From: Salisapilia sapeloensis CBS 127946
Lineage: Eukaryota > Protista > Oomycota
Direction of reading: 5' to 3'
NCBI GenBank assembly: GCA_023334545.1
Contig: JAADVB010000044.1
Span: 33,102-97,101 of the forward strand
Length of the DNA: 64,000 nt
The stretch's first letter is position 1. Each line of letters opens with the position of its first letter. The notes under the pieces were generated by a model. It was not told the origin of the DNA and made no database searches. It saw only the letters and a program-made list of their open reading frames with translations. Made by a program: the position numbers and the translations under genes. This document shows, one piece after another, positions 1 through 64,000 of this stretch.

Positions 1-44
1 CTGAGGCAGTGTGCTGGACGTCAGTTGGGAGCTAGTGGACCATT

Positions 45-528
45 ATGGAGCTATCAAAGTCGACGATTTGGAACGCATGTTAGTATCATTGGTATGGAGC
101 ATTGTGATTCAATAAGTAGTCGAATTGAGGTGGATTAAAGGTGGTTGTTGGGTATTGCTACTAGGTCTGCATTGGAAGACGGATGATGTGCGGCTACGGG
201 AAGTGTTTGCAAAATATGGCGAGCTGGAGAAAGGTAGTTTGGGCTAGCATATATTCGGTGGAGTAAAAGTTTATAGTAACGAATACGATAGCTCGCGTGA
301 TTTCGCCAGAGCACTCATCGACGCATTTGTGGGCTGCACTGACCTACAAGAAGTTTGACGAGGCTTTTGAAGCTGTGGCGGAGATGAATGGGCAGGTGCG
401 TTACTTCAAAAATATTATTAACTGGTCAAAATGAGATCTGAATGCATACACAGGAGATGGACGGACGCATCCTCCGCGTGAGTATCGTGGACACGACAGA
501 AGATGACGAGATACCAATCGATCAATAG
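45..528 (+). CDS. Small RRM-domain RNA-binding protein (spliced; 5' end uncertain)
   Basis: Manual splicing across GT-AG introns gives ...WVLLLGLHWKTDDVRLREVFAKYGELEKARVI...ALTYKKFDEAFEAVAEMNGQEMDGRILRVSIV..., a typical RRM; stop TAG 526-528. Confidence 0.7.
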
Positions 529-592
529 AAAGCAGCACATTACATTCATAGGACAATGCAAAGTGTGTTCAATTTAGCCTGCCATTTGTTGT

Positions 593-1948
593 CTACACTT
601 CCGTTTCTTCAGTAGGTAGACTGCGATTGCTTTTCCACTCTAACAGACTCGGCACGTCGTCTTTCACAAGAGCTAGAAGAATTGACAGCTTCTCATTTGC
701 ACGAGCCGCACCCACGTCTATACGAGTGCAGTTCACAGCAGACCGATCACCACGTCTGGAAGCTAGAGCTGGCATGAGCTCATATGTCTTCTCCTGCATC
801 TCCCTCGCTTTCGTAAATTCTTGCGATGAAGTGTAGATGTGCCCTAGCCTACCAAATGCATCTGCTTGCTTTGCAACATCCGACGTGACGGTAGCAATTG
901 CGCTGCATCGATTCAAGAACTCGATGGACAATTCTTTGTTTTCAAGCTTTTCATAGGCAGTGGCTAGCTCAGCACACGCATCACCTTCACCTTCTGCATC
1001 CTCTTCTTTCACGCTAGCTTCCAACTAACGCATATAGGAGGAGATAGGTCAGACAGGATGGATGAAAAACGACGTAAGGATGCTTACATAAGCTTCTAGA
1101 TACGGAATAGCACTCGAAGGCTGATGGAGAGCATTGTAGCAGACACCGATCTTGTACTGCGCCCAGGCCGATTTTGATGCGTCCTCTCCTTTCTTGGATG
1201 TTTCCATCAGTTTGGTGTAGATTGCAATCGCTTGCTCATATAAACGCTTTGTTTCACATGTTTGGGCTTGATCCTGGTAGATCTTCCCTAAGTGAATGTA
1301 AGCTTCGACGCGCAACGGTGCATCATCTTCATGCTCGTACACGATCTCCGCCATGGCGACTCGTTCTTCTAGACAAGCGCATGCTTTATTCAAGTCTCCA
1401 AGGCGGTGATACCCATTGCCCACTTCGCCTAACATTCGTAGCTCTTGTGGCTGGTCTTTCGCCAGCCTCATGACTTCGACACATTTTTCAAGAAAAAAGA
1501 CCATCGTTTTCAAATCATTCTTCTCTCGACAGTAGACCGCCAGGTTTTCATACGCTGATAGTACTTCCATGACTTCACCTTTCCTCTTACAAAGCTCTGC
1601 AGCAACCAAATGATCTCGTAGAAACTCCATCTCCGAGATGTCCATGACTGGACTGGGCAATGTGCTTGCCTCTTCCTTATCAGTCGATGCTGCTGCATCT
1701 TGACGATGGATAAGGTAGAACATGTCGACAAAGGCATGGACATAGCCGTCCATGAGGATCTGTGTACAAAAGTCTTCTTTCACTGCTGCTGGAGATGAAG
1801 TAGGCGGGACAAGAGGTTCGTTAGCAGGTTCGACATGATGTCGGTCTGCCGGACGTTTTAAAGGACCAGGCCGAGCATGTCCAGTCGCTCCTTGCCTCTG
1901 TGCAGAGCGCCCAGCTTTCTTCATCGTGCCTTCCTTTCGTCTATCCAT
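593..1948 (-). CDS. TTC29: Tetratricopeptide repeat protein 29-like (flagellar/axonemal TPR protein)
   Basis: ORFs 1049-1948 and 593-1024 join in frame via intron 1025-1087 (GTAAGC...TTAG); TPR helices; N-terminal CTQILMDGYVHAFVDMFYL and LVAAELCKRKG resemble TTC29. Confidence 0.7.
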
Positions 1949-2222
1949 CGCTATGATGATAGTGGTTGCTATGAAGAGATAGGGACGCTTGATGGTAGTA
2001 AATGAATCTGAAACGTCTCGAGGCGGAAATAGGAGGATGATAGAGTATCATGAACAGAGGAAAGAAGAGCAAGTGTCAGCAGTCGAAACGATGTAACGAA
2101 TAGTGCGTAATACAGGCAGAACGGTTCAGTTCGTCTTGTATTTCCCAACTTTGACAGGAAGATGTGCAACTGGCATGATAGGTCTCTTACCACTGCCAAT
2201 CTTCCTGAGTGCATTGTTGAGC

Positions 2223-3285
2223 TTATTCCATCTTGGTATCGCCATCATCGTCCTTGGAACCAGAGATCTCCGCAGCATCAATCTGCACGTGAAAAGAGTT
2301 AGCAAGATAGTTGTGAAGGGGGAAAGTAGATGTCCTACGTAGCGCTGGAGAGCTTCGCCTTCAATTTCCTGGAAAGGCTCGTCGACACCGACGATGGAGA
2401 CCGTGAGGTTCGCCGTCGTGAGATCCTGCTCGCCTTGGAGACAGCCGCTAATAGCCTGAACAGCGTGCTGAATCATCTCTTCCTTGCCAACTACATGTGA
2501 AGACAGTCGAATTAGATTTTCGAGATACAAATGTCGTGATGAGAGTAACAGCTTACGTCCAGAGAAGCTCTCAAAGTGTTTCTCGAGGTAGGTTCGAGCG
2601 GACTGCGATCGTGCACCTATTGCGATGCCTTTGTACTCGTAGTAGTTACCCGACGGGCATGTCTGGTACAAGTGCACTCCTTTTTTCTGTTATTTATATA
2701 AGTTATAATGTCCGTAAATGCTGTTTGAATAGAAGCTTACGTCAGCTCCAGCAACCAAGAGTCCGACGCCGTACGGACGACGAATGTAAGACTGCGTGCA
2801 CTCCTGTTTCTCTATAAAAGTTCACATGCGACCGATAAATATGCTGCTAGATTCGTCTTTTGCTTGCAAAGAAACGTACTGTCAGCAACATCCGATACGA
2901 GTCGTCCAACCGTGATCGGTGCTCCGTAGACAAACTTGTGGTTTAAGCTCTCCGTTCGCATGAATCTACCAGTAATTTCCACCTCGAGAATTAGCCTCAA
3001 ACTAGAAAACGAGTCGCATTCAAAGTACCGAGCAAGCGATCGGGCATCGGCAGTAAGACCAGCAATAGCCATACCCATGTGGTCATCAATTTTAAAGATT
3101 TTTCGCTGCGGCTCGGCGAGGTCAATGCTCTGACGCTTGATGCCACAGAGCACCACGAGTTTGTCCGAGGTGATGCCAAGGCAGGCGCTGCCCTGCTTCA
3201 TGGCTTCCATGGCGTAATCCACCTGATGGAGCTGTCCCTGTGGACTCCACACCGTCACATCCGTATCGTACTGGTTGCGAAACAT
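2223..3285 (-). CDS. PSMA1: 20S proteasome subunit alpha type-1 (alpha6), multi-exon
   Basis: [17 protein letters not shown] signature, [17 protein letters not shown]; last exon [19 protein letters not shown]. Confidence 0.95.
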
Positions 3286-3414
3286 ACTTGTCTCCGTTCT
3301 TCCTCTCGATCTCGTGCTTTTCTGCTTTCCTACGGGGAGATCTTGTAAAAAGTTACGAACAGTTTATAACGTTACCAGTTAGAAACTGCAGCTTCAAGAA
3401 CCAAGTCGAAAGGA

Positions 3415-4339
3415 ATGCGAAGAGTGATGCGAGTATGACGTCTTTCGTTACTTTCTATCTAGGACCTTTTTGTTTATTCATGTTTCTTTTGTTTGGATAT
3501 AGTTCCTTGGTCAGAAAGATGCGCAGAAAGTGGATGAAGAACTCATGTCGGAGAAATTTGGTTTTAGTGTCGATCAGCTGATGGAGTTGGCTGGATTATC
3601 CGTTGCTTCAGCACTTGCAAAGGAATATCCTTGCTCACAAGTAAATGGAGATGTGGAGAAGAGCTATGCGAATGTACTTGTTGTTGCTGGGCCTGGGAAT
3701 AATGGTGGAGATGCGTTAGTGGCTGCTCGACATTTGAAGCATTTTGGATACTCGCCGGCGATCTTGTATCCGAAGCAGAGCTCCAAGCCTCTTTTCAAAG
3801 GTTTGGTGACGCAATGTAATCAGCTAGAGATTCCGTTCATGGACTCCATGTCGGATGCTGCATCTATCGATACTTCGTACGATGTGATTCTCGACGGTAT
3901 CTTCGGATTCAGCTTTTCTGGAGACATCCGACCACCATTCGACGACGTTGTGAGCAAGATGAAGCAATGCAAGGCGCCTATTGTGTCCATTGACATTCCT
4001 TCTGGATGGCATGTCGAGCAAGGTACAAATCTACAATCTATTACCCCATAAAGAATGCTTCTAGATCTCATCTATGTGATACACAGGGAATGAAAGTGGT
4101 GCTGGACTAGATCCGACGATGCTCGTATCACTCACTGCTCCCAAACTCTGTGCTCAGCATTTCCATGGACCTGGAAAAGCTCACTACATCGGCGGTCGAT
4201 TCGTTCCAAAGTACAAACGTCTCCAAGTTACCATTCTCTTCCTACATGCTAACAATAGTCTACTAGATCCCTCGCGAATGCATTTAATCTGGACATTCCC
4301 ACTTACCCAGGCATCGACCAATGCGTTAAAGTGGATTAA
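3415..4339 (+). CDS. NAXE: NAD(P)H-hydrate epimerase (YjeF_N / AIBP), spliced
   Basis: LMELAGLSVA, GPGNNGGDALVAARHL, DGIFGFSF, SIDIPSGW, LVSLTAPK, HYIGGRFVP motifs; three introns (from 3433, 4023 and about 4212). Confidence 0.93.
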
Positions 4340-4496
4340 GAAACACAAAACAAGAGATGAAAATTGCAAAATCATTTTCGTGATTGGACTTAGTCTTAGC
4401 TCCACCCAAGTTCTAAATCCTGCCCTCATGTCATTTCTTGATACTACTCATGACTTTGTGTATGCCTACTTTGAAAATCAAAAGGATAGATACAAC

Positions 4497-7400
4497 CTAC
4501 AGTTGCGCGACAGCCTGGGACACTGCGTAGTCACCCGAGTGGCTGATGGAAACACTAACGGACGAAAGTCCAAGCTGGCTAAACACTTGCGACGCATGGC
4601 CAGCCAACAGCACGGACGGAGCACCAGACGCTGTCATGAAGATCTCAATCTCACGCAACGGAGCTCCAGCACCCTTCCACACGTTCGGCGTCGAAGGAGA
4701 CGCGTTCGAAATCGCCTTGATAATCGCTTCCTTCGCAGCCCATCGACCAGCAAAGCTGGCAGCAGGGTTCGGAGCGCTGTAGCAGTAGGCAACCTCTTGG
4801 TCCGTAAAGTTGCGACGGATAAAGTCTTCGCGACCATGGAGGTTCTCGAACGTCGCCACGGGTTCGACGTCGACACCGATACCAGAGCCCTTCTCGCCGA
4901 GACCGACGCCAGCAGCAGTCTGCGACAGCGCAGATTCGAGTCCTTCAGACGCTTGACCATCGGCCTTATCGTCCGCCTTCTTTGACGTCGACGCGTGCGC
5001 TTGCTTCGAGTTCTTGTGCTTCTTGGATCTCGAACGCTTGCTCTCGGCAGCCTGGTTGCCACCAAAGTTCCACGATCCTTCAGCAGGGTCGAACTCAGCA
5101 CGAGCCGACGGGTCCAAGTAGACGTTCGACTCTTGCTCGTTCGTGTACGGAGCCGCACCCTTCACCTTAATGAGCGTTCCCTTGCCACTAATGGACTCTT
5201 GCAAGTACGAGTTCATCTTGACAAGACGTTGCTCACGACGTTGCGAGTACTGCGTCAAGTCGTCATTGTCCAGCATCGAGAGCAGGTAGTCCGGGTGGAC
5301 GACCAAGATCTCGCCACCAGCCTGACCGAAGCCGAAGCTCTTCATGACTGCAGCCTTGATACCGTCCGTCTGGATGCTACGGTTCGGGTACGCGAGCAAG
5401 TCGAACTTGCGAAGCGTCTCGCACGTGTTGTCCAAGTTGCGGTTGCCCGGGATCAAACCAGAGTTGAGGATCTGAAGCAGACCGTTGAACATCCAGGACG
5501 CCGCAGCACCCTTCGGGTGGCCCGTCATGTACTTCTGACAGACGATCGGAAGCACGTTACCACTGCTACGTCCAAGATGCTGCAGTTGCTTCTGCGTGAC
5601 TTCACTTTCGTTACGGTCGTTGGCCTTGGTACCAGTACCGTGGAAGCTGGCGACGCCAATGTCGTCGACCGTCAGGTTCCACGCGCTAAGGGCACCACGC
5701 AACGGCGCGATGTCCATACGGTTCTCGTGGAAGTGTTCACCCCACATGGATTGAGCACTCTGAACCTTGCGCTTCTTCATGTCGTTGAGGAAGGCCAGCT
5801 GCGACTCTGCGTTCGCATCGTCCAGCATCTCCTTCTCACGTTCGTACCAGGACTCGATGCTCGCGAGTTCCGAGTCGAATTGACGACGGCGGAAGTTGAC
5901 ATCGAGAAGTGGCGACTTCTTCTCCCCAACGTTCTGCTCGCGAGCAGTCGTGAGGATACCTTGGCCCGGAGCAGGCACAGACCTTCCGTTCTTGTCCGTC
6001 GCCGTGCTCGTAAGTGCCACGACACCGTAGATCGGGCAGCCCATGTCGATCGCAAGTTGCGCATCCATGAGCAGCTGGATACCAGCACCGTGACTCTCCA
6101 TAAAGCCACCACGCGTCGTAGAGCACGGGCGGCACATCTCGGAAGCTTCACGGCCCATGCCGTACTCCTTGACCGAGTCACTCGTGGCCTTCATCTGCGC
6201 GAACTCGTACGATCCTTCCTCACCAAAGTCATCGTATCCGCCGACGATGACGATACGTGCCTTACCAGTCTTAATGGTTTCGACACCAATGTCAACGGAC
6301 TCGGCAGCAGTTGCGCATGCACCGACCGGCGTCTTAATCGGACCGGACGAACTCAGCAGCAGCATGTTCACCCATGCCGGTGCAGTGTTGATGAAACATT
6401 CCTGCAACGTATCACTCGGAACGCTCTTGCCCATGAATCGGTCTTGATAGATCTTCTTGAAAGAGTTCATGCCACCCATACCACCGCCAGACGTGTTACC
6501 GACTTCAGACACGTGGACGTACTGGTAGAACTCATACGGATCGGTGATACCAGAAGCGACGAACGCTTCCATCGTCGACACGAGGACGTACAACGTAAGC
6601 GGGTCGACAGACTCGGCCAGGTCCTTGGGGATACCGTAGCGCTCAGCGCTCCAGCCGGTCGGGATCTGACCAGCGACGAAGCGGTTGAAGTCGAGGGCGC
6701 GAGGGATGCTTAGCACCGATCCCTTGCGGAGACGAATCATCCACGTACCATTCTCATCTTCAAAGATATCGACATTGTCTTCTCCGAGCTCCTTGCGGAA
6801 CTGAATGGCTTCTTCACGATCAGCGACTTCCACTGGTGCCATCTTTTTATCGATAGCAACCTGGTGCAAGATCATCTTCTGGTTTGGATCGTAGCCTTCA
6901 AAGAGTTCTGGTTCGATGATACGGATACCAGCGTGGGCTAGTAGCTCCTCTTCGTAACGCTTCTTGATCTCGTGATCCGCCACCGCTTCCTTCGTCTTCG
7001 CATCAACCCACTTGCCATTGTCGTACGTGATGTGACCAGTCAACCACGCAAGTTCGATGCAACCTTCGAGGGAGAATTCACCATACGACTCCATCTCCCA
7101 ACGCGTACGTGCGTTACCCCATGGGCCGACTTCACCGTACCCAGCGACGACGACGACCTTGCTCAGGTCGACCATACCATTCAACATCTTTTGCTCCTTC
7201 TTCTCCGCGAGCTTCCCGACACCAGACAGACCTGGGAAGTTACTGCTGTAGTAACTCGATAGGTTCGCTGCCGGCTTGAACTTCTGGTCAGCTTGGCTAC
7301 TGGCGTTCGACATAGCAACAGTCTTCTTCTCGCTTTCCAACGACTGGTGGATCGTAGCACGAAGCTTGGCTGTGTGCATGATGTCTTCACGGATCTGAGT

Positions 7401-10400
7401 GACCTTGTCGTTCAGGTTGTGTACCTGCGCCATGCCACCCGTGAGGTCCGCCCAGATCGGTGCTTCAGCTGCACGATCGACGATCTGCGGGTGGAGAAGA
7501 GCACTCAGGTTGAAGCCCATCTCCGTGGTCGTGAACGTACGCATGCCCATCTTCTCGACAGCAGACGCAACGATGTTGTTTCCAGACATAAGACCAGTGC
7601 CACGCGTCCATCCGATGATGGCACCGACAACCGAGAGCTGGTCTTCCCATCCTTCCGAGTACCACTTGTTCATAAGACTTTCCATACCAAGCTTCGATTC
7701 GGCGTACAGACCGTCGCTACCGAAGTTACCGTGGTTGGGCGACAGCGGCAGGATGGCAAGTGCAGGGCGCGTGAAGATACCGCGCGACTGCTTTGCCGAG
7801 ACGACTTCTCCAAGCAGACGTACCGTGTTCGTGAGGAGGATACGGTGAGCAAGCTCCGAGCGACTGTCAATGTCTGAGATTTTGCGACCGAGGTCGGAGA
7901 GTGCACCGAATGGAATGACAAAGTCCAAGTCCAACTTGTGGACGTCGTAGATGTGCGCTACGAGGTTCTTCACATCGACCTTAGAGCCTTGATTGAACGG
8001 TAGGACGATGAGACGACTGCCCTTACTACCATGTTGCTCGTACACCGAGCGGAACACGCCCGTGGACTTAGAGTTGAAGCTACTGGTTGTCACGAAGACG
8101 GTCGCACCACCTTCCAAGAGCGACTTAACAAGCTCCGCACCGATCGAGTTACGACCGCAGCCAGTTACCAAGGCCACCTTGCCGGCGAAAGAGACACCGG
8201 TCGAGGCCATTTCACGCATGCAAGAGAGGAGCATGCACGTCGATTCGACGTCGTAGAGACGAATAGTCGGGTCGACGTCCGACGGCTTACGGATGTGAAC
8301 ATGAGGAAGAACGATTTCCTTGAGGTTCTCGTTCAATCCCGTGCGGAGGTTGGTCGACTTTTCAACAAGCGACTGACGGCGACCGGACTTCTTGTTACGG
8401 CGTCTCAACGACTCACGAAGGGCAGCAAGCTTGGGTCCCTTTGCAGGTTCAACCTCCTTCTTGCTCTCGGCACTCACGGTGTCGTTCTTCGCCGTAGGAG
8501 ATTCATCGCCTTCATCGTAGCTGTCATCGTCGCTATCGTCACTGTCGTTGTTGACAGTGCTTTCAAAGCCAACGGCACTTGGCATCTCGACGGCAGCAGA
8601 GGCAGATTCATCGAACGTGTTGAACACTTCCGCCGAACTGTACTCGAGACCACGCGCCAATTCATCAACATAGTCGGTCGAGTCAGCGACACCGACGCGA
8701 GGGATTTCAGCGTAGTCCATCGAACCATCGTCGTGGATGGTCAAGTCTGGCTGCGTCGGGTGGAAGATCTGGACGTTCATCGGACTGTGGTGTAGCCACT
8801 CCTCCAATTGCTCCACAAGCAACTGGATCGCTTGAGCGTACTCAACGTGTCCTTCTTGCTTCGTCTTGTAGGCAAAGTACTTGGTCGCACGCAACAGCTC
8901 TGGCGTCGCACGGTTGCAAAGGTACGGCTTGAACCATTCGAGAGGAGGCAAAGCCGACTCTTCCGTCACGGTGTCCAGCTTGCTGTTGATCCACTGGGAC
9001 ATTTGCTTGAAGTGGTGTCCAACATCCGATGGTAGCGGCAAGCTAGTCTCTTCCTCCGACTTGATAGACGACTGGATCGTACGGAAGTAGAGCTCTAGAC
9101 CGTCTTGGACGGCCCAGTTCCAGTAACTGTCGTACACACGTTCCTTGTTTGCGTCGAAAGCAGACACGATACCGTTTGCGTAGAACTCACCGTGCTCCGT
9201 CATCCATTGGTTGACCGAAGCCTCGACTTCTTCACGCAGATCCACCTCCGTTTCGATCTTCCGGTGAATGTCAAGACTGTCCTTGCCAAGGTAACTATTC
9301 AAGGCAGCAACTTGGTCCGCAATCATAGACTTGAGACGCTTGTCAAAGTCGCTCGGAAGCGCGGCGGGTTGCATCGCTTGCTGCGGCATGCCACCGGCAG
9401 ACGCGCCTAGTTTGCTGTAGTATGGGATGTCGATGGCAGCAAACTTGGCGTAGTCATCCGCAACTCCGTCCAACCAGGTCTTGGCTTGACCTTCATCCGC
9501 GAAACGGTTCTTCGGGTTCTGCGTCAACGTATGCAAAAGCACGCTTTCGATACGACCAGCAGGCAAGCAGCGTTCCTTGGACAAATGGTCCTTGATGGCC
9601 GCGAGACCGAAGCCACCAGGCATCTTACCAGCAAACAGCTTGGCCATGAGACCACTGGTAACCTTGCCTGGAGTCTTGTAGTCGCTGAACTTGCCAGCAA
9701 GCTCCGAGATCTTCAGGTCAGCTGTGTCATCCGGTCCAGAGCCGAACTCCTTCTCGAGGTCGCCCAACACTTCGTTCTGAAGCGCAGACTTACCACCAGA
9801 CTGCTCCTTGATGGTCGTCTCGTCCGTAATCTCGCTGAAAGACTTGCTGAGCTTCACGGCTAGAAGCACCTTTAGAGCGTGCTTGGCATCCACAGGCGCG
9901 TCAGTGACAGTCGGCACAGGTGCAGGCGCAGCACCGAATGGCATACCGCCAACAGGACCGCTGGGCATCGCTGGCTTGGCGAGGCTCACACCAGCGAAAG
10001 TGGCGTACGAGTCGACGACAGAGTCCAACCATTCCTTGGCCTCGTTCTCGTTCTTGAGACGAGCCTTCGGGGCCATGAGAAGACCATGGACAAGCACACT
10101 TTCCATGCGACCAGCGCCAAGACCCTTGGTGTTGGTCAGATACTCCTTCACGTTCGACATGGAGAAGCCACCCGGCATCTTGGCACCAATGCTCTTCGAC
10201 ACCATGCCACTGGTCACCTTACCAAGAGACTTATAGCTCGAAAATTTACCAGCCAACTCCTTCAGCGGTGCTTCGCCAGCACCATCAGGGGCACTACCGA
10301 ATTCCTTTTCAAGGTCTCCGAGAATTTCATTCTGGACGGCGGATTTACCGGCGCAAAGCGTCTTCACGTCAGAATCAGCAGCAACTTCATTCAGTTCCTT

Positions 10401-13400
10401 GTTGAGCTTTACGGCAAGCAAGACACGGAGGACGTGAAGAGCTGACACCGGGGCATCTTCTGCAGGAGCAGCCGCCGGAGAAGACATGACCGGCATCGGT
10501 GCAGGCGCAGGAGCGGCTTGAGCCGGAGCCGGGGCAGGAGGAGCAGTATCAGCCGTAACCTCTTCCTGGACTTCCTCTTCCTTCGCCTTGGCAGCAGCCT
10601 TCTTGGCCGCAAGCTCACGAGCGTAGTCCGAAGCCGACGGGTACGAGTCCTCTACTTCAAAGTGGACAACGTCGCGGTCACGCTGGTACCACAAGATCTC
10701 ACGATTAATGCGAGCGAACTTGACAGCCTGGAGCGTACGCTGGGCCATAGTCGTCAAGGTTGCGGCAGGACCAATTTCAATGAATCGGGAGACACCAGTG
10801 CCACCGGTAGAGAACAGGAGCGCTTGCGTCTTGATCCATTGCACAGGCGATGCGAATTGGTACGCGAGCAACTCGACGACGAGAAGCTGAGCCAATTGTG
10901 CGCGAGACATCATGCTCCACTGCGTTTCATCCAACACTTCGGCAATGTAAGGACTCTTGGTAACGCTGTGGACAAGCTCAAAGTACGACTTTTCAAGCGT
11001 GAACGGCTCAGCGACAAGGTTCGGAATGTACCGGTTGATCAAACGCGGAAGCTGGCGTTCAAGCACATCGGCTTCAAACTTGGAGCGAAGCAGCGATCGG
11101 AAGGCAGGCACGCCTCCAAGAAGCTCTCGCGAGTGGAACGGCACATCGATGCCGGCAAGAGGGATCGTAGCGACGCCACGAGCAACGACGAACGGACGTC
11201 CGGCCTGCTCAGCCTTCTCCTTCTTCGCATGAGCTTGCTCGAGGCTCTCCTTAATGACCTGGTCTACCTCAGCGACGTCTCTGCCCGACTTGAACGCAGC
11301 CAAGCTTAGTGAAAGCGCTTCGAGGTTTGCGTTCGTACCAGCAACGACGTACTGCCTTCCCTGGACGTTAAAGTTCACGACCTGGAGCAGTTTGCCGGAT
11401 GCAGACGAGATGCCGTCCACAAGCTTGTACATCATGTCTTCCGTGAACTTGGGACCAACGCGAGTCGGGTTCGTGGCCATCATACCATAGTCGGATCGAC
11501 CGTTTTCGTCACGCTTGACAGCCTTTTGCATGATAAGTCCACGCAAGAAGACGACTTCGGACACGGCTTCAACGGCAAGAGCACCGGCGAAGGAGCTCAG
11601 ACCAGCGTACTCACCAAGCGAGTGACCAGCGAACAAGGCATCGTCCGGAATCAACTGAGCTTCCTCGATCTCAGCGAACGTCGCCTTCTCAAGCAACACA
11701 AGTGCCGGTTGACTGAACTGCGTCGCGAAGAGCAAACCTTCCGGAGCGGAGAACGTGAAACTTTGCGTGTGCTTATGAATCTCCGGTAGCAGAGGCGCCA
11801 TTTCGCCCGTCTCTGGGTCTTCCACCGTCAGCTTCATGTAGTTCTCACGAATCTGCTTACCACGACGACCACCAAAGTGGATCGTGATGGAAGACGGATT
11901 CTTGCGGACCATTTCCAAGATCGAAAAGCCGAACTTGGCACGGAGGTGACGGTCACCCTTGTCCCACGTTTCACGAGCAGCCTTGGACTCTTGGTAGCGG
12001 TCCATACCCATGCCAACCTGGGCAGAGCCTTGACCAGTGAAGACGAAGGCAACAGGTGGCTGCTTGATCTCCGCACGAGCACTCACGACGCGTTGACCAG
12101 CTTCGTTCACCACTTCGACAGACATGACCTTCTTGCCGTCGCTCTGTCCGACGTGGCGAACCTGCATGTAGAGCTGGTCGCCAGGGTACACCATACCATC
12201 AAAGTTGGCGGCATATGAAGACACGGAGCTGTCGTCGTTGCGACCAAACTCCTTCGCAAGTAGAGCACGCACCTTGGTGGCTGTCCACATGCCGTGCATG
12301 ATCGGCTTGCCCTGCGGCAAGTTGGCCAGCGTGGCAGCGTAATCGGAACGATGGATGGGGTTCAGATCGTGCGATGCCACGGCATAGTCGAGAGCCTTGT
12401 TCGGGACGCTGATCGAAAGAGGCGTCTCGACAGTGTTGTAGCCACTTCCGAGAGTAACTTCGTCCTCGATGCTCTTCTTACGGTGCATTAAGAACGCAAC
12501 GACTGGGCTTTCGCTCACGTTTTCACTCTGAACGTCAACGGCAGCAATCTCCACAGCACCCTGCGGCTTTTCAATCGAAGCCGTACCGGTAACAGTGACG
12601 GAAGACAGCGTCATCATATCGGCGTAGCGCTTGACGGTCGTCGTGTCCAAGACCACAACGTCACCGATCTGAGGTTCATTCGCGTCGTTCTTGAGCTGGA
12701 ACCAGCACTTGGACAGGATATTCTTGATCTCGATCTCATCGTGCATCGTAATGCGTTCCACGGACTTGTCGACGGAGAACGTCGAGCTAAAGTCGTCAAA
12801 GTTGCCTCGGATAAGGAACTCACTGCGTAGCTCCACGAGCGGCTCGAGTGTTTCTTCCATCTGCTCGCCAACAACCTTACGCGAAATGGTCGCGATACCA
12901 GACACGATCTTGCCACTCTCGATGATACGCAAGCTCGAGACTTCCGACGAGCTTACGATTTCATCGCCAGGGTAGAACAGTTTGGATGCCTTCTTGTCCG
13001 ACAGCAGCTTGTACGAGTGCTTCAAGTGGACCAGATTGAGCAAGTTGCCCTGCACCTCCTTGGTGAAGACAGACTTGATCAGCGGACGCCAGCACAAGAT
13101 GGTCGAGTAATCGGCAGGAGCGGCGACGACATCCGAGCTGAGACCGAGGGATTTATTGTAAGCAATGATATCTTCCTCGGAGATCGTCACTTCATCCGTG
13201 AATGTCGAGAAGATGCTTTCTTCACACGCCTTTTTGCAAGAAGCATCTTCATTACCGTCCTCAGCCACCCAGAAGCGGGCGTAGAAGTCCTTTATCGTCT
13301 CAATAGATGCGGCTTCATTCTCATGGATGGAGCACGTCACCTCTGGAACGTACGTGAAGGATAGTTCCAACGGTACGATCGCCTCGCTAAGAGTCGAGAT

Positions 13401-16400
13401 CTTTGGGCGCACTTCACGCAGCGTGACGGAGATCTTGCTCTCCTTCTTAGTGACTTCTACCACCGGAGCCGAGGTTGTGATCTGGGCATCCGTGATCTTC
13501 AAACCAGAGTCAGAGATTTCAAAGACCTGGCCAGCGCGTGGCTGCAAGAGTGAACGCACTGGGTTGCTGATCCACTTCTTGCCCTGAGCAATAAAGTCAG
13601 ACGTAAGCAAAGCGACCATCCAGTCTTGCGTAATCGCCTTCGAAGAAAGCTCTTGAGTCCACTTCGTCGCGCTCGGCAGCTCCGTAACGTCAGCAGGGAC
13701 ATTGATGCGAAGGCAGTTTTCTTCCTTCGACACAGAAAGCCCAGCAATTTGTTCCGGGCTGTCCTCGCAGGTTGTCGCACTGGACACAGCTTCGAGCGAA
13801 GACTCCTTGGCAACCTTGACGTAGCCTTCAGCCATGCCGTTCAGAATGTCCGCAACTGGCTCGCTGGCGATCTTGCTGTAGCGAACGGCGACTGGGCCCT
13901 GCAAGATGCAGACACGCTGGGCGTCACGGTCTGGCACAGCATCCAAGTCTTCCGAGTACCAGAGCGAATCTTTCTTGAACCACGTGCGAAGCTCTCCGTC
14001 AACGACAGGGATGAAGTTGACTGGCTTACCACCGCTACGGCAAAGCTCGACGAAGTAGTCTATGTCAGCGATCGAAAGCAACGTCGTGGCAACCTTTGGA
14101 TACTTAGCAGCAAAGTCTTGCAACGTCTGGCGAGGAGAGGTTTCAAGACCAGATGTGTCGAACACTGCCCCGCTTTCACTACGACGGAAGCGCTGTTCCG
14201 TGCAAAGCAGGAACTTGGCGACACGGTCCATGTAGCTCGAGTGCAGCCAGCGCTTCGTGCTGTCCTCACGGTCGACGTACATAAGGTCGATCATACGCGC
14301 AAGCACGCCGTAGTAGGACATTTCCGAGAGATCAGCAGCTTGGATTTCACCCGTTGCGGCAGACTTTTTGCAGCCAAAGTACGGCTTCTGGAAGTCAGCG
14401 TTCAGACGGGCGATGATCTTTTCCTTGTCAAGAGCAATGGCTTTCGCCATCTCATCCTTCTTCTTCGAAAAGTACTGGTCATCAAAGTCCTTCCAGCAAG
14501 CGATACCACGGTTGGCAACCTTGTGAATCGGCTCACCGAGCTCGGACGTGACGGTGATGACACCGCCAGTCACGCCATCGTAACTCTCGTCCCACTTGTG
14601 TTCCGCCTCGATACCGGGCGTGTCGACGAGAAGCTGCTTGACTTCAGGCGCCGTTGCGGCCTCCTTGGCCACCATGATACGGGAACCGAGCAAAATGGCG
14701 TCAGCAGGCATCTTGCTGTGGCTGCCACGGTTAAGACTCCATTCACCAGTCAAGTACTGGTAGGAGTCTTCCCAGTTGCCAAAGCCAGAGCCGACAGCGA
14801 GGAGAACGTTGTCGACTTGACGGATGGCGCCGTAGGTATCCTCGAGTGGCTGGTGGAAGTCCTCGAAGCTGTGGTGGCCACCGGCACGACCACCCGTCCA
14901 CTGCATCATGACCTTCATAGAAGGCATGGCACGGGCAATGTCAAGCACAGCGTGGATAGCAGACACAGAGTTCGGCTTGAAGCCGACGAGGTTGATGCCG
15001 ACGTTGCTCAGTTCTTGCATGATCTCCATCGCACGGTCTGTCGTCGGAATACCAGCACCAATCGTGATGCTCTCAATCGGAAGACCTTCCTTGCGCATAC
15101 GCAAGACCATCGGGAACTGGAATCCCCACTGCTTGGCGTTCAGGTAGAGCATGTTAATGGAGATACCGACGCCAGGCTTGATCTTAGACACCAACTCGTT
15201 CACCTTGTCTTCAAAGATGTTCGGACGCGAGAGACCGCCAGCAGCAAGTTCCCCGTAGAAACCAGCGTTCTGGACGGCAGCCACAAGGTCCACACCATTG
15301 AGACTGGTCGTCGGGGTCATACCAGCCACAACAACTGGAGCACGGCCAAGTGCTTCTGTGTACTTGTTGACGAGCTTTCCGTCAGCAGACACCCGCGGGC
15401 CGAACTTGTTAGCCCACGAACGTCCGCTAGCTGAGAAGACATTCGGAGTGGAAACAAGAGCATCCAAGCCATGAATCGAAGGGTATTTGCTCGCATCCGA
15501 CGTCATCTCACGGTTCTTGAGCGTCGCAGAGATGAGCTGGATACCAGCACTCGCAGCGTAGTTTCCGCTAAGCGGCGCAACACCATTTCCAGCACCAAAG
15601 TCAACAACGTGCGTGGCATTAGTGTTGGAAGCGATGACCTTGGACCAGGTCGCAGGCCAGTCGGCGACTTGCGTGAGCTGCATGTCGATCAAGTCGGACA
15701 TGATGCTCTTGTCACCAAGCGTCTGGAGGTTGGTTGCCTCCGTTGTCGTGGCGTACACTGGCACTTGAAGTTTGCTTCCAGCAACGACAAGTCCAATGCG
15801 CTCAACATCGGCTTCAATCTTGCTCTTCGCAGCGACGAGCGCATGCGAATGGAAGGGGCAGCTAAGCGGGATAAATGCGAGCGTTCCGGACGGTTTGCGC
15901 TTCGAATAAGGCACACGCGTCTGGTCTTCATCTGCGCCAGCCATTTTGCTTTCAAGAGACTTCTTAAGCATAGCAAGGTAGCCTGGCTTGCCGGTGACGT
16001 TGAAGCGCTTTGCGCCGTTGATCAGAGATAGGCTCATTTTGTCTTCATCCGGCAAGTTGCGGTTCGCGACTTCTACTGCCTTGAGCACATGTGTCTTGGA
16101 TAGTCCGTTCACAGCAAGCATCGGTGTAGCGTCACCAGACTCCATAACATCGTCGTCATTTTCACGTTCGAGCGTGGCTTCCTGGGCACGCAGGGCATGC
16201 CAGAAGAGATAGCGAACGAACTGAACGGCCAACTGTTGCAAGTCTGCAGTGTCCTTGGCGGCAGAAATGATAGCAGCTGATACGACGCCCTGGCTCATAC
16301 CAATTGCACATGCAGAGTTAGTGACGGCATCTTCGTGGGAAATACCGGCAGCATGCAGAAATGCCAAGTAGTTTGCGACGTGTGTAGCACCGAGAAGAGG

Positions 16401-16790
16401 GTAGCTGAAGAAAGCACGAGACAATGCACTCCCTTGCGGTAGGTCCACAGGTGCATCTTCCTCGTTCTCAGCGGCTTGGAGCCACGATTGGAGACGGATG
16501 GTCGTTTCGAACGCAGGCGAATCGGTAGCTTGCGAAGAAGACGAGTCTTCCTCTAGCGCTTTTGCAACGTTGTTTAGGAACGTTCGGACGGATTCACCGC
16601 CCTTGGTGTACAAGTGAATGAGCTCGTCCCAGTAGCGAGCTCCCTGACCACCAAATTCCGGAATCATGGTGATCGTCTTGGCATCAAGGGCCTTGGCGAA
16701 CTCAGTCGGTGCAGGCACCGTCGGCACCTCTTGTTCATTAGTAGCAACGACATTTTCGTTGGCTGGTGGTGCTGTAGATACTTCCGCCAT
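4497..16790 (-). CDS. FAS: Single-chain fungal-type fatty acid synthase (AT-ER-DH-MPT-ACP-ACP-KR-KS-PPT), intronless, about 4097 aa
   Basis: ER TGGRAGGHHS, DH DLNPIH, MPT FTGQGS and AGHSLGEY, two ACP GKS motifs, KR VTGCGRNSIG and YAESK, KS TPVGACATA / FHGTGT / TGHPKG, PPT GIGVDVE and AGRWAAKEA; first ATG at 16790. Confidence 0.97.
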   Translation of the reverse strand: MAEVSTAPPANENVVATNEQEVPTVPAPTEFAKALDAKTITMIPEFGGQGARYWDELIHLYTKGGESVRTFLNNVAKALEEDSSSSQATDSPAFETTIRLQSWLQAAENEEDAPVDLPQGSALSRAFFSYPLLGATHVANYLAFLHAAGISHEDAVTNSACAIGMSQGVVSAAIISAAKDTADLQQLAVQFVRYLFWHALRAQEATLERENDDDVMESGDATPMLAVNGLSKTHVLKAVEVANRNLPDEDKMSLSLINGAKRFNVTGKPGYLAMLKKSLESKMAGADEDQTRVPYSKRKPSGTLAFIPLSCPFHSHALVAAKSKIEADVERIGLVVAGSKLQVPVYATTTEATNLQTLGDKSIMSDLIDMQLTQVADWPATWSKVIASNTNATHVVDFGAGNGVAPLSGNYAASAGIQLISATLKNREMTSDASKYPSIHGLDALVSTPNVFSASGRSWANKFGPRVSADGKLVNKYTEALGRAPVVVAGMTPTTSLNGVDLVAAVQNAGFYGELAAGGLSRPNIFEDKVNELVSKIKPGVGISINMLYLNAKQWGFQFPMVLRMRKEGLPIESITIGAGIPTTDRAMEIMQELSNVGINLVGFKPNSVSAIHAVLDIARAMPSMKVMMQWTGGRAGGHHSFEDFHQPLEDTYGAIRQVDNVLLAVGSGFGNWEDSYQYLTGEWSLNRGSHSKMPADAILLGSRIMVAKEAATAPEVKQLLVDTPGIEAEHKWDESYDGVTGGVITVTSELGEPIHKVANRGIACWKDFDDQYFSKKKDEMAKAIALDKEKIIARLNADFQKPYFGCKKSAATGEIQAADLSEMSYYGVLARMIDLMYVDREDSTKRWLHSSYMDRVAKFLLCTEQRFRRSESGAVFDTSGLETSPRQTLQDFAAKYPKVATTLLSIADIDYFVELCRSGGKPVNFIPVVDGELRTWFKKDSLWYSEDLDAVPDRDAQRVCILQGPVAVRYSKIASEPVADILNGMAEGYVKVAKESSLEAVSSATTCEDSPEQIAGLSVSKEENCLRINVPADVTELPSATKWTQELSSKAITQDWMVALLTSDFIAQGKKWISNPVRSLLQPRAGQVFEISDSGLKITDAQITTSAPVVEVTKKESKISVTLREVRPKISTLSEAIVPLELSFTYVPEVTCSIHENEAASIETIKDFYARFWVAEDGNEDASCKKACEESIFSTFTDEVTISEEDIIAYNKSLGLSSDVVAAPADYSTILCWRPLIKSVFTKEVQGNLLNLVHLKHSYKLLSDKKASKLFYPGDEIVSSSEVSSLRIIESGKIVSGIATISRKVVGEQMEETLEPLVELRSEFLIRGNFDDFSSTFSVDKSVERITMHDEIEIKNILSKCWFQLKNDANEPQIGDVVVLDTTTVKRYADMMTLSSVTVTGTASIEKPQGAVEIAAVDVQSENVSESPVVAFLMHRKKSIEDEVTLGSGYNTVETPLSISVPNKALDYAVASHDLNPIHRSDYAATLANLPQGKPIMHGMWTATKVRALLAKEFGRNDDSSVSSYAANFDGMVYPGDQLYMQVRHVGQSDGKKVMSVEVVNEAGQRVVSARAEIKQPPVAFVFTGQGSAQVGMGMDRYQESKAARETWDKGDRHLRAKFGFSILEMVRKNPSSITIHFGGRRGKQIRENYMKLTVEDPETGEMAPLLPEIHKHTQSFTFSAPEGLLFATQFSQPALVLLEKATFAEIEEAQLIPDDALFAGHSLGEYAGLSSFAGALAVEAVSEVVFLRGLIMQKAVKRDENGRSDYGMMATNPTRVGPKFTEDMMYKLVDGISSASGKLLQVVNFNVQGRQYVVAGTNANLEALSLSLAAFKSGRDVAEVDQVIKESLEQAHAKKEKAEQAGRPFVVARGVATIPLAGIDVPFHSRELLGGVPAFRSLLRSKFEADVLERQLPRLINRYIPNLVAEPFTLEKSYFELVHSVTKSPYIAEVLDETQWSMMSRAQLAQLLVVELLAYQFASPVQWIKTQALLFSTGGTGVSRFIEIGPAATLTTMAQRTLQAVKFARINREILWYQRDRDVVHFEVEDSYPSASDYARELAAKKAAAKAKEEEVQEEVTADTAPPAPAPAQAAPAPAPMPVMSSPAAAPAEDAPVSALHVLRVLLAVKLNKELNEVAADSDVKTLCAGKSAVQNEILGDLEKEFGSAPDGAGEAPLKELAGKFSSYKSLGKVTSGMVSKSIGAKMPGGFSMSNVKEYLTNTKGLGAGRMESVLVHGLLMAPKARLKNENEAKEWLDSVVDSYATFAGVSLAKPAMPSGPVGGMPFGAAPAPVPTVTDAPVDAKHALKVLLAVKLSKSFSEITDETTIKEQSGGKSALQNEVLGDLEKEFGSGPDDTADLKISELAGKFSDYKTPGKVTSGLMAKLFAGKMPGGFGLAAIKDHLSKERCLPAGRIESVLLHTLTQNPKNRFADEGQAKTWLDGVADDYAKFAAIDIPYYSKLGASAGGMPQQAMQPAALPSDFDKRLKSMIADQVAALNSYLGKDSLDIHRKIETEVDLREEVEASVNQWMTEHGEFYANGIVSAFDANKERVYDSYWNWAVQDGLELYFRTIQSSIKSEEETSLPLPSDVGHHFKQMSQWINSKLDTVTEESALPPLEWFKPYLCNRATPELLRATKYFAYKTKQEGHVEYAQAIQLLVEQLEEWLHHSPMNVQIFHPTQPDLTIHDDGSMDYAEIPRVGVADSTDYVDELARGLEYSSAEVFNTFDESASAAVEMPSAVGFESTVNNDSDDSDDDSYDEGDESPTAKNDTVSAESKKEVEPAKGPKLAALRESLRRRNKKSGRRQSLVEKSTNLRTGLNENLKEIVLPHVHIRKPSDVDPTIRLYDVESTCMLLSCMREMASTGVSFAGKVALVTGCGRNSIGAELVKSLLEGGATVFVTTSSFNSKSTGVFRSVYEQHGSKGSRLIVLPFNQGSKVDVKNLVAHIYDVHKLDLDFVIPFGALSDLGRKISDIDSRSELAHRILLTNTVRLLGEVVSAKQSRGIFTRPALAILPLSPNHGNFGSDGLYAESKLGMESLMNKWYSEGWEDQLSVVGAIIGWTRGTGLMSGNNIVASAVEKMGMRTFTTTEMGFNLSALLHPQIVDRAAEAPIWADLTGGMAQVHNLNDKVTQIREDIMHTAKLRATIHQSLESEKKTVAMSNASSQADQKFKPAANLSSYYSSNFPGLSGVGKLAEKKEQKMLNGMVDLSKVVVVAGYGEVGPWGNARTRWEMESYGEFSLEGCIELAWLTGHITYDNGKWVDAKTKEAVADHEIKKRYEEELLAHAGIRIIEPELFEGYDPNQKMILHQVAIDKKMAPVEVADREEAIQFRKELGEDNVDIFEDENGTWMIRLRKGSVLSIPRALDFNRFVAGQIPTGWSAERYGIPKDLAESVDPLTLYVLVSTMEAFVASGITDPYEFYQYVHVSEVGNTSGGGMGGMNSFKKIYQDRFMGKSVPSDTLQECFINTAPAWVNMLLLSSSGPIKTPVGACATAAESVDIGVETIKTGKARIVIVGGYDDFGEEGSYEFAQMKATSDSVKEYGMGREASEMCRPCSTTRGGFMESHGAGIQLLMDAQLAIDMGCPIYGVVALTSTATDKNGRSVPAPGQGILTTAREQNVGEKKSPLLDVNFRRRQFDSELASIESWYEREKEMLDDANAESQLAFLNDMKKRKVQSAQSMWGEHFHENRMDIAPLRGALSAWNLTVDDIGVASFHGTGTKANDRNESEVTQKQLQHLGRSSGNVLPIVCQKYMTGHPKGAAASWMFNGLLQILNSGLIPGNRNLDNTCETLRKFDLLAYPNRSIQTDGIKAAVMKSFGFGQAGGEILVVHPDYLLSMLDNDDLTQYSQRREQRLVKMNSYLQESISGKGTLIKVKGAAPYTNEQESNVYLDPSARAEFDPAEGSWNFGGNQAAESKRSRSKKHKNSKQAHASTSKKADDKADGQASEGLESALSQTAAGVGLGEKGSGIGVDVEPVATFENLHGREDFIRRNFTDQEVAYCYSAPNPAASFAGRWAAKEAIIKAISNASPSTPNVWKGAGAPLREIEIFMTASGAPSVLLAGHASQVFSQLGLSSVSVSISHSGDYAVSQAVAQL

Positions 16791-18126
16791 CTTTGGTTGG
16801 TCGCGCAATAAAGAGTTTAGCGTTGGACTAGGGAAGGTTCTGGATATGAAGAAGCAACGGACGGTGGAGCGTTCGTTTGCTGTTTAAAGGAGTATTTAAC
16901 CACGAGGTGGAGCTTCGCGGAGAAATGCTGGTGATACGCGTGCGTACCAGAGAGGGCAAATTGGGTTCTGACTGGACCAGTGTCCTGCATCCACACTTTG
17001 ATACGCAATTCGACCTTGAGACTGCGTCATTACTCGGCTGAATGACGTAGACGCGACTATATGAGTATTTGTATGTCTTCTACGACAAACGCTTTTAACC
17101 CTACCCCATGTACTTCAAGTATGTTTTTTGTCGTACGAGACATATAAAAGCGTATATAATCGAGACGCGGTCATCCGCATCGATGTAGCCATGTTGAACG
17201 CGTCAGCGACCAGAGAAGTGTGCAATTTTGCGTCTTCGATGCTGACTCTGCCTCCTTGTCTTGTACAGATTGCGGGATAATTGAATACTTTGGTAGAAAG
17301 CTATGTTGGCATGGCGGAGGTAGAGCTATCAACTTGGTAGCGTTCAAAACATGAAGGATAATAGTGAACAGCTGGGTCAACTTCAGAGTTTTCGATAAAG
17401 TCCGAGTGGATGCTTATGCTCGAGTAGAAAAGAGTAGTCGAATGCATATGCATAGAGCATTGACAAACGATTAGAACTTATCTTGCTAAAGACAACAGTA
17501 TGCCCATTTGTGTTTGTTCTTACCCCTACAGGTGAATGGAGGGAGAGATTATAAGCGTAGAACCGGAAACAGATGAAAAGGCGCGTCATCAGGGCTTTTT
17601 CCAAAAGTGGCGGTTGTTTTACTATTCGAGACAAAAATGGCGCCATCATATTGAAAGTGGGGCAAAATGACTTAGTGGCATGCTCTCTTTTCTACTCGCT
17701 TGGTGCCCGCTTATGACTAGATTTGAAGAAAAGTGCCCTTTTTTGGTAAAAGTCTGCGTCATCGATTCAAGCGGTGTGCATCCAAGTCGACACCTTCGAA
17801 ACTGGCGTACACAGCTCTATCCTTCGACTCGCTCAATATTGCGTTCGTGTTGCTTGCTCTCCACCGGACGCTTGTCCAGGAACTTTTTTCACATTCGAAA
17901 GGATATGACTCGTGGTCCAACCAAGTTGATTCGTACACGATCTCCAGTAGATCCTATATCTCCATGTAAATTCACGTTTCATGTGCACTATCCTATAGAC
18001 TGACTTTGTCCATGTTCCATGTACAACACCCGTTACTATCATGCCTCTTGGCGTACCCGCTGCATGTTCATAATAGTACGTCCGGTCCATAAAACACTCG
18101 TCCAAGACAACGAGCCAGGCACGAAC

Positions 18127-20354
18127 ATGAATCAGCTCAAGTACTTGTCCGAGTACGAGAAACTTGCCTACTTCTACGGATCTTATACGCGAGATGAACA
18201 GATCGATCCGTCCACCGACAGCGAGTCGCTTCGTCGGTGGGAAAAGATTGGAGGTTCGCGACGTAAAAGTCGAGATCGGATCGGAGTCCTCTTATCTCAA
18301 TTCGAAAACACATCCACGGCACATGTCAAGCATCTAGATAACGCCTACCGTGCCAAGCGGGAGTTGATACTACTAGCGGAAGGTACCATCGGTGGCCCTC
18401 CGAAATCCTCGTCTTCTCGTAAGGAGAAACCGACGCATCGGGTCGAGATCGCTCGATGGAATAACCAACTCTTACAAGATTGTGGTGCGTTAGAGGTCTT
18501 TGCACAGAACTTGCAGCGCACGCTTCATGCGTTTAGTGGTATCACCTTTAGCCACATCGATGTGGACCAACTGAATGAGCTTGTACAGGACTTGCAGCAA
18601 GCCATGACGCTAACGTACATGTTAATTGTATTCAACGCAAACAAGGAGAGTCCGATGTTTTTACGACAGCTACTACGAATCGGCACGTCTGCTCCGTCCT
18701 ATGTTCTCATTGCGATTCTAGACTGCGCTAGTCAAATGGATGTCGTACCTGGATTCCCGATAAAACGCATGCTCATGCTCTTTTACGTCTGGTTCGAAGC
18801 TGTGCTCGGGAGCTTTTGTGATCTCGAAGAGACAAAACGCAGTCGTCGAGAAAAATTTGCCGTCGACAAGAGTCTCGTGACAGATGAAGATGATGGGATC
18901 TTGCACTGTAAAACCTTTGGCGAGTACCACGACACGAACGAGTTGGATCCACAGGATCCTTACTTTCATCAGAAGCAAAAGTTTACGCAAGTGCGTCAAC
19001 AGATCCATGACAAGTACAAGCACATTCCGACGCATGAGATGACCGAGACGCCCTCCGTCGATGACGACGCGTCCATCTCGCCCGATACACCAGACGATGA
19101 GTGGGCGCTTCGATGCGAAACCATGTACCAACTCTTTTTACCCGGTATGCGTGACTACATCACCTTCTTCTGTAAGCTAGTATCGATATCTTGTGGAAGT
19201 GCTTTGCATGCTCGAGATAAGAATACGTTTTACTCTCGACCTCCGTCTGGCGTCGATCCAAGTGAATTCGTTCCGAGTGACTTTGGTCATGGACCTCATG
19301 ACGGCAGTGATAATCAGTTCTGGAAGTGGATCTTGCGTGAGAAGACGATCGTGCTGGATGTAACGAATTTGCTTTTACTTCTTATCTACAAACACTTTCG
19401 AGCTAGTCATGTGATGAAAGCAGAGTACATTGCTCAATTCTGGTTGGAGTGTAACTTACCTGCGACGTTGACAAAGTTCATGAACAAGGATATTGCGACG
19501 TATATCCAAGTGTCGAAGAATACTTCTGATCTTGATGATCGGAAGACTGGGTTCTATGCACTTGATAAGACGTTAGAGAAGCAGAATATCAAGGCAGAGG
19601 ATGATGATGCGGATTATGCATTGTTATCGACACGCACTGTCACGAGTATCTTGCGTATCCTCCAGAAAATCACCAAGCGCAAGCCAAATCTCATCAAGAA
19701 TATCTTGTGTCGAGGCTCTTCCATCGTTTGGCTCAAGGTCTCTATCTTCCTATGATCATATCCTCTTACGAAGACTTACGATTTGTATAGAGAGTGGTTT
19801 CATTGACGATTCCAGTCCCGAGACTATATGCGCTAAAGCTCGTCAAGTCTCAAGCCAAGTACCTCGGTCCACAGGTTCCTTCTATCTCTTATATACATAC
19901 ACACCTAGTGGACTTATTGACAACTATTTGACATCGATAGTGGGTGAAAAAGTATACTTGTGCGCATATGCTGACGGACATTTATCTCCATGTCCGTCCG
20001 GAGCTGCATGACGACTGGTTGAATTACGAAGACGAGGACTTGAACAAACCACCGAGTCAGGAATCTATCGAGCGACTGGTCTTTGGCGAGATGCAGGCGT
20101 ATCATCACAAATACTATTGGGAATCGTTGAACGCCAGTTCACGTGTGAAACAATCGTACCTTGTGATCCAGGCCAAGGAAGAGCTCGATGCTCCATCCTT
20201 CCAACTGGACGGTGGATCGATCACCAAGTACTTGAACGATCTGCAGCTCGATCCGACGTCCTTTTGCAATCAATACGAAAAGTGGTTGGATAAGGAAGGT
20301 CTGACGGCGGATGAAGACCCTGCATCCGTCCCACTCCCCATCCCTTTCTCTTAA
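18127..20354 (+). CDS. STRIP1: Striatin-interacting protein / FAM40 / Far11 family (STRIPAK subunit)
   Basis: EKTIVLDVTNLLLLLIYKHFRASHVMKAEY; after splicing introns 19738-19790 and 19875-19940: YALKLVKSQAKYLGPQW...IYLHVRPELHDDW; ORF is open from 18019 so start is uncertain. Confidence 0.85.
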
Positions 20355-20457
20355 ATGTACACTGAACGATCGGATTGGTCTGCAAACTCTTGTTTCGTTT
20401 ACTACGGCGACTAACATCTACTCGACAATTCCTGCCGTCGTCCTACCTCTTGTTATT

Positions 20458-22872
20458 TTACTTGCCACGCTGCTGTGAGGCAAAGATCTGGTACACGAGC
20501 ATCGTCGTCGAGTACTTTGCTCGACGGAAACTATCGAATTGATAATGATGCTCCTCACATTTCTTTAGCATCTCAGGTCGATGGTCCACGAATGGACTTG
20601 AAAGCTCTGCATTCTCCCACCGATCTTTCTCTGAGATGCTGTCAAGGTAGGACGGAGGCGATTCTACTGCCATATTCTGTTTTTCCGTCAAACTGCTGCA
20701 GTCATGACAGTAGAAGACATCGTTCCGTTCATCTGTCTTGAGGCGTCGACATTCTTCGTTCATCAAAACACGGCCGCACGTCGTGCACTGTGGCTGTAAC
20801 GAGATAGCAAAGAGGGATTCTCGACCGAGTTGGACGGACTCGACTAGCTTCTCACGGAAGTGCGCGCCCTGCAGCTCCTCTTCCGTCTGTTTCCCACGTT
20901 TCATCGGCAGACTCGCGAGTCTCTCGACTTCCAGCGGCCAGTAGTCTCCGTCAAAGTACGGTGGTAACCTCTGCTGGATGCTACGTTCGAGGTCGTGGAA
21001 TTCGGTTTCGAATAAATCTTCACAGGCGTAGACGACGTTCCGTCGCTTCGCCTCACTGACCATCCTTTGATACCACATGACCAATCTTTCTTTTCCCGGG
21101 TTCTTTTGAAACGGGGGATGACACCAATAAATAAAATCACCACCACGGGTTGTCGGGCAAGCCCAAATGTGTGCCTTGATAAAGCCTCGAGCCTTACTGA
21201 ATGCGAGATACGCGATCAAGATCTCTTGGAAGACACGTGTGCGGACACGACGCGGACGCATGTAGACGAGACTGTCTATGTAGGCAATGTAGACGCGATT
21301 GCGATTGGACTCAATGACACAATCGTCATCGTACTCTTGGACGTACATGGAAAAGATGCAAACTTCGAGACCGGCAATGCGTTGGAAGGCGCAGATCGCT
21401 TTGGACGTGTACGAGACGGATGGAGGGTACTGCCTTTGTTTGGAGCAAAATTGTTGGCGAACAACTGGTGAGACCGTGGCGGTCGTGCGTACATTCGATA
21501 CGACGCGGACGGTGATCGAATGTGCTGTCTCGACCTCATCTTCTTTCATGAGCAACGACCGGACTGATTCTTGTATGAATTTCGATAGTGCCGTCGTTTG
21601 CAACTGTTCACTCGTGATTAAATTGTCTCCTCTACTCGGTACCACGTGCGCTCGTTCCTTTGCATCTAAAAACTCCAACACACGCTCTTGGACATCAAAG
21701 CACCTGCCAAACTCCTTTGTAAAAGCTGTGTGTTTAACTGTCGGACTTAGCGCTCCATTCCCACTTTTCTTGCGCAATACATCACCTACGTCTGTAGAAG
21801 AGCTTGGAGATAGCTGAGCAGAGTCCCATTTACCTGTTGGCTTGTTCTCGACTGCTTCCAAGTCGCAGAGACGACAGAGAGGACAGATGTAGCTCTGGTC
21901 TTGATCGACTGCGTCGTTGAACAAAGCACAGATCTGGTGCACCCAATGGTTACAGCGGTCGCATTGGACCCACGGCTCCGTCAGTTCGTCCATGAATTTG
22001 ACTTTTACCAACTCACTCTTCAAGAGCTTCGGCTTGGAAGTGGATAGCAGGTCGGAGGGATCTTGTTCGCCTTGTCTTGAAATCGCGGATGTCGGTGGTG
22101 GCGTCAGGAGCTTTGGAAGTGATAGATAGCACTTGGCACACCAGTGATGTGTCTCGTCTGGAGAACGATAGCAAACCGAGTAGCGCTTAATCCTTTGTCG
22201 ACAAGGACCCGAGCAAAGGACGAACGGAGGTTCGAGGTTGATACACTTTTCATCGCACACGGCACAGACGTTGGCGAGGCAATGTGCACACGAGTGATCA
22301 TTCCGTCGCTTCCGTTGCGCGTTCCACTTGTTCTGCAATCGAGCAAACTCCCGATCAAATTCTTTGCGCAGTGTCTTAGCAGCGTCATGCACGACGTGTC
22401 CTGGTGGATTGAAGAGACAAGCATTTGCAAATACCAGGCGAATGTCCGCTGCACAATCTTCTGCAGAAGCGTATTGTAGCGTAAGGCATTTGTGCTTAAC
22501 GAGTGATAGATCCATGGGCTTTTTAATGACATCGCGATAGTGCGGGATGTTCCATCGGACGGGGTCCACGGGCTCGTTAAACAAGCCGTGGTTGGCACGA
22601 TGGAACATGAGCCGCGTCACGAGTGCAATGAGCGGTTGGAGGAATGCTTCACGACGCACATCACGCAAGTGCTGTCGAAGCTGCGATGCCGACGTGTCAT
22701 CAAGGGGCGACAGCGACGGTTGCCGTCGACTGCGTTTTATCGGCGGATCAAGCGAGGACGGTGGGTGGTAGATATGTCGCCGCTTCTTTCCGGGTTCGTC
22801 CGTCCCGTGGTTCGTCTCTCGCTTCGTGGGCGTCGCAGCAGGAGACGGCACCGCACCGTTTGCAAAGCCCAT
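20458..22872 (-). CDS. CBP/p300-type (KAT11) histone acetyltransferase with bromodomain, PHD, HAT and ZZ-like zinc finger
   Basis: Bromodomain FNEPVDP...PMDL...NACLFN; PHD WVQCDRCNHWVHQICALFN; HAT RVYIAYIDS, HIWACP, FIYWCHP, PYFDGDYW; start set at MGFANG. Confidence 0.92.
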   Translation of the reverse strand: MGFANGAVPSPAATPTKRETNHGTDEPGKKRRHIYHPPSSLDPPIKRSRRQPSLSPLDDTSASQLRQHLRDVRREAFLQPLIALVTRLMFHRANHGLFNEPVDPVRWNIPHYRDVIKKPMDLSLVKHKCLTLQYASAEDCAADIRLVFANACLFNPPGHVVHDAAKTLRKEFDREFARLQNKWNAQRKRRNDHSCAHCLANVCAVCDEKCINLEPPFVLCSGPCRQRIKRYSVCYRSPDETHHWCAKCYLSLPKLLTPPPTSAISRQGEQDPSDLLSTSKPKLLKSELVKVKFMDELTEPWVQCDRCNHWVHQICALFNDAVDQDQSYICPLCRLCDLEAVENKPTGKWDSAQLSPSSSTDVGDVLRKKSGNGALSPTVKHTAFTKEFGRCFDVQERVLEFLDAKERAHVVPSRGDNLITSEQLQTTALSKFIQESVRSLLMKEDEVETAHSITVRVVSNVRTTATVSPVVRQQFCSKQRQYPPSVSYTSKAICAFQRIAGLEVCIFSMYVQEYDDDCVIESNRNRVYIAYIDSLVYMRPRRVRTRVFQEILIAYLAFSKARGFIKAHIWACPTTRGGDFIYWCHPPFQKNPGKERLVMWYQRMVSEAKRRNVVYACEDLFETEFHDLERSIQQRLPPYFDGDYWPLEVERLASLPMKRGKQTEEELQGAHFREKLVESVQLGRESLFAISLQPQCTTCGRVLMNEECRRLKTDERNDVFYCHDCSSLTEKQNMAVESPPSYLDSISEKDRWENAELSSPFVDHRPEMLKKCEEHHYQFDSFRRAKYSTTMLVYQIFASQQRGK

Positions 22873-23117
22873 TTTCTTGGCTGAGAAACCGCGCTCGCGT
22901 TTTCTGTGGCAGATAAAGATCGGCAAGTGTATATAGTCAAATGGCGAGGTGAAAAGACGAGCTAATTGACAGAAATGGAGGACCTGTGGTGTTAAATTCG
23001 AGAAGAATGGAACGTATATTGGCAACGGGTGGGTCTAGCGTGGTTACGAAAAGAGATTGTACAGAATGCTACGAAATGATGAAACGACCACAAAAACAAT
23101 AAACACCAACGAAGCAA

Positions 23118-26100
23118 ATGTTCCGTCTGGATGCACCGTTGGAACCGGCGATTGCAGCCTACTGTGATCCAGAAGGAGAGGATGCGACGCAAAAGACGAG
23201 CTTAAACAATATTGTCATGCAGCTACATCGGAATGTACCGATGGAAAAGCTAGTGGAGAAGCTAGGACCTTATTTGACGCATGCTGACGGCCATGCTCGC
23301 CAACGAGCTACTTTATTACTTGCTGAAGTACTCCATCGACTCCCAGAATTGCCACTAAGCACCTCTGCTGCTGCACTATTGCTCAACTTCTTTACGGAGC
23401 GTCTACGCGATTTCCCTAGTGCCGATGCTTGTCTCCAAGCTCTGCTGGCTTTGGAGACGCATCATGCGAGTAAACTGCCTTCTCCAGCGTCTAGTCTTGA
23501 ATTAGTACACAAAGTCGTCACGTCTCTCCATGTACCACAGCTGGGCCAAGCCATGCGTAAGCAATGCTTTGAGCTGATGCAGGCAGCCGTCCAACGTCCA
23601 GAGGTGGTCAAGCTGTTGTTGACCGAAGGATCCGAGGCAGGAGATGGCAGCGAACCTGCTGACAGCCCTGGTAAGATGTTTGTCTTGGGCTTTTTGAACT
23701 CGATGGAGGGAGAGAAAGATCCGCGGAATCTGCTTCTGTGTCTCCAAGTGGCGCGAGAGCTCGCAACGCGTCTCGAGCCGGTGTTTGAGCGCCATGAAGA
23801 GCTAAGGCAGCAGTATTTTGATGTCATCTCGTGCTACTTCCCCATCACATTCACTCCGCCTCCAAACGATCCGTACGGGATCACGACGGAAGAGCTTATC
23901 CTATCCTTGCGTCGAGCCTTGGCCGCAAGTAGCCTCTTTGCCGCCTACGTCCTTCCGTTTTTACTAGAGAAATTGTCGTCGACACCAGTCATGGAAGCCA
24001 AATTAGATGCACTTCAGACGCTCGTGTTCTGTGGCGACAGCTACTCTGTCAGCTCGATGCTGCTACATCTAAATGCCATCACACAATCGCTGTACTATGA
24101 AGTCGTGAAAGGCGAGCAGAAAGAAGTGAATGAAGCTGCATGCGCTGCAATCTCTAGACTTACCACTACGATCGGTCGTGCGAAGAATAGAGGACATCAC
24201 GGTGGAAACTATGCGTGGAGCCAATTTGTTGTCAAGCTCGTCAGCCGTGCTTCAGCTGATCTAGACGATAATGCTGCCGACTCATTCGTCAGTACGTCTG
24301 CGGGCCGCACACTTGCAGCCGTTGCAAGTGACTCTGCGAGTGGCTTCCCTTATGTCGTAGATCAATGCATGTCCATGCTATTAGACAAGTTCGAAGCAAG
24401 CCAAAAACAGTCTGCATCTGCGTGTGAAGCGTCGTTGTCGAGAATTGCGCTGCTTGTAGACGCGATTGACCGAGATGTCGATCGTTCTGCTAGTGAACAG
24501 CCAATGCATTCACATGCTGAACGACTATTGTCTGTCCTCGACACTTTCTTACAAAGTGGTGAAGAGGTGCATAGTTCTTCTGGTGCCAAGTCTCTTGCAG
24601 TGGATGCTGTGAGTCATTTGATCACGTACCCTCCATCTCCTGTCGTATCTACATCTCAAGTACAGAACATTGTGCAGCTATTGACCAAACTGCTGCTTCT
24701 TGAACCAGCAAGTGACGTCCGACTTCATTGTCTCGTGAACCTCCAGGCGATTTCAAAGACACATGCCAACACTGGTGGAGATAAGTACGCTGAGTATGTG
24801 CAGGCGACGACGTTAGTCCAACTGATGGAAGTGATCCAACAAGCGCCGGACCATGACTCCACTCGGCAGATCTTGATGTGTTCCCGTCGATCGCACGAAG
24901 CGCTACAGAGCGACGTGTTGGACGCAACCACGTCTCTGTGTTCCGAGCCGAGTATCTTTCAAGCTGCCATCACGCGTCTCGTGTCCGTCACGTTGGATGG
25001 TGGAAACGGCCAAGCCTACTTTTTTCAAAGCCAAGAGGCAGATTCAGTCCTCCGTCGTCGCTTGAACAAGGTGCTGGCAGCAGTGGCTCAGATTGTCGAG
25101 AACGGATCGGAAGACAAGTCCAGCATGGAGTTCTGTGTGCGTGAAGGAGAGCACGGGTCCATCGTCCTGAAGCTCTTGTCCGCCATCTCCAGCACGACGT
25201 CGAGTGCAGCGGAGAAAGAGGAGGTTGTGGACGCCGCGAAGCTCGAGCCATGTGCTCGTATCTTCCGCACAGTCATGCAGAGTGTCGAGCCAGCATCGCA
25301 AGAAGTGCTGGCGAGTGCTGCCGTCGACAAGTTCCTTGCGTACCCGGTTGACGCGATGCAACCAGCTCATTTACAATTCGTGCCGCTCTTTTCTGCTGTC
25401 GTGAACTCTTGTCGACGAGGTGTCGTTTTGCCACATACGTCAGAAGTGATGAATCGACTGCTTGAACTCGCGCAAGCACACTCGTCGTCGGATAGTGTGA
25501 GCAAAGAGGCATCGTTGTCGGCTGCCAAGTCACTCGCGTCGATTGTGAACAAGATGGGCGACGGAGAAGAGTTTGATGCACTCATCCGACTCTTGTTGGA
25601 TACGAAGCTGTCCACGACGATTGCAGATGAAAGTGCGGATCATAACATGCGACTTGCAGCTCTCCAGATCTACGTCTGGGTGGCTAAGGCACTGGTCATT
25701 CGAGGCCACAAGACACATGCGCCAGCCTGTTTGCAATTCTTGTGTCGATTCGTGACACCAGCTAGTCCGGAGGAGACATCTTCCATCAGTATGGACGTCG
25801 CCAAGAGCTTCAAGCTGCTCCTGGTTGAGTACCCTGATGTACTTAACCGCAAGTGCGGCGCAGTCGTTACGGTATGTTCGCATATTCGAATGAAGTAGTG
25901 CTCGTCTACTAACATTTATTCTATGAACAGCTTCTCTACAGCCAACGGACGTTTGGCTTTGTATTCCCACCTCTCCTCGAGTACGTGCGTAGTAGAAAAG
26001 TAGATGAATGTGTTCCTGCTCTCGTCGCGTTCTCCCACGTCATCGCGCAGTCGCCGAAAGCAGCCTACTTGCCTCAATTGCCAAGCATCTTCCCGCTACT

Positions 26101-26488
26101 TGTGCATGCTATTAACACAGATAAGGAAGAGCTGCGTGACCCGGCCGTCCATGCGTTCAAGATCTTGCTATTCGAAAGCGTCGACAGTGCTAAGCCATTC
26201 TTGAAAGACATCTTCCCTGGCCTCCTCCTACAGGCCCAACAAGGGTACCTTGTATCATGTATTTAGCTGCGAGAAAAGAGATTAATGGTGTTGTATGTCC
26301 ATAGGGGAAGTGCATTGGCGCGACATGAAGCTCTGCAGTGTGTCTCGAAGCTTGCTTCGATCCCGTATGAACTCGTGCATCCGTACAAGGTGGACATTCT
26401 CAAGAACTTGCTCAAGTGTTTGGATGATCGGAAGCGATTCGTACGTCGAGAAGCGGTGCGTGTACGCAACCAGTGGAGCGTACTATAA
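23118..26488 (+). CDS. MMS19: MMS19 cytosolic Fe-S assembly targeting factor, spliced
   Basis: MEGEKDPRNLL, YFDVISCYFPITFTPPPNDPYGIT, C-terminal CLDDRKRFVRREAVRVRNQW. Confidence 0.93.
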
Positions 26489-26539
26489 GATACAAATGGA
26501 AATGACCTGAAGAAGACCGTGTCGAGTGTATTGTTCACG

Positions 26540-27405
26540 TTAGACGACAGTGAGATCTTGCTCCTTGGCCTCCAGGAGATTGTTAATGTCGCCAATGGCT
26601 TCGTCCGTTAGTACTTGGATTTGATCCACTACTCGCTTAATGTCATCTTCCGACACTTCCTTCTTCATCGCTCGGGCTTCGTTCATAGAATCCTGTCGAG
26701 CTCGACGGACGTGCTGTCGAGCCTGTTCCCCATGCTTCCGAACTGCCTTGAGTAGATCCTTACGAGTCTCCATGGACATTCTAGTCGGGTACTGTAAGCG
26801 CGTTTATATATATGTGGAGTGAGTGTTTAAATGGTACTTTGGGAAGGTGATGTGGAGCGCCTGACCGTCCTCTCGGATCTGGTAGACTGGATTCACGCCT
26901 GCTACAGCATCCTTTACGTCCGATGCGAGCTATTTGCAGGATAGAACTAGCTAAATAGGATAGTCAAGTGCAATGGGATGAGGAATATCCTTACGGATGG
27001 ATCATAAGGCGTGATGCTGAGTGCGTGGGAGCTTTGGACAGCTACTTGGGCGACTTGGGGCAATGGCACGTGCTCTCCGTAGGCCGGAATACGAAGATCG
27101 TCAAAGATACCGGCGTCGGCTTTACCAGGTCGCATCTGGGAAAGAGCGCGATTGAGGTTTTGCACTCCGCCTTGCATATTCCGACGCGTTTGGGCTAATT
27201 GCGCTTGGAATTGCGCTTCGAGTTCATCGTCGGCATCGGCCTTGAAGTCGAATTCATCTACGGATTCTGGCGGTGCCGGGTGCGTCGGTGGCTTTTTGTT
27301 CTTGCCTTTACCAGCCTTCTTGGCAAAGAAGCGAACATTGCTAAAGGAATATGTCGCTCGACCACCACTTGTCGAGACACGAGAAGCTAATAAACGTAGG
27401 GCCAT
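26540..27405 (-). CDS. MRRF: Mitochondrial ribosome recycling factor, spliced
   Basis: Arg/Ser-rich presequence MALRLLASRVS; LSQMRPGKADAGIFD, PLPQVAQV, last exon SMETRKDLLKAVRKHGEQARQHVRRARQD...AKEQDL. Confidence 0.88.
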
Positions 27406-27509
27406 GTTGGATCGATTTCGAATGTTTTCTTGATATGTGGAATTTAGTGCTGGTCTATTTTGTTTATCGTCCAGAGCTAAATTGACGCGCACATCGACCA
27501 CGCGAGGTG

Positions 27510-28331
27510 ATGGTCAAGACGTACTCGCTATCGCAGCGCCTTGTGCGTGTACTGCAGACTTCGTATCGAGAAATGGACTGGTGGATGTTGCAGAATATGC
27601 CTGGTTTACCCAACACACCCGAGAAGAATGCTCGATTGAAAGAACCTCGCGTCGTGGATCTATGGGAACTCACGTGGCGTGATCATGTACGCAAATTGCA
27701 AGAGGCATGGGCAGATTACAAAGCGTCTTTTCAGGTTTATGACAAAGTAGACTTGCAAAAAGGAGCCGAGGAGCTGCGAGAAGCTGCGAAACAGTTTGGT
27801 GGTGATGTGCAGTCGAATGCTCGATCGAATATCAAGTACTTGGAAAAGGAGCTAGATGGGACGCAGTTACTTCAAAACGTTCATTACATCCGATCGACTG
27901 CTGGTAAAAACCTTGATTTCATCGCACAAGAAGCAAAACATGCGGGGGAAGAAGTGGACCCAGAGCAATTACGACAGAACGTGCAAGAGGCATTGCAAAG
28001 TGTCAAAAGCCAGGACGATGTCCAGACGACAGTGACGAAAAACCTATCTCAGCTACGTGAACTCGCGGAATCAACTCGAGACGCTGCCTTATCCATGGAA
28101 AAAGAAGACGTCGAACAGCTTAAAGGCGACGCGCAGTCGTGGTTGGCGGATAAACTTGTCGTGGGCCAAACGGTTCTCGTGGGTTTTATCGATGGGTACA
28201 AAGAAGGCAAGCAACTTGAACTTACTCGCGAGAACCCTCTACTAGTAGATTTCGTCAAAGACACTGCACAACAGCAGTCGGATCGTTTACATGACTTTAT
28301 AGCGTCCCAACGCAGTAAGAAATCGGAATGA
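27510..28331 (+). CDS. Hypothetical helical/coiled-coil protein, possibly mitochondrial
   Basis: Uninterrupted 273-aa ORF with protein-like composition, head-to-head with RRF; no family recognised with confidence. Confidence 0.65.
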   Translation: MVKTYSLSQRLVRVLQTSYREMDWWMLQNMPGLPNTPEKNARLKEPRVVDLWELTWRDHVRKLQEAWADYKASFQVYDKVDLQKGAEELREAAKQFGGDVQSNARSNIKYLEKELDGTQLLQNVHYIRSTAGKNLDFIAQEAKHAGEEVDPEQLRQNVQEALQSVKSQDDVQTTVTKNLSQLRELAESTRDAALSMEKEDVEQLKGDAQSWLADKLVVGQTVLVGFIDGYKEGKQLELTRENPLLVDFVKDTAQQQSDRLHDFIASQRSKKSE

Positions 28332-28420
28332 TGTAATCCTTCTTCCTTGCTGCGACCGTTGACAGATACGACTTGAAGATCGTATGGTGTTTTTTTATAA
28401 GCGACTCTAGTTCATATCCA

Positions 28421-28433
28421 CTCATTTCCACTT
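28421..28433 (+). promoter_or_regulatory. Oomycete Inr-like core promoter element of eEF2
   Basis: CTCATTTCCACTT resembles the oomycete Inr/FPR (TCATTYYNCAWTT), followed by a pyrimidine-rich leader about 130 nt before the ATG. Confidence 0.45.
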
Positions 28434-28552
28434 GTCTCCAGCGCGGATCTGCCACTTCCTCTTTTTCCCTCCAAGCGAGAAACAGGAAAACACCGTCTTC
28501 AAGTCTTCGTTTCTTCCCCTCCTTTGCAACCGCCTTTGAAACTCTAGTCAAC

Positions 28553-31135
28553 ATGGTTAACTTTACCGTCGAGCAGATGCGTGAGATCATGGATCAAACG
28601 CGGAACATCCGTAACATGTCCGTGATTGCCCACGTCGACCACGGCAAGTCTACGCTTACGGACTCGCTTGTGTCCAAGGCCGGTATCATTGCCGCCAAGA
28701 ACGCCGGTGAAGCTCGTTTCACCGATACGCGTGCGGATGAGCAAGAGCGATGCATTACCATCAAGTCCACCGGTATCTCGATGTTCTTCGAGTACGATAT
28801 GGACGCTGGTGAGCAAGCTATTGCCAAGAAGGTTGCCAAGGAAGAAGAGGTCAGCGAGGCTGGTGAGGTCAAGGAGCTCGAGATTTCCAAGAACTCGTAC
28901 CTTATCAACCTTATCGACTCGCCTGGTCACGTTGACTTTTCGTCGGAAGTGACGGCTGCCCTACGTGTCACGGACGGTGCCCTTGTGGTCGTTGACTGCA
29001 TTGACGGTGTCTGTGTCCAGACCGAGACGGTGCTTCGTCAGGCCATTGGTGAGCGTGTCAAGCCTGTGCTCATGATGAACAAGGTCGACCGTGCTCTTCT
29101 TGAGCTCCAGCTTGGCCCGGAAGAGTGCTACCAGTCCTTCTCCCGTGCCATTGAGTCCGTCAACGTCATCATTGCGACGTACAACGACGACAAGCTCGGT
29201 GACGTCCAGGTCTACCCGGAGGAGGGTACGGTTGCCTTCGGTTCTGGTCTCCACCAGTGGGGTTTCACGCTCAAGCGTTTCGCCCGTATCTACGCTAAGA
29301 AGTTCGGCATTGAAGAATCCAAGATGATGCAGAAGCTCTGGGGTGACTGGTACTTCGACGCTGCCAACAAGAAGTGGACGTCCAAGAACAACGCCGAGGG
29401 TACCCTCAAGCGTGCTTTCTGTCAGTTCATCATGGACCCGATCATCAAGATGTTCGACGCTATCATGAACGACAAGAAGGCCAAGATCGAGAAGATGATG
29501 AAGGCCGTCGGTGTTGAGCTCAAGTCTGACGAGCGTGACCTTGTCGGCAAGCCGCTCCTCAAGACCACCATGCAGCGCTGGTTGCCGGCCGCTGACGCCG
29601 TTCTTGAGATGATCGTCGTTCACTTGCCGTCCCCGGTTGCCGCTCAGCGTTACCGTGTGGACAACCTGTACGAAGGTCCTCTTGATGACGAGTGTGCTAA
29701 CGCCATTCGTAACTGTGACGTCAACGGACCTCTTGTCATGTACGTGTCCAAGATGATCCCGACGTCCGACAAGGGCCGCTTCTACGGTTTCGGACGTGTC
29801 TTCGCCGGTAAGATTGCCACTGGCCAGAAGGTTCGTCTCCTCGGCCCCAACTACGTTCCGGGCAAGAAGACCGACTTGTGGGTCAAGAACATCCAGCGTA
29901 CGCTTATCATGATGGGCCGTTACGTTGAGCAGACGCCTGACATCCCGGCCGGTAACACGTGTGGTCTCGTCGGTGTCGACCAGTACCTGCTCAAGTCTGG
30001 TACGATCACGACGTCTGAGACTGGTCACAGCATCCGTACGATGAAGTTCTCTGTGTCGCCGGTTGTCCGTGTCGCCGTTGAGCCGAAGACTGCTCAGGAC
30101 CTGCCCAAGCTTGTGGAAGGTATGAAGCGTCTTTCCAAGTCTGACCCCATGGTTCTGTGTTACACGGAAGAGTCTGGTGAGCACATTATCGCCGGTGCCG
30201 GTGAACTCCACTTGGAGATCTGTCTGAAGGATCTTCAGGAAGAGTACATGGGTTCGGAGGTTAAGATCTCTGACCCGGTTGTTGCCTACCGTGAGACGAT
30301 TACGGGCGAGACGTCCATGACGATGCTCTCCAAGTCGCCGAACAAGCACAACCGTCTCTTCTGCGTTGCCTCCCCGCTGTCGGAGGACCTCGTGAACGAG
30401 ATTGAAGAAGGCAAGGTCGAGGTCGGTGCTCGTTACGATATGAAGCTCCGAGCTCGTTACCTCGCGGACAACCACGAGTGGGACGTGACGGACGCTCGTA
30501 AGATCTGGGGTTACGCTCCGGATGGCACGGGACCCAACATCTTCGTCGACCAGACCAAGGGTATTTCCTACTTGAACGAAATCAAGGAGTCTGTCCTCGG
30601 CGGATTCAACTGGGCCACCAAGGACGGTGTTCTCTGTGAGGAGTACGTCCAGGGCATGCGCATCAACCTCTTGGACTGTGTGCTCCACGCCGATGCCATT
30701 CACCGTGGTATGGGTCAGATCATGCCGACTGCCCGTCGTGTCACGTACGCGTGCCAGTTGACGGCCTCCCCTGCTCTTATGGAGCCGGTGTTCCTTGTGG
30801 ACATTTCGTGCCCGCAGGACGCCATGGGTGGCTGCTACGGTGTGCTCACGCGTCGCCGTGGCCACGTCTTCTCGGAGGAGCAGCGCCCGGGTACCCCGAT
30901 GGTGCAGCTCAAGGCCTACTTGCCTGTGAACGAGTCGTTCGGATTCACCGCTGCTCTTCGTCAGGACACGGGTGGCAAGGCCTTCCCGCAGTCTGTGTTC
31001 GATCACTTCCAGCCTGTGGCCGGTGACCCGATGGACGCTAACTCGATGGCTGGCAAGCTTGTCAACCAGGTGCGTCTCCGTAAGGGTCTCGCTCCGGAGC
31101 TTCCGCCGCTCGACCGTTTCTACGACAAGCTCTAA
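28553..31135 (+). CDS. EEF2: Eukaryotic translation elongation factor 2
   Basis: [38 protein letters not shown], diphthamide loop HADAIHRG; strong codon bias; intronless. Confidence 0.99.
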
Positions 31136-31296
31136 GCAACAAAACTTTCATTTTAACTCTCCAGTTTGGAGATCATCTCCCGCGTGTCGATGGATCTGCT
31201 GGATGGGAGGGCACAATGGAGTATGTGTTAGCTTTAACGGGAATAAAAGAAGAAAACCATCGCTTTGTATTCGATGCCAAATTGCCAGTTTATCAT

Positions 31297-33800
31297 TTAT
31301 GCGTTCTCTAGCTCCATAGTTGTATGGAAATTGCTCAATCTTTTTGGTGAAAGGTTCATGGGGTACCAGGGTGATGGAGCTGTTGAAGGAAAGTCATCTG
31401 GTGGGAAAGCATCTTCTAGATATCATGACGTCATCTTCTTTCTGATTTCTTTGACGCCATCGTGTTCTGTTTTGTCTTGCTGGTCAGTTTCAGCCAGTAG
31501 ATTGGAGTTCTGGTGGGGAACGCTCGCAAGAAACCTCGTCGAAGATAGATGATCGACTGGATATGCAACCATGTATAGATTTATTTATATAGAAACCTGG
31601 ATGCTAATCGCGAGCACCATAAAAGTGTGCGTTATGGTAACGAGGATGTATCTCATCAAGTATCCGTGGATTCTGCTTTGTAGATTTGTTGGCGTAGGAA
31701 TTGGGAAGCTAGTCGATTGAAGTGCATCTATGCAATGCAGTTGACTAACTAGACGAGATGCCAAAGCTGTATCGCTCGTACAGATATCAAATTAGAGGTG
31801 CCAAGGGGGATAAAGTAGTCAGATGGACAAGAAGAGTAAGAAGCCGTGTTTGCGTTGAGTATCGATTCAGCATAATTGTGATATCATAGTTTGTAGTTCT
31901 ATTCATGATAATCGAATCGACAAACTCTGCACTCGTTGAGAATAGCCGGTTTTGCTTTACCACTTGCCATTGGAAACCTAACGTATCACTTCAATTTATC
32001 TTTCTCCCATTTTATCGATTGCATGAGCGAGTGCTCTGTACTACCAACGGAGATGCACATTCATTTCCTTGGTCTATATCTGTCATCGTCTTGGATGCAA
32101 TCATGAGAAATCGATCTTCGGGAAGCCTTCAAGCCACGCCTGGTGCTCGAAGTGTGCACATTTGAAAAAGCGCGCGAAAGACTTGGTGAGCTCTTTGCTT
32201 TACTTGCGCTAGTGAGCTCTTCGCTACTATTTCGGAACAGGCATAGTACAGTGGTGGGCGAAATAATTGAGCGATATTTGTGACTCGCACTGTACTCCGT
32301 CCCACTGAAATGGCGAAGAGCTCAATAGCGCAAGTGAATCGAATGCAGCTTCAATCTTAATGATTTCCGACGATCAACTACGATATACACCGTGCTATTT
32401 CCCGTCAAAGCTTGACCGAGGGGTGGACGATATACGTGAATAGGCATGGGAAGTAAAGTAGCGATGTAAGAGTAGGACGACCCGCCAAAGACTTGGACAT
32501 TGACTTTTATCACAGTTTCTGAATGTTTGCTCATATAAAGCCTTGAATGACTTGCATTTTACACGAGTATCCGCTCAACACGGTCTGAGAGGTTTTCGCT
32601 AAAGGGATTATTTTGAAGGAAGATGAGACAGTTGAATTGCTGCATCAAATAGATTATTTGTTGTCTAATATGAGCAGAGCGGTGGTGGTAAAGTATATAC
32701 ACACTGTTGATCTCGTTGATATGGTCACCACAGCTTGATTGAAAGCAATAGGCGGATACCTGTCGGAGCAATATTTGATATCAATTCCAACTAGACTAAA
32801 ACGAATCTGTACACAACTATTTGTTAGGCTGCGAATTACTTGTTTGCTATTCTGTTGCTTGCTTTAGATCTTAGATACCTGCCTTGTACATTCTGTGACT
32901 TGTGGTTATATTTCTGAAAGTGATCATTATAAGCATACGATGGCAAGCCTACCTTGTTAGTTTTGTTCCTTTTGCCTGAGAAGAAAGAAAGCCAAGCTGC
33001 AATGTCAAGAGTATAGACTCACAAAAGTTATACCTGTTAATTAGAAACTTTGAAAGACATGAAAGAGTACATTCCTTAGAGCGGTACCCCGATCCTGCAA
33101 TCTATGCCTACTACTTCGTAAAGTCTGATCCTACTCTCGCAATCTGCTTAAAGAAGCAGCTTTCGTAAAGCTACATGGAATCGATTCGTGTCCGCTCCAA
33201 TCGAGCTTTGCTTTGTATCCAAATTGAAATTTTCTAGTCGTGCGATAGTCACGAGTGTAGAAGTTTCTATTACCTCTCGATGCTCTTTCGTATCACATAT
33301 ACTGTTGCTTTGTTTCTTGCTATTCGCCTCCGTCGTCGCTTATAGTTGCAATGATATCATTTACGGTAAAATTCTTGCCTTTGCAAAAGACCTCCACAGC
33401 ACTTCCTACCTTTTTAATAGCTCATTTCTATTCTTATTCCTAGGCCCACATTGACTAAAAACCCTAGACCAGGGCTACTATCTCAATGATTGCTCTTACC
33501 ATCAGTCTGGACACTACCTTGGATCGAGTGACTCGATGTAGCCATTCGAGTCCAAGTGATACACAAGAATGTTTTGACAACGATGCTAATTTCATTGAAG
33601 GGCAAATCGATCATCGCAACCATAGTCTATCTAAATGCTAGCAGCAAGATATGCATCCACAAATCCCATCCGTACAATTTTCTTGTCGAAAGATAGCCAT
33701 CTTGATCATCGGTATAGTAGCCCGTCCAAACTATCGATGGAAAAACAATTAAGGTTGATTCCAATGCATACAAATCGACTACCAGTTCGTGAACATCTTT
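31297..33800 (-). pseudogene. Possible decayed or highly spliced gene remnant (IQ-like motif)
   Basis: Several 50-90 codon minus-strand frames broken by single stops; LQSRIHGYLMR at 31651-31683 resembles an IQ motif; 92-codon frame 31297-31572 with one internal TGA. Confidence 0.25.
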
Positions 33801-33870
33801 GTTACTTTTGACTTCACTTGAGTATATCAAGGTTTCGCTTCTCGAGAGAACACGGTGACGTTGCGTAAGA

Positions 33871-35138
33871 ATGACCGACTTGTTCAAGGCTGTGAAGACG
33901 AGGGATGCCAAGCGCGTGCAGGAGCTACTGCAAGATCCTGCCGTCGCATCGAGTGTAAATACGCTTCACCCGACTAAAAAACTGTCTCCTCTCATGAGAG
34001 CATGCAAATCGAGTCCATCCAAAGAAATCATTCGCTCCTTGCTAAACGCAGGTGCTGACCCGAATCTAACGGACGAGAGTCGTCATCGCAATACAGCACT
34101 ACACTATGCCTGTCGCTGTAATGCGATGGAGGCGATCGAAGCTCTGCTTGACGGTGGAGCTAGCCCTTTCGTGCTCAATGCTAAAGGGCATAGCCCCACG
34201 GATGCCGCTCGACTTGTCGGACTATGGCAGGCGGCTACTGCTGCCAGTCGTCCAACTTTCTGCTACGGAGCCTGGGTAACTATCCGATACGGCCGACTGT
34301 TGTACTCTTGGAAACGTCGTTGGTGCGCTCTCCATCGGACGCAGATGGCCGACATGCCCTACGAGCTCATTGTGTACACCGGACCATCGCAAGGTCCGAT
34401 TAAAGATCTTGTGTTTATTCCGTCCGATGCCAAGTTGCTCAAAGAAGAAGTTGAGTCGGAAGATGCGCGTAAAAGCCGTCCGGTTGCTAGTTTCTCTCGT
34501 CCTGCAGTGTGGATAAACCCCATGGATCAGCACTTTTCAAGAGATTCGACGGTCACTCAACGGGGTAGCTCCAAAGACTTTGTGTTCGCCGTCGAAACGA
34601 TCCCTGACCTTCGCGAATGGCTTGAAGCAATGAGAGCTGCAGGTCAAGCGGCAGCCCCGCTCGCTTCCATCGTTCAGACAACGAATCAAGAGGATCCACC
34701 GATGGTATCTATAACGTCAAATGGGCCCAAAAGTGGTGCAGACATGAGTAACCAGTCGCCACAGCCTTCTGCCCCACTTGCTGAAGCAGTCCACTCGTCA
34801 TCCATGGGCAATGTGCGTCAACAAGCACAACGTAGTGCACGTCCACCTCGAGCGACTAGTAGTGCTCCAGAGGTGCTAACGACAGCTTCTGTGCCTCGAC
34901 AGGTTCCTCCTCGTGGTGAATGCGTCGTATGCCTTGACGCGATGAGAAACGCTGTACGTCTTTACCCATGATATCCTAAAGTTATATAAACTCATGCAAC
35001 TCGATCTAGATCTGTCTCCCTTGTGGCCACATCGCTGGATGCTACACTTGTTTGACAGCTCTATCAGGTCACCATGAAAAGTCCTGTCCAATCTGTCGTC
35101 AACGACTTGAATCCGTCGCGCGTGTGTACGACTGCTAA
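33871..35138 (+). CDS. Ankyrin repeat + PH-like + C3HC4 RING E3 ubiquitin ligase (XBAT3-like architecture)
   Basis: SPLMRAC, NTALHYAC, GHSPTDAA ankyrins; SWKRRWCAL...DLREWLEAM PH-like; spliced RING CVVCLDAMRNAICLPCGHIAGCYTC...CPICR. Confidence 0.88.
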
Positions 35139-35209
35139 TCTCTTTTCCAAGCGTCGAAATCCAAATTGAAATGCATTTCCTTTAAAACCAAAAAGTCTAC
35201 CTGTTGTCT

Positions 35210-38200
35210 CTACTTGCGGTTCTTCCTCCGCTTGCCTACGCTGTTGCTGTAGTGCGCCACTGCCGACCGCTTGTTGCGCTTTGCCATGAGCTTCGGGTCC
35301 AACGGAATGTACGCATAAGGCTCGAGCTTGCCCTTCTTCTTCATATCACCAGACGCCTTCTTCGATCGGAACTCCTTGCCGAGCTCAGACTGGTCGTCCT
35401 TGCCACGCTTACGCTTGTTGTTACCGTTCTGTCCGAGTCCCATCTTCTCGAGCTGGGCAGCAACATCTCCCTTGACCTTGGCATCGTCTTCTTCATCCTC
35501 CTCATCTTCCATCTCCTGATCATCTCCTGGGATGATCATACGTCCATCCTTGGCAGTTTGCAGCTCTCCCATGTCATCGTCACTCGAGTCGTCATGGTCG
35601 CCAGCGGTGTGGATGTTGCGCACAGCGGCATTCGTGTCGAGGAAGTCGACGATGTCGTCGTCGTTCTCCTGGATGACCTTGCCTTTGCTGTGCAGTCTCT
35701 CCTTTTGTCGCTTCAAAGCTTGCTTCACATCTTCCTCGTCGCCTTCGTCATCCGAATCGGCCATGAAGTCTTCGAACGAGTCGCCCTTCTTATGCTGTTC
35801 ACGTGCCTCAGCCTTCTTCTTCGCTTCACGCTCCTTGGTCTTCTTAATGTGCTTAATAAGAGCACGGTCATCCGCCGGCACAAGTTCTGCCACTTCTTCG
35901 TAGCTGAACTTGCGGCACAGCTTGCTCAGAATGACACGCGTCTTTGCTCGGAAACGATTTTTGCTCTCTCCAACCCACACGAGCAGTCCATTCACCATGT
36001 CTGGTAAGAAAGCACGAAGCTCCTTGACAGGTAGGAGTGCGATCCCGAGCTTCATGAAGCCAATGACACTCTTAATGACTTCACGTGCCTTTTCATGCAG
36101 CAACATGAGGACGGTCTTCAAGAGCTGTGGCATCATGTTGCGAATGACCTGAGCGTCTAGCTCCGATTCCGATCGTCCGTACTCGAATACGAGACGACTG
36201 AGGCAGATGACGGAAGCACTACGCATGTGTGGCGTACGTGCAGCGAGACCACCGAGCACCATTTGCATGTACTCGGACAGACCACTCTCCGGCTTTTGGA
36301 TACGCATGAGCTCAGCCATGGCTAGAAGGAGACCAAAGGCAGCTTCACGAGCTTTGCCGTTAGCTTCCTTCGTGCACAGCATCACTTCACCCACGAGGTT
36401 GGGTACTAACTCATCGATGTTCACATCGTTCACGGACTGGAGGGCTGTGATCAAGTGCACGAGGCAGCGTAGACGCATCTTCTTGGCTGGTACAGAGCAA
36501 GTGAGCAACGAAGCACAGACGGCCTCCGTCATGTCCGTCAAGTTCTCTTGCTGGCCGAGGAAGGATGGGTGGGTGTCGCAGATGGCAACAAGTGCTGCAT
36601 ACGAGCGCTTCTGCATGCCAGCGTCACGATCATCCACGAGGTATGGCTTAATGACACGGTACAGTAAGCTCACACTGGCCTCATCCATGTGCTCGAGCAA
36701 AGCCACTGCCAAGTTCAATTGTGTGTGGGCACTACGAAGGTGAGAGGCGTCCTTTTCAGCTTCCGTTGCATCCTGCAAGAGCTTCTGGACGATCTTTTTG
36801 AACATCGAAGACACGAAGGCAGACTCCGCGAGAGACGCAAAGCCTTCGATCGTGTCCAAAAGGACTTTGGCACTGTCCGCTTGCTTTTCCGGATCAATCT
36901 CCTCTACGTACGAAGTGAGAAGAGGAAGGTAACGGCTGGCGTACTTTGACAGTGCAGCACGATCACGCTGGAGTTTGGCTTCATCCTCGATAGCGTTGTC
37001 AGTCGTGTCGTCATCTTCGTCCTCATCTTCGTGACCACGCGAGACGGACTTTGTGCGCTTCACAAGTGCCTGGAGTCCACGACAGACGATCAGTCGGAGC
37101 TCTGGGTATCGCTGGTCAGCCATGGCGTTTGCCAACAGCTTGGCAATGGACTTGAAGCTCTCGTCAATGTCCTCTGCGTGCATGCAGACGCTGGGGAACA
37201 AGGCCCAGAGCTGCATGGACAAGGCTTGCAGACGCTTTGCCTCGAGCGGAGATGTGCTCTCATGACGAGACTTGGACTCGCAGTCTTTCGCGAGTGGTAG
37301 CACGTGTTTGATGAAGAAGGACAAGCGTGTAGATGGTGCGTCCTTTAAAGCGTCACGGAGAACAGGTAGTAGCCATCTCTTCTTTTCACTAACGACATCT
37401 TGCGGATGGGAAAGAGAGATGAGGGAAAGGAACGTTTCCGGTCCAATAGCCACGACGGCGGAGCTTACGACTTGCTCAAAGAGTTTCTCCCAGTCGCTTG
37501 CACTGCTATTACCCGTCTGTGGCATTTGCTCGGACGTTTCGTGGAGTTCACAGGCAGTGACGATGATATTGTCAAGCGCAGGGTGACTTGCTTCCTGGTA
37601 GACCGAGAAGAGGTCCGCTAGCATGGAGAAGACCTGGTTCCAAGCACCTTGGAAACGAAGCGACATGAGACTCTGGAGAGACGTGAGCACTCGATTGATA
37701 TCCGTTGTGGCGTGTTGGGATTGCAACATGTCTGGCGGAAGACACTCGGACAAGAGCGACAGCAAGCTGGCGCATGCTTGCTTGTGAACACGCTTCTGTT
37801 CATTCTCGAGATGAGCACAGATGCTACCGACGACACGAGGTAGTAGCGAGCGCGATGTGGAAGCATCCGAGAGATGGACGCGTGTGAGGCATGATGACAA
37901 GATGCGAACGACCGAAATGGCGACTGGAGCGTCGTGAACTGTGGGCTTGTCAGCGTTCAGCACGCCGTTCAAGATAGCCATGGATGTTTTCAAAGGGAAA
38001 TCGGCATGCTCAGACGTTGTGACGGCCTGCAGTGCATCATATGTGACGACGCGTAGCGTGGGCGCGGACGCATCGAGGTACTTTAGTAGCTTGTCTACCA
38101 GTGATCCGATGACCTTGGCGTGAAGCAACGGTAGTGCCGACTTTAAGAAGGCAATGAAGAGGACTAGTCTGCTCTCGTCCTTGCCTGTAGCCGAGTCCAA

Positions 38201-38855
38201 GACGCTGGACGCAAAGGACGCAATGTGCTTGGACAGCGCATCCGGACGGTTGGCTGTCTCGGTAACATGCTCCGACAGGATGTCCGTCGTCCACTTCTGA
38301 CCGACTTTGCGGACCTTTGGACGACTGTCAGTGGCTAGTGAGAGTAACAACGTGAAGGCACGTAGGACTTCTGGTCGAGACCAGACGTCGTTGGATGGTT
38401 CCAACGCCATGAGCGTTTGACCAAGGCACGAACTGGCAGAGCGTAGTAGAGCATTGTCTCCTTCCGCTTCTTGAATGACGTTCATAAGAAGACTGGCAAT
38501 GTTGGAGAACTTGGAGCGCAAGACGGCAGGAGGTACGGATGGCAGCACCATTGATAGCAAGGTCGTGAGTTCCTGCTGGTGAGAGCCTGAAGCTGATTCG
38601 AGTGCCGTCATGAGTGCTGCAAAGTACTCTGTGGGCGTAATAGCACGAGTGTCGCGAGCATTTGCGCCTGCACCTTTGCCTCGCTGTTCGAAAATCACAT
38701 CGGTGATGGCACTGAGCACAACATTGAGCTATTATAGATAGAATTAGAAGCTGCAATGCATAGCAAGTAGACACAAGATCTGGAGCAAGTACCTTGGCTT
38801 TCTGAGGATGGTTGCCACCGGCGTGGCGGCGTAGTTCCGCATACGGGTCGGCCAT
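35210..38855 (-). CDS. RRP12: RRP12-like ribosome biogenesis HEAT protein (NUC173)
   Basis: First exon MADPYAELRR...KAK spliced to LNVVLSAITDVI; TPTEYFAALM, DSRPKVRK, EVMLCTKEANGKAREAAF, KKKGKLEPYAYIPL. Confidence 0.93.
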
Positions 38856-38987
38856 CGCGATGTCTCTCAAATGGCTGGATGGCCAACAGTTCCAGTATCA
38901 GATGAGTTACCTTCGCGCAACCTGATGTGAATAGATAACATAAGTCGGTGCCTCTACTCTCGTTGTTCACGTTCGGTAGACAATCCC

Positions 38988-40565
38988 ATGAACTCCCTAC
39001 CACTTGTACGAAGATGGCAGGTCATAGCAATGCTTATAGCCCTGCTATCGTTCCTCCAGGCCAGTCCTTTAGCACAGGAAGTGGCGAAACCAAGTTATCA
39101 GGCTCGACATGCAAATGACCCAGGACCACGGAGCCGTTTTGCCTACGTAACGGTCCATTACGAAGGCACATCGCGTGATCCAGAGTATGTGTTGGGTATC
39201 CAAGTGTTGATTCAGAGCCTACGGTTGTCTGGAACGCCACATGATGTGGTCGTGCTGGCGTCAGACTCGGTGTCTGCCGAATCCAAGCGGCGCTTTCGAT
39301 CCATGGGCTGCCGCGTCTTGGACGTCAGCAATATCGCCAATCCGTTCGTGGGCAATACGCTTGTGAACAAGAACTTTATCTTTACACTCAACAAATTGCA
39401 TGTGTGGAATTTGCTCGAGTACGAGCGCGTCGTGTATCTTGATGCAGATAACGTCGTAGTCCGCAATGCTGATGAACTCTTCTCTTGTGGTCGCTTCTGT
39501 GCTGTCTTTATGAATCCCTGTCATTTCCACACCGGACTTCTCGTCGTAACTCCAGACGCGAACGAGTACAATCGATTGCTTCAATCGCTTAATCACTCCC
39601 AATCGTTCGATGGAGCAGATCAAGGCTTTCTGTCGCACATGTACTCGCAAGCACTGCGCTCTGCCCCGCTCTTCAATCCGAATAAAATGCAGATACAGTC
39701 CAAGGACGAATTGCCGCCCGGTATGCGTCTACCAGTCGGCTACAATATCAACCACAAGTACTTTTACGAACAGTATCACTGGAAACTGTTTTATCTACAC
39801 CACTTTGCCTCCATGACGTCTCCCGTGAGTCCAGTGCTTGTGGTCGTAGAGTCTGCGAGACCCATCCCAGCACTCACGATCGGTTTCCCGATGGCTCCAG
39901 TGCTTAAGCCATGGTACTGGTGGGCTTGCTACTTTATGGACTTGCATACAGTCTGGCAAGACATTCGTGCAACGCTTCCGTTATCGCAGGAAAAATATGC
40001 CATCCAAGAGGCTGGGCGAACACTCCTACGGTTTTCCATAGCACTTGCAGTACTTACCGGTGTGCTCTACGCGTTCAAACTGACGCTGCCAATGCATCGC
40101 CTCCGAGAAAAATGTCAGAACATGGCTATGCGGAATAATAAGCGGACTCGGCGATACTATATGCTCTTCCGAGTTGCACTCGTGCTCATCACGATGCGGC
40201 TGGCTCCTGTTGGCGTCCACCCTCTAGCTCCTATTAGCTATGGGTACGCCCTGACGATCTTTATGGACGTCTTTTTGCTCATCTACGTTGCCTGTGTAAT
40301 CTCGAACTTTTGGTGTCCAGCGACACATATCAATATGCCACCTGTCCTCTATGTACACAAATTCTGGGGTTACGTTGGTGTGAGTGTCTTGGTCGACTGG
40401 TTCGTCGTCTGGGTCGCGTCCTGGTCGATCTTTCCAAATATCATCATACGGTTCATTTTCATGATCCTGTCACTCGTATTGTGTGGCATGTGGCAAGTTG
40501 CTTTCTTCCGACTAAGTCTTGATGCTGAGTACGGTGGTAAGAAAGAACGCTTGCGTAGTCTGTAG
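38988..40565 (+). CDS. GT8 glycosyltransferase, plant PGSIP7/8 (IPUT1-related) type with C-terminal TM helices
   Basis: Signal anchor, AYVTVHYEGTSRDPEY, TLNKLHVW, YLDAD (DxD), CAVFMNPCHFHTGL, DGADQGFL, then about 5 TM segments. Confidence 0.85.
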   Translation: MNSLPLVRRWQVIAMLIALLSFLQASPLAQEVAKPSYQARHANDPGPRSRFAYVTVHYEGTSRDPEYVLGIQVLIQSLRLSGTPHDVVVLASDSVSAESKRRFRSMGCRVLDVSNIANPFVGNTLVNKNFIFTLNKLHVWNLLEYERVVYLDADNVVVRNADELFSCGRFCAVFMNPCHFHTGLLVVTPDANEYNRLLQSLNHSQSFDGADQGFLSHMYSQALRSAPLFNPNKMQIQSKDELPPGMRLPVGYNINHKYFYEQYHWKLFYLHHFASMTSPVSPVLVVVESARPIPALTIGFPMAPVLKPWYWWACYFMDLHTVWQDIRATLPLSQEKYAIQEAGRTLLRFSIALAVLTGVLYAFKLTLPMHRLREKCQNMAMRNNKRTRRYYMLFRVALVLITMRLAPVGVHPLAPISYGYALTIFMDVFLLIYVACVISNFWCPATHINMPPVLYVHKFWGYVGVSVLVDWFVVWVASWSIFPNIIIRFIFMILSLVLCGMWQVAFFRLSLDAEYGGKKERLRSL

Positions 40566-40635
40566 GCAAAGGGAGAGCAAGTAAAGGAGAAAATAGAATA
40601 GTATTTATTTTCTCGCTGCGGTCACGCGCTTTTGT

Positions 40636-42550
40636 TCAACCTGGGACCGACCACACTCGATAAGTGCAGTCGGAGCCAGAGGAAGCTAGTAGACGGTCTT
40701 CTGCGTCAAACGCCACCGACTGTCAGTGAAGAAGAGTGTTAACTAGATAGGTGATATTGATATAAGAGTAAGGTTACCTGAACAGGTCCGTTGTGTGCCT
40801 TGAGCTCTGATATCAACTCTTGGCTCTGTACGTCAAAGAGTTTGATACTTCCATCATCGCTTGCCGCAGCGATTACTTGTCCACTACGGTCGAACGTGAG
40901 GCTGTTCAGTGGATGTTGGCCTCCGTCCATCGTAGTTCTCTCAGCCACCATGCGTACATCCCACACTTTGACAACGCCATCCGCATCACAGGTTGCCAAT
41001 GCATCGCCTGTTAGAGTAAATCGCACGTTATTGCATGCATTTTGATGCCCGTAAAAGGTTTGAACGCATAGTCCCGATCGTAGATCCCAAATGGATACCG
41101 TCTTATCTCCTGATGCTGATGCAAAGTTGGCGGTGAAAGGCTGGAAAGCGACGCTGTTGACCGAGTCTACGTGTCCACGGAACGTCTTGCGTACTCGTCC
41201 GGTCTTCAAGTCCCACAGCTTACAAGTGTGATCCATGGATGCACTGATGAGAAAGTCTCCTTCATGGTGGAACGCAGTTTCCCAGACCGGATGCGCGTGG
41301 TCACTCATCGTGAGACAGCAGGAAGCACCGACAAAGTCCCACATTTTAATCGAGTTATCACCAGAAGCTGTTGCCAAGTGCGTCCCTTTTGGATGGAACT
41401 GCACATCAGCAATCCAGCTACGATGTCCTTCTCCGCTCATCACAAGTTCACATTGAGGAAGTGACCAGAGTTTCCACGTCTGGTCATCGGATGCTGTCGC
41501 CAATAGCGAATTCTTCGGATGGAATGCGACGTTGGCAATTGAGTTCGTGTGTGCCTGGCATGTCTTGGACAGCTCCATTCGTTGTGCATCTACCCGATCG
41601 AACTGCTTGTCCAAATAAGGATTCGTGCTTGCTTCAGCTGGTAACCTCGTGTCTGAAGCTGCTGAGATGGCACTCGCCGTTGGAGACGAACCTTTGCTCT
41701 TTTTCTTGTTGGATGCAGCTGATGAGGTGTTTATTTGAGCTTTGGCCTTTGCTTTTGCCCTCGTTGACGAATTCACGTGTGCAGGAGCGCCATCGATTGC
41801 AGCCAATTGCGTTTGCAGTGCCTCCGCCTTGGCCACTTGTCGATCGCGTTCCAGTCGCATGAGCATCTTTTCTTTCATGGCTGACTCGTACTTGGCCTTG
41901 AGTTCCTGTAGCAAAGGCTCGTACGCTGTCACGTGCTTCTCCAGCCTTCGAATCTTGGTCAGTAACGTCTCCTTCTCCTGCTGAACACGAAGGTGATGCA
42001 TCTTGTGTGTATCACGCTGCTGTCGAAACTTGTCCCAAGTTCCCTTTGCCTTCTCTGTCAACGACCGTGCGACCTCAAGCTGTTGCTGTAGCTCCTGTAC
42101 TTGTTGATTGAGTGCTTGATTAGCAGTGTAGATGTCCGGAACGACGCCAACTTCTTCCTTACGAAGTTTGCCCTTGGTATCAAGTTCTGCCCATTCCCGT
42201 TTGAACGTGTCTAACGTCTTGCTCATTCCGGTTTTAATCAAAAAGCCGCGCAAGAACTCATCGAGTGGAGGAGCTCGACCTTGAGACCGGAGACGAGGTA
42301 ATGTTGTCACCGACGTCTGGTTCGACTCACTCTTTTTAGGTCGATGAGCTTTTTCCTCGGAAGTCGAGTGAGAAGACGTAGCGACTTTGTCAAGCGTATG
42401 GAAGGCTGAGTCCAAGTCATCGTCGTCATCGTCGTCATCTAGTCCAAGTGCAGCACTATCAATCGCGTTGTACTCAAAGTCTTCATCATCGTCATCATCG
42501 GACAACTCAACCCTTTCCAATTGCACCAGTTCCTCCGTCGCTTGTGCCAT
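40636..42550 (-). CDS. SPAG16: Flagellar central-apparatus WD40 protein PF20/SPAG16
   Basis: LDEFLRGFLIKTGMSKTLDTFKREW, coiled coil KFRQQRDTHKMHHLRVQQEK, 7 WD40 repeats; last intron from 40777; final exon SVAFDAEDRLLASSGSDCTYRVW. Confidence 0.92.
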
Positions 42551-42688
42551 CTTTTATCAATCGGAGTTTCATACACATATAACATATTTATATCCGCAAG
42601 ACGCAAAAGCTCAGGTTGATTTTAAAAATAGGAGATCAAAAGTATCTTGTTATTTCCCAAACTTCCGTATCTAATGGTAAGATCAGGT

Positions 42689-43132
42689 TTAGACGGAGTG
42701 GCTGAATTGAGCGTCCTGCTTGCACTGGTTGAACTGGTCCAAGTAGAACTGGCACGAACTGATGTCGTTCATGTTGTTGTTCAGGCACTCGAGGAACTGC
42801 TTCTGATCGGTCACGCACATCTCTTCCGGGTTGCGCTGGGCAGGCTGCTGCTGCTGCTGCTGGGCCGGTTGAGCCTCCTCAGTCGGAGCGGCTTCGCTGC
42901 TTCCACCAAACGAGCCGGCAACGGCACCGACAGCGCGGTGGGCAATGGCACTACCAGTACCGAAGGCCATACCTTGGGCAATGGTGCCCATCAGACCACT
43001 GCCCATGCTTTCTTGACGAGCAGGCTGGGCAGGCGGGGCAGCACTCTGCTTAGGAGCAGGGGCAGGTGCCTTCTTTCGCTGCGGCGGTGCAGGCGCAGCA
43101 CGACGGTTTCCTCCTCCACGAGAACGTCCCAT
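42689..43132 (-). CDS. CHCHD2: CHCH-domain mitochondrial protein (CHCHD2/CHCHD10/Mix17 family)
   Basis: GLMGTIAQGMAFGTGSAIAHRAVG and twin CX9C motif. Confidence 0.93.
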   Translation of the reverse strand: MGRSRGGGNRRAAPAPPQRKKAPAPAPKQSAAPPAQPARQESMGSGLMGTIAQGMAFGTGSAIAHRAVGAVAGSFGGSSEAAPTEEAQPAQQQQQQPAQRNPEEMCVTDQKQFLECLNNNMNDISSCQFYLDQFNQCKQDAQFSHSV

Positions 43133-43304
43133 TTCGACTTGTTTTCTTGCTAGATTCTTGTGTTGTGTCTGGTGGTCCAGTGGCAGTATACGTTATTATA
43201 GTCAACTCGTGTCCTTCGAGAATGTATACAGACCTTCTAAAAATAGTATAGATTCTCAGAATATTAGGTTCGTCAGCTGCAGAATGTTGGTGAATCCATT
43301 TCAA

Positions 43305-43388
43305 CCAATTGACGCGACTTGAAATGAATGAAATGTTAAATGTTAAGCTATTCCCGCCGAATGTGTTGAAATTTCAAAAAAGCCGCGA
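43305..43388. promoter_or_regulatory. CCAAT box, E2F-like site and CDE/CHR-like element in the CHCHD2/cyclin bidirectional promoter
   Basis: CCAAT 43305-43309; TTCCCGCC 43351-43358; minus strand TCGCGG-CTTT-TTTGAA at 43388-43373. Confidence 0.35.
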
Positions 43389-43488
43389 GATATCGCTTGG
43401 AAGCTGCTGGCGACGGCGCTTTACTCGTTCCTTTGGTCTCTCCTGTCTGTCTGTTTGGTTTCAGAGACGTACGTACTATCGATAGGAA

Positions 43489-44950
43489 ATGTCTACGCGA
43501 TCCAATGACGAGAATACGGCCCCAATCGCACGGTCCAGTCGTCCAACGCGCGCAGTACGTCGACTTTCTATTTTTTATTAGCCAAGGTCCTCGTGCTCAA
43601 TTGACTGCATGGCTCGTGCTCTATCTATATAGGGGAGGTCAGTGTTGAAAGAAGTGGGTAATGACAGCACACGTGCGGAAAAGCGTCCTCGAGCCAGCCA
43701 TTCTCGCGCCACCACTGCCTCAAAGGCAACGTCAGCCCGTCGGCCAGCGCTTGGAGAGATCAGCAATAAGCAGTACCTAAAGGTATGTGCTATCCGAGAT
43801 GTTTCTGCATCAGTAAGATCTTAATTAATATATTATAGAAGAATGATGGGAAGGAGCCAGAGACGAAACGAGCGAAAGTTGCCCATGCATCGACCTCATC
43901 TGTGACTATCGTCGCTCGTGAAGAGAAATTTTTGGATCAAAAGGAGAAAGCGACGAAACTTCGTCATAAGAAACCTTCCAAGGATACTACGAGACGTGAA
44001 GTCCCGGAGGAACATGATGTCGACTCGGCGCTCAAGGAAGAAAAGTATGTCTGGCAGTACGCATATGATGTGGCTCAATACCATCTCGAAGCAGAGGTAC
44101 ATCGCTCTAGTATTTCATATATGATTATAGATATTTATACACTTGTCGAGTAGAAAGAGAGAAAGCCTAGTTCATCCTACATGTCTCGACAGCAAGATAT
44201 AAACTCACGCATGCGTGGGATTCTCGTGGATTGGCTCGTTGACGTTCATGCAAAGTACAACTTGAAGCCTCTCACGCTGCACATTGCCATCCCATTGCTC
44301 GATCAGTACTTGGAGAAAACTTTGGACGTTGCTCGGGATCGATTGCAACTTGTCGGTATCGCCGCCATGTTCATTGCTTCAAAATATGAAGAGATCTATC
44401 CACCCGAGTCGGATGACTTTGTCCGTATTACGGACAATGCGTACTCTCGAGATGAACTTTTCGAGATGGAGAAGAACTTACTCGCTAGCATCAGCTTCCG
44501 TGTGTCGTTCCCGACCTCGTATCACTTTGTACAAAGATTTTTGAAAGCTTCACGTACGGAGAATGAACAGGTGAAGCACATGGCACACTACATCGTGGAT
44601 CGGAGTCTCCAGAACTACCGCATGCTCCGCTTCATGCCGTCCATGATTGCAGCTTCGGCCGTACACATCGCCAAGAGCCAATTGGAAGAGCCTGCATGGG
44701 TAACTAGTCTCTCTTACAAGGATAGATACAGCGATAGTAATCATCGAGATAGGACGCGACGCTCGAGTTCCACTCGACGTACAGTGAAAAGGACTTGAAG
44801 GAATGCCTTCGATGTCTTCGAGAGATCCTTTTGCCGGATCCGACCAAGTCGAGTAAATCGAGCAGCCAGCTGTCGGCCGTGGCGAGAAAGTTTGCCAAGA
44901 CCAAGTATCGGTCCGTGTCCAAGCACAAGTTTGCGTTTGCTAGTGTGTAG
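43489..44950 (+). CDS. CCNB: Mitotic (A/B-type) cyclin, multi-exon
   Basis: Two D-boxes RSVLKEVGN and RPALGEISN; cyclin box MRGILVDWLVDVH, LQLVGIAAMFIASKYEEIYPP, TDNAYSRDE. Confidence 0.92.
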
Positions 44951-45022
44951 GAAAGGTCTTTGGTTTCGCTGTATTTTGCAGAGATCAACAAGTCTCTTGA
45001 GAAAAAAAGATTGCTTTATTGT

Positions 45023-46381
45023 CTAGTCCACATCCGGGTCCTCAAGTTCCTCTTCATCGCTACTGACGTCCAGCAAGTCCATCTCCTTGGCCAGCTTGGA
45101 AGCCGCCTCGTCGGACACCACTTCTTCCCCTGTTGATATCTCTGTAATCGGTTCTTCTGTCGATGCCGCCGTCGTACTTGCAACTGCTGCTGCTGAGGTG
45201 GTCTGGGCTGCTGGAGGTGGCGTAGAAGTAGAGGTAGAGGCAGTCGATGGAGCTGGTGTCGTAGCTCCAGACGTCTGTCCATCATCTGCAAACGCCTCCG
45301 ATCGGATGGAATCCCAATCCGGTCCTTCGCCCTCTTCATCTCGAATGAGTAGATCAACAAGCTTGTAGATATTCTCTCCGATCTCTTCATCGGACTCGAC
45401 CAAGTGTGCGTTTCGGATGATCGGATAGACCTTCTTACGGCGTAGATTGGTTCGACCGCTGCGAGTTGTGCAGAGCAGCAAGAGACTATCCACAGCTGCT
45501 TTACGTACTTCTGCATCGATTTCACGCTTTTTCTTGCCACCTAAGCGATAGATGCTTGGATCCATACCGTCCTTTTCATCTTCTTCTAGCGGCTCAGGAC
45601 CTGCTAGCAAGTATTGGAGCTGAGTTACAATGTCCAATTGGTCATACAGGTAGAAGTGGTTCTCCGAGTTAAAGCACAGGTTGCGAATGGCAGCGAGCAC
45701 ACCTCGTCGACGAACGACATTGGGAGAGCGCATTTGTGCCACGAGCTCCGCGACGAGCGTCTTGCGCTCAGTACCGTGCTGTCGAAGCAGGAAAGCACGA
45801 CCTTCCTCCACTTGCGTGATATTGGATAAAATATTGGCGACGTACTGGTACTCGTCATCCCACTTTGGTTCGCCCGTGCGTTCATCGGCGCCTTCCGGCT
45901 CCGGCTCCGTGGCTAGGAAGTGGTTGGTCAATGTCCGCATCTTGTACTCGCGCACTTCAGCGCTTTCAGATGCATCGGACTTTTCATCAGTGCCAAGTAG
46001 GATGCGGCATCCGTCGGCAACGGTCGTAGTGTTTGCCAGTAGCATCATGGACAGGTCCTTGAGCTGCCATTCAGGGTCCTGCGTTTGATTGAGAACGCGA
46101 GAGATGACATCGAATTGGAGCGCACGCTCGCCTGCAACTGGGTTCGCTGCCGTCAGATTAATAAGTGCTTTAATAGCATCTTCAGCAACAGGTCGCAAGT
46201 CGCTGACCATGCGACATAAGCCTTTGACAGCATCCCAATTTCGCACATTCAAAAGCTGATGGATGCCAGCGTCCGAAGCAGTCAATTGCACGAGTAAGCT
46301 CGATGCAGATTTTCGCACCTCTGGTCGTGGGTGAGATAGGAAAGAGACAAGCTCTTCCAGCGATTGTGTTTCGTCCGACAT
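45023..46381 (-). CDS. HGH1: HGH1 (FAM203) eEF2 chaperone
   Basis: LEELVSFLSHPRPEVR, RRRGVLAAIRNLCF, LLAGPEPLEEDEKDGM, DSLLLLCTTRSGRTNLRRKKVYPIIRNAH. Confidence 0.9.
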   Translation of the reverse strand: MSDETQSLEELVSFLSHPRPEVRKSASSLLVQLTASDAGIHQLLNVRNWDAVKGLCRMVSDLRPVAEDAIKALINLTAANPVAGERALQFDVISRVLNQTQDPEWQLKDLSMMLLANTTTVADGCRILLGTDEKSDASESAEVREYKMRTLTNHFLATEPEPEGADERTGEPKWDDEYQYVANILSNITQVEEGRAFLLRQHGTERKTLVAELVAQMRSPNVVRRRGVLAAIRNLCFNSENHFYLYDQLDIVTQLQYLLAGPEPLEEDEKDGMDPSIYRLGGKKKREIDAEVRKAAVDSLLLLCTTRSGRTNLRRKKVYPIIRNAHLVESDEEIGENIYKLVDLLIRDEEGEGPDWDSIRSEAFADDGQTSGATTPAPSTASTSTSTPPPAAQTTSAAAVASTTAASTEEPITEISTGEEVVSDEAASKLAKEMDLLDVSSDEEELEDPDVD

Positions 46382-46500
46382 ACTGGAGGAAGTAGCTCGA
46401 GAAGTGATTTGCAAAGTACTTTGTCCGAGGTCGTTGTTGGCTGTGAAGCCATTTATTCAGATTACGTGATCAATCCTTGACTAGTATCTCTGCGATCGGA

Positions 46501-47927
46501 ATGGCGATGTTTGGACGAGTACAGGAAGCTTTGAGCCGTACGAATGGTTGTCATGTACTTCCTGCATTGGAGGCTCAGGCGTTGCCGATGTTTGGTGTCG
46601 GCGTTGTCGCGAAAGATCACATTCCGAAAGATACTTTAGTCTATCAAGCGAGTCAGGAGGCATGGGAACCGCTTTCAGCACAAGTTGCTCGACATGAGGC
46701 GAGCGTAAATGCTCCGGCTTTTATATCTCGACTAGATTCTTTGTTGCAAGCCAATCCATCCTTGAAACAGAGTGAGTTTATGTCGGATGGCCTTGTGCTA
46801 AGTTTGCAATTGCTCTTCGCTGCCGGTCAACCAGAGCAGAGTCAATTGCAAGACGCATACTTGGCATCATTGCCGACTTTTGTCGACTTGCCATTCTTTT
46901 GGGATGACAGGCAATTAGAAGAACTACAAGGTTGCACAGATGCAAAGCAAGCCATTCTTCAAGGGTACATTCTACATACGCATATATTCGTAGTATGTCT
47001 CTAAACAACAGCTATGCCCATCACAGCAATAAATTCTACTCCACCGTATACAAGCACTTGTTTGTCGGTATGGAATCTGTAGTGGACGCAGATGCCTTCA
47101 TGTGGGCCATTTCGATCCTCATGTCCCGAGCGACTTCCGGCAAGCAGCAGCCTTTTGCTCTTCTCCCATTCTTCGACTGGTTTAACCACTCTAACCAAGG
47201 GTATGTCTATAGCTGTCCTATTCAGTAGATCACTGTTATCATTGCTCTTTATCCAGGGATGAGTGTGTCCAAGAGTTTGATGCTACGAAAGGGTTTACAG
47301 TGCACACGACCAGGTCCTATGAACCTGGAGAACAGCTCTTCATCAGCTACGGCAACCACACAAATCTTCGCTTGCTCCGCAATTACGGATTCACAATACC
47401 ACGGAACCCACATGACATCGCTACGATGGAACTTTCTCACGCACTCCACCAGGTTTCACCGAATGACGCGGCTTTCGCGGAGAAAGCGACGTTACTCGAA
47501 GCACTCGGCGTAAATCCACGCAAGAAGAAGACTCATTTAGAGCTACTGCCTACTGGCAGGTTGACAAAAGAGTCTGAACTGTGGCTGCAGATTCTGTTGT
47601 CAACTTCAGATGAGCTACAGCAACTAGTTCATCAAGTCTCCGAAAATGACGTTACTTCGATCCGATTACCCACGTCATTATCTTCCAAAGTGTCTCAAAC
47701 AGTAAAGGAAGCAAGTCAGCAACAGCTTGAGCGCCATGCCACGACATTGGAGGTACTTTATAAGAAAAATAGCCATCAGGTAGTGTGCTTTACTCATGCG
47801 ATTGTAGGAGGACAAGAAGTTTGTAGCTGACCACGAGAGAGATATGGCAGCGTGGCTTCGTGCTTGTCTTTACTATCGAATAGGCCACAAGCAAAGTGTC
47901 GTGAATGCAAAGAAACAATACGAATAA
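46501..47927 (+). CDS. SET-domain protein-lysine methyltransferase (Rubisco-LSMT/SETD3-like), spliced
   Basis: GVGVVAKDHI, YLASLPTFVDLPFFW, FMWAISILMSR, LLPFFDWFNH, GEQLFISYGNHTNLRLLRNYGF. Confidence 0.88.
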
Positions 47928-47963
47928 AGACTTTGTCTTTAAAGCAATTGATTAGTGTTTCGT

Positions 47964-49667
47964 TTAATTGAAAATGTCCGTGGCGTGGTGTCCGTGGACA
48001 CGGAAGCGATAGAGGCATGTTCCGAATGGATTGCCGTAGTTGGATACGATTTCCAGTGTCATACCGTCCAGTTCCTAGCATCGCATTACGTTTCATCAAA
48101 AGGTCATTCCGTCTAAAATTGTACATACCTCTGGATGTGGTAGCTGGAAGGTCTGAATGGAAGATCCGCCACGCATGTACTCGAATTCACCCATAGGTAT
48201 AAAGTCTATGTGATTAACGTCGACCTTGATTCCCTATCCATGCCATCATGAAGAGTAAATACACTTTCAATCGTCTCATAAGCATAGTTAGTTCATACGA
48301 AGATTTTAAAATGTCGGGGGGCAGAGCTAAAGTTTGGTGTCAGATGCTCCGGAATGTGATCAATCGTTACGGCCTCTGTAACGACTGGATGACCGAAGCG
48401 GATTGACAATCTTCCATGAGCACCACGCATGCTCCAGCAAGTGCCGAGTTCATAGGATTCCTGTAGACATGCTTTAGAGCTACTTCTTATGTCTTTACAA
48501 GATGAGACGTACGGAGAGAGCTGTTTCTGGGTACTGGTTTTCCTTGACGATGGTAGTCGTCGGACCAAAGAAAGAATTGACGTATTTTCGCGTTGTCGAG
48601 TACAAGGAAGCAGATGTAAAGTTGCTACTCGGCAGATCGTGAAGCAGTTTGTCTGCTATTCGCTTCGCCCAGACTAGATGATCCCAACCTACTTTTGGCA
48701 TCAAGTCCCTATTGATGACAGAATTAAGTTTGTATGATCCTATATGTACAAAAGTAGAAAATGCGTACGATTGAGATCGTACAACAGATGCACCGTTGAC
48801 TAGCAAAGCGTAGTCTACACGGTCATAAAGCTGCTGTGCTTGCGACACATCCCTTTGGCGTGGTACATGCTGGCTGTCTTGCATCTGCTGGTCCTTCATC
48901 CTTGCCACTTCGACTAGAGCACTCTTCACTTCACCCAAAAGCATCTTGGTCTCGTCTCGAATTTGCATGGCTGTAGCAATTTGTTTCTCCATTTCCGCTT
49001 GGTAGGAAAGATAGGCTTGCTTCTGAGCTGCGGTAATACTCGCGCTGTCACTGTCGAGATGAAACCCAGACGCTGGATGCATACCAAGGTACGCTGACGG
49101 ATTTTGGTTGCATAAGAAGTACAGGCAGATGCCTATAAGTACGACAAAGAAGGAGGTGGTGGCGACCTGTACCATCGTTTTTTCTTCTGTAGAGCGGCGC
49201 ACGCCTCGCAATGGACGCATCTATTGAGCATAAGTGCTATATTAACTTGTATAGTGTACACGTAGATGTAGTGTGCGTACCATGCTCCAACCTTTTGGTA
49301 CTCTGATGGAATGTAATATATGCAGTAGCTTGTCTATCGTACAAAGTAAGCATACATCGTCACTTCAATCCGTCTATGCAGTACCTTTTACACCAAGTTT
49401 CTCATCAGGAGGTAGATCAAATATAGCAGACGATTGCATTGCTCTAAACTTATCCAGCACTTCGCTATCATCTTCTTTTAGACTCTCAAGCTCATTCGCG
49501 AGTTCCTCTCGACTCTCTTCTTCCTCCTCCTCTTCCTCTTCCTCTTCCTCCTCCAAATCGCTATCAACGTTTTCACTAGTTAATGAGTCTGTATACTCTT
49601 CATCTTCTTCCTCTCCATCCGGTAACGCATCTCCATACAAGACCTCGAACGTCCCGTCATCCGCCAT
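47964..49667 (-). CDS. SUN-domain nuclear envelope protein with acidic N-terminus, multi-exon
   Basis: Exon MADDG...(poly-E) joins in frame via introns 49334-49384 and 49221-49280 to the TM/coiled-coil exon; DYALLVNGASVV, VTIDHIP...SSAPRHF, LEIVSNYGNPFGTCLYRFRVHG. Confidence 0.88.
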
Positions 49668-49683
49668 TTGAACAGAAAAACTA

Positions 49684-50033
49684 CAGTAGTGCACCCGAAT
49701 AGTGCACCATATCAAACTTAATATCCTGACAAATTTAATAAAAATCGATTATCGGAGGATTTGGCTTCATATATAAGAGGTTGAGCAAGATGCGGATTTA
49801 GGATCGGCTAAGGAAGTATCTATCTGTGATTTTCGTACTTGTGCTTTGCATTGCCAAACTACAAGTGCACGGAGCTCCTGGATATCTTTTAAAGAAAATA
49901 TCGTGGCTTCTCTGCTGATCATTTTTATCGAATTAGATTAATAATTTTATTCGATTCTATCTATCTCCCCAATATTTTATATACCTTCGTATATCAATTG
50001 CTCCGTGAAGTGCACTATTCGGGTGCACTACTG
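49684..50033. mobile_element. MITE / non-autonomous Tc1-mariner-pogo-like element (350 bp)
   Basis: Perfect 24-bp TIRs CAGTAGTGCACCCGAATAGTGCAC (49684-49707 and 50010-50033) flanked by TA on both sides; AT-rich non-coding interior. Confidence 0.92.
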
Positions 50034-51031
50034 TACGAAAGTTGGCTTAAAAATAGATGAGTTATGTGGCAGTATTGTCATTTTCGTTTAAATTTATCGA
50101 CTACCGGGTATTCTAAGCGAAAACGAAAGAGCACTGGCATCCATACTGGTCTCCAGTATGTGCTCTACAATATATGGGTGTAGACGGCTACGCATATCTG
50201 CAGCACATGTGCTGCATAGCTTTCCGTCCACATGAATCCCTGCAATATCGCCGACATCCACTTTTTCGTATGTATATCTCCAATCGTCCCGTTTTAGCGC
50301 TCGCGTATCTCCGCTCCGTGCATCTTCTGCTGTTCATTTCGGTCGTCGAAATGTCCATTGTTAGCTGCCTTCGTATGTCGACTCCTTCAGGTTGCTTTGC
50401 CAGATTTGTTAAATGCAAGACATTTCAGTCATAATTTGAGCTCCCTCTGGTTGACCGGCACACGTTAGTGAAGAAGTGACCTCCAGGATGACCCGGCTTC
50501 CCTGGAGGTCTTGTAAATTGAGCGTGGGTTGCTTCTGTTCGGTTGCGCGCTGTGGGGATCGGAGAATGGGCAGTTTTGTTCAAGGCTTGAAAGTAAGAGC
50601 GGATGTGACATCAAGCTCAAAAGGTAGCCGAAAGGTCCGAGATGACTACGGCGGATATATGTAGCTAGAGAAGATGAGATAGGAAACAAGTAAGAATTGG
50701 CACTGTCGAACGCGAAAAGTCTTTAAACTGCAGTCAATTCACTCCTCCATCCATTGCCCTTCAAAATATGCTGTGAATCCGATAAGGTTCTCTTACTGCT
50801 ATCGTTCCGAGAGCTGCTCCGCAAAGTCCTCTTCGTATTCGATTTCTCGGTAATTCATTTTTGGCAGTCTAAAATATACATTTAAGAGGTCTGGCAATTT
50901 AAGTCTGGCGATTCAATGAACCGTTATAGGAAAGTTGGAGGTGAACCGTTATCTCATTTCTTGTCAAAAATGGCTACTTGTCAAGTCATCAATGTCATTA
51001 CATTTGTATGTCTTCTAAGACAAATGTAAAC

Positions 51032-51090
51032 GTTGAAGGTTTAAGGTCTAAAGTTGAAGGTTTAAGGCCTAAAGTGTAAGGTTTAGAGGT
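51032..51090 (+). repeat. 21-bp tandem repeat, about 2.8 copies
   Basis: GTTGAAGGTTTAAGGTCTAAA / GTTGAAGGTTTAAGGCCTAAA / GTGTAAGGTTTAGAGGT. Confidence 0.85.
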
Positions 51091-51124
51091 ATTCGAAGAC
51101 CACGAAAACCGCAGTCCGTCGAAA

Positions 51125-53127
51125 ATGGAGAGCAGAGCACCCAAGCGCAGGCATGGTGACAGCTCCGAGGACACTGTTACGGTCATGGGAGAAGAGGAGA
51201 TGAAGCCAATGGACGTGTCTCCTGAAGACGATCCGCATCAGAACGAAAGGGGTGATCTCGACTCTCCGTCCGGTAGCCTCAAACGCAAGCACGAGCAGGA
51301 CTCGGATGAAGGTGATGATACTGAGACAGAGGCGGAGGCCATGGCAGCATCATTGGAAGCAGCGCAGGATGCCAATATGAACAATGTAGCGAATGTAGAT
51401 GGCACTCCTCTCGTCACTTGTCCGCCACTAGACCAGCGATTTGATTCGTGGGAAGACTTCCATCGTGCCATGGGCGCCTACTTGACGGCGACGCATCAGC
51501 CCATGCGTCTACGGACCTCCGACTCTGCTCGTGCAGTCAACTCTCGTGCTGCAAAGCGTAATAGTACTAAAGTACCGATCGATGAAAGCGTCGGGTTTGT
51601 CAAAAAGCTCTACTTGTGTACGCATGGCGTCAAGACGAAGCCTCGTGGTAAAGGCAAACGACCTCGTCAGCACTATCGATACCGTGGTTGTCCAGCAATG
51701 ATTCGTGCGAGTATCTCGGAACGCAAGGCAGATGAAGGTCCAGGTAAAAGCAAGTACGTCGTCCGTGTCGTGGCACAGATCAATAAGCACAACCACAACT
51801 TGAGCGAGCACTTGTTTAAGTCGTATGCGGACAACCGCGTCGTGATTGATGAAGAGCTAGGTACCCAAGGCAATCCGTACCCACCGCCAGAGTCGTCCAT
51901 GTCTGCCCATCCGCATCTAGGCCCGAGTATGTCATCTGCCATGGACCACATGCCACCAGGCGTGAACTCTGGACTAGATGACCAGCCATTCCGTGCCACT
52001 CGTACGTCTTACCGATCTATTTAACCAAATACTATAGCTAAGTTGTTTTGTCTCAACAGCGCTCGTGCAGCCGACGCAAGACGAGTTAGATGCGTCTCGA
52101 ATCAAGCATAAAGTCGGATGGATCGGCACGGGGATCATGGGCAACAGCATGTGTGGACACCTCATCGTAGGGCTTAAGACGTTTCTAGTAAAGACAAGGT
52201 GCTGATGATTGTGTATTAGGATCAAGGGTATGAAGTGACAGTGTACAATCGGACTTTAAGCAAGTGTGAACACTTGCGAAGTAAAGGAGCAGTCGTAGTC
52301 GACTCTCCAGCTGCCGTGGCACAGGTATCGGACATTGTCTTTGTCATCGTCGGTTATCCGAGTGATGTCCGGACGGTCGTACTCGATCCACACACAGGTG
52401 CGCTTCCGTTTATGAAGAAGGACAGCATCCTTGTGGACATGACGACGAGCGAGCCTTCTCTCGCAAAGGAGATTGACTCTGCTGCTCGATCTCGAGGCGT
52501 GAAAGCACTTGATGCACCTGTGTCTGGTGGAGACGTCGGCGCTCGACAAGGTACGCTGTCCATCATGATCGGAGGAGACGTCACGGCCGTGTACGAGACG
52601 ATGCCACTCTTCAGTCTCATGGGGAAGAACATTCGGCATCAAGGACCTGCCGGTGCCGGGCAGCACACGAAGATGGTGAACCAGATTTTGATCGCGACCA
52701 ACATGATTGGTGTCGTGGAAGGACTGTTGTATGCGAAGCGTAGTGGGTTGGACATGAACGAAACGATTGCGTGTGTGAGTGCTGGCGCCGCCGGTTCGTG
52801 GTCCATTAGCAATCTCGGCCCTCGGATCGCCAAGCGAGACTTTAACCCTGGTTTCATCGTCGAGCACTTTATCAAGGACATGGGCATCGCTTTAACTGAG
52901 GCAGAGCGGATGAAATTATCCTTACCAGGTCTAGCGCTCGCGAAGCAGTTGTATGTAGCGTTGCAAGCACAAGGTCAAGGGCGTATGGGTACGCAAGCTC
53001 TGATGTTAGCGTTGGAACAACTGAATGGTATGTCCATGAGATGTGGTGTTGATGACATGATGTTGATGATCTAGTAGGTATGTCAACGGTGGATGCACGA
53101 AGCAATTTGGATTTGGTAGATTTGTGA
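51125..53127 (+). CDS. Predicted fusion: MULE-type (WRKY/GCM1, ZSWIM3-N-like) zinc DNA-binding domain + beta-hydroxyacid dehydrogenase (3-hydroxyisobutyrate/6PGD-like), 613 aa
   Basis: Exons 51125-52001, 52060-52166, 52220-53027, 53078-53127 keep frame; DBD FDSWEDF..LCTHG..GCPA..HNH; enzyme VGWIGTGIMG, DAPVSGG, GQHTKMVNQ. Both domains are secure; the fusion depends on intron 52002-52059. Confidence 0.8.
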
Positions 53128-53193
53128 AGAGAGAGACAAGAATGCTTTTTTTCACAATCCACTTTTTGTTTCCTTGTCAAGTATAAATGTGGT

Positions 53194-53817
53194 TTAAAGG
53201 TCTGGCAAATCTTCCATCGGGGCACTGCTGACGGTTCGAGTGGTAAAGTAGACGAACGCTTGGAGCGTCGCGACGAGGACGTTGTAGAGGACGATGAACT
53301 TGGTCCAGCCTGCGTACGGGTACGTTTGACAGCACAGCACGGCAAAGAAGAGGATCGTAGCTGCTCGCCCGAGGTAGTTACCGAGGAATGGGAAGTATGC
53401 TTCGATACTGACGCCGTAGACGATGCTCTTGAGGTCGAACATGACGACGACGGCACCAAAGGCCATCGTGTAGAGTCCTAATAGCACCGAAGCGAGCGAG
53501 TAGTGGATGAGCATGGCAAAGCCCTGGATGACCGTAAGAGCAGCGGAGAGGGTATAGAGTCCACCAAAGACTACATCGATCGTAGACGGGTTATCGCCAC
53601 TATCGTTCGTGTCATTTCGAACATGGCCACTCCAGCCGTCGTCCGGATGATTGTATCGAACGTTCGCATACGGATGGACATTGGGTTTCTTAAAGTCATC
53701 TTGCTTCTCCTGTTTCTCTTCCTCTTCACCATCGAGGGATCTACGCTCCTGATCATGCCCATGCTCCTCCTCGCTGCTCACGAGAGGCTGCTTAAGCTCT
53801 TCCTCCGACGCGTCCAT
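53194..53817 (-). CDS. COPI-associated / Tvp15-like Golgi membrane protein
   Basis: Four TM segments with LGLYTMAFGAVVVMFD and YFPFLGNYLGRAATILF; acidic N-terminus from MDASEEE. Confidence 0.75.
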   Translation of the reverse strand: MDASEEELKQPLVSSEEEHGHDQERRSLDGEEEEKQEKQDDFKKPNVHPYANVRYNHPDDGWSGHVRNDTNDSGDNPSTIDVVFGGLYTLSAALTVIQGFAMLIHYSLASVLLGLYTMAFGAVVVMFDLKSIVYGVSIEAYFPFLGNYLGRAATILFFAVLCCQTYPYAGWTKFIVLYNVLVATLQAFVYFTTRTVSSAPMEDLPDL

Positions 53818-53971
53818 TTCTGATTCTTCCAAAATAACTCGTGTGAAGTGGTGGTAAGGACGTCTGAAGTGGCGATAGACACCTAATAGCAGAGGGAGAA
53901 CAGCTACACGTTCCGACCGCTTAGTACGTGCCAAGAATTGACTGAAAGACTTTAATAGTGTACGTTTAGAC

Positions 53972-56473
53972 GTGATGGGATGCTGTCGAGGCGTGAATGT
54001 CCAGCTATTGCTGCTGGTTGCATGTGCCATGGTCGACTATGCGTCGCATACAGTCATGCTCATCCTCGCGCCGCAAATCGCTCTACACTTTTATCCGACC
54101 ACATCGTACGCTCGAGTCGGATTCTATACGGCCTTGTTGTCCGGAGCTGGATTTCTCGGTCATGCATTTAGCTGTCGACCCTGGATCCAGATCGCCAAGT
54201 CCGTACGTAGTGCACAAGGCGTTATTCTATGGGGTCTCGCCGTCCTCGGCGTTGGCTTCTTGAGTCTACTCTTTTGCCAGAGCCTTCTCGCCATGACACT
54301 CGTGCGGTTTGCTACTGGTCTCTTTAGTGGTGTGCTGCCTGTTGCATTAATCGAGATTGACTCTATCTGTGGCAATCGACAGTCCCACTTGGCAGCTTGT
54401 AGCAAGTACATTGGCATTCTCTTCGCTGCGTCCATGACGTACTCTTTGATCTCTCTCACAGGCAAATTGACACCACCCGAGTCCGTACAGCAAGATACCT
54501 CGACGTCCGGATCGACTGCTCATGTAGCTTTTAGTGATGCATCTCTGTACTTTTATCCGCTTTGCTTTGTCTCGATGTTTGCATGGGTCGCTGTCGTCTT
54601 CGTAGTCCTGTCCATGGGCTTTCAACGTGGTCCATCCAACTACGTCCACCTTCATGGTGAAGATGGAGATAGCGACACTGCCGAGGAGGATAGTATCACT
54701 TCTAAAACAACCTCCGTGGACAATGAGCATGCGACGAAAGAAGCACCAACGAGACCTTTAGATCGAGTGAAGACGGCTATAAACGACACATTCCGTCGGA
54801 CATTGCGTGCGGCTGGAGCAAAGCCTGTGATATGGGAACCTCAGCCACACTTTCGAGCGATTCGTGCCATCATACCGCACTACTTGCACGGTTACACGGA
54901 CGATGGGCATGTGATCGTATGGGAGTTCCTAGGTCAGATTCATATGGACAAGCTAGCAAACTCTGGCTTCACGACTGTCGATTTGCGTGACCACTATCGT
55001 TTTCTCTTACAATTCGCGGTCGAAAGACTACTCAAGTCGAACTCGCAGAAGATTGTATACGTTGTCGATTTAGACGGATTGACACTCATGGATGCAGATG
55101 ATCGTGTAGTGGAAAGTGCCATCTCCGTGGCACAAGACTTGCTTGTCAAGTTCCCGGATAAACTATTGAAACTAGTGATTCTGAACAAACCTGTCTGGTT
55201 CTCCCAAGTCATGACACGCGTGCGTCCACATCTACCGAAGAAGACGGCGAATAAGATCACGTTTGTTTCCAAGAAGAATATGTCGAGTGAGCTATTGGAA
55301 CTTATCGGAGCAGATAGTCTACCACGGGGTTATGGTGGATCGAATGGCGTCGAGATGGGTAAGAGCAGTCAAGAGCGGATGTTGGATGAGTTGTTGCGTG
55401 AAACCACTGGATCTCTAGAAGAGACAGTGGAGCTCGTGAGTACGCGTCATCGCGCAGGTAGTCTATCACGCGGTACGGACGACGAGAGTGACGAAGAAGC
55501 TTTCTTCGACTCGCTTGAGTTTGGTCTTCCGGATGATGAAGAGGAAGAAGACATCAGTGGAAAGGTCACGTCTCCTGTGGAAGAAACCGCTGTCATCCAC
55601 TCGCAGACTGCCACGGAGACTTCTCCTGTGTCGCGTAAGAAGTGTCTTTCGAAGACATCTCCGAAGCGTGGTCGCAAGGCACCTGCTCCGTCTCGCAACG
55701 GATATCAGCATGTGATCAATGTCGATCCTCTTGTGGCGGATCTAGAGTCTGCTCATGACATTGCGATTACTAGTGAACCACATGCGTGCCTTATTCTTGG
55801 CGTCTATTTCCTATGGGCACTGCTGCAAATGTGCTTTGACGAGATTCTACCGCTGTGGTTCTTTAAACGCAGCACTGTTGTCGAATCTGCTCCGTTACCT
55901 CTTGCATCTTTGCCTCATTCCGACTCACCGTCTGTGTCGGCTATTACGCTGACAGTGGCGGAGAGTATGGCACTGATGGCACTTGGTGTATTGGTAGCTC
56001 AGCTTTGTTCATGTGCCTTTTCATCAAGCGTCATGACACCCCTCGCAACACTTCGACTCGGATTACTGATCCAAATCCCCATCATTGGCTGTTTTCCTCT
56101 CATCAAGCTCCTTCATGCAGATGAGCTATCCTTTGCATGGGCAATCGTCCTCGTCGTGTTGATTATAAAAAACATGGCGGAAGGCATTTCACTGCATGGT
56201 CTCCTGGCGTTACTCGACAACTCGATTCCAGTGGATCGACGCATCGCAGTTAATCGAGCAGTCCAATTGGTTTCGTACGTGGCACAATTTGTAGCTGGAA
56301 GTGGTGGTCCGCTCGTATTCGCTTTACTCGGGTACTTTGACCGGGAATTTCCATTGGATCAGAGTCTGTTATACTTTCTCCAAGCACTTGGTCTCATCCT
56401 GCTCTTCCTCTTTTCGTTCTTAATTCCAAGTCGACTTAACTTTCCAATGCTCTTTGCCATGGGGAAAAGATAA
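53972..56473 (+). CDS. MFS transporter (ZIFL1-like) with CRAL-TRIO/Sec14 domain inserted in the central loop
   Basis: Single 833-aa ORF: 6 TM (RVGFYTALL..VRFATGLF), CRAL-TRIO (HYLHGYTDDG..VVDLDGL..FPDKLLKLVILNKP..LPRGYGG), acidic FFAT-like motif, then a second 6-TM bundle (DEILPLW..GPLVFA). Confidence 0.88.
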   Translation: MMGCCRGVNVQLLLLVACAMVDYASHTVMLILAPQIALHFYPTTSYARVGFYTALLSGAGFLGHAFSCRPWIQIAKSVRSAQGVILWGLAVLGVGFLSLLFCQSLLAMTLVRFATGLFSGVLPVALIEIDSICGNRQSHLAACSKYIGILFAASMTYSLISLTGKLTPPESVQQDTSTSGSTAHVAFSDASLYFYPLCFVSMFAWVAVVFVVLSMGFQRGPSNYVHLHGEDGDSDTAEEDSITSKTTSVDNEHATKEAPTRPLDRVKTAINDTFRRTLRAAGAKPVIWEPQPHFRAIRAIIPHYLHGYTDDGHVIVWEFLGQIHMDKLANSGFTTVDLRDHYRFLLQFAVERLLKSNSQKIVYVVDLDGLTLMDADDRVVESAISVAQDLLVKFPDKLLKLVILNKPVWFSQVMTRVRPHLPKKTANKITFVSKKNMSSELLELIGADSLPRGYGGSNGVEMGKSSQERMLDELLRETTGSLEETVELVSTRHRAGSLSRGTDDESDEEAFFDSLEFGLPDDEEEEDISGKVTSPVEETAVIHSQTATETSPVSRKKCLSKTSPKRGRKAPAPSRNGYQHVINVDPLVADLESAHDIAITSEPHACLILGVYFLWALLQMCFDEILPLWFFKRSTVVESAPLPLASLPHSDSPSVSAITLTVAESMALMALGVLVAQLCSCAFSSSVMTPLATLRLGLLIQIPIIGCFPLIKLLHADELSFAWAIVLVVLIIKNMAEGISLHGLLALLDNSIPVDRRIAVNRAVQLVSYVAQFVAGSGGPLVFALLGYFDREFPLDQSLLYFLQALGLILLFLFSFLIPSRLNFPMLFAMGKR

Positions 56474-56637
56474 CAAGTAGATGCAGATAGGTATGACGTA
56501 TGAACACGACTCTATTCGTCGAGATTGAATATGCTTTCGTTTGGAAGTCCAACATGTTTTTCTTCTTTATTCTGCTTCAAAACCAAATGAACCACGCACA
56601 GCACGTATGCTCTAGTCCGATCTATAAGCTCTTTGTT

Positions 56638-57810
56638 CTAATGCGCAATGTTCGAGCCGCTCTTGCTCGGTGCAGCAGTCGACATACCCGTCCTTGCATA
56701 CAGGACTTCGACGATGACCAAGATGATGTTGAGAACTATTGCAAAGTAGAGCTGCACGTAGAAGAGCGCATCTGAGTAGAAGATGGCAGTCAAGTATGCG
56801 ACGTAGAAACCAGAGACGTGTGCCGAGATGCCCATGAAGGAGGCAATGCGGGCCAAGTACTGGTACTTGCTAATGTATCGCTGGCGGTACTCTTCCGATG
56901 CTTTCGCGAGGAGAGACTGGCGTGCTTCCTCGGCCTTGACTGCTGCCTCCGTCGTCACGAGGTTCTGCAACGTCAAGTAGATGACGTAGATGCCTAGTAG
57001 GATCGTATCGAGAGCCCATGTCGTCTTTGCCTTGGCTTCCTTGTACTCTGCGCGAACGCTGTCGAGCGTTTCGCCATCGACTTCGGAGTATGGAAGAGAA
57101 TTCTCCATGTACACATTCTTCACTTTGTCATAGACGAGAGCGTGAACCCATAGCGATAAGCCAGCAATTGTCCCGACGGTATAGTACATGTACAGCTCAG
57201 TGTCCGTCGTGGCATACTTCTCGCCACAGATCATGGCCAAGATGATGCAGTGTGGTGCGATGACGAGACCATCTACAAAACCATCCAAGATACGCCCCGT
57301 GCGTGTACCACGCTTGCAAAGTCGGGCAACCTGTCCGTCAGCACAGTCAGAGACGATCCAGCAGAACATGAGTGCCGATGCATAGAAGAGCGATAGGTTG
57401 GGAGGCAAGTTGTACGGTTCGTGGAAAGTTGAGTCATACAAGAAACTAGCAGCCAGCCATCCGAGTCCTAGTCCGAAGATGGTGATCTGGTTGGGCGTAA
57501 TGACGATAGGCATGTAGCTGATGACAACCGCAACGACGGCAGCGAGGCGACGGTGGAAGTAGTAGTCAATCAGTTCCTCGACATCATACATTTTGGTTGA
57601 CACGGCATGGTTATACCGCTCCATGAGCGACAACGCATAATTTCTCGGGGACGACGCAGGAGTAGTCTCACGGCTGGACGGTGACGGCGAGTCCTCTGGG
57701 CTACCGGTCTTGGTCGTATGAATACGTTGTTTCATTTCTTTTTGCTTTTGCGCAGATGAGAAGCTCTCAGTCGTTCCGTAGTCTAAAGTATGCGTTTCCA
57801 AATTGCTCAT
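56638..57810 (-). CDS. CDP-alcohol phosphatidyltransferase family protein
   Basis: ITPNQIT and DCADGQVARLCKRGTRTGRILDGFVD match the DxxDGxxAR...G...D...D signature; start set at MSNLET. Confidence 0.92.
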   Translation of the reverse strand: MSNLETHTLDYGTTESFSSAQKQKEMKQRIHTTKTGSPEDSPSPSSRETTPASSPRNYALSLMERYNHAVSTKMYDVEELIDYYFHRRLAAVVAVVISYMPIVITPNQITIFGLGLGWLAASFLYDSTFHEPYNLPPNLSLFYASALMFCWIVSDCADGQVARLCKRGTRTGRILDGFVDGLVIAPHCIILAMICGEKYATTDTELYMYYTVGTIAGLSLWVHALVYDKVKNVYMENSLPYSEVDGETLDSVRAEYKEAKAKTTWALDTILLGIYVIYLTLQNLVTTEAAVKAEEARQSLLAKASEEYRQRYISKYQYLARIASFMGISAHVSGFYVAYLTAIFYSDALFYVQLYFAIVLNIILVIVEVLYARTGMSTAAPSKSGSNIAH

Positions 57811-58101
57811 GCGTCGATCAGGAGCAGGAGGGGCAGGACCAGGAAGCGTGATGTGCCTCGCGTCTGAAGTTTTGTTGTCACAAAGTGAGTGCTTTCTGGG
57901 ATGAGACGGTACATCACCCGAAGGGAGTATGCATGTCGAAGGTTGACAATAAGTTGATTGCATGCGTGCATGCAATGGATGATACGATGCTTACGTTGGC
58001 ATAAACATTCTGGAAGGTTTTGGATTTATATTTGTGTCTAGTTGAAAGATGTGATTGTCATGTACTAGTTCTAACGAATGTCTGGATAGATTGCGCGTCA
58101 C

Positions 58102-59593
58102 TTATGCCGAATGGTTTATACGATCGACTAGTGTGTGACAGAAACGTTTTAGTTGACTGGACGCGTTGCGAGTCTTCTCTATCATATCTAGTGTACGTTC
58201 ATTGTCGAGCTCGTGTAAAAGCACAAGAATCTCTAGACATTCGTCCTCCATCTCGTTTTGTTTCGTCAAGGTAAGTGTCGTCCCGGGGATCGGATCCTTC
58301 GTGACGGCACATATAGCTGCGATTCGAAGGACTGTCACGAACACCTCTTCCAGATGAGCTCGGATACGCACCCAAGCACTTAAGACTGTAGCCTTTAGAG
58401 TAAGTAGTGTCTCCAGCAGCAGCTCTGCATGCACTGCATCACAAGAGCCTGCTAAGACTTTAAGCAGAGGCTGGAGGTATTGAACGATGAAAAGACTGTG
58501 TGGAGCTCCCGTCGCTTGTACGATTGGTCTCAACCATCTCATGTAGACGGCGCGGAGCTCTTTATCCGTGGACATACTAGCGTTGTAGAGTAGCTTTGGA
58601 AGGTAGTGGTCATATAGTGCCAATTCGCCTTTCACAACGGATGAGAGCATTGCTAACGACGTCACGAGGCAGTCCAACGTCGGTTCTAAGGCAGAAGGCT
58701 CTCGAGTAGTGAGAGCTCGACCCAGCACATCTTGCACTACTTGAGAGTACCAATCCAGCTCCTCTTTGGAAACAGAATGCACGATATGACGCAGCATCTG
58801 CGCGCCAGCACGTCTAGTGTCATCCACGAGGTCATCTAGTAGAGGAAAGACGAGAGATAGGAGACGACCGAGGAGTTCTCCGCCAAAGACTGGACTGGAA
58901 ATGCCTTGGATGAGCCAATTCAAAGCATGCTTGTGGCAAGCCGATGCCTCGACCCAGTCTTCTTTCGACACTTTTGCCGAAAGGAACGATACGATATACG
59001 AAAGGCATGTCGTCCACGCTTGTTTAGAGGATGGAGCATTCTTGAGTAGCTCTTTGCAGGTACTAAAGACTTCATTCGCTCGAGCGTAGCACTCCATGTC
59101 TTCGGATCCTGCGAGGTGACAGCATAGAGGATAGCTGCATTGAAGAATGATACAGGATATGGATTGCAACTGGTGCTCCTGGATAGGACCGTTTGCTTCT
59201 TCAATGCGGCCTGCGTATGCAATTGGAACTTGGAGCAATCGTAAAAAGGTCGAGTCGAGTGTCAAGATTCGGTCATCCTTGCCCTCCTCCATCGCTCTTT
59301 GCATCATTTCAAAGTATTCCATCGACAGCATTGCAACGTCTTGAACCACATCAGCCCACTCATGGCCATACTTTTCGTACGCATGCTTATTCTCCAAAGC
59401 TGTCACCATCTCGTCCAAGACTTGTAGTCGCATCAGCTTGTCACTCTCTTCATCGACCAATCCCTGTCGCACTCGCTCTAGCCCACCACACTTCCATATT
59501 TCGACAGCATCTCTCGATGCTTCTACAGCTTCTCATAAGTAGCTATACACTCTACTTTTCATCTGATTCTCTACCTTGCTCCGATCGTGTCAT
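58102..59593 (-). CDS. TTI2: TELO2-interacting protein 2 (Tti2)-like HEAT protein
   Basis: Short first exon MTRSEQ spliced via 52-nt intron 59523-59574 into the long ORF; FPLLDDLVDDTRRAGAQML and SAWVRIRAHLEEV resemble the Tti2 C-terminal region. Confidence 0.65.
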
Positions 59594-59656
59594 CTTGTAT
59601 GAAAAGTTCCTCTTTTGGCATTTTCCAACGACCACCAAGTCAACACGTTGGACGAG

Positions 59657-61414
59657 ATGAAGCTCATCGACGAGATTCAAGGCCGTATTGACCGACAGGA
59701 ACCTTTCTATTCCTTCGAATACTTCCCTCCGAAGACGTCTGCCGGTGTAGATAATCTCTATGCAAGAATGGAACGTCTTGCGGAGCTCCACCCGTTATTC
59801 ACGGACGTGACGTGGCGAGCTGGTGGAGGTAGCGCAGACTTGACGCTTGAGCTCAGTGCGAATGCACAGAGGATGACTGGCATTCCGACGCTTATGCACA
59901 TGACGTGCACGAATGTGGAGGAAGAGGACCTGCGTGTAGCTCTTGATCGTGCTAAGGAAGCTGGTATCACGAATCTGCTGGCACTACGCGGTGATTCTGT
60001 CCATGGTCCGACGAAAGGCAAGTTCGAGCATGCTGTGGATCTCGTTCGCTTCATTCGAGAGACGCATGGTGATGATTTTTGCATCGGAGTAGCGGCGTAC
60101 CCGGAAGGTCATGAAGATGCAGTAGATAAGAAAACGGATTTGGAGTACTTGAAAGAGAAAGTGGATGCTGGAGCTGATTTCATCATCACTCAAATGTTCT
60201 ACGAAGCTCAAGTCTTCCTAGACTTTCTCTCCGACTGTCGATCCATCGGTATTACTGTACCGATCATCCCTGGAGTCATGCCCATCCATACGTACGGAGG
60301 TTTCGTCCGGATGACGTCCTTTACGAAAGCGCACGTGCCCACATCCGTGACGGAGGCGCTGGAGCCTATCAAGGCGGATGATGAAGCCGTGAAAGAGTAT
60401 GGTGTTCAAATGGCGACGGAAATGTGTCGCAAGCTACTGGATGCCGGTGTCCCTGGTCTTCACTTTTACACGCTTAATCTCGAACGCTCTGTACGTCGCA
60501 TCCTCGAAGCACTCCACATCGTTCCGTCTAGTCCTAGCAAGCGAGAGCTACCGTGGAGAGCATCGTCTGCCTCGAACTCTCGCGCGACGGAGAACGTGCG
60601 TCCGATCTACTGGTCCAACCGTCCGAAGAGCTACATTGAGCGCACAGCCATGTGGGACGAGTTCCCGAACGGTCGATGGGGCAACGTCGAAAGCCCTGCG
60701 TTCGGTGAACTCGTGGAAGCTCATTACGCGATGAACCACATTTCGACACGTGATCGAAAGGCGATGTGGGGCGAGTGTCCTGCATCGTTACAAGATGTCC
60801 AGGATACCTTTACCAAGTACGTTCGTGGTGACATCAAGGTCCTGCCTTGGTGTGACGCTCCTCTGCACCTTGAGACGCAACAGATCGGAGATGAACTTGT
60901 CAAAGCAATTGAAAATGGTTTCTTAACGATTAACAGCCAGCCACGTGTGAATGCAGCATCTTCGGATGATGTTATTTACGGATGGGGTGGCGCAGGCGGA
61001 CGTGTCTACCAAAAGGCATACGTCGAGTGCTTCGTGTCTCCAGAGAACATGAAGAAGGTGATTGAACGCGCCGATAAGATGCCTAACATCCAGTACCATG
61101 CCGTCGACTGTAATGGTCACTCGTACTCGAACGCAGGCAATGCAGCCGTCGCAGTTACGTGGGGTGTCTTCCCCCACAAGGAGATCTTACAGCCGACGAT
61201 CGTCGATAGTCGTAGCTTCTTGGTGTGGAAGGACGAAGCGTTTGCGCTGTGGTTGTCCATGTGGGCAGCACTTTACGACGATGACAGTCCGTCGTCCGAG
61301 TTGCTGCACAGTATCCACGATAACTATTTCCTCGTGAGCATCGTCGACAATAACTTTGTGAACGGCAACATTTGGGATGTCTTTCAAGAGGAAGCAACTA
61401 CAGAGTCTGCGTAA
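59657..61414 (+). CDS. MTHFR: Methylenetetrahydrofolate reductase (eukaryotic, with regulatory domain)
   Basis: SFEYFPPKT, DVTWRAGG, NLLALRGD, CIGVAAYPEGH, GLHFYTLN, WDEFPNGRWG, LTINSQP, GYVYQKAY-like GRVYQKAY, AVTWGVFP. Confidence 0.97.
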   Translation: MKLIDEIQGRIDRQEPFYSFEYFPPKTSAGVDNLYARMERLAELHPLFTDVTWRAGGGSADLTLELSANAQRMTGIPTLMHMTCTNVEEEDLRVALDRAKEAGITNLLALRGDSVHGPTKGKFEHAVDLVRFIRETHGDDFCIGVAAYPEGHEDAVDKKTDLEYLKEKVDAGADFIITQMFYEAQVFLDFLSDCRSIGITVPIIPGVMPIHTYGGFVRMTSFTKAHVPTSVTEALEPIKADDEAVKEYGVQMATEMCRKLLDAGVPGLHFYTLNLERSVRRILEALHIVPSSPSKRELPWRASSASNSRATENVRPIYWSNRPKSYIERTAMWDEFPNGRWGNVESPAFGELVEAHYAMNHISTRDRKAMWGECPASLQDVQDTFTKYVRGDIKVLPWCDAPLHLETQQIGDELVKAIENGFLTINSQPRVNAASSDDVIYGWGGAGGRVYQKAYVECFVSPENMKKVIERADKMPNIQYHAVDCNGHSYSNAGNAAVAVTWGVFPHKEILQPTIVDSRSFLVWKDEAFALWLSMWAALYDDDSPSSELLHSIHDNYFLVSIVDNNFVNGNIWDVFQEEATTESA

Positions 61415-61661
61415 GACCAAGCGTATGAATACGATGGTTGTCATTCGCTCTTCCTCCGCAAGTAAGCTCTGCCTGGATGATTGTCCACTACTACTGTCTC
61501 GTATGCAAAGGCACTAGGAAGCTGACGTCAACCAGATACATGCAGCATTTCGATATGTTTCCTTCGGACGAAAAGATAATACAAACCATCGAGTTGGCAT
61601 TGAATTCGACTTGTCGCAAAAGACGTTTATTATATGGATCGTAGTGGTCTAATGACTGCCT

Positions 61662-63302
61662 TTACTCTTCGTATTCGCTTTCGCCACGACCTTTGACTTG
61701 CTTGAGCGTATCCTTGTCGACCTTGTAGACGGAACCACCATTGTACCCGGCGTAGACCTTGGCAGTGATCTCGACTTGCGCGTCCTTGGGCACCAGCTCC
61801 TCTGGAATTGGAATGCGCTCGACGATCTCGATACCGGACTTAACGATCGCGTCGTACTTCATGTCACTCATCGAGACAAAGTAGTCGATCTTGGTGATAC
61901 CGAGCCAGTGCAATGCGTCTGGCATGAGAGCCTGGAAACGCACGTCTTGGATACCTGCTACGGCTTGCGTACAGTTGAAGTATTCTTCGGCACTGTCACC
62001 TCCTTCTTGTCTCTTTCGGAGGTTGTACACGAGGTACTTGGTCACTTCACCGAGAGCACGACCTTCCTTACGGAAGTAGACGATCACACCGACACCACCT
62101 TCTTGTGCTGTGCGTACGCAGACTTCAATCCCGTGCGCAAGGTACGGACGACAGGTGCAAATATCAGATCCAAACACGTCTGAGCCATTGCATTCGTCAT
62201 GGACACGTACAGCTACTTTCTTCGTCGGATCCGTCAGTGCGTCGACGTTGCCAAAGATGTAGATGGTGAGTCCTCCGATGGGCGGTAGGAAGACTTTCAA
62301 GTCAGAACGTGTGACGAGCTCTGGGTACATGCCGTTGGTTGCTTGGAAAATTTCCTGCCGCAAGTGCGATTCGGTCGTGTTAAAGCGCTTGGCGACACCA
62401 GGGAGGTACCAGACAGGGTCGACGGCTGCCTTGGTGATCACGAGCTGCGACGTGTCCTTGAGGATCTTGCCATCCGGCTTCAACCGACCGAGGCGAACAG
62501 CTTCATGGATCTCTGGTAGATCCATATGCGCTTTCGTGACGGCAATCGTTGGACGAATGTCGTAGCCTTTTTGATAGTGCTCCGGGAAAGCTTCGAGCAC
62601 ACAGTGTCCGAACGGGTCCATCGTGACAATCTTTTCTGGATCGGACCAAGAAGGATGTGGACCGATCTTGGCGGCCGGTGTTGTCATACCCAAATCTGGG
62701 AATGCATTCTAATGGTACGAACACGCAATTAGGATTTGATGCATCGGTAGAAATGATAATGGAAGAATCTACCTTGTCCATTGCACCTGCAGCAATCTAA
62801 GAGACAAAAGAGGAATAAGTAGAGGATGGAGTATACTGTAGAGGTAAACGTACCGCGAGACCACGGTAGACACAGTAGGAGCCGCCATGGGCTCCGATCG
62901 CGTTGCGGTACTTGTTGTGTCGGTTCGTGCCGATGATCGGACCACGCACATCGGGCTCTTTTTGTCCCCACTGAAGACAACAAGTAAACGTTAGACAAAC
63001 GGAAAGGTTCAATGTAGTGTACACGACTGAATTGGTGTGTATCATATCATGGGGAGACATACTCGAATGCGAACGGGGTCGACACCGAAGACTTCAGCGT
63101 GGGAAGTCAGAGAGACGTAGTAGGCATTTGGGTTAAACTCATCCTTGTGTTCAATCTGCTTGACGTCCTCGGCTACAGATAATGCTCGAATGAGTGCTGG
63201 AGGTCAAGTGACTAGAGCAGGTAGACACGTACCGTCGATGGACTTCTTCCGCTTCCCAAGCGTCGAGATGCGTTTCATGGGTGCATATTCAGGTGGACTC
63301 AT
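61662..63302 (-). CDS. GTP cyclohydrolase II-like protein with GTP_CH_N domain (Urg1-like), multi-exon
   Basis: RWGQKEPDVRGPI, RNAIGAHGGSYCVYRGLA, IGPHPSWSDPEKIVTMDP; zinc site RVHDECNGSDVFGSDICTCRPYL, RKEGRALGEVTKYLVYN. Confidence 0.9.
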
Positions 63303-63965
63303 TGTAACTCTGGGTTTTGCGAGAGACGGAGGGAATCTTGAGGGAGGAAAGGAAGGGAGAACGTTGACTTGACGGAGGAGAAGCAAATTCGGTTGTGAGC
63401 ACTTGCTGCTTGCTGCTTCGGGTGCCGCCTTCTTCAAGATTTCGAGCAGGCGTTCGTCTTGGAAAACAATGGGCGCTTTTGATTTTATTTTCGTATAGTA
63501 TAAACAGCCGTAATATGGACCAGCTTTTCACGATCAAATTGCATCTTGAGCAGAAACATGCATGTGGACATGAGTATGTGCAACGGAGCTTGGATGCACC
63601 GACGATTGGAGATACTGATGTAGCTTTTGTACGTCCACGTGGTAGCAAAAAGGTATAGTAAACTCGGTTTGAAATAGGTTAGAATTAAAACGATATAGGA
63701 TAAATAGGTTCACGTGTCAAGGAGCGTGTCTGTTGATATTCCTGACGAATTACTGCTCAGTCAACCTCTAGCATCTAATCTGAGTGTTGTTTTAACTGGA
63801 GTGTGGGTTCATGATGCTGTTTATCTCATTCACAGAATATTAAAAGCGAAATTAGTCGGGTTTGTTTGCTTGTTTGTTGTTTGGATTTGTGAATGTGCGT
63901 GGCGGGCGGCATGGGCTGCGCCGTGGGTGGGTGTACATTGAGGTAAAAAGGGAAAAGCAAGAGGC

Positions 63966-63970
63966 AAAAA
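63966..63970 (-). terminator. Pol III T5 terminator of the tRNA gene
   Basis: TTTTT 3 nt downstream of the discriminator base. Confidence 0.6.
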
Positions 63971-63973
63971 GAG

Positions 63974-64000
63974 AGCCTCCAGGCGGGATTGAACCACCGA
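63974..64000 (-). tRNA. 3' part of a tRNA gene (truncated by window end; possibly Thr)
   Basis: Minus strand TC-GGTGG-TTCAATC-CCGCC-TGGAGGC-T: T-arm with B-box, acceptor strand and U discriminator; anticodon lies outside the window. Confidence 0.8.

What the first reader, a model, noticed from the sequence alone, without database searches (positions are those of the whole stretch)
51125..53127. Transposase-derived DNA-binding domain fused by splicing to an intact beta-hydroxyacid dehydrogenase: candidate metabolite- or redox-sensing transcription factor
Seen: the dehydrogenase exon has no in-frame ATG before its Rossmann motif (in-frame TAG at 52035-52037; the first Met is inside GIMG), so it needs an upstream exon. 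A consensus GTACGT donor at 52002 and a CAG acceptor at 52059 (58-nt intron, typical here) join it in frame to the 292-codon upstream ORF, giving 613 aa. That ORF carries a C..C..HxH WRKY/GCM1-fold domain (about 51440-51830) like those of oomycete MULE transposases, with no DDE or SWIM domain, plus basic KRK stretches. The enzyme keeps GxGxxG, DAPVSGG and the catalytic Lys (TKMVNQ). Known analogy: NPAC/GLYR1 couples a chromatin-binding module to a beta-hydroxyacid dehydrogenase fold. Inference: a domesticated-transposon regulator whose tetramer-forming dehydrogenase senses NAD(P)H or a hydroxyacid, or makes a metabolite at chromatin. In-frame Mets near 51887-51950 could yield an enzyme-only isoform.
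Basis: partly seen in the sequence, partly recalled or inferred. Interest (0 to 1): 0.85.

Follow-up and report, generated by a model that had tools for sequence, protein, structure and literature searches.

The report
Zinc-finger DNA-binding domain fused to dehydrogenase
One oomycete gene, confirmed by spliced RNA and conserved from Albugo to Phytophthora, joins a transposon-type zinc-finger DNA-binding domain to an apparently active NADP-type hydroxyacid dehydrogenase; no paper describing this pairing was found, and it may link metabolism to gene control.

Summary
RNA contigs from four runs (two related organisms) skip exactly 52002-52059, 52167-52219 and 53027-53076. This joins the 292-codon upstream ORF in frame to the dehydrogenase, giving a 613-aa protein; no contig retaining the intron was laid.

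The gene is not a quirk of this genome. About 25 annotated proteins of 596-655 aa with the same architecture exist in Phytophthora, downy mildews, Pythium, Globisporangium, Lagenidium and Albugo. Saprolegniales showed only ~300-aa stand-alone enzymes. Gene order and the junction intron position are conserved in P. infestans and P. oligandrum.

Residues 97-245 are nearly invariant across orthologues, more so than the enzyme. An AlphaFold model (pLDDT 90.5) matches AFT2-DNA, WRKY, and the FAR1/FHY3/ZSWIM3 DNA-binding domains. Relatives of the domain sit in MULE transposases. Every catalytic and NADP-binding motif of the beta-hydroxyacid dehydrogenase is kept in all complete fused orthologues, unlike the catalytically dead NPAC/GLYR1.

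DNA binding, nuclear location, enzyme activity and any sensing role are inferred, not shown. A conserved enzyme-only isoform is unlikely, because five orthologues have no Met in the linker.

The fusion is already in databases, named only as a dehydrogenase, and I found no paper describing it. I rate it a new variant of a known kind, of moderate-to-good interest.

The parts
51027..51090 (+). 21-bp x 3 tandem repeat directly abutting the 5' ends of the RNA contigs. It lies in the promoter/5' region and its role is unknown.
   Evidence: TRF. Contig starts at 51088-51102. No similar repeat lies upstream of the P. infestans or P. oligandrum orthologues.
51088..51124 (+). 5' UTR, as far as the contigs reach
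   Evidence: RNA contigs begin at 51088 (X3), 51091 (X1), 51102 (X6) and 51130 (X5).
51125..52001 (+). Coding exon 1: 292 codons plus 1 nt, ending in phase 1
   Evidence: 22 synonymous and 3 non-synonymous differences from organism B.
51125..51412 (+). Residues 1-96: poorly conserved basic-then-acidic low-complexity N-terminus (PKRRH, KRKH, D/E runs). Possible NLS plus acidic region; this is inferred.
   Evidence: Alignment A1: only scattered conservation. Orthologue BLAST alignments start at residues 83-97 for all but one orthologue (54).
51413..51859 (+). Residues 97-245: FAR1/ZSWIM3_N-type WRKY-GCM1 zinc-finger domain. Candidate Zn ligands are C165 (51617-51619), C189, H222 and H224. A basic loop KTKPRGKGKRPRQHYRYR lies between the two Cys.
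   Evidence: About 100 invariant columns in 26 orthologues. Family-wide C-T-H...C...H-N-H. AF2 pLDDT 90.5. AFT2-DNA 4lmg Z 7.7 and WRKY1 Z 5.3. FRS10/FRS6/FHY3/FAR1/ZSWIM3. Pfam matches are sub-threshold: ZSWIM3_N 2.8e-5, DBD_Tnp_Mut 0.007, FAR1 0.014.
51860..52001 (+). Residues 246-292: first part of the 69-aa linker, Pro/Ser-rich, with a conserved L-[ED]-D..L/F-K/R-T/S motif at the exon end
52002..52059 (+). Intron 1, 58 nt, GTACGT...CAG. It contains the TAA (52022-52024) that would end an unspliced product and an in-frame TAG (52035-52037) that blocks an upstream start for the dehydrogenase.
   Evidence: The joint 52001>52060 was seen in X1, X3, X5 and X6. The intron position is conserved in L001 and L002.
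52060..52166 (+). Exon 2: the end of the linker (PLVQPTQDELDASRIKHKV, corresponding to the conserved P-L-F-Q-x-Q-x-L-D-L-M..SR.K.RV) and the start of the Rossmann fold (GWIGTGIMG)
52167..52219 (+). Intron 2, 53 nt, GT..AG
   Evidence: Joint 52166>52220 in all four runs.
52220..53026 (+). Exon 3: the bulk of the beta-hydroxyacid dehydrogenase (NAD_binding_2 plus NAD_binding_11). It carries N338-R339-T340..K343, S405, D426-APVSGG, catalytic K479 and K547-D548.
   Evidence: Pfam 8.5e-39 and 1.9e-36. Motifs. PDB relatives 3w6u 4.9e-55 and tartronate semialdehyde reductases.
53027..53076 (+). Intron 3, 50 nt. The cut can be read one base to the right: GT..AG at 53028-53077.
   Evidence: Joint 53026>53077 in X1 and X3.
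53077..53127 (+). Exon 4 coding part: the C-terminal 16 residues and the TGA stop at 53125-53127

Best explanation
This is one conserved gene for a 613-aa two-module protein. The N-terminal half has a variable basic/acidic leader, followed by a FAR1/ZSWIM3_N-type WRKY-GCM1 zinc finger of the kind that MULE transposases use to bind DNA. Here it stands without any transposase catalytic domain. A 65-79-aa flexible linker connects it to a complete beta-hydroxyacid dehydrogenase that keeps every catalytic and NADP(H)-binding motif.

Shown: the fused spliced mRNA; purifying selection on both halves; the fold of the N-terminal domain; and conservation of the architecture, neighbouring genes and junction intron across peronosporalean oomycetes and Albugo.

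Inferred: the zinc finger binds specific DNA in the nucleus. The dehydrogenase half, which forms dimers or tetramers in its family, makes the protein multivalent on DNA and remains an enzyme. Occupancy of its NADP(H)/hydroxyacid site, or its catalysis, would then be coupled to transcriptional control. This resembles bacterial PutA, or animal CtBP and NPAC/GLYR1, but with a live active site.

My estimates: a real single fused protein about 0.9; the N-terminal domain binds nucleic acid about 0.65; binding or output is coupled to metabolite or cofactor about 0.35.
For: Fused transcript: RNA contigs from X1/X3 (identical to the window) and X5/X6 (about 97% identical relative) all carry the 52001>52060 joint and run from about 51090 through the dehydrogenase. 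No intron-containing contig was laid. The 0.87 word share fits a fully spliced transcript.

Selection: 35 of 40 listed differences are synonymous, and the non-synonymous ones lie outside the zinc-finger domain.

Conservation: about 25 fused proteins in more than 10 genera. The SET-SUN-fused gene-COPI_assoc-CRAL_TRIO neighbourhood is the same in P. infestans and P. oligandrum. The junction intron position is the same.

Domain: residues 97-245 are nearly invariant. The AF2 model has pLDDT 90.5. The best solved match is AFT2 bound to DNA, followed by WRKY domains. The best AFDB matches are the DNA-binding N-termini of FRS10, FRS6, FHY3, FAR1, ZSWIM3 and ZSWIM9. Relatives P0230, P0239 and P0243 carry the same domain in front of a MULE transposase core. 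Phytophthora MULEs with FAR1 domains are published (PMC6446971).

Enzyme: GxGxMG, NRTxxK (N replaced by S in Lagenidium), DMTTS (final S replaced by N in Albugo), DAPVSGG, GxGQHTKxxNQ and KD are kept in the 20 complete fused orthologues aligned (a 21st, Peronosclerospora, is a partial model).
Against: There are no data on protein level, localisation, DNA binding or enzyme activity. The window's own domain falls just below Pfam gathering scores (25 vs 27.8 bits for ZSWIM3_N). WRKY-GCM1 folds can in principle serve other purposes. Contigs cannot exclude minor unspliced or internally initiated isoforms (caveats). In Pythium, Albugo and this window no stand-alone paralogue was seen next to the gene, so the fused protein may simply be the cell's copy of this metabolic enzyme. 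AF2 could not be run on the full-length protein, so nothing is known about contacts between the two modules.
Confidence: 0.65

Rival explanations
1. It is essentially a metabolic enzyme. The FAR1-like module is a non-DNA appendage (for example a protein-protein, RNA or localisation/tethering module, or a regulator of the enzyme) and the protein has no role in transcription.
For: All catalytic motifs are intact in every complete fused orthologue. Branch lengths in the fused clade are similar to those of stand-alone enzymes. In P. oligandrum and in this window there is no adjacent stand-alone copy, so the fused gene may supply the enzyme activity. Databases name it only as a dehydrogenase.
Against: The N-terminal domain is more conserved than the enzyme, with about 100 invariant columns. 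Its nearest structural relatives are all DNA-binding domains, and the best solved match is a DNA complex. It carries a strongly basic invariant loop and a basic/acidic leader typical of nuclear factors.
Confidence: 0.2
2. It works like NPAC/GLYR1: a DNA- or chromatin-bound factor in which the dehydrogenase fold serves only as an oligomerisation and cofactor-binding scaffold, and catalysis is irrelevant.
For: NPAC is a precedent. It has a PWWP chromatin reader plus a beta-hydroxyacid dehydrogenase fold that tetramerises and binds NAD(P)H but is inert (PMC6004073; PMC13144531). NPAC's dehydrogenase domain is a detectable homologue (2uyy, 5.9e-25).
Against: NPAC lost the catalytic Lys (replaced by Met437). 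Here K479, N483, S405 (Asn in Albugo only) and the whole substrate pocket signature are retained across all complete fused orthologues over a deep divergence. That is hard to explain without selection for catalysis.
Confidence: 0.12
3. There are two separate functional products. One is a FAR1-only protein from intron-1-retaining mRNA, ending at TAA 52022-52024. The other is a dehydrogenase-only protein from an internal promoter and internal Met. The fused form would be a minor by-product.
For: The window has four in-frame Mets in the linker (M259, 269, 273, 276). An unspliced message would give a 299-aa protein. Contigs merge overlapping transcripts and drop rare variants (caveats).
Against: No contig carrying intron 1 was laid in any of four runs, although contig depth reached 140-189 in two of them (9-12 in the other two). 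Contigs begin just upstream of the first ATG. Five orthologues have no Met in the linker. The exon-2 segment before the Rossmann fold is conserved yet is preceded by an in-frame stop in the intron.
Confidence: 0.06

Closest known systems
FHY3/FAR1/FRS plant transcription factors and animal ZSWIM3/ZSWIM9 (domesticated MULE transposases)
   Same: They share the N-terminal WRKY-GCM1-type zinc-finger fold (Foldseek probability 1.00, TM by query 0.49-0.57). They share the C...C...HNH ligand pattern and an origin in MULE transposase DNA-binding domains.
   Different: FHY3/FAR1/ZSWIM3 retain the dead MULE core and a SWIM finger. Here both are absent and are replaced by a metabolic enzyme. Sequence identity is only 12-21%.
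NPAC/GLYR1/NDF (PWWP + AT-hook + beta-hydroxyacid dehydrogenase fold)
   Same: A chromatin/DNA-targeting module is joined by a long linker to a C-terminal beta-hydroxyacid dehydrogenase domain.
   Different: The targeting module is different: a zinc finger, not PWWP. NPAC's catalytic Lys is replaced by Met and it has no activity, whereas here all catalytic residues are kept. The fusions are independent, in animals versus oomycetes.
Yeast Aft1/Aft2 iron-responsive activators (WRKY-GCM1 DNA-binding domain; PDB 4lmg)
   Same: AFT2 bound to DNA is the best solved structural match to residues 101-244 (Z 7.7, 87 residues aligned).
   Different: Aft proteins sense Fe-S clusters through a Cys motif and carry no enzyme domain. 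Identity is about 20%.
Stand-alone oomycete, plant and bacterial 'HIBADH-like' beta-hydroxyacid dehydrogenases (closest structure 3w6u; tartronate semialdehyde reductases 1yb4, 1vpd)
   Same: The C-terminal 307 residues are 65-75% identical to stand-alone oomycete and Planctomycetes enzymes and have identical motifs.
   Different: Those are ~300-aa single-domain enzymes. The physiological substrate of this subfamily is not established.
Bacterial PutA (recalled from general knowledge; not tested here)
   Same: It is a DNA-binding domain covalently linked to an active dehydrogenase, so that substrate and redox state switch the protein between repressor and enzyme roles. This is the closest working analogy for the proposed mechanism.
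   Different: The folds are unrelated (ribbon-helix-helix plus proline/P5C dehydrogenases) and it is bacterial. This is an analogy only.

Membership tests
beta-hydroxyacid dehydrogenase family (HIBADH/6PGDH-related; Pfam NAD_binding_2 + NAD_binding_11) | Both Pfam domains score above their gathering scores | tested here: met
   PF03446 133.6 bits (cut-off 21) and PF14833 125.4 bits (cut-off 30).
beta-hydroxyacid dehydrogenase family (HIBADH/6PGDH-related; Pfam NAD_binding_2 + NAD_binding_11) | N-terminal dinucleotide-binding GxGxxG, plus the NRTxxK signature. I recall this signature as typical of NADP-preferring members; that is knowledge, not a test. | tested here: met
   G315-T-G-I-M-G320 and N338-R-T-L-S-K343 are conserved in the fused orthologues (N replaced by S in Lagenidium).
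beta-hydroxyacid dehydrogenase family (HIBADH/6PGDH-related; Pfam NAD_binding_2 + NAD_binding_11) | Catalytic Lys in GxGxxxKxxNQ, the substrate Ser (DMTTS), DAPVSGG and the KD motif | tested here: met
   K479, N483, S405, D426-G432 and K547-D548 are kept in the 20 complete fused orthologues, except S405 replaced by Asn in Albugo.
beta-hydroxyacid dehydrogenase family (HIBADH/6PGDH-related; Pfam NAD_binding_2 + NAD_binding_11) | Measured NAD(P)-dependent oxidation of a beta-hydroxyacid | not testable with these tools
   This needs a recombinant enzyme assay.
WRKY-GCM1 superfamily, FAR1/ZSWIM3_N-type DNA-binding domain | Sequence-profile match to FAR1 (PF03101) or ZSWIM3_N (PF21599) above the curated cut-off | tested here: inconclusive
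   The window protein is sub-threshold: ZSWIM3_N 25.0 vs 27.8 bits and FAR1 16.6 vs 28.1 bits. Many orthologues carry a precomputed PF21599 hit. phmmer relatives P0122, P0124 and P0138 pass both cut-offs.
WRKY-GCM1 superfamily, FAR1/ZSWIM3_N-type DNA-binding domain | The characteristic beta-sheet fold with an N-terminal helix | tested here: met
   AF2 model pLDDT 90.5 and pTM 0.81. Top PDB matches are AFT2-DNA (Z 7.7) and WRKY1 (Z 5.3). The top 18 AFDB Swiss-Prot hits are all FRS/FHY3/FAR1/ZSWIM3/ZSWIM9/AFT2 DNA-binding regions.
WRKY-GCM1 superfamily, FAR1/ZSWIM3_N-type DNA-binding domain | Four zinc ligands in a C...C...H-x-H arrangement | tested here: met
   C165, C189, H222 and H224 are invariant in 26 orthologues and at least 90% conserved in 91 family members. 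Metal binding itself was not tested.
WRKY-GCM1 superfamily, FAR1/ZSWIM3_N-type DNA-binding domain | Sequence-specific DNA binding | not testable with these tools
   This needs EMSA, PBM or DAP-seq.
MULE (Mutator-like) transposase | RNaseH-like DDE transposase core (PF10551 / PF21056) and usually a SWIM finger | tested here: not met
   There is no such hit in residues 1-292, and the rest of the protein is the dehydrogenase. Relatives P0230, P0239 and P0243 do have the core. The protein is therefore transposase-derived at most, not a transposase.
NPAC/GLYR1/NDF | An N-terminal PWWP domain and a catalytically dead dehydrogenase (Lys replaced by Met) | tested here: not met
   There is no PWWP hit and the catalytic Lys is retained. 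NPAC features are from PMC6004073 and PMC13144531. This is an analogue, not a member.

The most novel reading that the evidence does not exclude
The protein is a eukaryotic PutA-like 'enzyme-transcription factor'. In this reading, a sequence-specific FAR1-type zinc finger places an active NADP(H)-dependent hydroxyacid dehydrogenase oligomer on particular promoters. Turnover or binding of a specific hydroxyacid/semialdehyde or of NADPH then switches its DNA binding or its regulatory output. That would give peronosporalean oomycetes, including the major crop pathogens, a direct metabolite-to-transcription switch built from a domesticated transposon domain.
Probability: 0.25. Interest if true: 0.85.

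Novelty: new variant of a known kind. Interest (0 to 1): 0.58.

Why it matters
Domesticated MULE/FAR1 DNA-binding domains are known as transcription factors in plants. Dehydrogenase folds are known as chromatin cofactors in animals (NPAC, CtBP). Here the two ideas meet in one protein whose enzyme half still looks fully active.

The protein has been kept for the whole history of the Albugo-Pythium-Phytophthora lineage, and its DNA-binding-type domain is almost frozen in sequence. Oomycete transcription factors are poorly known. This would be a lineage-specific, single-copy, easily testable candidate that links metabolic state to gene expression in a group that includes major plant pathogens.

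It also corrects public annotation. The gene is named only '3-hydroxyisobutyrate dehydrogenase', sometimes 'mitochondrial', and in several genomes it is split or merged with its neighbours.

Tried and rejected
1. AF2 on the 292-aa N-terminal half with only the 26 near-identical orthologues gave an unusable model (pLDDT 47.5). I replaced it with a 91-sequence family alignment of the domain alone.
2. I looked for an orthologue in which the zinc finger and the dehydrogenase lie in one uninterrupted exon, which would prove the fusion without relying on splicing. P. infestans and P. oligandrum both have the intron at the same place, so no such proof was obtained.
3. I looked for a conserved upstream repeat or motif shared with the orthologues' promoters, as a possible autoregulatory site. 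Nothing of 9 nt or longer was shared.
4. Seven full-text literature searches for the fusion or for the oomycete gene found no description of it. This is absence in the held library only.
5. The chimeric gene-model artefact explanation is rejected, because RNA joints and more than 20 independent annotations agree.
6. The annotation label 'mitochondrial HIBADH-like 1' is not supported by the acidic/basic N-terminus, but localisation was not tested.
7. The order of events (fusion first, then tandem duplication of the dehydrogenase part, or the reverse) could not be settled. The stand-alone Peronosporales clade is sister to the fused clade, and fused-clade monophyly has only 80/80 support.
Full report
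**What is in the sequence.**
- The + strand carries an ATG-initiated ORF at 51125-52024 (299 aa).
- A GTACGT donor lies at 52002 and a CAG acceptor ends at 52059.
- Removing these 58 nt, plus two further short introns (52167-52219 and 53027-53076), gives an 1842-nt CDS encoding 613 aa, with TGA at 53125-53127.
- In the dehydrogenase frame an in-frame TAG sits at 52035-52037.
- The first Met after that TAG is M319, inside the GTGIMG glycine-rich loop. The enzyme exon therefore cannot start on its own without losing its Rossmann motif.

**Transcript evidence.**
- Four public RNA runs hold the stretch. I laid their contigs on 50600-53600.
- Runs X1 and X3 (organism A) are identical to the window. 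X5 and X6 (organism B) are about 97% identical.
- Each of the four gives a contig that starts at 51088-51130, just upstream of or at the first ATG.
- Each carries the joints 52001>52060 and 52166>52220 (GT..AG).
- In X1 and X3 the contig also carries 53026>53077 and continues past the stop.
- No contig containing intron 1 was laid, although contig depths were 140-189 in organism A. The 0.87 word share is what a fully spliced message would give.
- Caveat: contigs merge overlapping transcripts and drop rare forms. Minor isoforms are therefore not excluded, and the continuation into the convergent neighbour shows only overlapping 3' ends.

**Selection.** Forty of the 59 differences between organisms A and B were listed. 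Of these, 35 are synonymous in the spliced frame. In the upstream exon 22 of 25 are synonymous, and the three replacements lie outside residues 97-245. Both halves are coding sequence under purifying selection in one continuous frame.

**Conservation of the architecture.**
- A search with only the upstream 292 aa against 1.8 billion representatives found 325 relatives. Among them was a P. nicotianae model that runs from the zinc-finger region straight into the dehydrogenase (P0139).
- A cluster member of 607 aa (P0273), used as a query, returned about 25 proteins of 596-655 aa. All have the N-terminal domain plus NAD_binding_2 and NAD_binding_11.
- These come from Phytophthora (infestans, ramorum, capsici, cinnamomi, fragariae/rubi, pseudosyringae, kernoviae, cactorum), Peronospora, Hyaloperonospora, Plasmopara, Bremia, Peronosclerospora, Pythium oligandrum and insidiosum, Globisporangium, '[Pythium] brassicae', Lagenidium and Albugo laibachii.
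- The window protein is 60-72% identical to them from about residue 92 to the end. The best match is P. oligandrum.
- Saprolegniales (Saprolegnia, Aphanomyces, Thraustotheca) showed only ~299-aa stand-alone enzymes.
- In P. infestans and P. oligandrum the gene sits in the same neighbourhood as in the window: SET, SUN, the fused gene, COPI_assoc, CRAL_TRIO (and earlier notes).
- In both of those species the junction intron lies at the same point, between the conserved LK(T/S)x motif and the P/A-[LM]-F-Q motif.
- The linker is 65-79 aa everywhere. In five species it contains no Met at all, so a conserved dehydrogenase-only isoform from an internal AUG is unlikely.

**The N-terminal module.**
- Residues 1-96 are variable: a basic cluster followed by acidic runs.
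- Residues 97-245 are extraordinarily conserved, with about 100 invariant columns in 26 sequences. This includes C165, C189, H222, H224 and a basic loop between the two cysteines.
- Pfam gives only sub-threshold hits for the window protein: ZSWIM3_N 2.8e-5, DBD_Tnp_Mut 0.007 and FAR1 0.014.
- The wider family found by phmmer keeps W, N, C-T-H, G, R, R, C and H-N-H. It includes proteins that pass the FAR1 and ZSWIM3_N cut-offs, and others in which the domain precedes a MULE transposase core.
- With the 91-sequence alignment, AlphaFold gave a confident model (pLDDT 90.5, pTM 0.81).
- Its best solved matches are AFT2 bound to DNA (Foldseek E 5e-3, probability 1.00; VIA Z 7.7) and WRKY domains (Z 5.3 and 3.7).
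- Its best Swiss-Prot AlphaFold matches are the DNA-binding N-termini of FRS10, FRS6, ZSWIM3, FHY3, FAR1, ZSWIM9 and AFT2.
- Phytophthora MULEs with FAR1 domains are on record (PMC6446971).
- The module is thus a WRKY-GCM1/FAR1-type domain of the transposase-associated kind, here without any transposase core or SWIM finger.

**The dehydrogenase.**
- It has strong NAD_binding_2 and NAD_binding_11 hits.
- The nearest solved relatives are 3w6u (4.9e-55) and tartronate semialdehyde reductases. NPAC (2uyy) is a more distant relative.
- GxGxMG, NRTxxK (N replaced by S in Lagenidium), DMTTS (final S replaced by N in Albugo), DAPVSGG, GxGQHTKxxNQ and KD are kept in the 20 complete fused orthologues aligned and in the stand-alone enzymes.
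- In a maximum-likelihood tree of the dehydrogenase part, fused proteins and Peronosporales stand-alone proteins form a starred clade (98/95) separate from Saprolegniales (100/99). The fused proteins group together at 80/80, and the stand-alone Peronosporales enzymes (100/99) are their sister.
- In P. infestans the stand-alone copy lies immediately downstream of the fused gene, which points to a tandem duplication. The order of fusion and duplication is not resolved.

**Interpretation.**
- Shown: a single, old, conserved gene joins a FAR1-type zinc finger to an apparently active NADP-type beta-hydroxyacid dehydrogenase.
- Inferred: the zinc finger binds DNA. The grounds are its fold relatives, its invariant basic loop and its extreme conservation.
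- Inferred: the enzyme half oligomerises like its family and remains catalytic, because all catalytic residues are under selection.
- Inferred: the two activities are coupled.
- The closest working analogies are NPAC/GLYR1, whose dehydrogenase is inert because Lys is replaced by Met, and, from general knowledge, bacterial PutA and CtBP.
- The protein is not a member of the NPAC family (no PWWP, live active site) and it is not a transposase.

**Novelty.** The fused protein is already in public databases under dehydrogenase names, often with the ZSWIM3_N hit precomputed. Seven full-text searches found no paper that describes or tests it. I rate it a new variant of a known kind. It is interesting mainly as a testable link between metabolism and transcription in oomycetes, and the function remains unproven.

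**Limits.**
- The tools hold no protein-level evidence.
- The full-length protein could not be modelled.
- Isoform proportions cannot be read from contigs.
- Absence of the fusion in Saprolegniales rests on annotated proteins, not on their DNA.

Noticed in passing
window 51027-51090: A 21-bp unit (TAAAGTTGAAGGTTTAAGGTC) is repeated 3 times and ends exactly where the RNA contigs of the fused gene begin (51088-51102). No counterpart lies upstream of the P. infestans or P. oligandrum orthologues.
   Followed up: partly
window 53194-54030 (- strand) versus L001 7101-7969 and L002 5546-6469: The COPI_assoc/TVP15-like neighbour is convergent to the fused gene in the window. Only 66 nt separate the two stop codons, and RNA contigs run across both genes. 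In P. infestans and P. oligandrum it lies on the same strand as the fused gene, so there is a local inversion in this lineage.
   Followed up: partly
L001 5740-6936 (P. infestans): A stand-alone 300-aa paralogue of the dehydrogenase lies directly downstream of the fused gene. It is absent at that place in P. oligandrum and in the window. Models of 928 aa (P. cactorum) and 941 aa (P. infestans) look like mergers of the two tandem genes.
   Followed up: partly
P0297 (Albugo laibachii, 874 aa), P0284 (Lagenidium, 905 aa), P0398 (Globisporangium splendens, 946 aa): The P0297 and P0284 models carry PF08507 (COPI_assoc) in addition to the dehydrogenase domains, so they are probably merged with the neighbouring gene. 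P0398 is of similar excess length and may be a similar merger, but its domains were not checked. Conversely, several Logan or ENA gene calls (P0121, P0123, P0133) are unspliced fragments of exon 1.
   Followed up: no
P0122, P0124-P0137 (Bremia, Phytophthora and others; 945-2140 aa): Oomycetes encode large proteins with 5-9 tandem copies of the same FAR1-like domain and no other recognised domain. P0138, annotated 'Transcription factor IIB' in P. cinnamomi, has three copies. This is an expanded, uncharacterised family.
   Followed up: partly
P0026, P0065 (Planctomycetes/Pirellulales) versus window 52220-53026: Bacterial dehydrogenases are 67-68% identical to the oomycete enzyme, which is as close as the Saprolegniales orthologues are. 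This suggests an unusually slowly evolving family or horizontal transfer.
   Followed up: no
P0338, P0355 (metagenomic, 458-466 aa): Bacterial proteins combine a response-regulator receiver domain (PF00072) with the same dehydrogenase family. This is another case of this enzyme fold being wired to a signalling module.
   Followed up: no
window residues C120L, M187R, C196S of the fused protein (51482-51484, 51683-51685, 51710-51712): The window's protein departs from three otherwise nearly invariant positions of the zinc-finger domain, two of them Cys. It also has a long terminal branch in the dehydrogenase tree (0.32 versus a median of 0.07). This lineage is evolving faster than its relatives.
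   Followed up: no

Follow-up and report, generated by a model that had tools for sequence, protein, structure and literature searches.

The window analysed here, a stretch of 64,000 nucleotides from a Salisapilia sapeloensis contig, contains an open reading frame at 53972-56473 (+) that encodes 833 aa from its GTG, or 832 aa from the first in-frame ATG at 53975. We found this gene in three RNA-library assemblies, each of which covers it with one contig and 0 mismatches, gaps or joints; the contigs of 2640, 2637 and 2626 nt (runs X1-X3) span 53897-56536, 53907-56543 and 53900-56525. The transcript contig is distinct from those of the neighbouring genes, and its depth differs too. An earlier note had read the ORF as intronless and had named splicing-out of the central domain as a way in which its proposal could fail. 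The frame is uninterrupted and the mRNA is collinear and unspliced in all three libraries, so the ORF is a true oomycete gene, with one exon and a transcript. A functional cluster with the neighbour genes was considered and is unsupported. P. ramorum retains the downstream CDP-alcohol phosphatidyltransferase and Saprolegnia the upstream COPI-associated gene; both are absent beside the gene in Albugo and Aphanomyces, a pattern of ordinary synteny decay.

Table 1. Features of the gene and its product, with positions in the window.
Feature	Position	Strand	Basis or remark
Transcript-contig extent (mRNA-like)	53897..56543	+	~75 nt 5' leader, ~60 nt 3' trailer
Coding sequence, 832 aa + stop, single exon	53975..56473	+	ORF list; 39 full-length orthologues, 47-55% identity
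MFS N-domain, TM1-TM6 (residues 9-217)	53999..54625	+	Hydropathy, AF2 secondary structure
Degenerate motif A, TM2-TM3 loop (residues 70-82, WIQIAKSVRSAQG)	54182..54220	+	Alignment A2
Linker 1 (residues 218-288)	54626..54838	+	Acidic, Ser/Thr-rich disordered stretch and one conserved helix, 261-279
CRAL-TRIO / Sec14 lipid-binding domain (residues 289-490)	54839..55444	+	Pfam, AF2, Foldseek, phmmer
T424 and K427	55244..55255	+	Aligned to Sec14 T236 and K239; T-A-N-K vs T-V-S-K (HMMER alignment)
FFAT-type motif, DDESDEE + AFFDSLE (residues 502-515), extension F/Y-G-L (to 518)	55478..55528	+	Conserved block
Linker 2 (residues 519-585)	55529..55729	+	Disordered, poorly conserved; column identity 0.53
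MFS C-domain, amphipathic helix + TM7-TM12 (residues 586-829)	55730..56461	+	Hydropathy, AF2
D754-R755-R756, TM8-TM9 loop	56234..56242	+	Invariant in alignment A1 (20 orthologues)

The product carries, in order on one chain, an MFS N-half, a Sec14 domain, an FFAT-type motif and an MFS C-half. Hydropathy, AF2 and Pfam agree on this arrangement, which had been proposed as 6 TM helices, a CRAL-TRIO domain, an acidic tract with AFFDSLE and 6 more TM helices. An earlier AF2 model built from 20 close orthologues (alignment A1) had a mean pLDDT of 51, with 40-70 in the TM region, and was discarded; adding 20 distant homologues gave a usable model from 40 aligned sequences, with a mean pLDDT of 78 and most TM helices >85. 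In that model pLDDT is <50 at 220-261 and 272-282 of linker 1 (column identity 0.72) and throughout residues 486-584. The TM6-TM7 loop of MFS proteins is, as a general rule, cytoplasmic. The Sec14 domain and the FFAT-type motif lie between TM6 and TM7, as had been claimed, and by this rule both would face the cytosol.

In the model, a complete MFS fold of DHA1-like type, with 12 helices, is built from residues 9-217 and 586-829. The helices of the N-domain mostly have pLDDT >85, lower near residues 131-140 and 161-190, and the C-domain is mostly >90. The best solved match was the DHA1 transporter SotB (VIA Z 32.7 over model residues 6-825, with 366/366 residues aligned at 3.0 Å); SPNS2 scored Z 30.6 and ~50 further MFS structures gave Z >21. 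Among predicted structures, the best Foldseek matches were ZIF1/ZIFL (ZIFL1, ZIFL2) and yeast YCR023C, with mfsB also matched; residues 5-821 align to At3g43790/ZIF1, with a TM-by-hit of 0.73 to At3g43790. By ESM features the N-domain scores 0.97 to MFS_1 clusters. Profile searches see little of this: Pfam gave no MFS-clan match for the window protein even at E<=1 and an MFS_1 match for only 2/20 orthologues (best 8.9e-6), NCBIfam had no match for the protein, and a search of PDB sequences with the A1 profile returned Sec14-family chains only and no MFS. The Pfam link to the MFS is therefore only transitive, through a homologue, P0042, that passes MFS_1 (57.3 bits vs cut-off 33.4) and its longer environmental cluster-mate P0197, which matches both halves of the window protein (N-half, 32% identity, E 5e-26; C-half, 26% identity, E 1e-18). 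The C-domain also aligns to the C-halves of ochrophyte homologues (hhalign probability 96.8%, E 2.6e-10), and homology between the N-half and the C-half was undetectable by hhalign (probability 0.5%).

MFS motif A, G-x-x-x-D-R/K-x-G-R-R/K, lies in the TM2-TM3 loop. At this site the window protein has A-K-S-V-R-S-A-Q-G vs S-D-L-Y-G-R-K-R-V, the canonical D-x-x-G-R-K, in P0197, which bears out the suspicion that the motif is degenerate, and its D, G and R are gone in Peronosporales, Pythiales, Albugo and the window (alignment A2). This loss argues against a normal rocker-switch cycle. Other positions of the membrane part are held firmly: the D-R-R triplet of the TM8-TM9 loop, which we take to be the C-domain counterpart of motif A, the invariant TM residues MTPLATLR at 687-694, and R111 in helix 104-117 (TM4), which is conserved in >=90% over 40 homologues. 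A conserved TM4 Arg is motif B of the drug:H+ antiporter families. In altered form, the MFS part may still transport a small amphipathic or lipophilic molecule; it may also be chiefly an anchor.

The CRAL-TRIO domain suspected from the sequence is clear both to Pfam and in the predicted fold. PF00650 matches residues 303-455 (832-aa numbering; 304-456 from the GTG; nt 54881-55339) at E 2.7e-17, with 63.4 bits vs a cut-off of 22.6 and profile positions 7-153 of 153 covered; no Pfam CRAL_TRIO_N region was detected in the Sec14 domain. The pLDDT is 85-97 over most of its length, Foldseek gives probability 1.00 to Sec14, Sfh1, SPF and alpha-TTP and superposes it on yeast Sec14 at an rmsd of 3.6 Å over 209 columns (E 2e-6), and phmmer finds Sfh1 at E 6e-10 and Sec14 at E 4e-9. 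A collapsed lipid pocket had been named as fatal to the proposal; the domain is predicted to be well folded and to superpose on Sec14. The PtdIns barcode of Sec14 is R65, T236 and K239, and its PtdCho barcode is S173/T175, or S175/T177 in Sfh1 (PMC9546280). Two of the three PtdIns residues are aligned here, as T424 and K427, both invariant in the 20 orthologues; the R65 region is N-terminal and not alignable. The PtdCho positions are I360 and Y362 in the HMMER alignment and the PtdCho contacts are absent. The leashed Sec14 domain probably handles phosphatidylinositol, as judged from these aligned residues. The top PDB match was the PtdCho-binding mutant Sfh1 S175I/T177I, which the I360/Y362 pair mimics.

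The FFAT-type motif starts 12 residues past the Sec14 domain, with DDESDEE and then AFFDSLE at exactly nt 55478-55519, where they had been reported. The acidic tract is 6/7 acidic and its seventh residue is an invariant Ser. All 20 orthologues share S505, D506, A509, F510, F511, D512, E515, G517 and L518. No other stretch of the protein is as well conserved as this block (column identity 0.93 vs 0.60 and 0.53 in its flanks), which lies inside a loop predicted to be disordered (pLDDT <50). We defined an FFAT-type pattern as >=4 D/E in 7 upstream residues, then x-F-[FY]-[DE]-[ACST], and observed it in 57/60 family members and in 1/153 unrelated CRAL-TRIO proteins (84,103 residues in total), so the motif is beyond chance. 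Conservation, on which the earlier note had staked the motif, thus holds, and it reaches across the deepest oomycete splits, with DEDAFFDC in Saprolegnia, DDDTFFEC in Aphanomyces and DEEAFFDC in Albugo, and into two environmental relatives. The FFAT consensus is EFFDAxE with an upstream acidic tract (PMC4068158); the window core AFFDSLE and the orthologue consensus AFFDCSE match it at F2, F3, D4 and E7, with Ala, Thr or Asp rather than Glu at position 1 and Ser or Cys at position 5. A Cys at position 5 is also found in RAB3GAP1 (EFFECLS), which binds VAP (PMC4068158). The invariant Y/F-G-L that follows is outside the FFAT definition and may serve another or additional partner. Readings of the block as a LIR (autophagy) or Yxx-phi signal were rejected, as the required hydrophobic positions vary among orthologues.

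By sequence comparison, the gene belongs to an uncharacterised family of the same layout in oomycetes and ochrophyte algae, and the layout was found only in stramenopiles. We had started from the statement that no described protein has this layout. No paper describing MFS, Sec14 and FFAT together was found in full-text literature searches, so the statement stands as to description; the layout is not unique, since family members are already in databases, labelled 'CRAL-TRIO domain-containing protein'. A structural search of the ESM Atlas returned CRAL-TRIO clusters only and no protein of the same layout. Three apparent precedents were set aside: in a Plasmodium Sec14 paper 'MFS' is a mutagenesis fitness score, the PfTUPA preprint concerns a PqiA + TULIP protein of a different family, and the Sec14L6 paper has no FFAT. 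The place of the FFAT motif within the layout is likewise only partly upheld. It is strongly conserved across oomycetes and absent from the ochrophyte homologues, which have a conserved AHLGxENxYxYDxxxxxWVL at the same loop position. The motif is therefore a feature of the oomycete branch and is not family-wide, so that VAP-mediated ER docking would not be intrinsic to the family.

Altogether, we think it reasonably probable that this is a VAP-tethered contact-site protein with a DHA1-like MFS body and a leashed Sec14 domain that handles phosphatidylinositol; VAP binding, residence at contact sites, the lipid ligand and any coupling of pocket to transporter are what we infer from the parts described above. 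The MFS body would be anchored in one membrane and the candidate FFAT motif would dock onto the MSP domain of an ER-resident VAP. The Sec14 domain would be suspended on two flexible leashes of ~40 and ~100 disordered residues and thereby held in the gap between the membranes, where it could bind, present or exchange phosphatidylinositol and possibly take a second ligand, other than phosphatidylcholine. SPNS1/2 and MFSD2A are MFS carriers of lysolipids and sphingolipids. In a bolder version, to which we give little credence, a single polypeptide would both carry a lipid or lipid-like molecule through one bilayer and ferry it on to another, with the two steps coupled. The MFS would bring an amphipathic lipid to the cytosolic leaflet of its organelle, like these carriers; the Sec14 domain on its leashes would then collect this lipid, or swap it for phosphatidylinositol, and deliver it to an ER held by FFAT-VAP. 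In this way cargo might conceivably be handed over between the pocket of the Sec14 domain and the cavity of the MFS. If true, such a protein would parallel scramblase-plus-bridge partnerships like ATG9-ATG2 and XK-VPS13, but as a fused, shuttle-type version.

Sec14 modules act as lipid sensors in RhoGEFs, GAPs and PTP-MEG2. The protein could accordingly be an ordinary endomembrane MFS of solute or drug:H+ type, in which the Sec14 domain senses lipid so as to gate or tune the transporter and transfers none, and the FFAT motif limits activity to ER-apposed patches. The nearest folds are indeed DHA1-type and ZIF/YCR023C-type solute carriers, and the insertion point of the Sec14 domain is precisely the loop between the two rocking halves. 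The many invariant TM residues (R111, 687-694, D754-R755-R756) also suggest a working cavity and not a passive anchor. However, motif A of the N-domain is lost across the Peronosporales/Pythiales/Albugo clade, the Sec14 domain is held by long disordered leashes and not by a tight connection, and two of the PtdIns-headgroup contacts typical of transfer-competent Sec14 proteins are retained. We consider a transporter regulated in this way unlikely, though worth keeping in mind.

The motif could also be an FFAT look-alike that is no VAP ligand. S-D-E-E-A-F-F-D-x-x-E-Y-G-L would then be a phospho-regulated acidic-cluster/di-aromatic trafficking signal (ER export, TGN/endosome retrieval) or the site of some other partner, and the protein a Sec14-bearing transporter of a post-ER compartment. 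The invariant S505 within S-D-E-E falls in a CK2 consensus, and these residues would equally suit an acidic-cluster sorting signal; core position 1 is not acidic, and residues 516-518 (Y/F-G-L) are invariant beyond the FFAT core. The quite different conserved motif of the ochrophyte homologues at this site adds to the doubt, suggesting a loop position that hosts interchangeable short linear motifs. However, what is kept oomycete-wide is exactly the set of residues that define an FFAT: F, F/Y, D/E and a small residue after an acidic run. Saprolegnia and Aphanomyces no longer have the Y-G-L extension. Cores with these variants, FFEC and FYDA, are proven to bind VAP (PMC4068158), and we regard a look-alike as rather improbable. 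An artefact in which two MFS half-genes and a Sec14 gene were misread as a single ORF has the unusual layout as its sole support and is refuted, with a negligible residual probability, by the unbroken open frame, by collinear transcript contigs spanning the whole gene in three libraries, by the same part order in >40 species, among them Albugo, Saprolegnia, Ectocarpus and pelagophytes, and by an AF2 model that packs both halves into a single MFS fold.

Most proteins that transfer lipids at contact sites are soluble or have a simple anchor. In the present protein a single chain unites a full transporter fold with a Sec14 pocket and a candidate ER-docking motif, and whether transbilayer movement can be physically coupled to inter-organelle lipid transfer becomes a directly testable question. 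The oomycetes, to which the FFAT form is limited, include major crop and fish pathogens. Their lipid-transfer proteins are proven chemical targets, with ORP1 the target of oxathiapiprolin (PMC13538951). That an FFAT can be read in oomycetes is seen in Phytophthora sojae, where ER-Golgi contacts are marked by a PH-FFAT reporter from human OSBP (PMC13538951). Yeast Sec14 with bound small-molecule inhibitors is present among PDB entries, and a conserved, lineage-specific Sec14 membrane protein is thus of both basic and applied interest. At one and the same loop site oomycetes have an FFAT motif and ochrophyte algae another conserved one, and this exchange is a natural experiment in re-addressing one machine to other partners.

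Several known systems share one or more parts with this protein. Like the DHA1 MFS proteins (SotB, MdfA, NorA, MFSD10/TETRAN; ZIF1/ZIFL, YCR023C), it has 12 TM helices in a 6+6 fold, and an Arg in TM4 (R111) that may correspond to theirs is conserved family-wide; unlike them, it has lost motif A, falls below Pfam MFS_1 and has a ~370-residue central loop with a folded domain. With yeast Sec14/Sfh1 it shares the fold, the best PDB sequence matches and the T236 and K239 contacts. However, it lacks a detected N-terminal tripod (CRAL_TRIO_N), its PtdCho barcode has become Ile/Tyr, and its domain is joined at each end to the rest of a membrane protein, whereas Sec14 and Sfh1 are soluble. Kv2.1 and Kv2.2 build contact sites at ER-plasma-membrane junctions through a VAP-binding FFAT-type motif. 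They too are polytopic membrane-transport proteins that themselves bear an FFAT-type motif (here a candidate VAP ligand), but they differ in being ion channels, in having a non-canonical motif that depends on phosphorylation and in lacking a lipid-transfer domain.

MOSPD2 is a human ER tether with an MSP domain, a CRAL-TRIO domain and one TM helix. Among human transmembrane proteins it is listed as the only one that has a CRAL-TRIO domain (PMC9692390; PMC8996327). Both proteins combine this domain with a membrane anchor and the VAP/FFAT contact-site system, although the VAP side is predicted here. MOSPD2 is the FFAT receptor on the ER side with its single TM helix, whereas the present protein has 12 and carries the FFAT ligand, and it would therefore sit opposite MOSPD2's side of the contact. 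STARD3 (MLN64) consists of a late-endosomal MENTAL domain, an FFAT motif and a START domain. It is unrelated in sequence to the present protein and differs in having a 4-TM MENTAL anchor rather than a 12-TM MFS anchor, and START rather than Sec14, appended to the membrane domain rather than placed inside it. Nevertheless, both chains combine a polytopic anchor, here too presumably outside the ER, with an FFAT-type motif in a linker that is cytosolic, or predicted to be so, and with a box-type domain for lipid transfer, and by this analogy STARD3 may serve as the working model for how the present protein could act.

The MFS-Sec14 gene is real and unspliced. Its first in-frame ATG, at 53975, gives a protein of 832 aa, and residues are numbered from this codon. 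In three RNA-library assemblies from one organism, we found one transcript contig each (2626-2640 nt), collinear over 53897-56543 with 0 mismatches, gaps or joints. Since these contigs are collinear and gap-free over the gene, the mRNA includes the Sec14 domain and the FFAT-type motif as well as the two membrane halves. The earlier note's intronless ORF is thus borne out, with the Sec14 domain retained in the mRNA, and its coordinates are all accurate within a few bases. The contigs end at the gene borders, with neighbouring genes appearing as separate contigs at different depths. A second, related organism or strain also carries the gene, at 95-99% identity. There (run X5) the locus 53400-57000 has ~96% nucleotide identity, and one difference, 55516 T>C, lies at the third base of codon 514 within the FFAT core. 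The parts follow in the order MFS-N, leash, Sec14, 12 residues, FFAT-type motif, ~70-residue leash and MFS-C, each of them conserved, and by hydropathy the hydrophobic helices are confined to two blocks. The N-terminus carries Met-Gly and then a Cys pair; the pair recurs just before TM1 in most orthologues and may form an N-myristoylation/palmitoylation site.

Features of the MFS-Sec14 gene and its neighbours (window positions; residues of the 832-aa protein)
Feature	Nucleotides	Residues	Strand	Source
MFS-Sec14 single ORF	53972-56473		+	ORF list
N-terminus M-G-C-C-R-G	53975-53992	1-6		
Hydrophobic helices		1-221 and 603-829		hydropathy
Disordered linkers		220-261 and 486-584		predicted model
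CRAL_TRIO domain		303-455	+	Pfam E 2.7e-17, 63.4 bits, cut-off 22.6
DDESDEE-AFFDSLE	55478-55519	502-515	+	
COPI-associated membrane protein gene, divergent upstream	53194-54030		-	PF08507
CDP-alcohol phosphatidyltransferase domain gene, convergent downstream	56638-57975		-	PF01066, E 9.7e-11

Fold and transitive homology place the membrane part in the MFS, even though neither Pfam nor motif A identifies it as such. CRAL_TRIO was the sole significant family in a Pfam scan; the Pfam MFS models gave no match to the window protein and weak matches in 2 of 20 orthologues. The assignment is settled because four independent lines agree. First, structure prediction from a 40-sequence alignment gave a mean pLDDT of 78, with most TM helices and the Sec14 domain >85. 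Second, VIA-align, which is independent of Foldseek, placed model residues 6-825 onto the DHA1 transporter SotB (Z 32.7, 366/366 residues, 3.0 Å) and onto ~50 further MFS structures including SPNS2, FLVCR2, MdfA, VMAT2, MFSD10 and MFSD2A; a Foldseek search of Swiss-Prot models paired residues 5-821 with Arabidopsis At3g43790/ZIFL2 (TM-by-hit 0.73), with further matches to ZIF1, ZIFL1, yeast YCR023C and Aspergillus mfsB. Third, language-model features of each half alone fall in MFS-clan clusters (0.97 and 0.95-0.98). Fourth, the N-half of the environmental homologue P0042 is above the Pfam MFS_1 threshold (57.3 bits), and P0197, its longer cluster-mate, matches the window N-half at 32% identity (E 5e-26) and the C-half at 26% (E 1e-18). 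Motif A is canonical in P0197 (S-D-L-Y-G-R-K-R-V) whereas the window has A-K-S-V-R-S-A-Q-G at the same place, so the earlier note was right to call it degenerate. The Peronosporales consensus is A-R-S-L-K-S-S-K-G, and within the family the loss is confined to the Albugo/Pythiales/Peronosporales part. Invariant transporter-like features include R111 (TM4), M-T-P-L-A-T-L-R 687-694 and D754-R755-R756 in the TM8-TM9 loop.

The Sec14 domain belongs to the CRAL-TRIO family. By sequence, and by profile search too, its nearest solved relatives are yeast Sfh1 (E 6e-10) and Sec14 (E 4e-9), with a fold superposition on Sec14 of 3.6 Å over 209 columns; the best PDB match is the Sfh1 S175I/T177I PtdCho-binding mutant. 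The phosphatidylinositol barcode of Sec14 consists of R65, T236 and K239 (PMC9546280). In the HMMER alignment, window T-A-N-K (T424, K427) is aligned to Sec14 T-V-S-K, and T424 and K427 are invariant in the family; no CRAL_TRIO_N region was detected in the window protein and no residue could be placed at R65. The phosphatidylcholine barcode positions (Sfh1 S175/T177) are occupied by I360 and Y362. These residues lead us to infer a pocket competent for PtdIns; any second ligand would not be PtdCho.

A word-indexed search returned 39 proteins, mostly full-length. The full-length relatives, from Phytophthora, Pythium, Globisporangium, Lagenidium, Bremia, Peronospora, Hyaloperonospora, Plasmopara and related genera, are 47-55% identical across the whole protein. 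Database labels are hypothetical or "CRAL-TRIO domain-containing", with one "Major facilitator superfamily domain". Bremia lactucae P0001 (1234 aa) is ~400 residues longer than all other orthologues, and its gene model probably includes a neighbouring gene, since its AFDB alignment is limited to the first 836 residues. Using a profile search of 1.84 billion representatives followed by hydropathy scanning and cluster look-ups, we observed the TM / CRAL_TRIO / TM layout in further oomycetes (Albugo, Saprolegnia, Aphanomyces), in brown algae (Ectocarpus, Discosporangium, Choristocarpus), in other ochrophytes, namely Phaeothamnion, pelagophytes (Aureoumbra, Chrysophaeum, CCMP2097) and Mallomonas, and in marine transcriptomes and metagenomes; all named sources are stramenopiles. 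Four environmental proteins (P0052, P0111, P0117, P0172) have an N-terminal CRAL-TRIO domain and, after it, only 6-7 TM helices in a C-terminal block, and are either truncated gene models of the family or a separate half-transporter layout. In profile-profile comparisons, ochrophyte and oomycete N-halves match each other (probability 73.5%, E 2.9e-5), as do C-halves (96.8%, E 2.6e-10), and crossed comparisons are negative, which fits one ancient Sec14 insertion into a transporter loop rather than repeated fusions. Altogether, the gene belongs to an uncharacterised stramenopile protein family that is conserved and expressed, and the window member lies in its oomycete FFAT-bearing branch.

The FFAT consensus is EFFDAxE preceded by an acidic tract; VAP-binding variants include EFFECLS (RAB3GAP1) and EFYDAPE (WDR44) (PMC4068158). 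In the 20-orthologue alignment, S505, D506, A509, F510, F511, D512, E515, G517 and L518 show no variation, and E507 and E508 almost none. Mean column identity of the motif block (residues 502-518) is 0.93, compared with 0.60 and 0.53 for the linkers before and after it, 0.84 for the Sec14 domain and 0.78 and 0.81 for the TM halves. The block lies within a segment of pLDDT <50, where short linear motifs are typically found. The motif is still recognisable outside the crown group: Albugo has DSDEE-AFFDCNE, Saprolegnia SDDED-AFFDCTP, Aphanomyces SDDD-TFFECTL, and the environmental P0197 and P0047 SDSDSD-FFDCAE and DSDEE-DFYECSE. The features kept throughout are just those that define an FFAT: acidic residues in a run, then F, F/Y, D/E and a small residue. 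A simple motif pattern matches 57 of 60 family members vs 1 of 153 other CRAL-TRIO proteins (84,103 residues), and the FFAT-like motif of the earlier note is thus conserved. In P. sojae, a human OSBP PH-FFAT reporter labels ER-Golgi contacts (PMC13538951), an indication that oomycete cells can read FFAT motifs. FFAT is absent from most of the 14 listed ochrophyte homologues (P0057, P0068, P0086, P0091, P0106-P0108, P0126, P0127, P0130, P0133, P0156, P0165, P0182) in the columns of window residues 492-530 of the distant-homologue alignment; at that point of the loop a different conserved motif is common to them, approximately A-H-L-G-x-E-N-x-Y-x-Y-D-x5-W-V-L. The core of this motif, F/Y-Y-D-A/T, is faintly FFAT-like, without an acidic tract and with an extra conserved Trp.

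The longest ORF of the upstream COPI-associated gene overlaps the MFS-Sec14 start; its transcript contigs stop at 53581-53806, so that translation probably begins at an internal Met. In Saprolegnia diclina, too, a PF08507 gene is the immediate upstream neighbour of the orthologue (5211-5856 of that locus), there on the same strand. Adjacency of the PF01066 gene is kept in Phytophthora ramorum (8832-10130 of that locus), with a second PF01066 gene ~3.4 kb further, and is not kept in Albugo or Aphanomyces.

The TM6-TM7 loop of MFS proteins is cytoplasmic, so the Sec14 domain and the FFAT-type motif should be on the cytosolic side, as is the VAP MSP domain. We propose that the MFS body would sit in a membrane other than the ER, as the best fold relatives ZIF1 and YCR023C, both vacuolar transporters, may hint. 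The FFAT-type motif would bind VAP, and the Sec14 domain, kept near VAP and on two flexible leashes that could bridge 10-30 nm, would exchange or present phosphatidylinositol between the two membranes. The earlier note's observation is confirmed, with its layout, FFAT-like motif and degenerate motif A, and its interpretation is partly supported, the contact-site mechanism being a proposal; direct hand-off between pocket and transporter is attractive, if improbable. As to whether the MFS moves a substrate, motif A loss points to a changed transport cycle or to a role as anchor, and the strongly conserved TM residues point to a working cavity; that the protein is instead a sensor-regulated solute transporter seems fairly unlikely. 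The conserved block could also be a non-VAP sorting signal or a ligand of another partner, for which S505 being CK2-type, the invariant Y-G-L extension and the swapped ochrophyte motif speak; set against the FFAT-defining features kept throughout, we consider this quite unlikely. An artefact is refuted, to near certainty, by the uninterrupted ORF, 39 relatives and collinear transcript contigs.

The proposed contact-site protein would be a membrane-anchored, FFAT-bearing lipid-transfer type of protein, and, in line with the earlier note, our full-text search of open-access papers and bioRxiv preprints found no description of an MFS protein with an inserted Sec14 domain or FFAT. It resembles STARD3 functionally, in combining a membrane anchor, FFAT and a lipid-transfer domain; however, the sequences are unrelated, and both anchor and lipid domain differ. 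MOSPD2, listed as the sole human TM protein with a CRAL-TRIO domain (PMC9692390), is on the receptor side of the same VAP/FFAT system.
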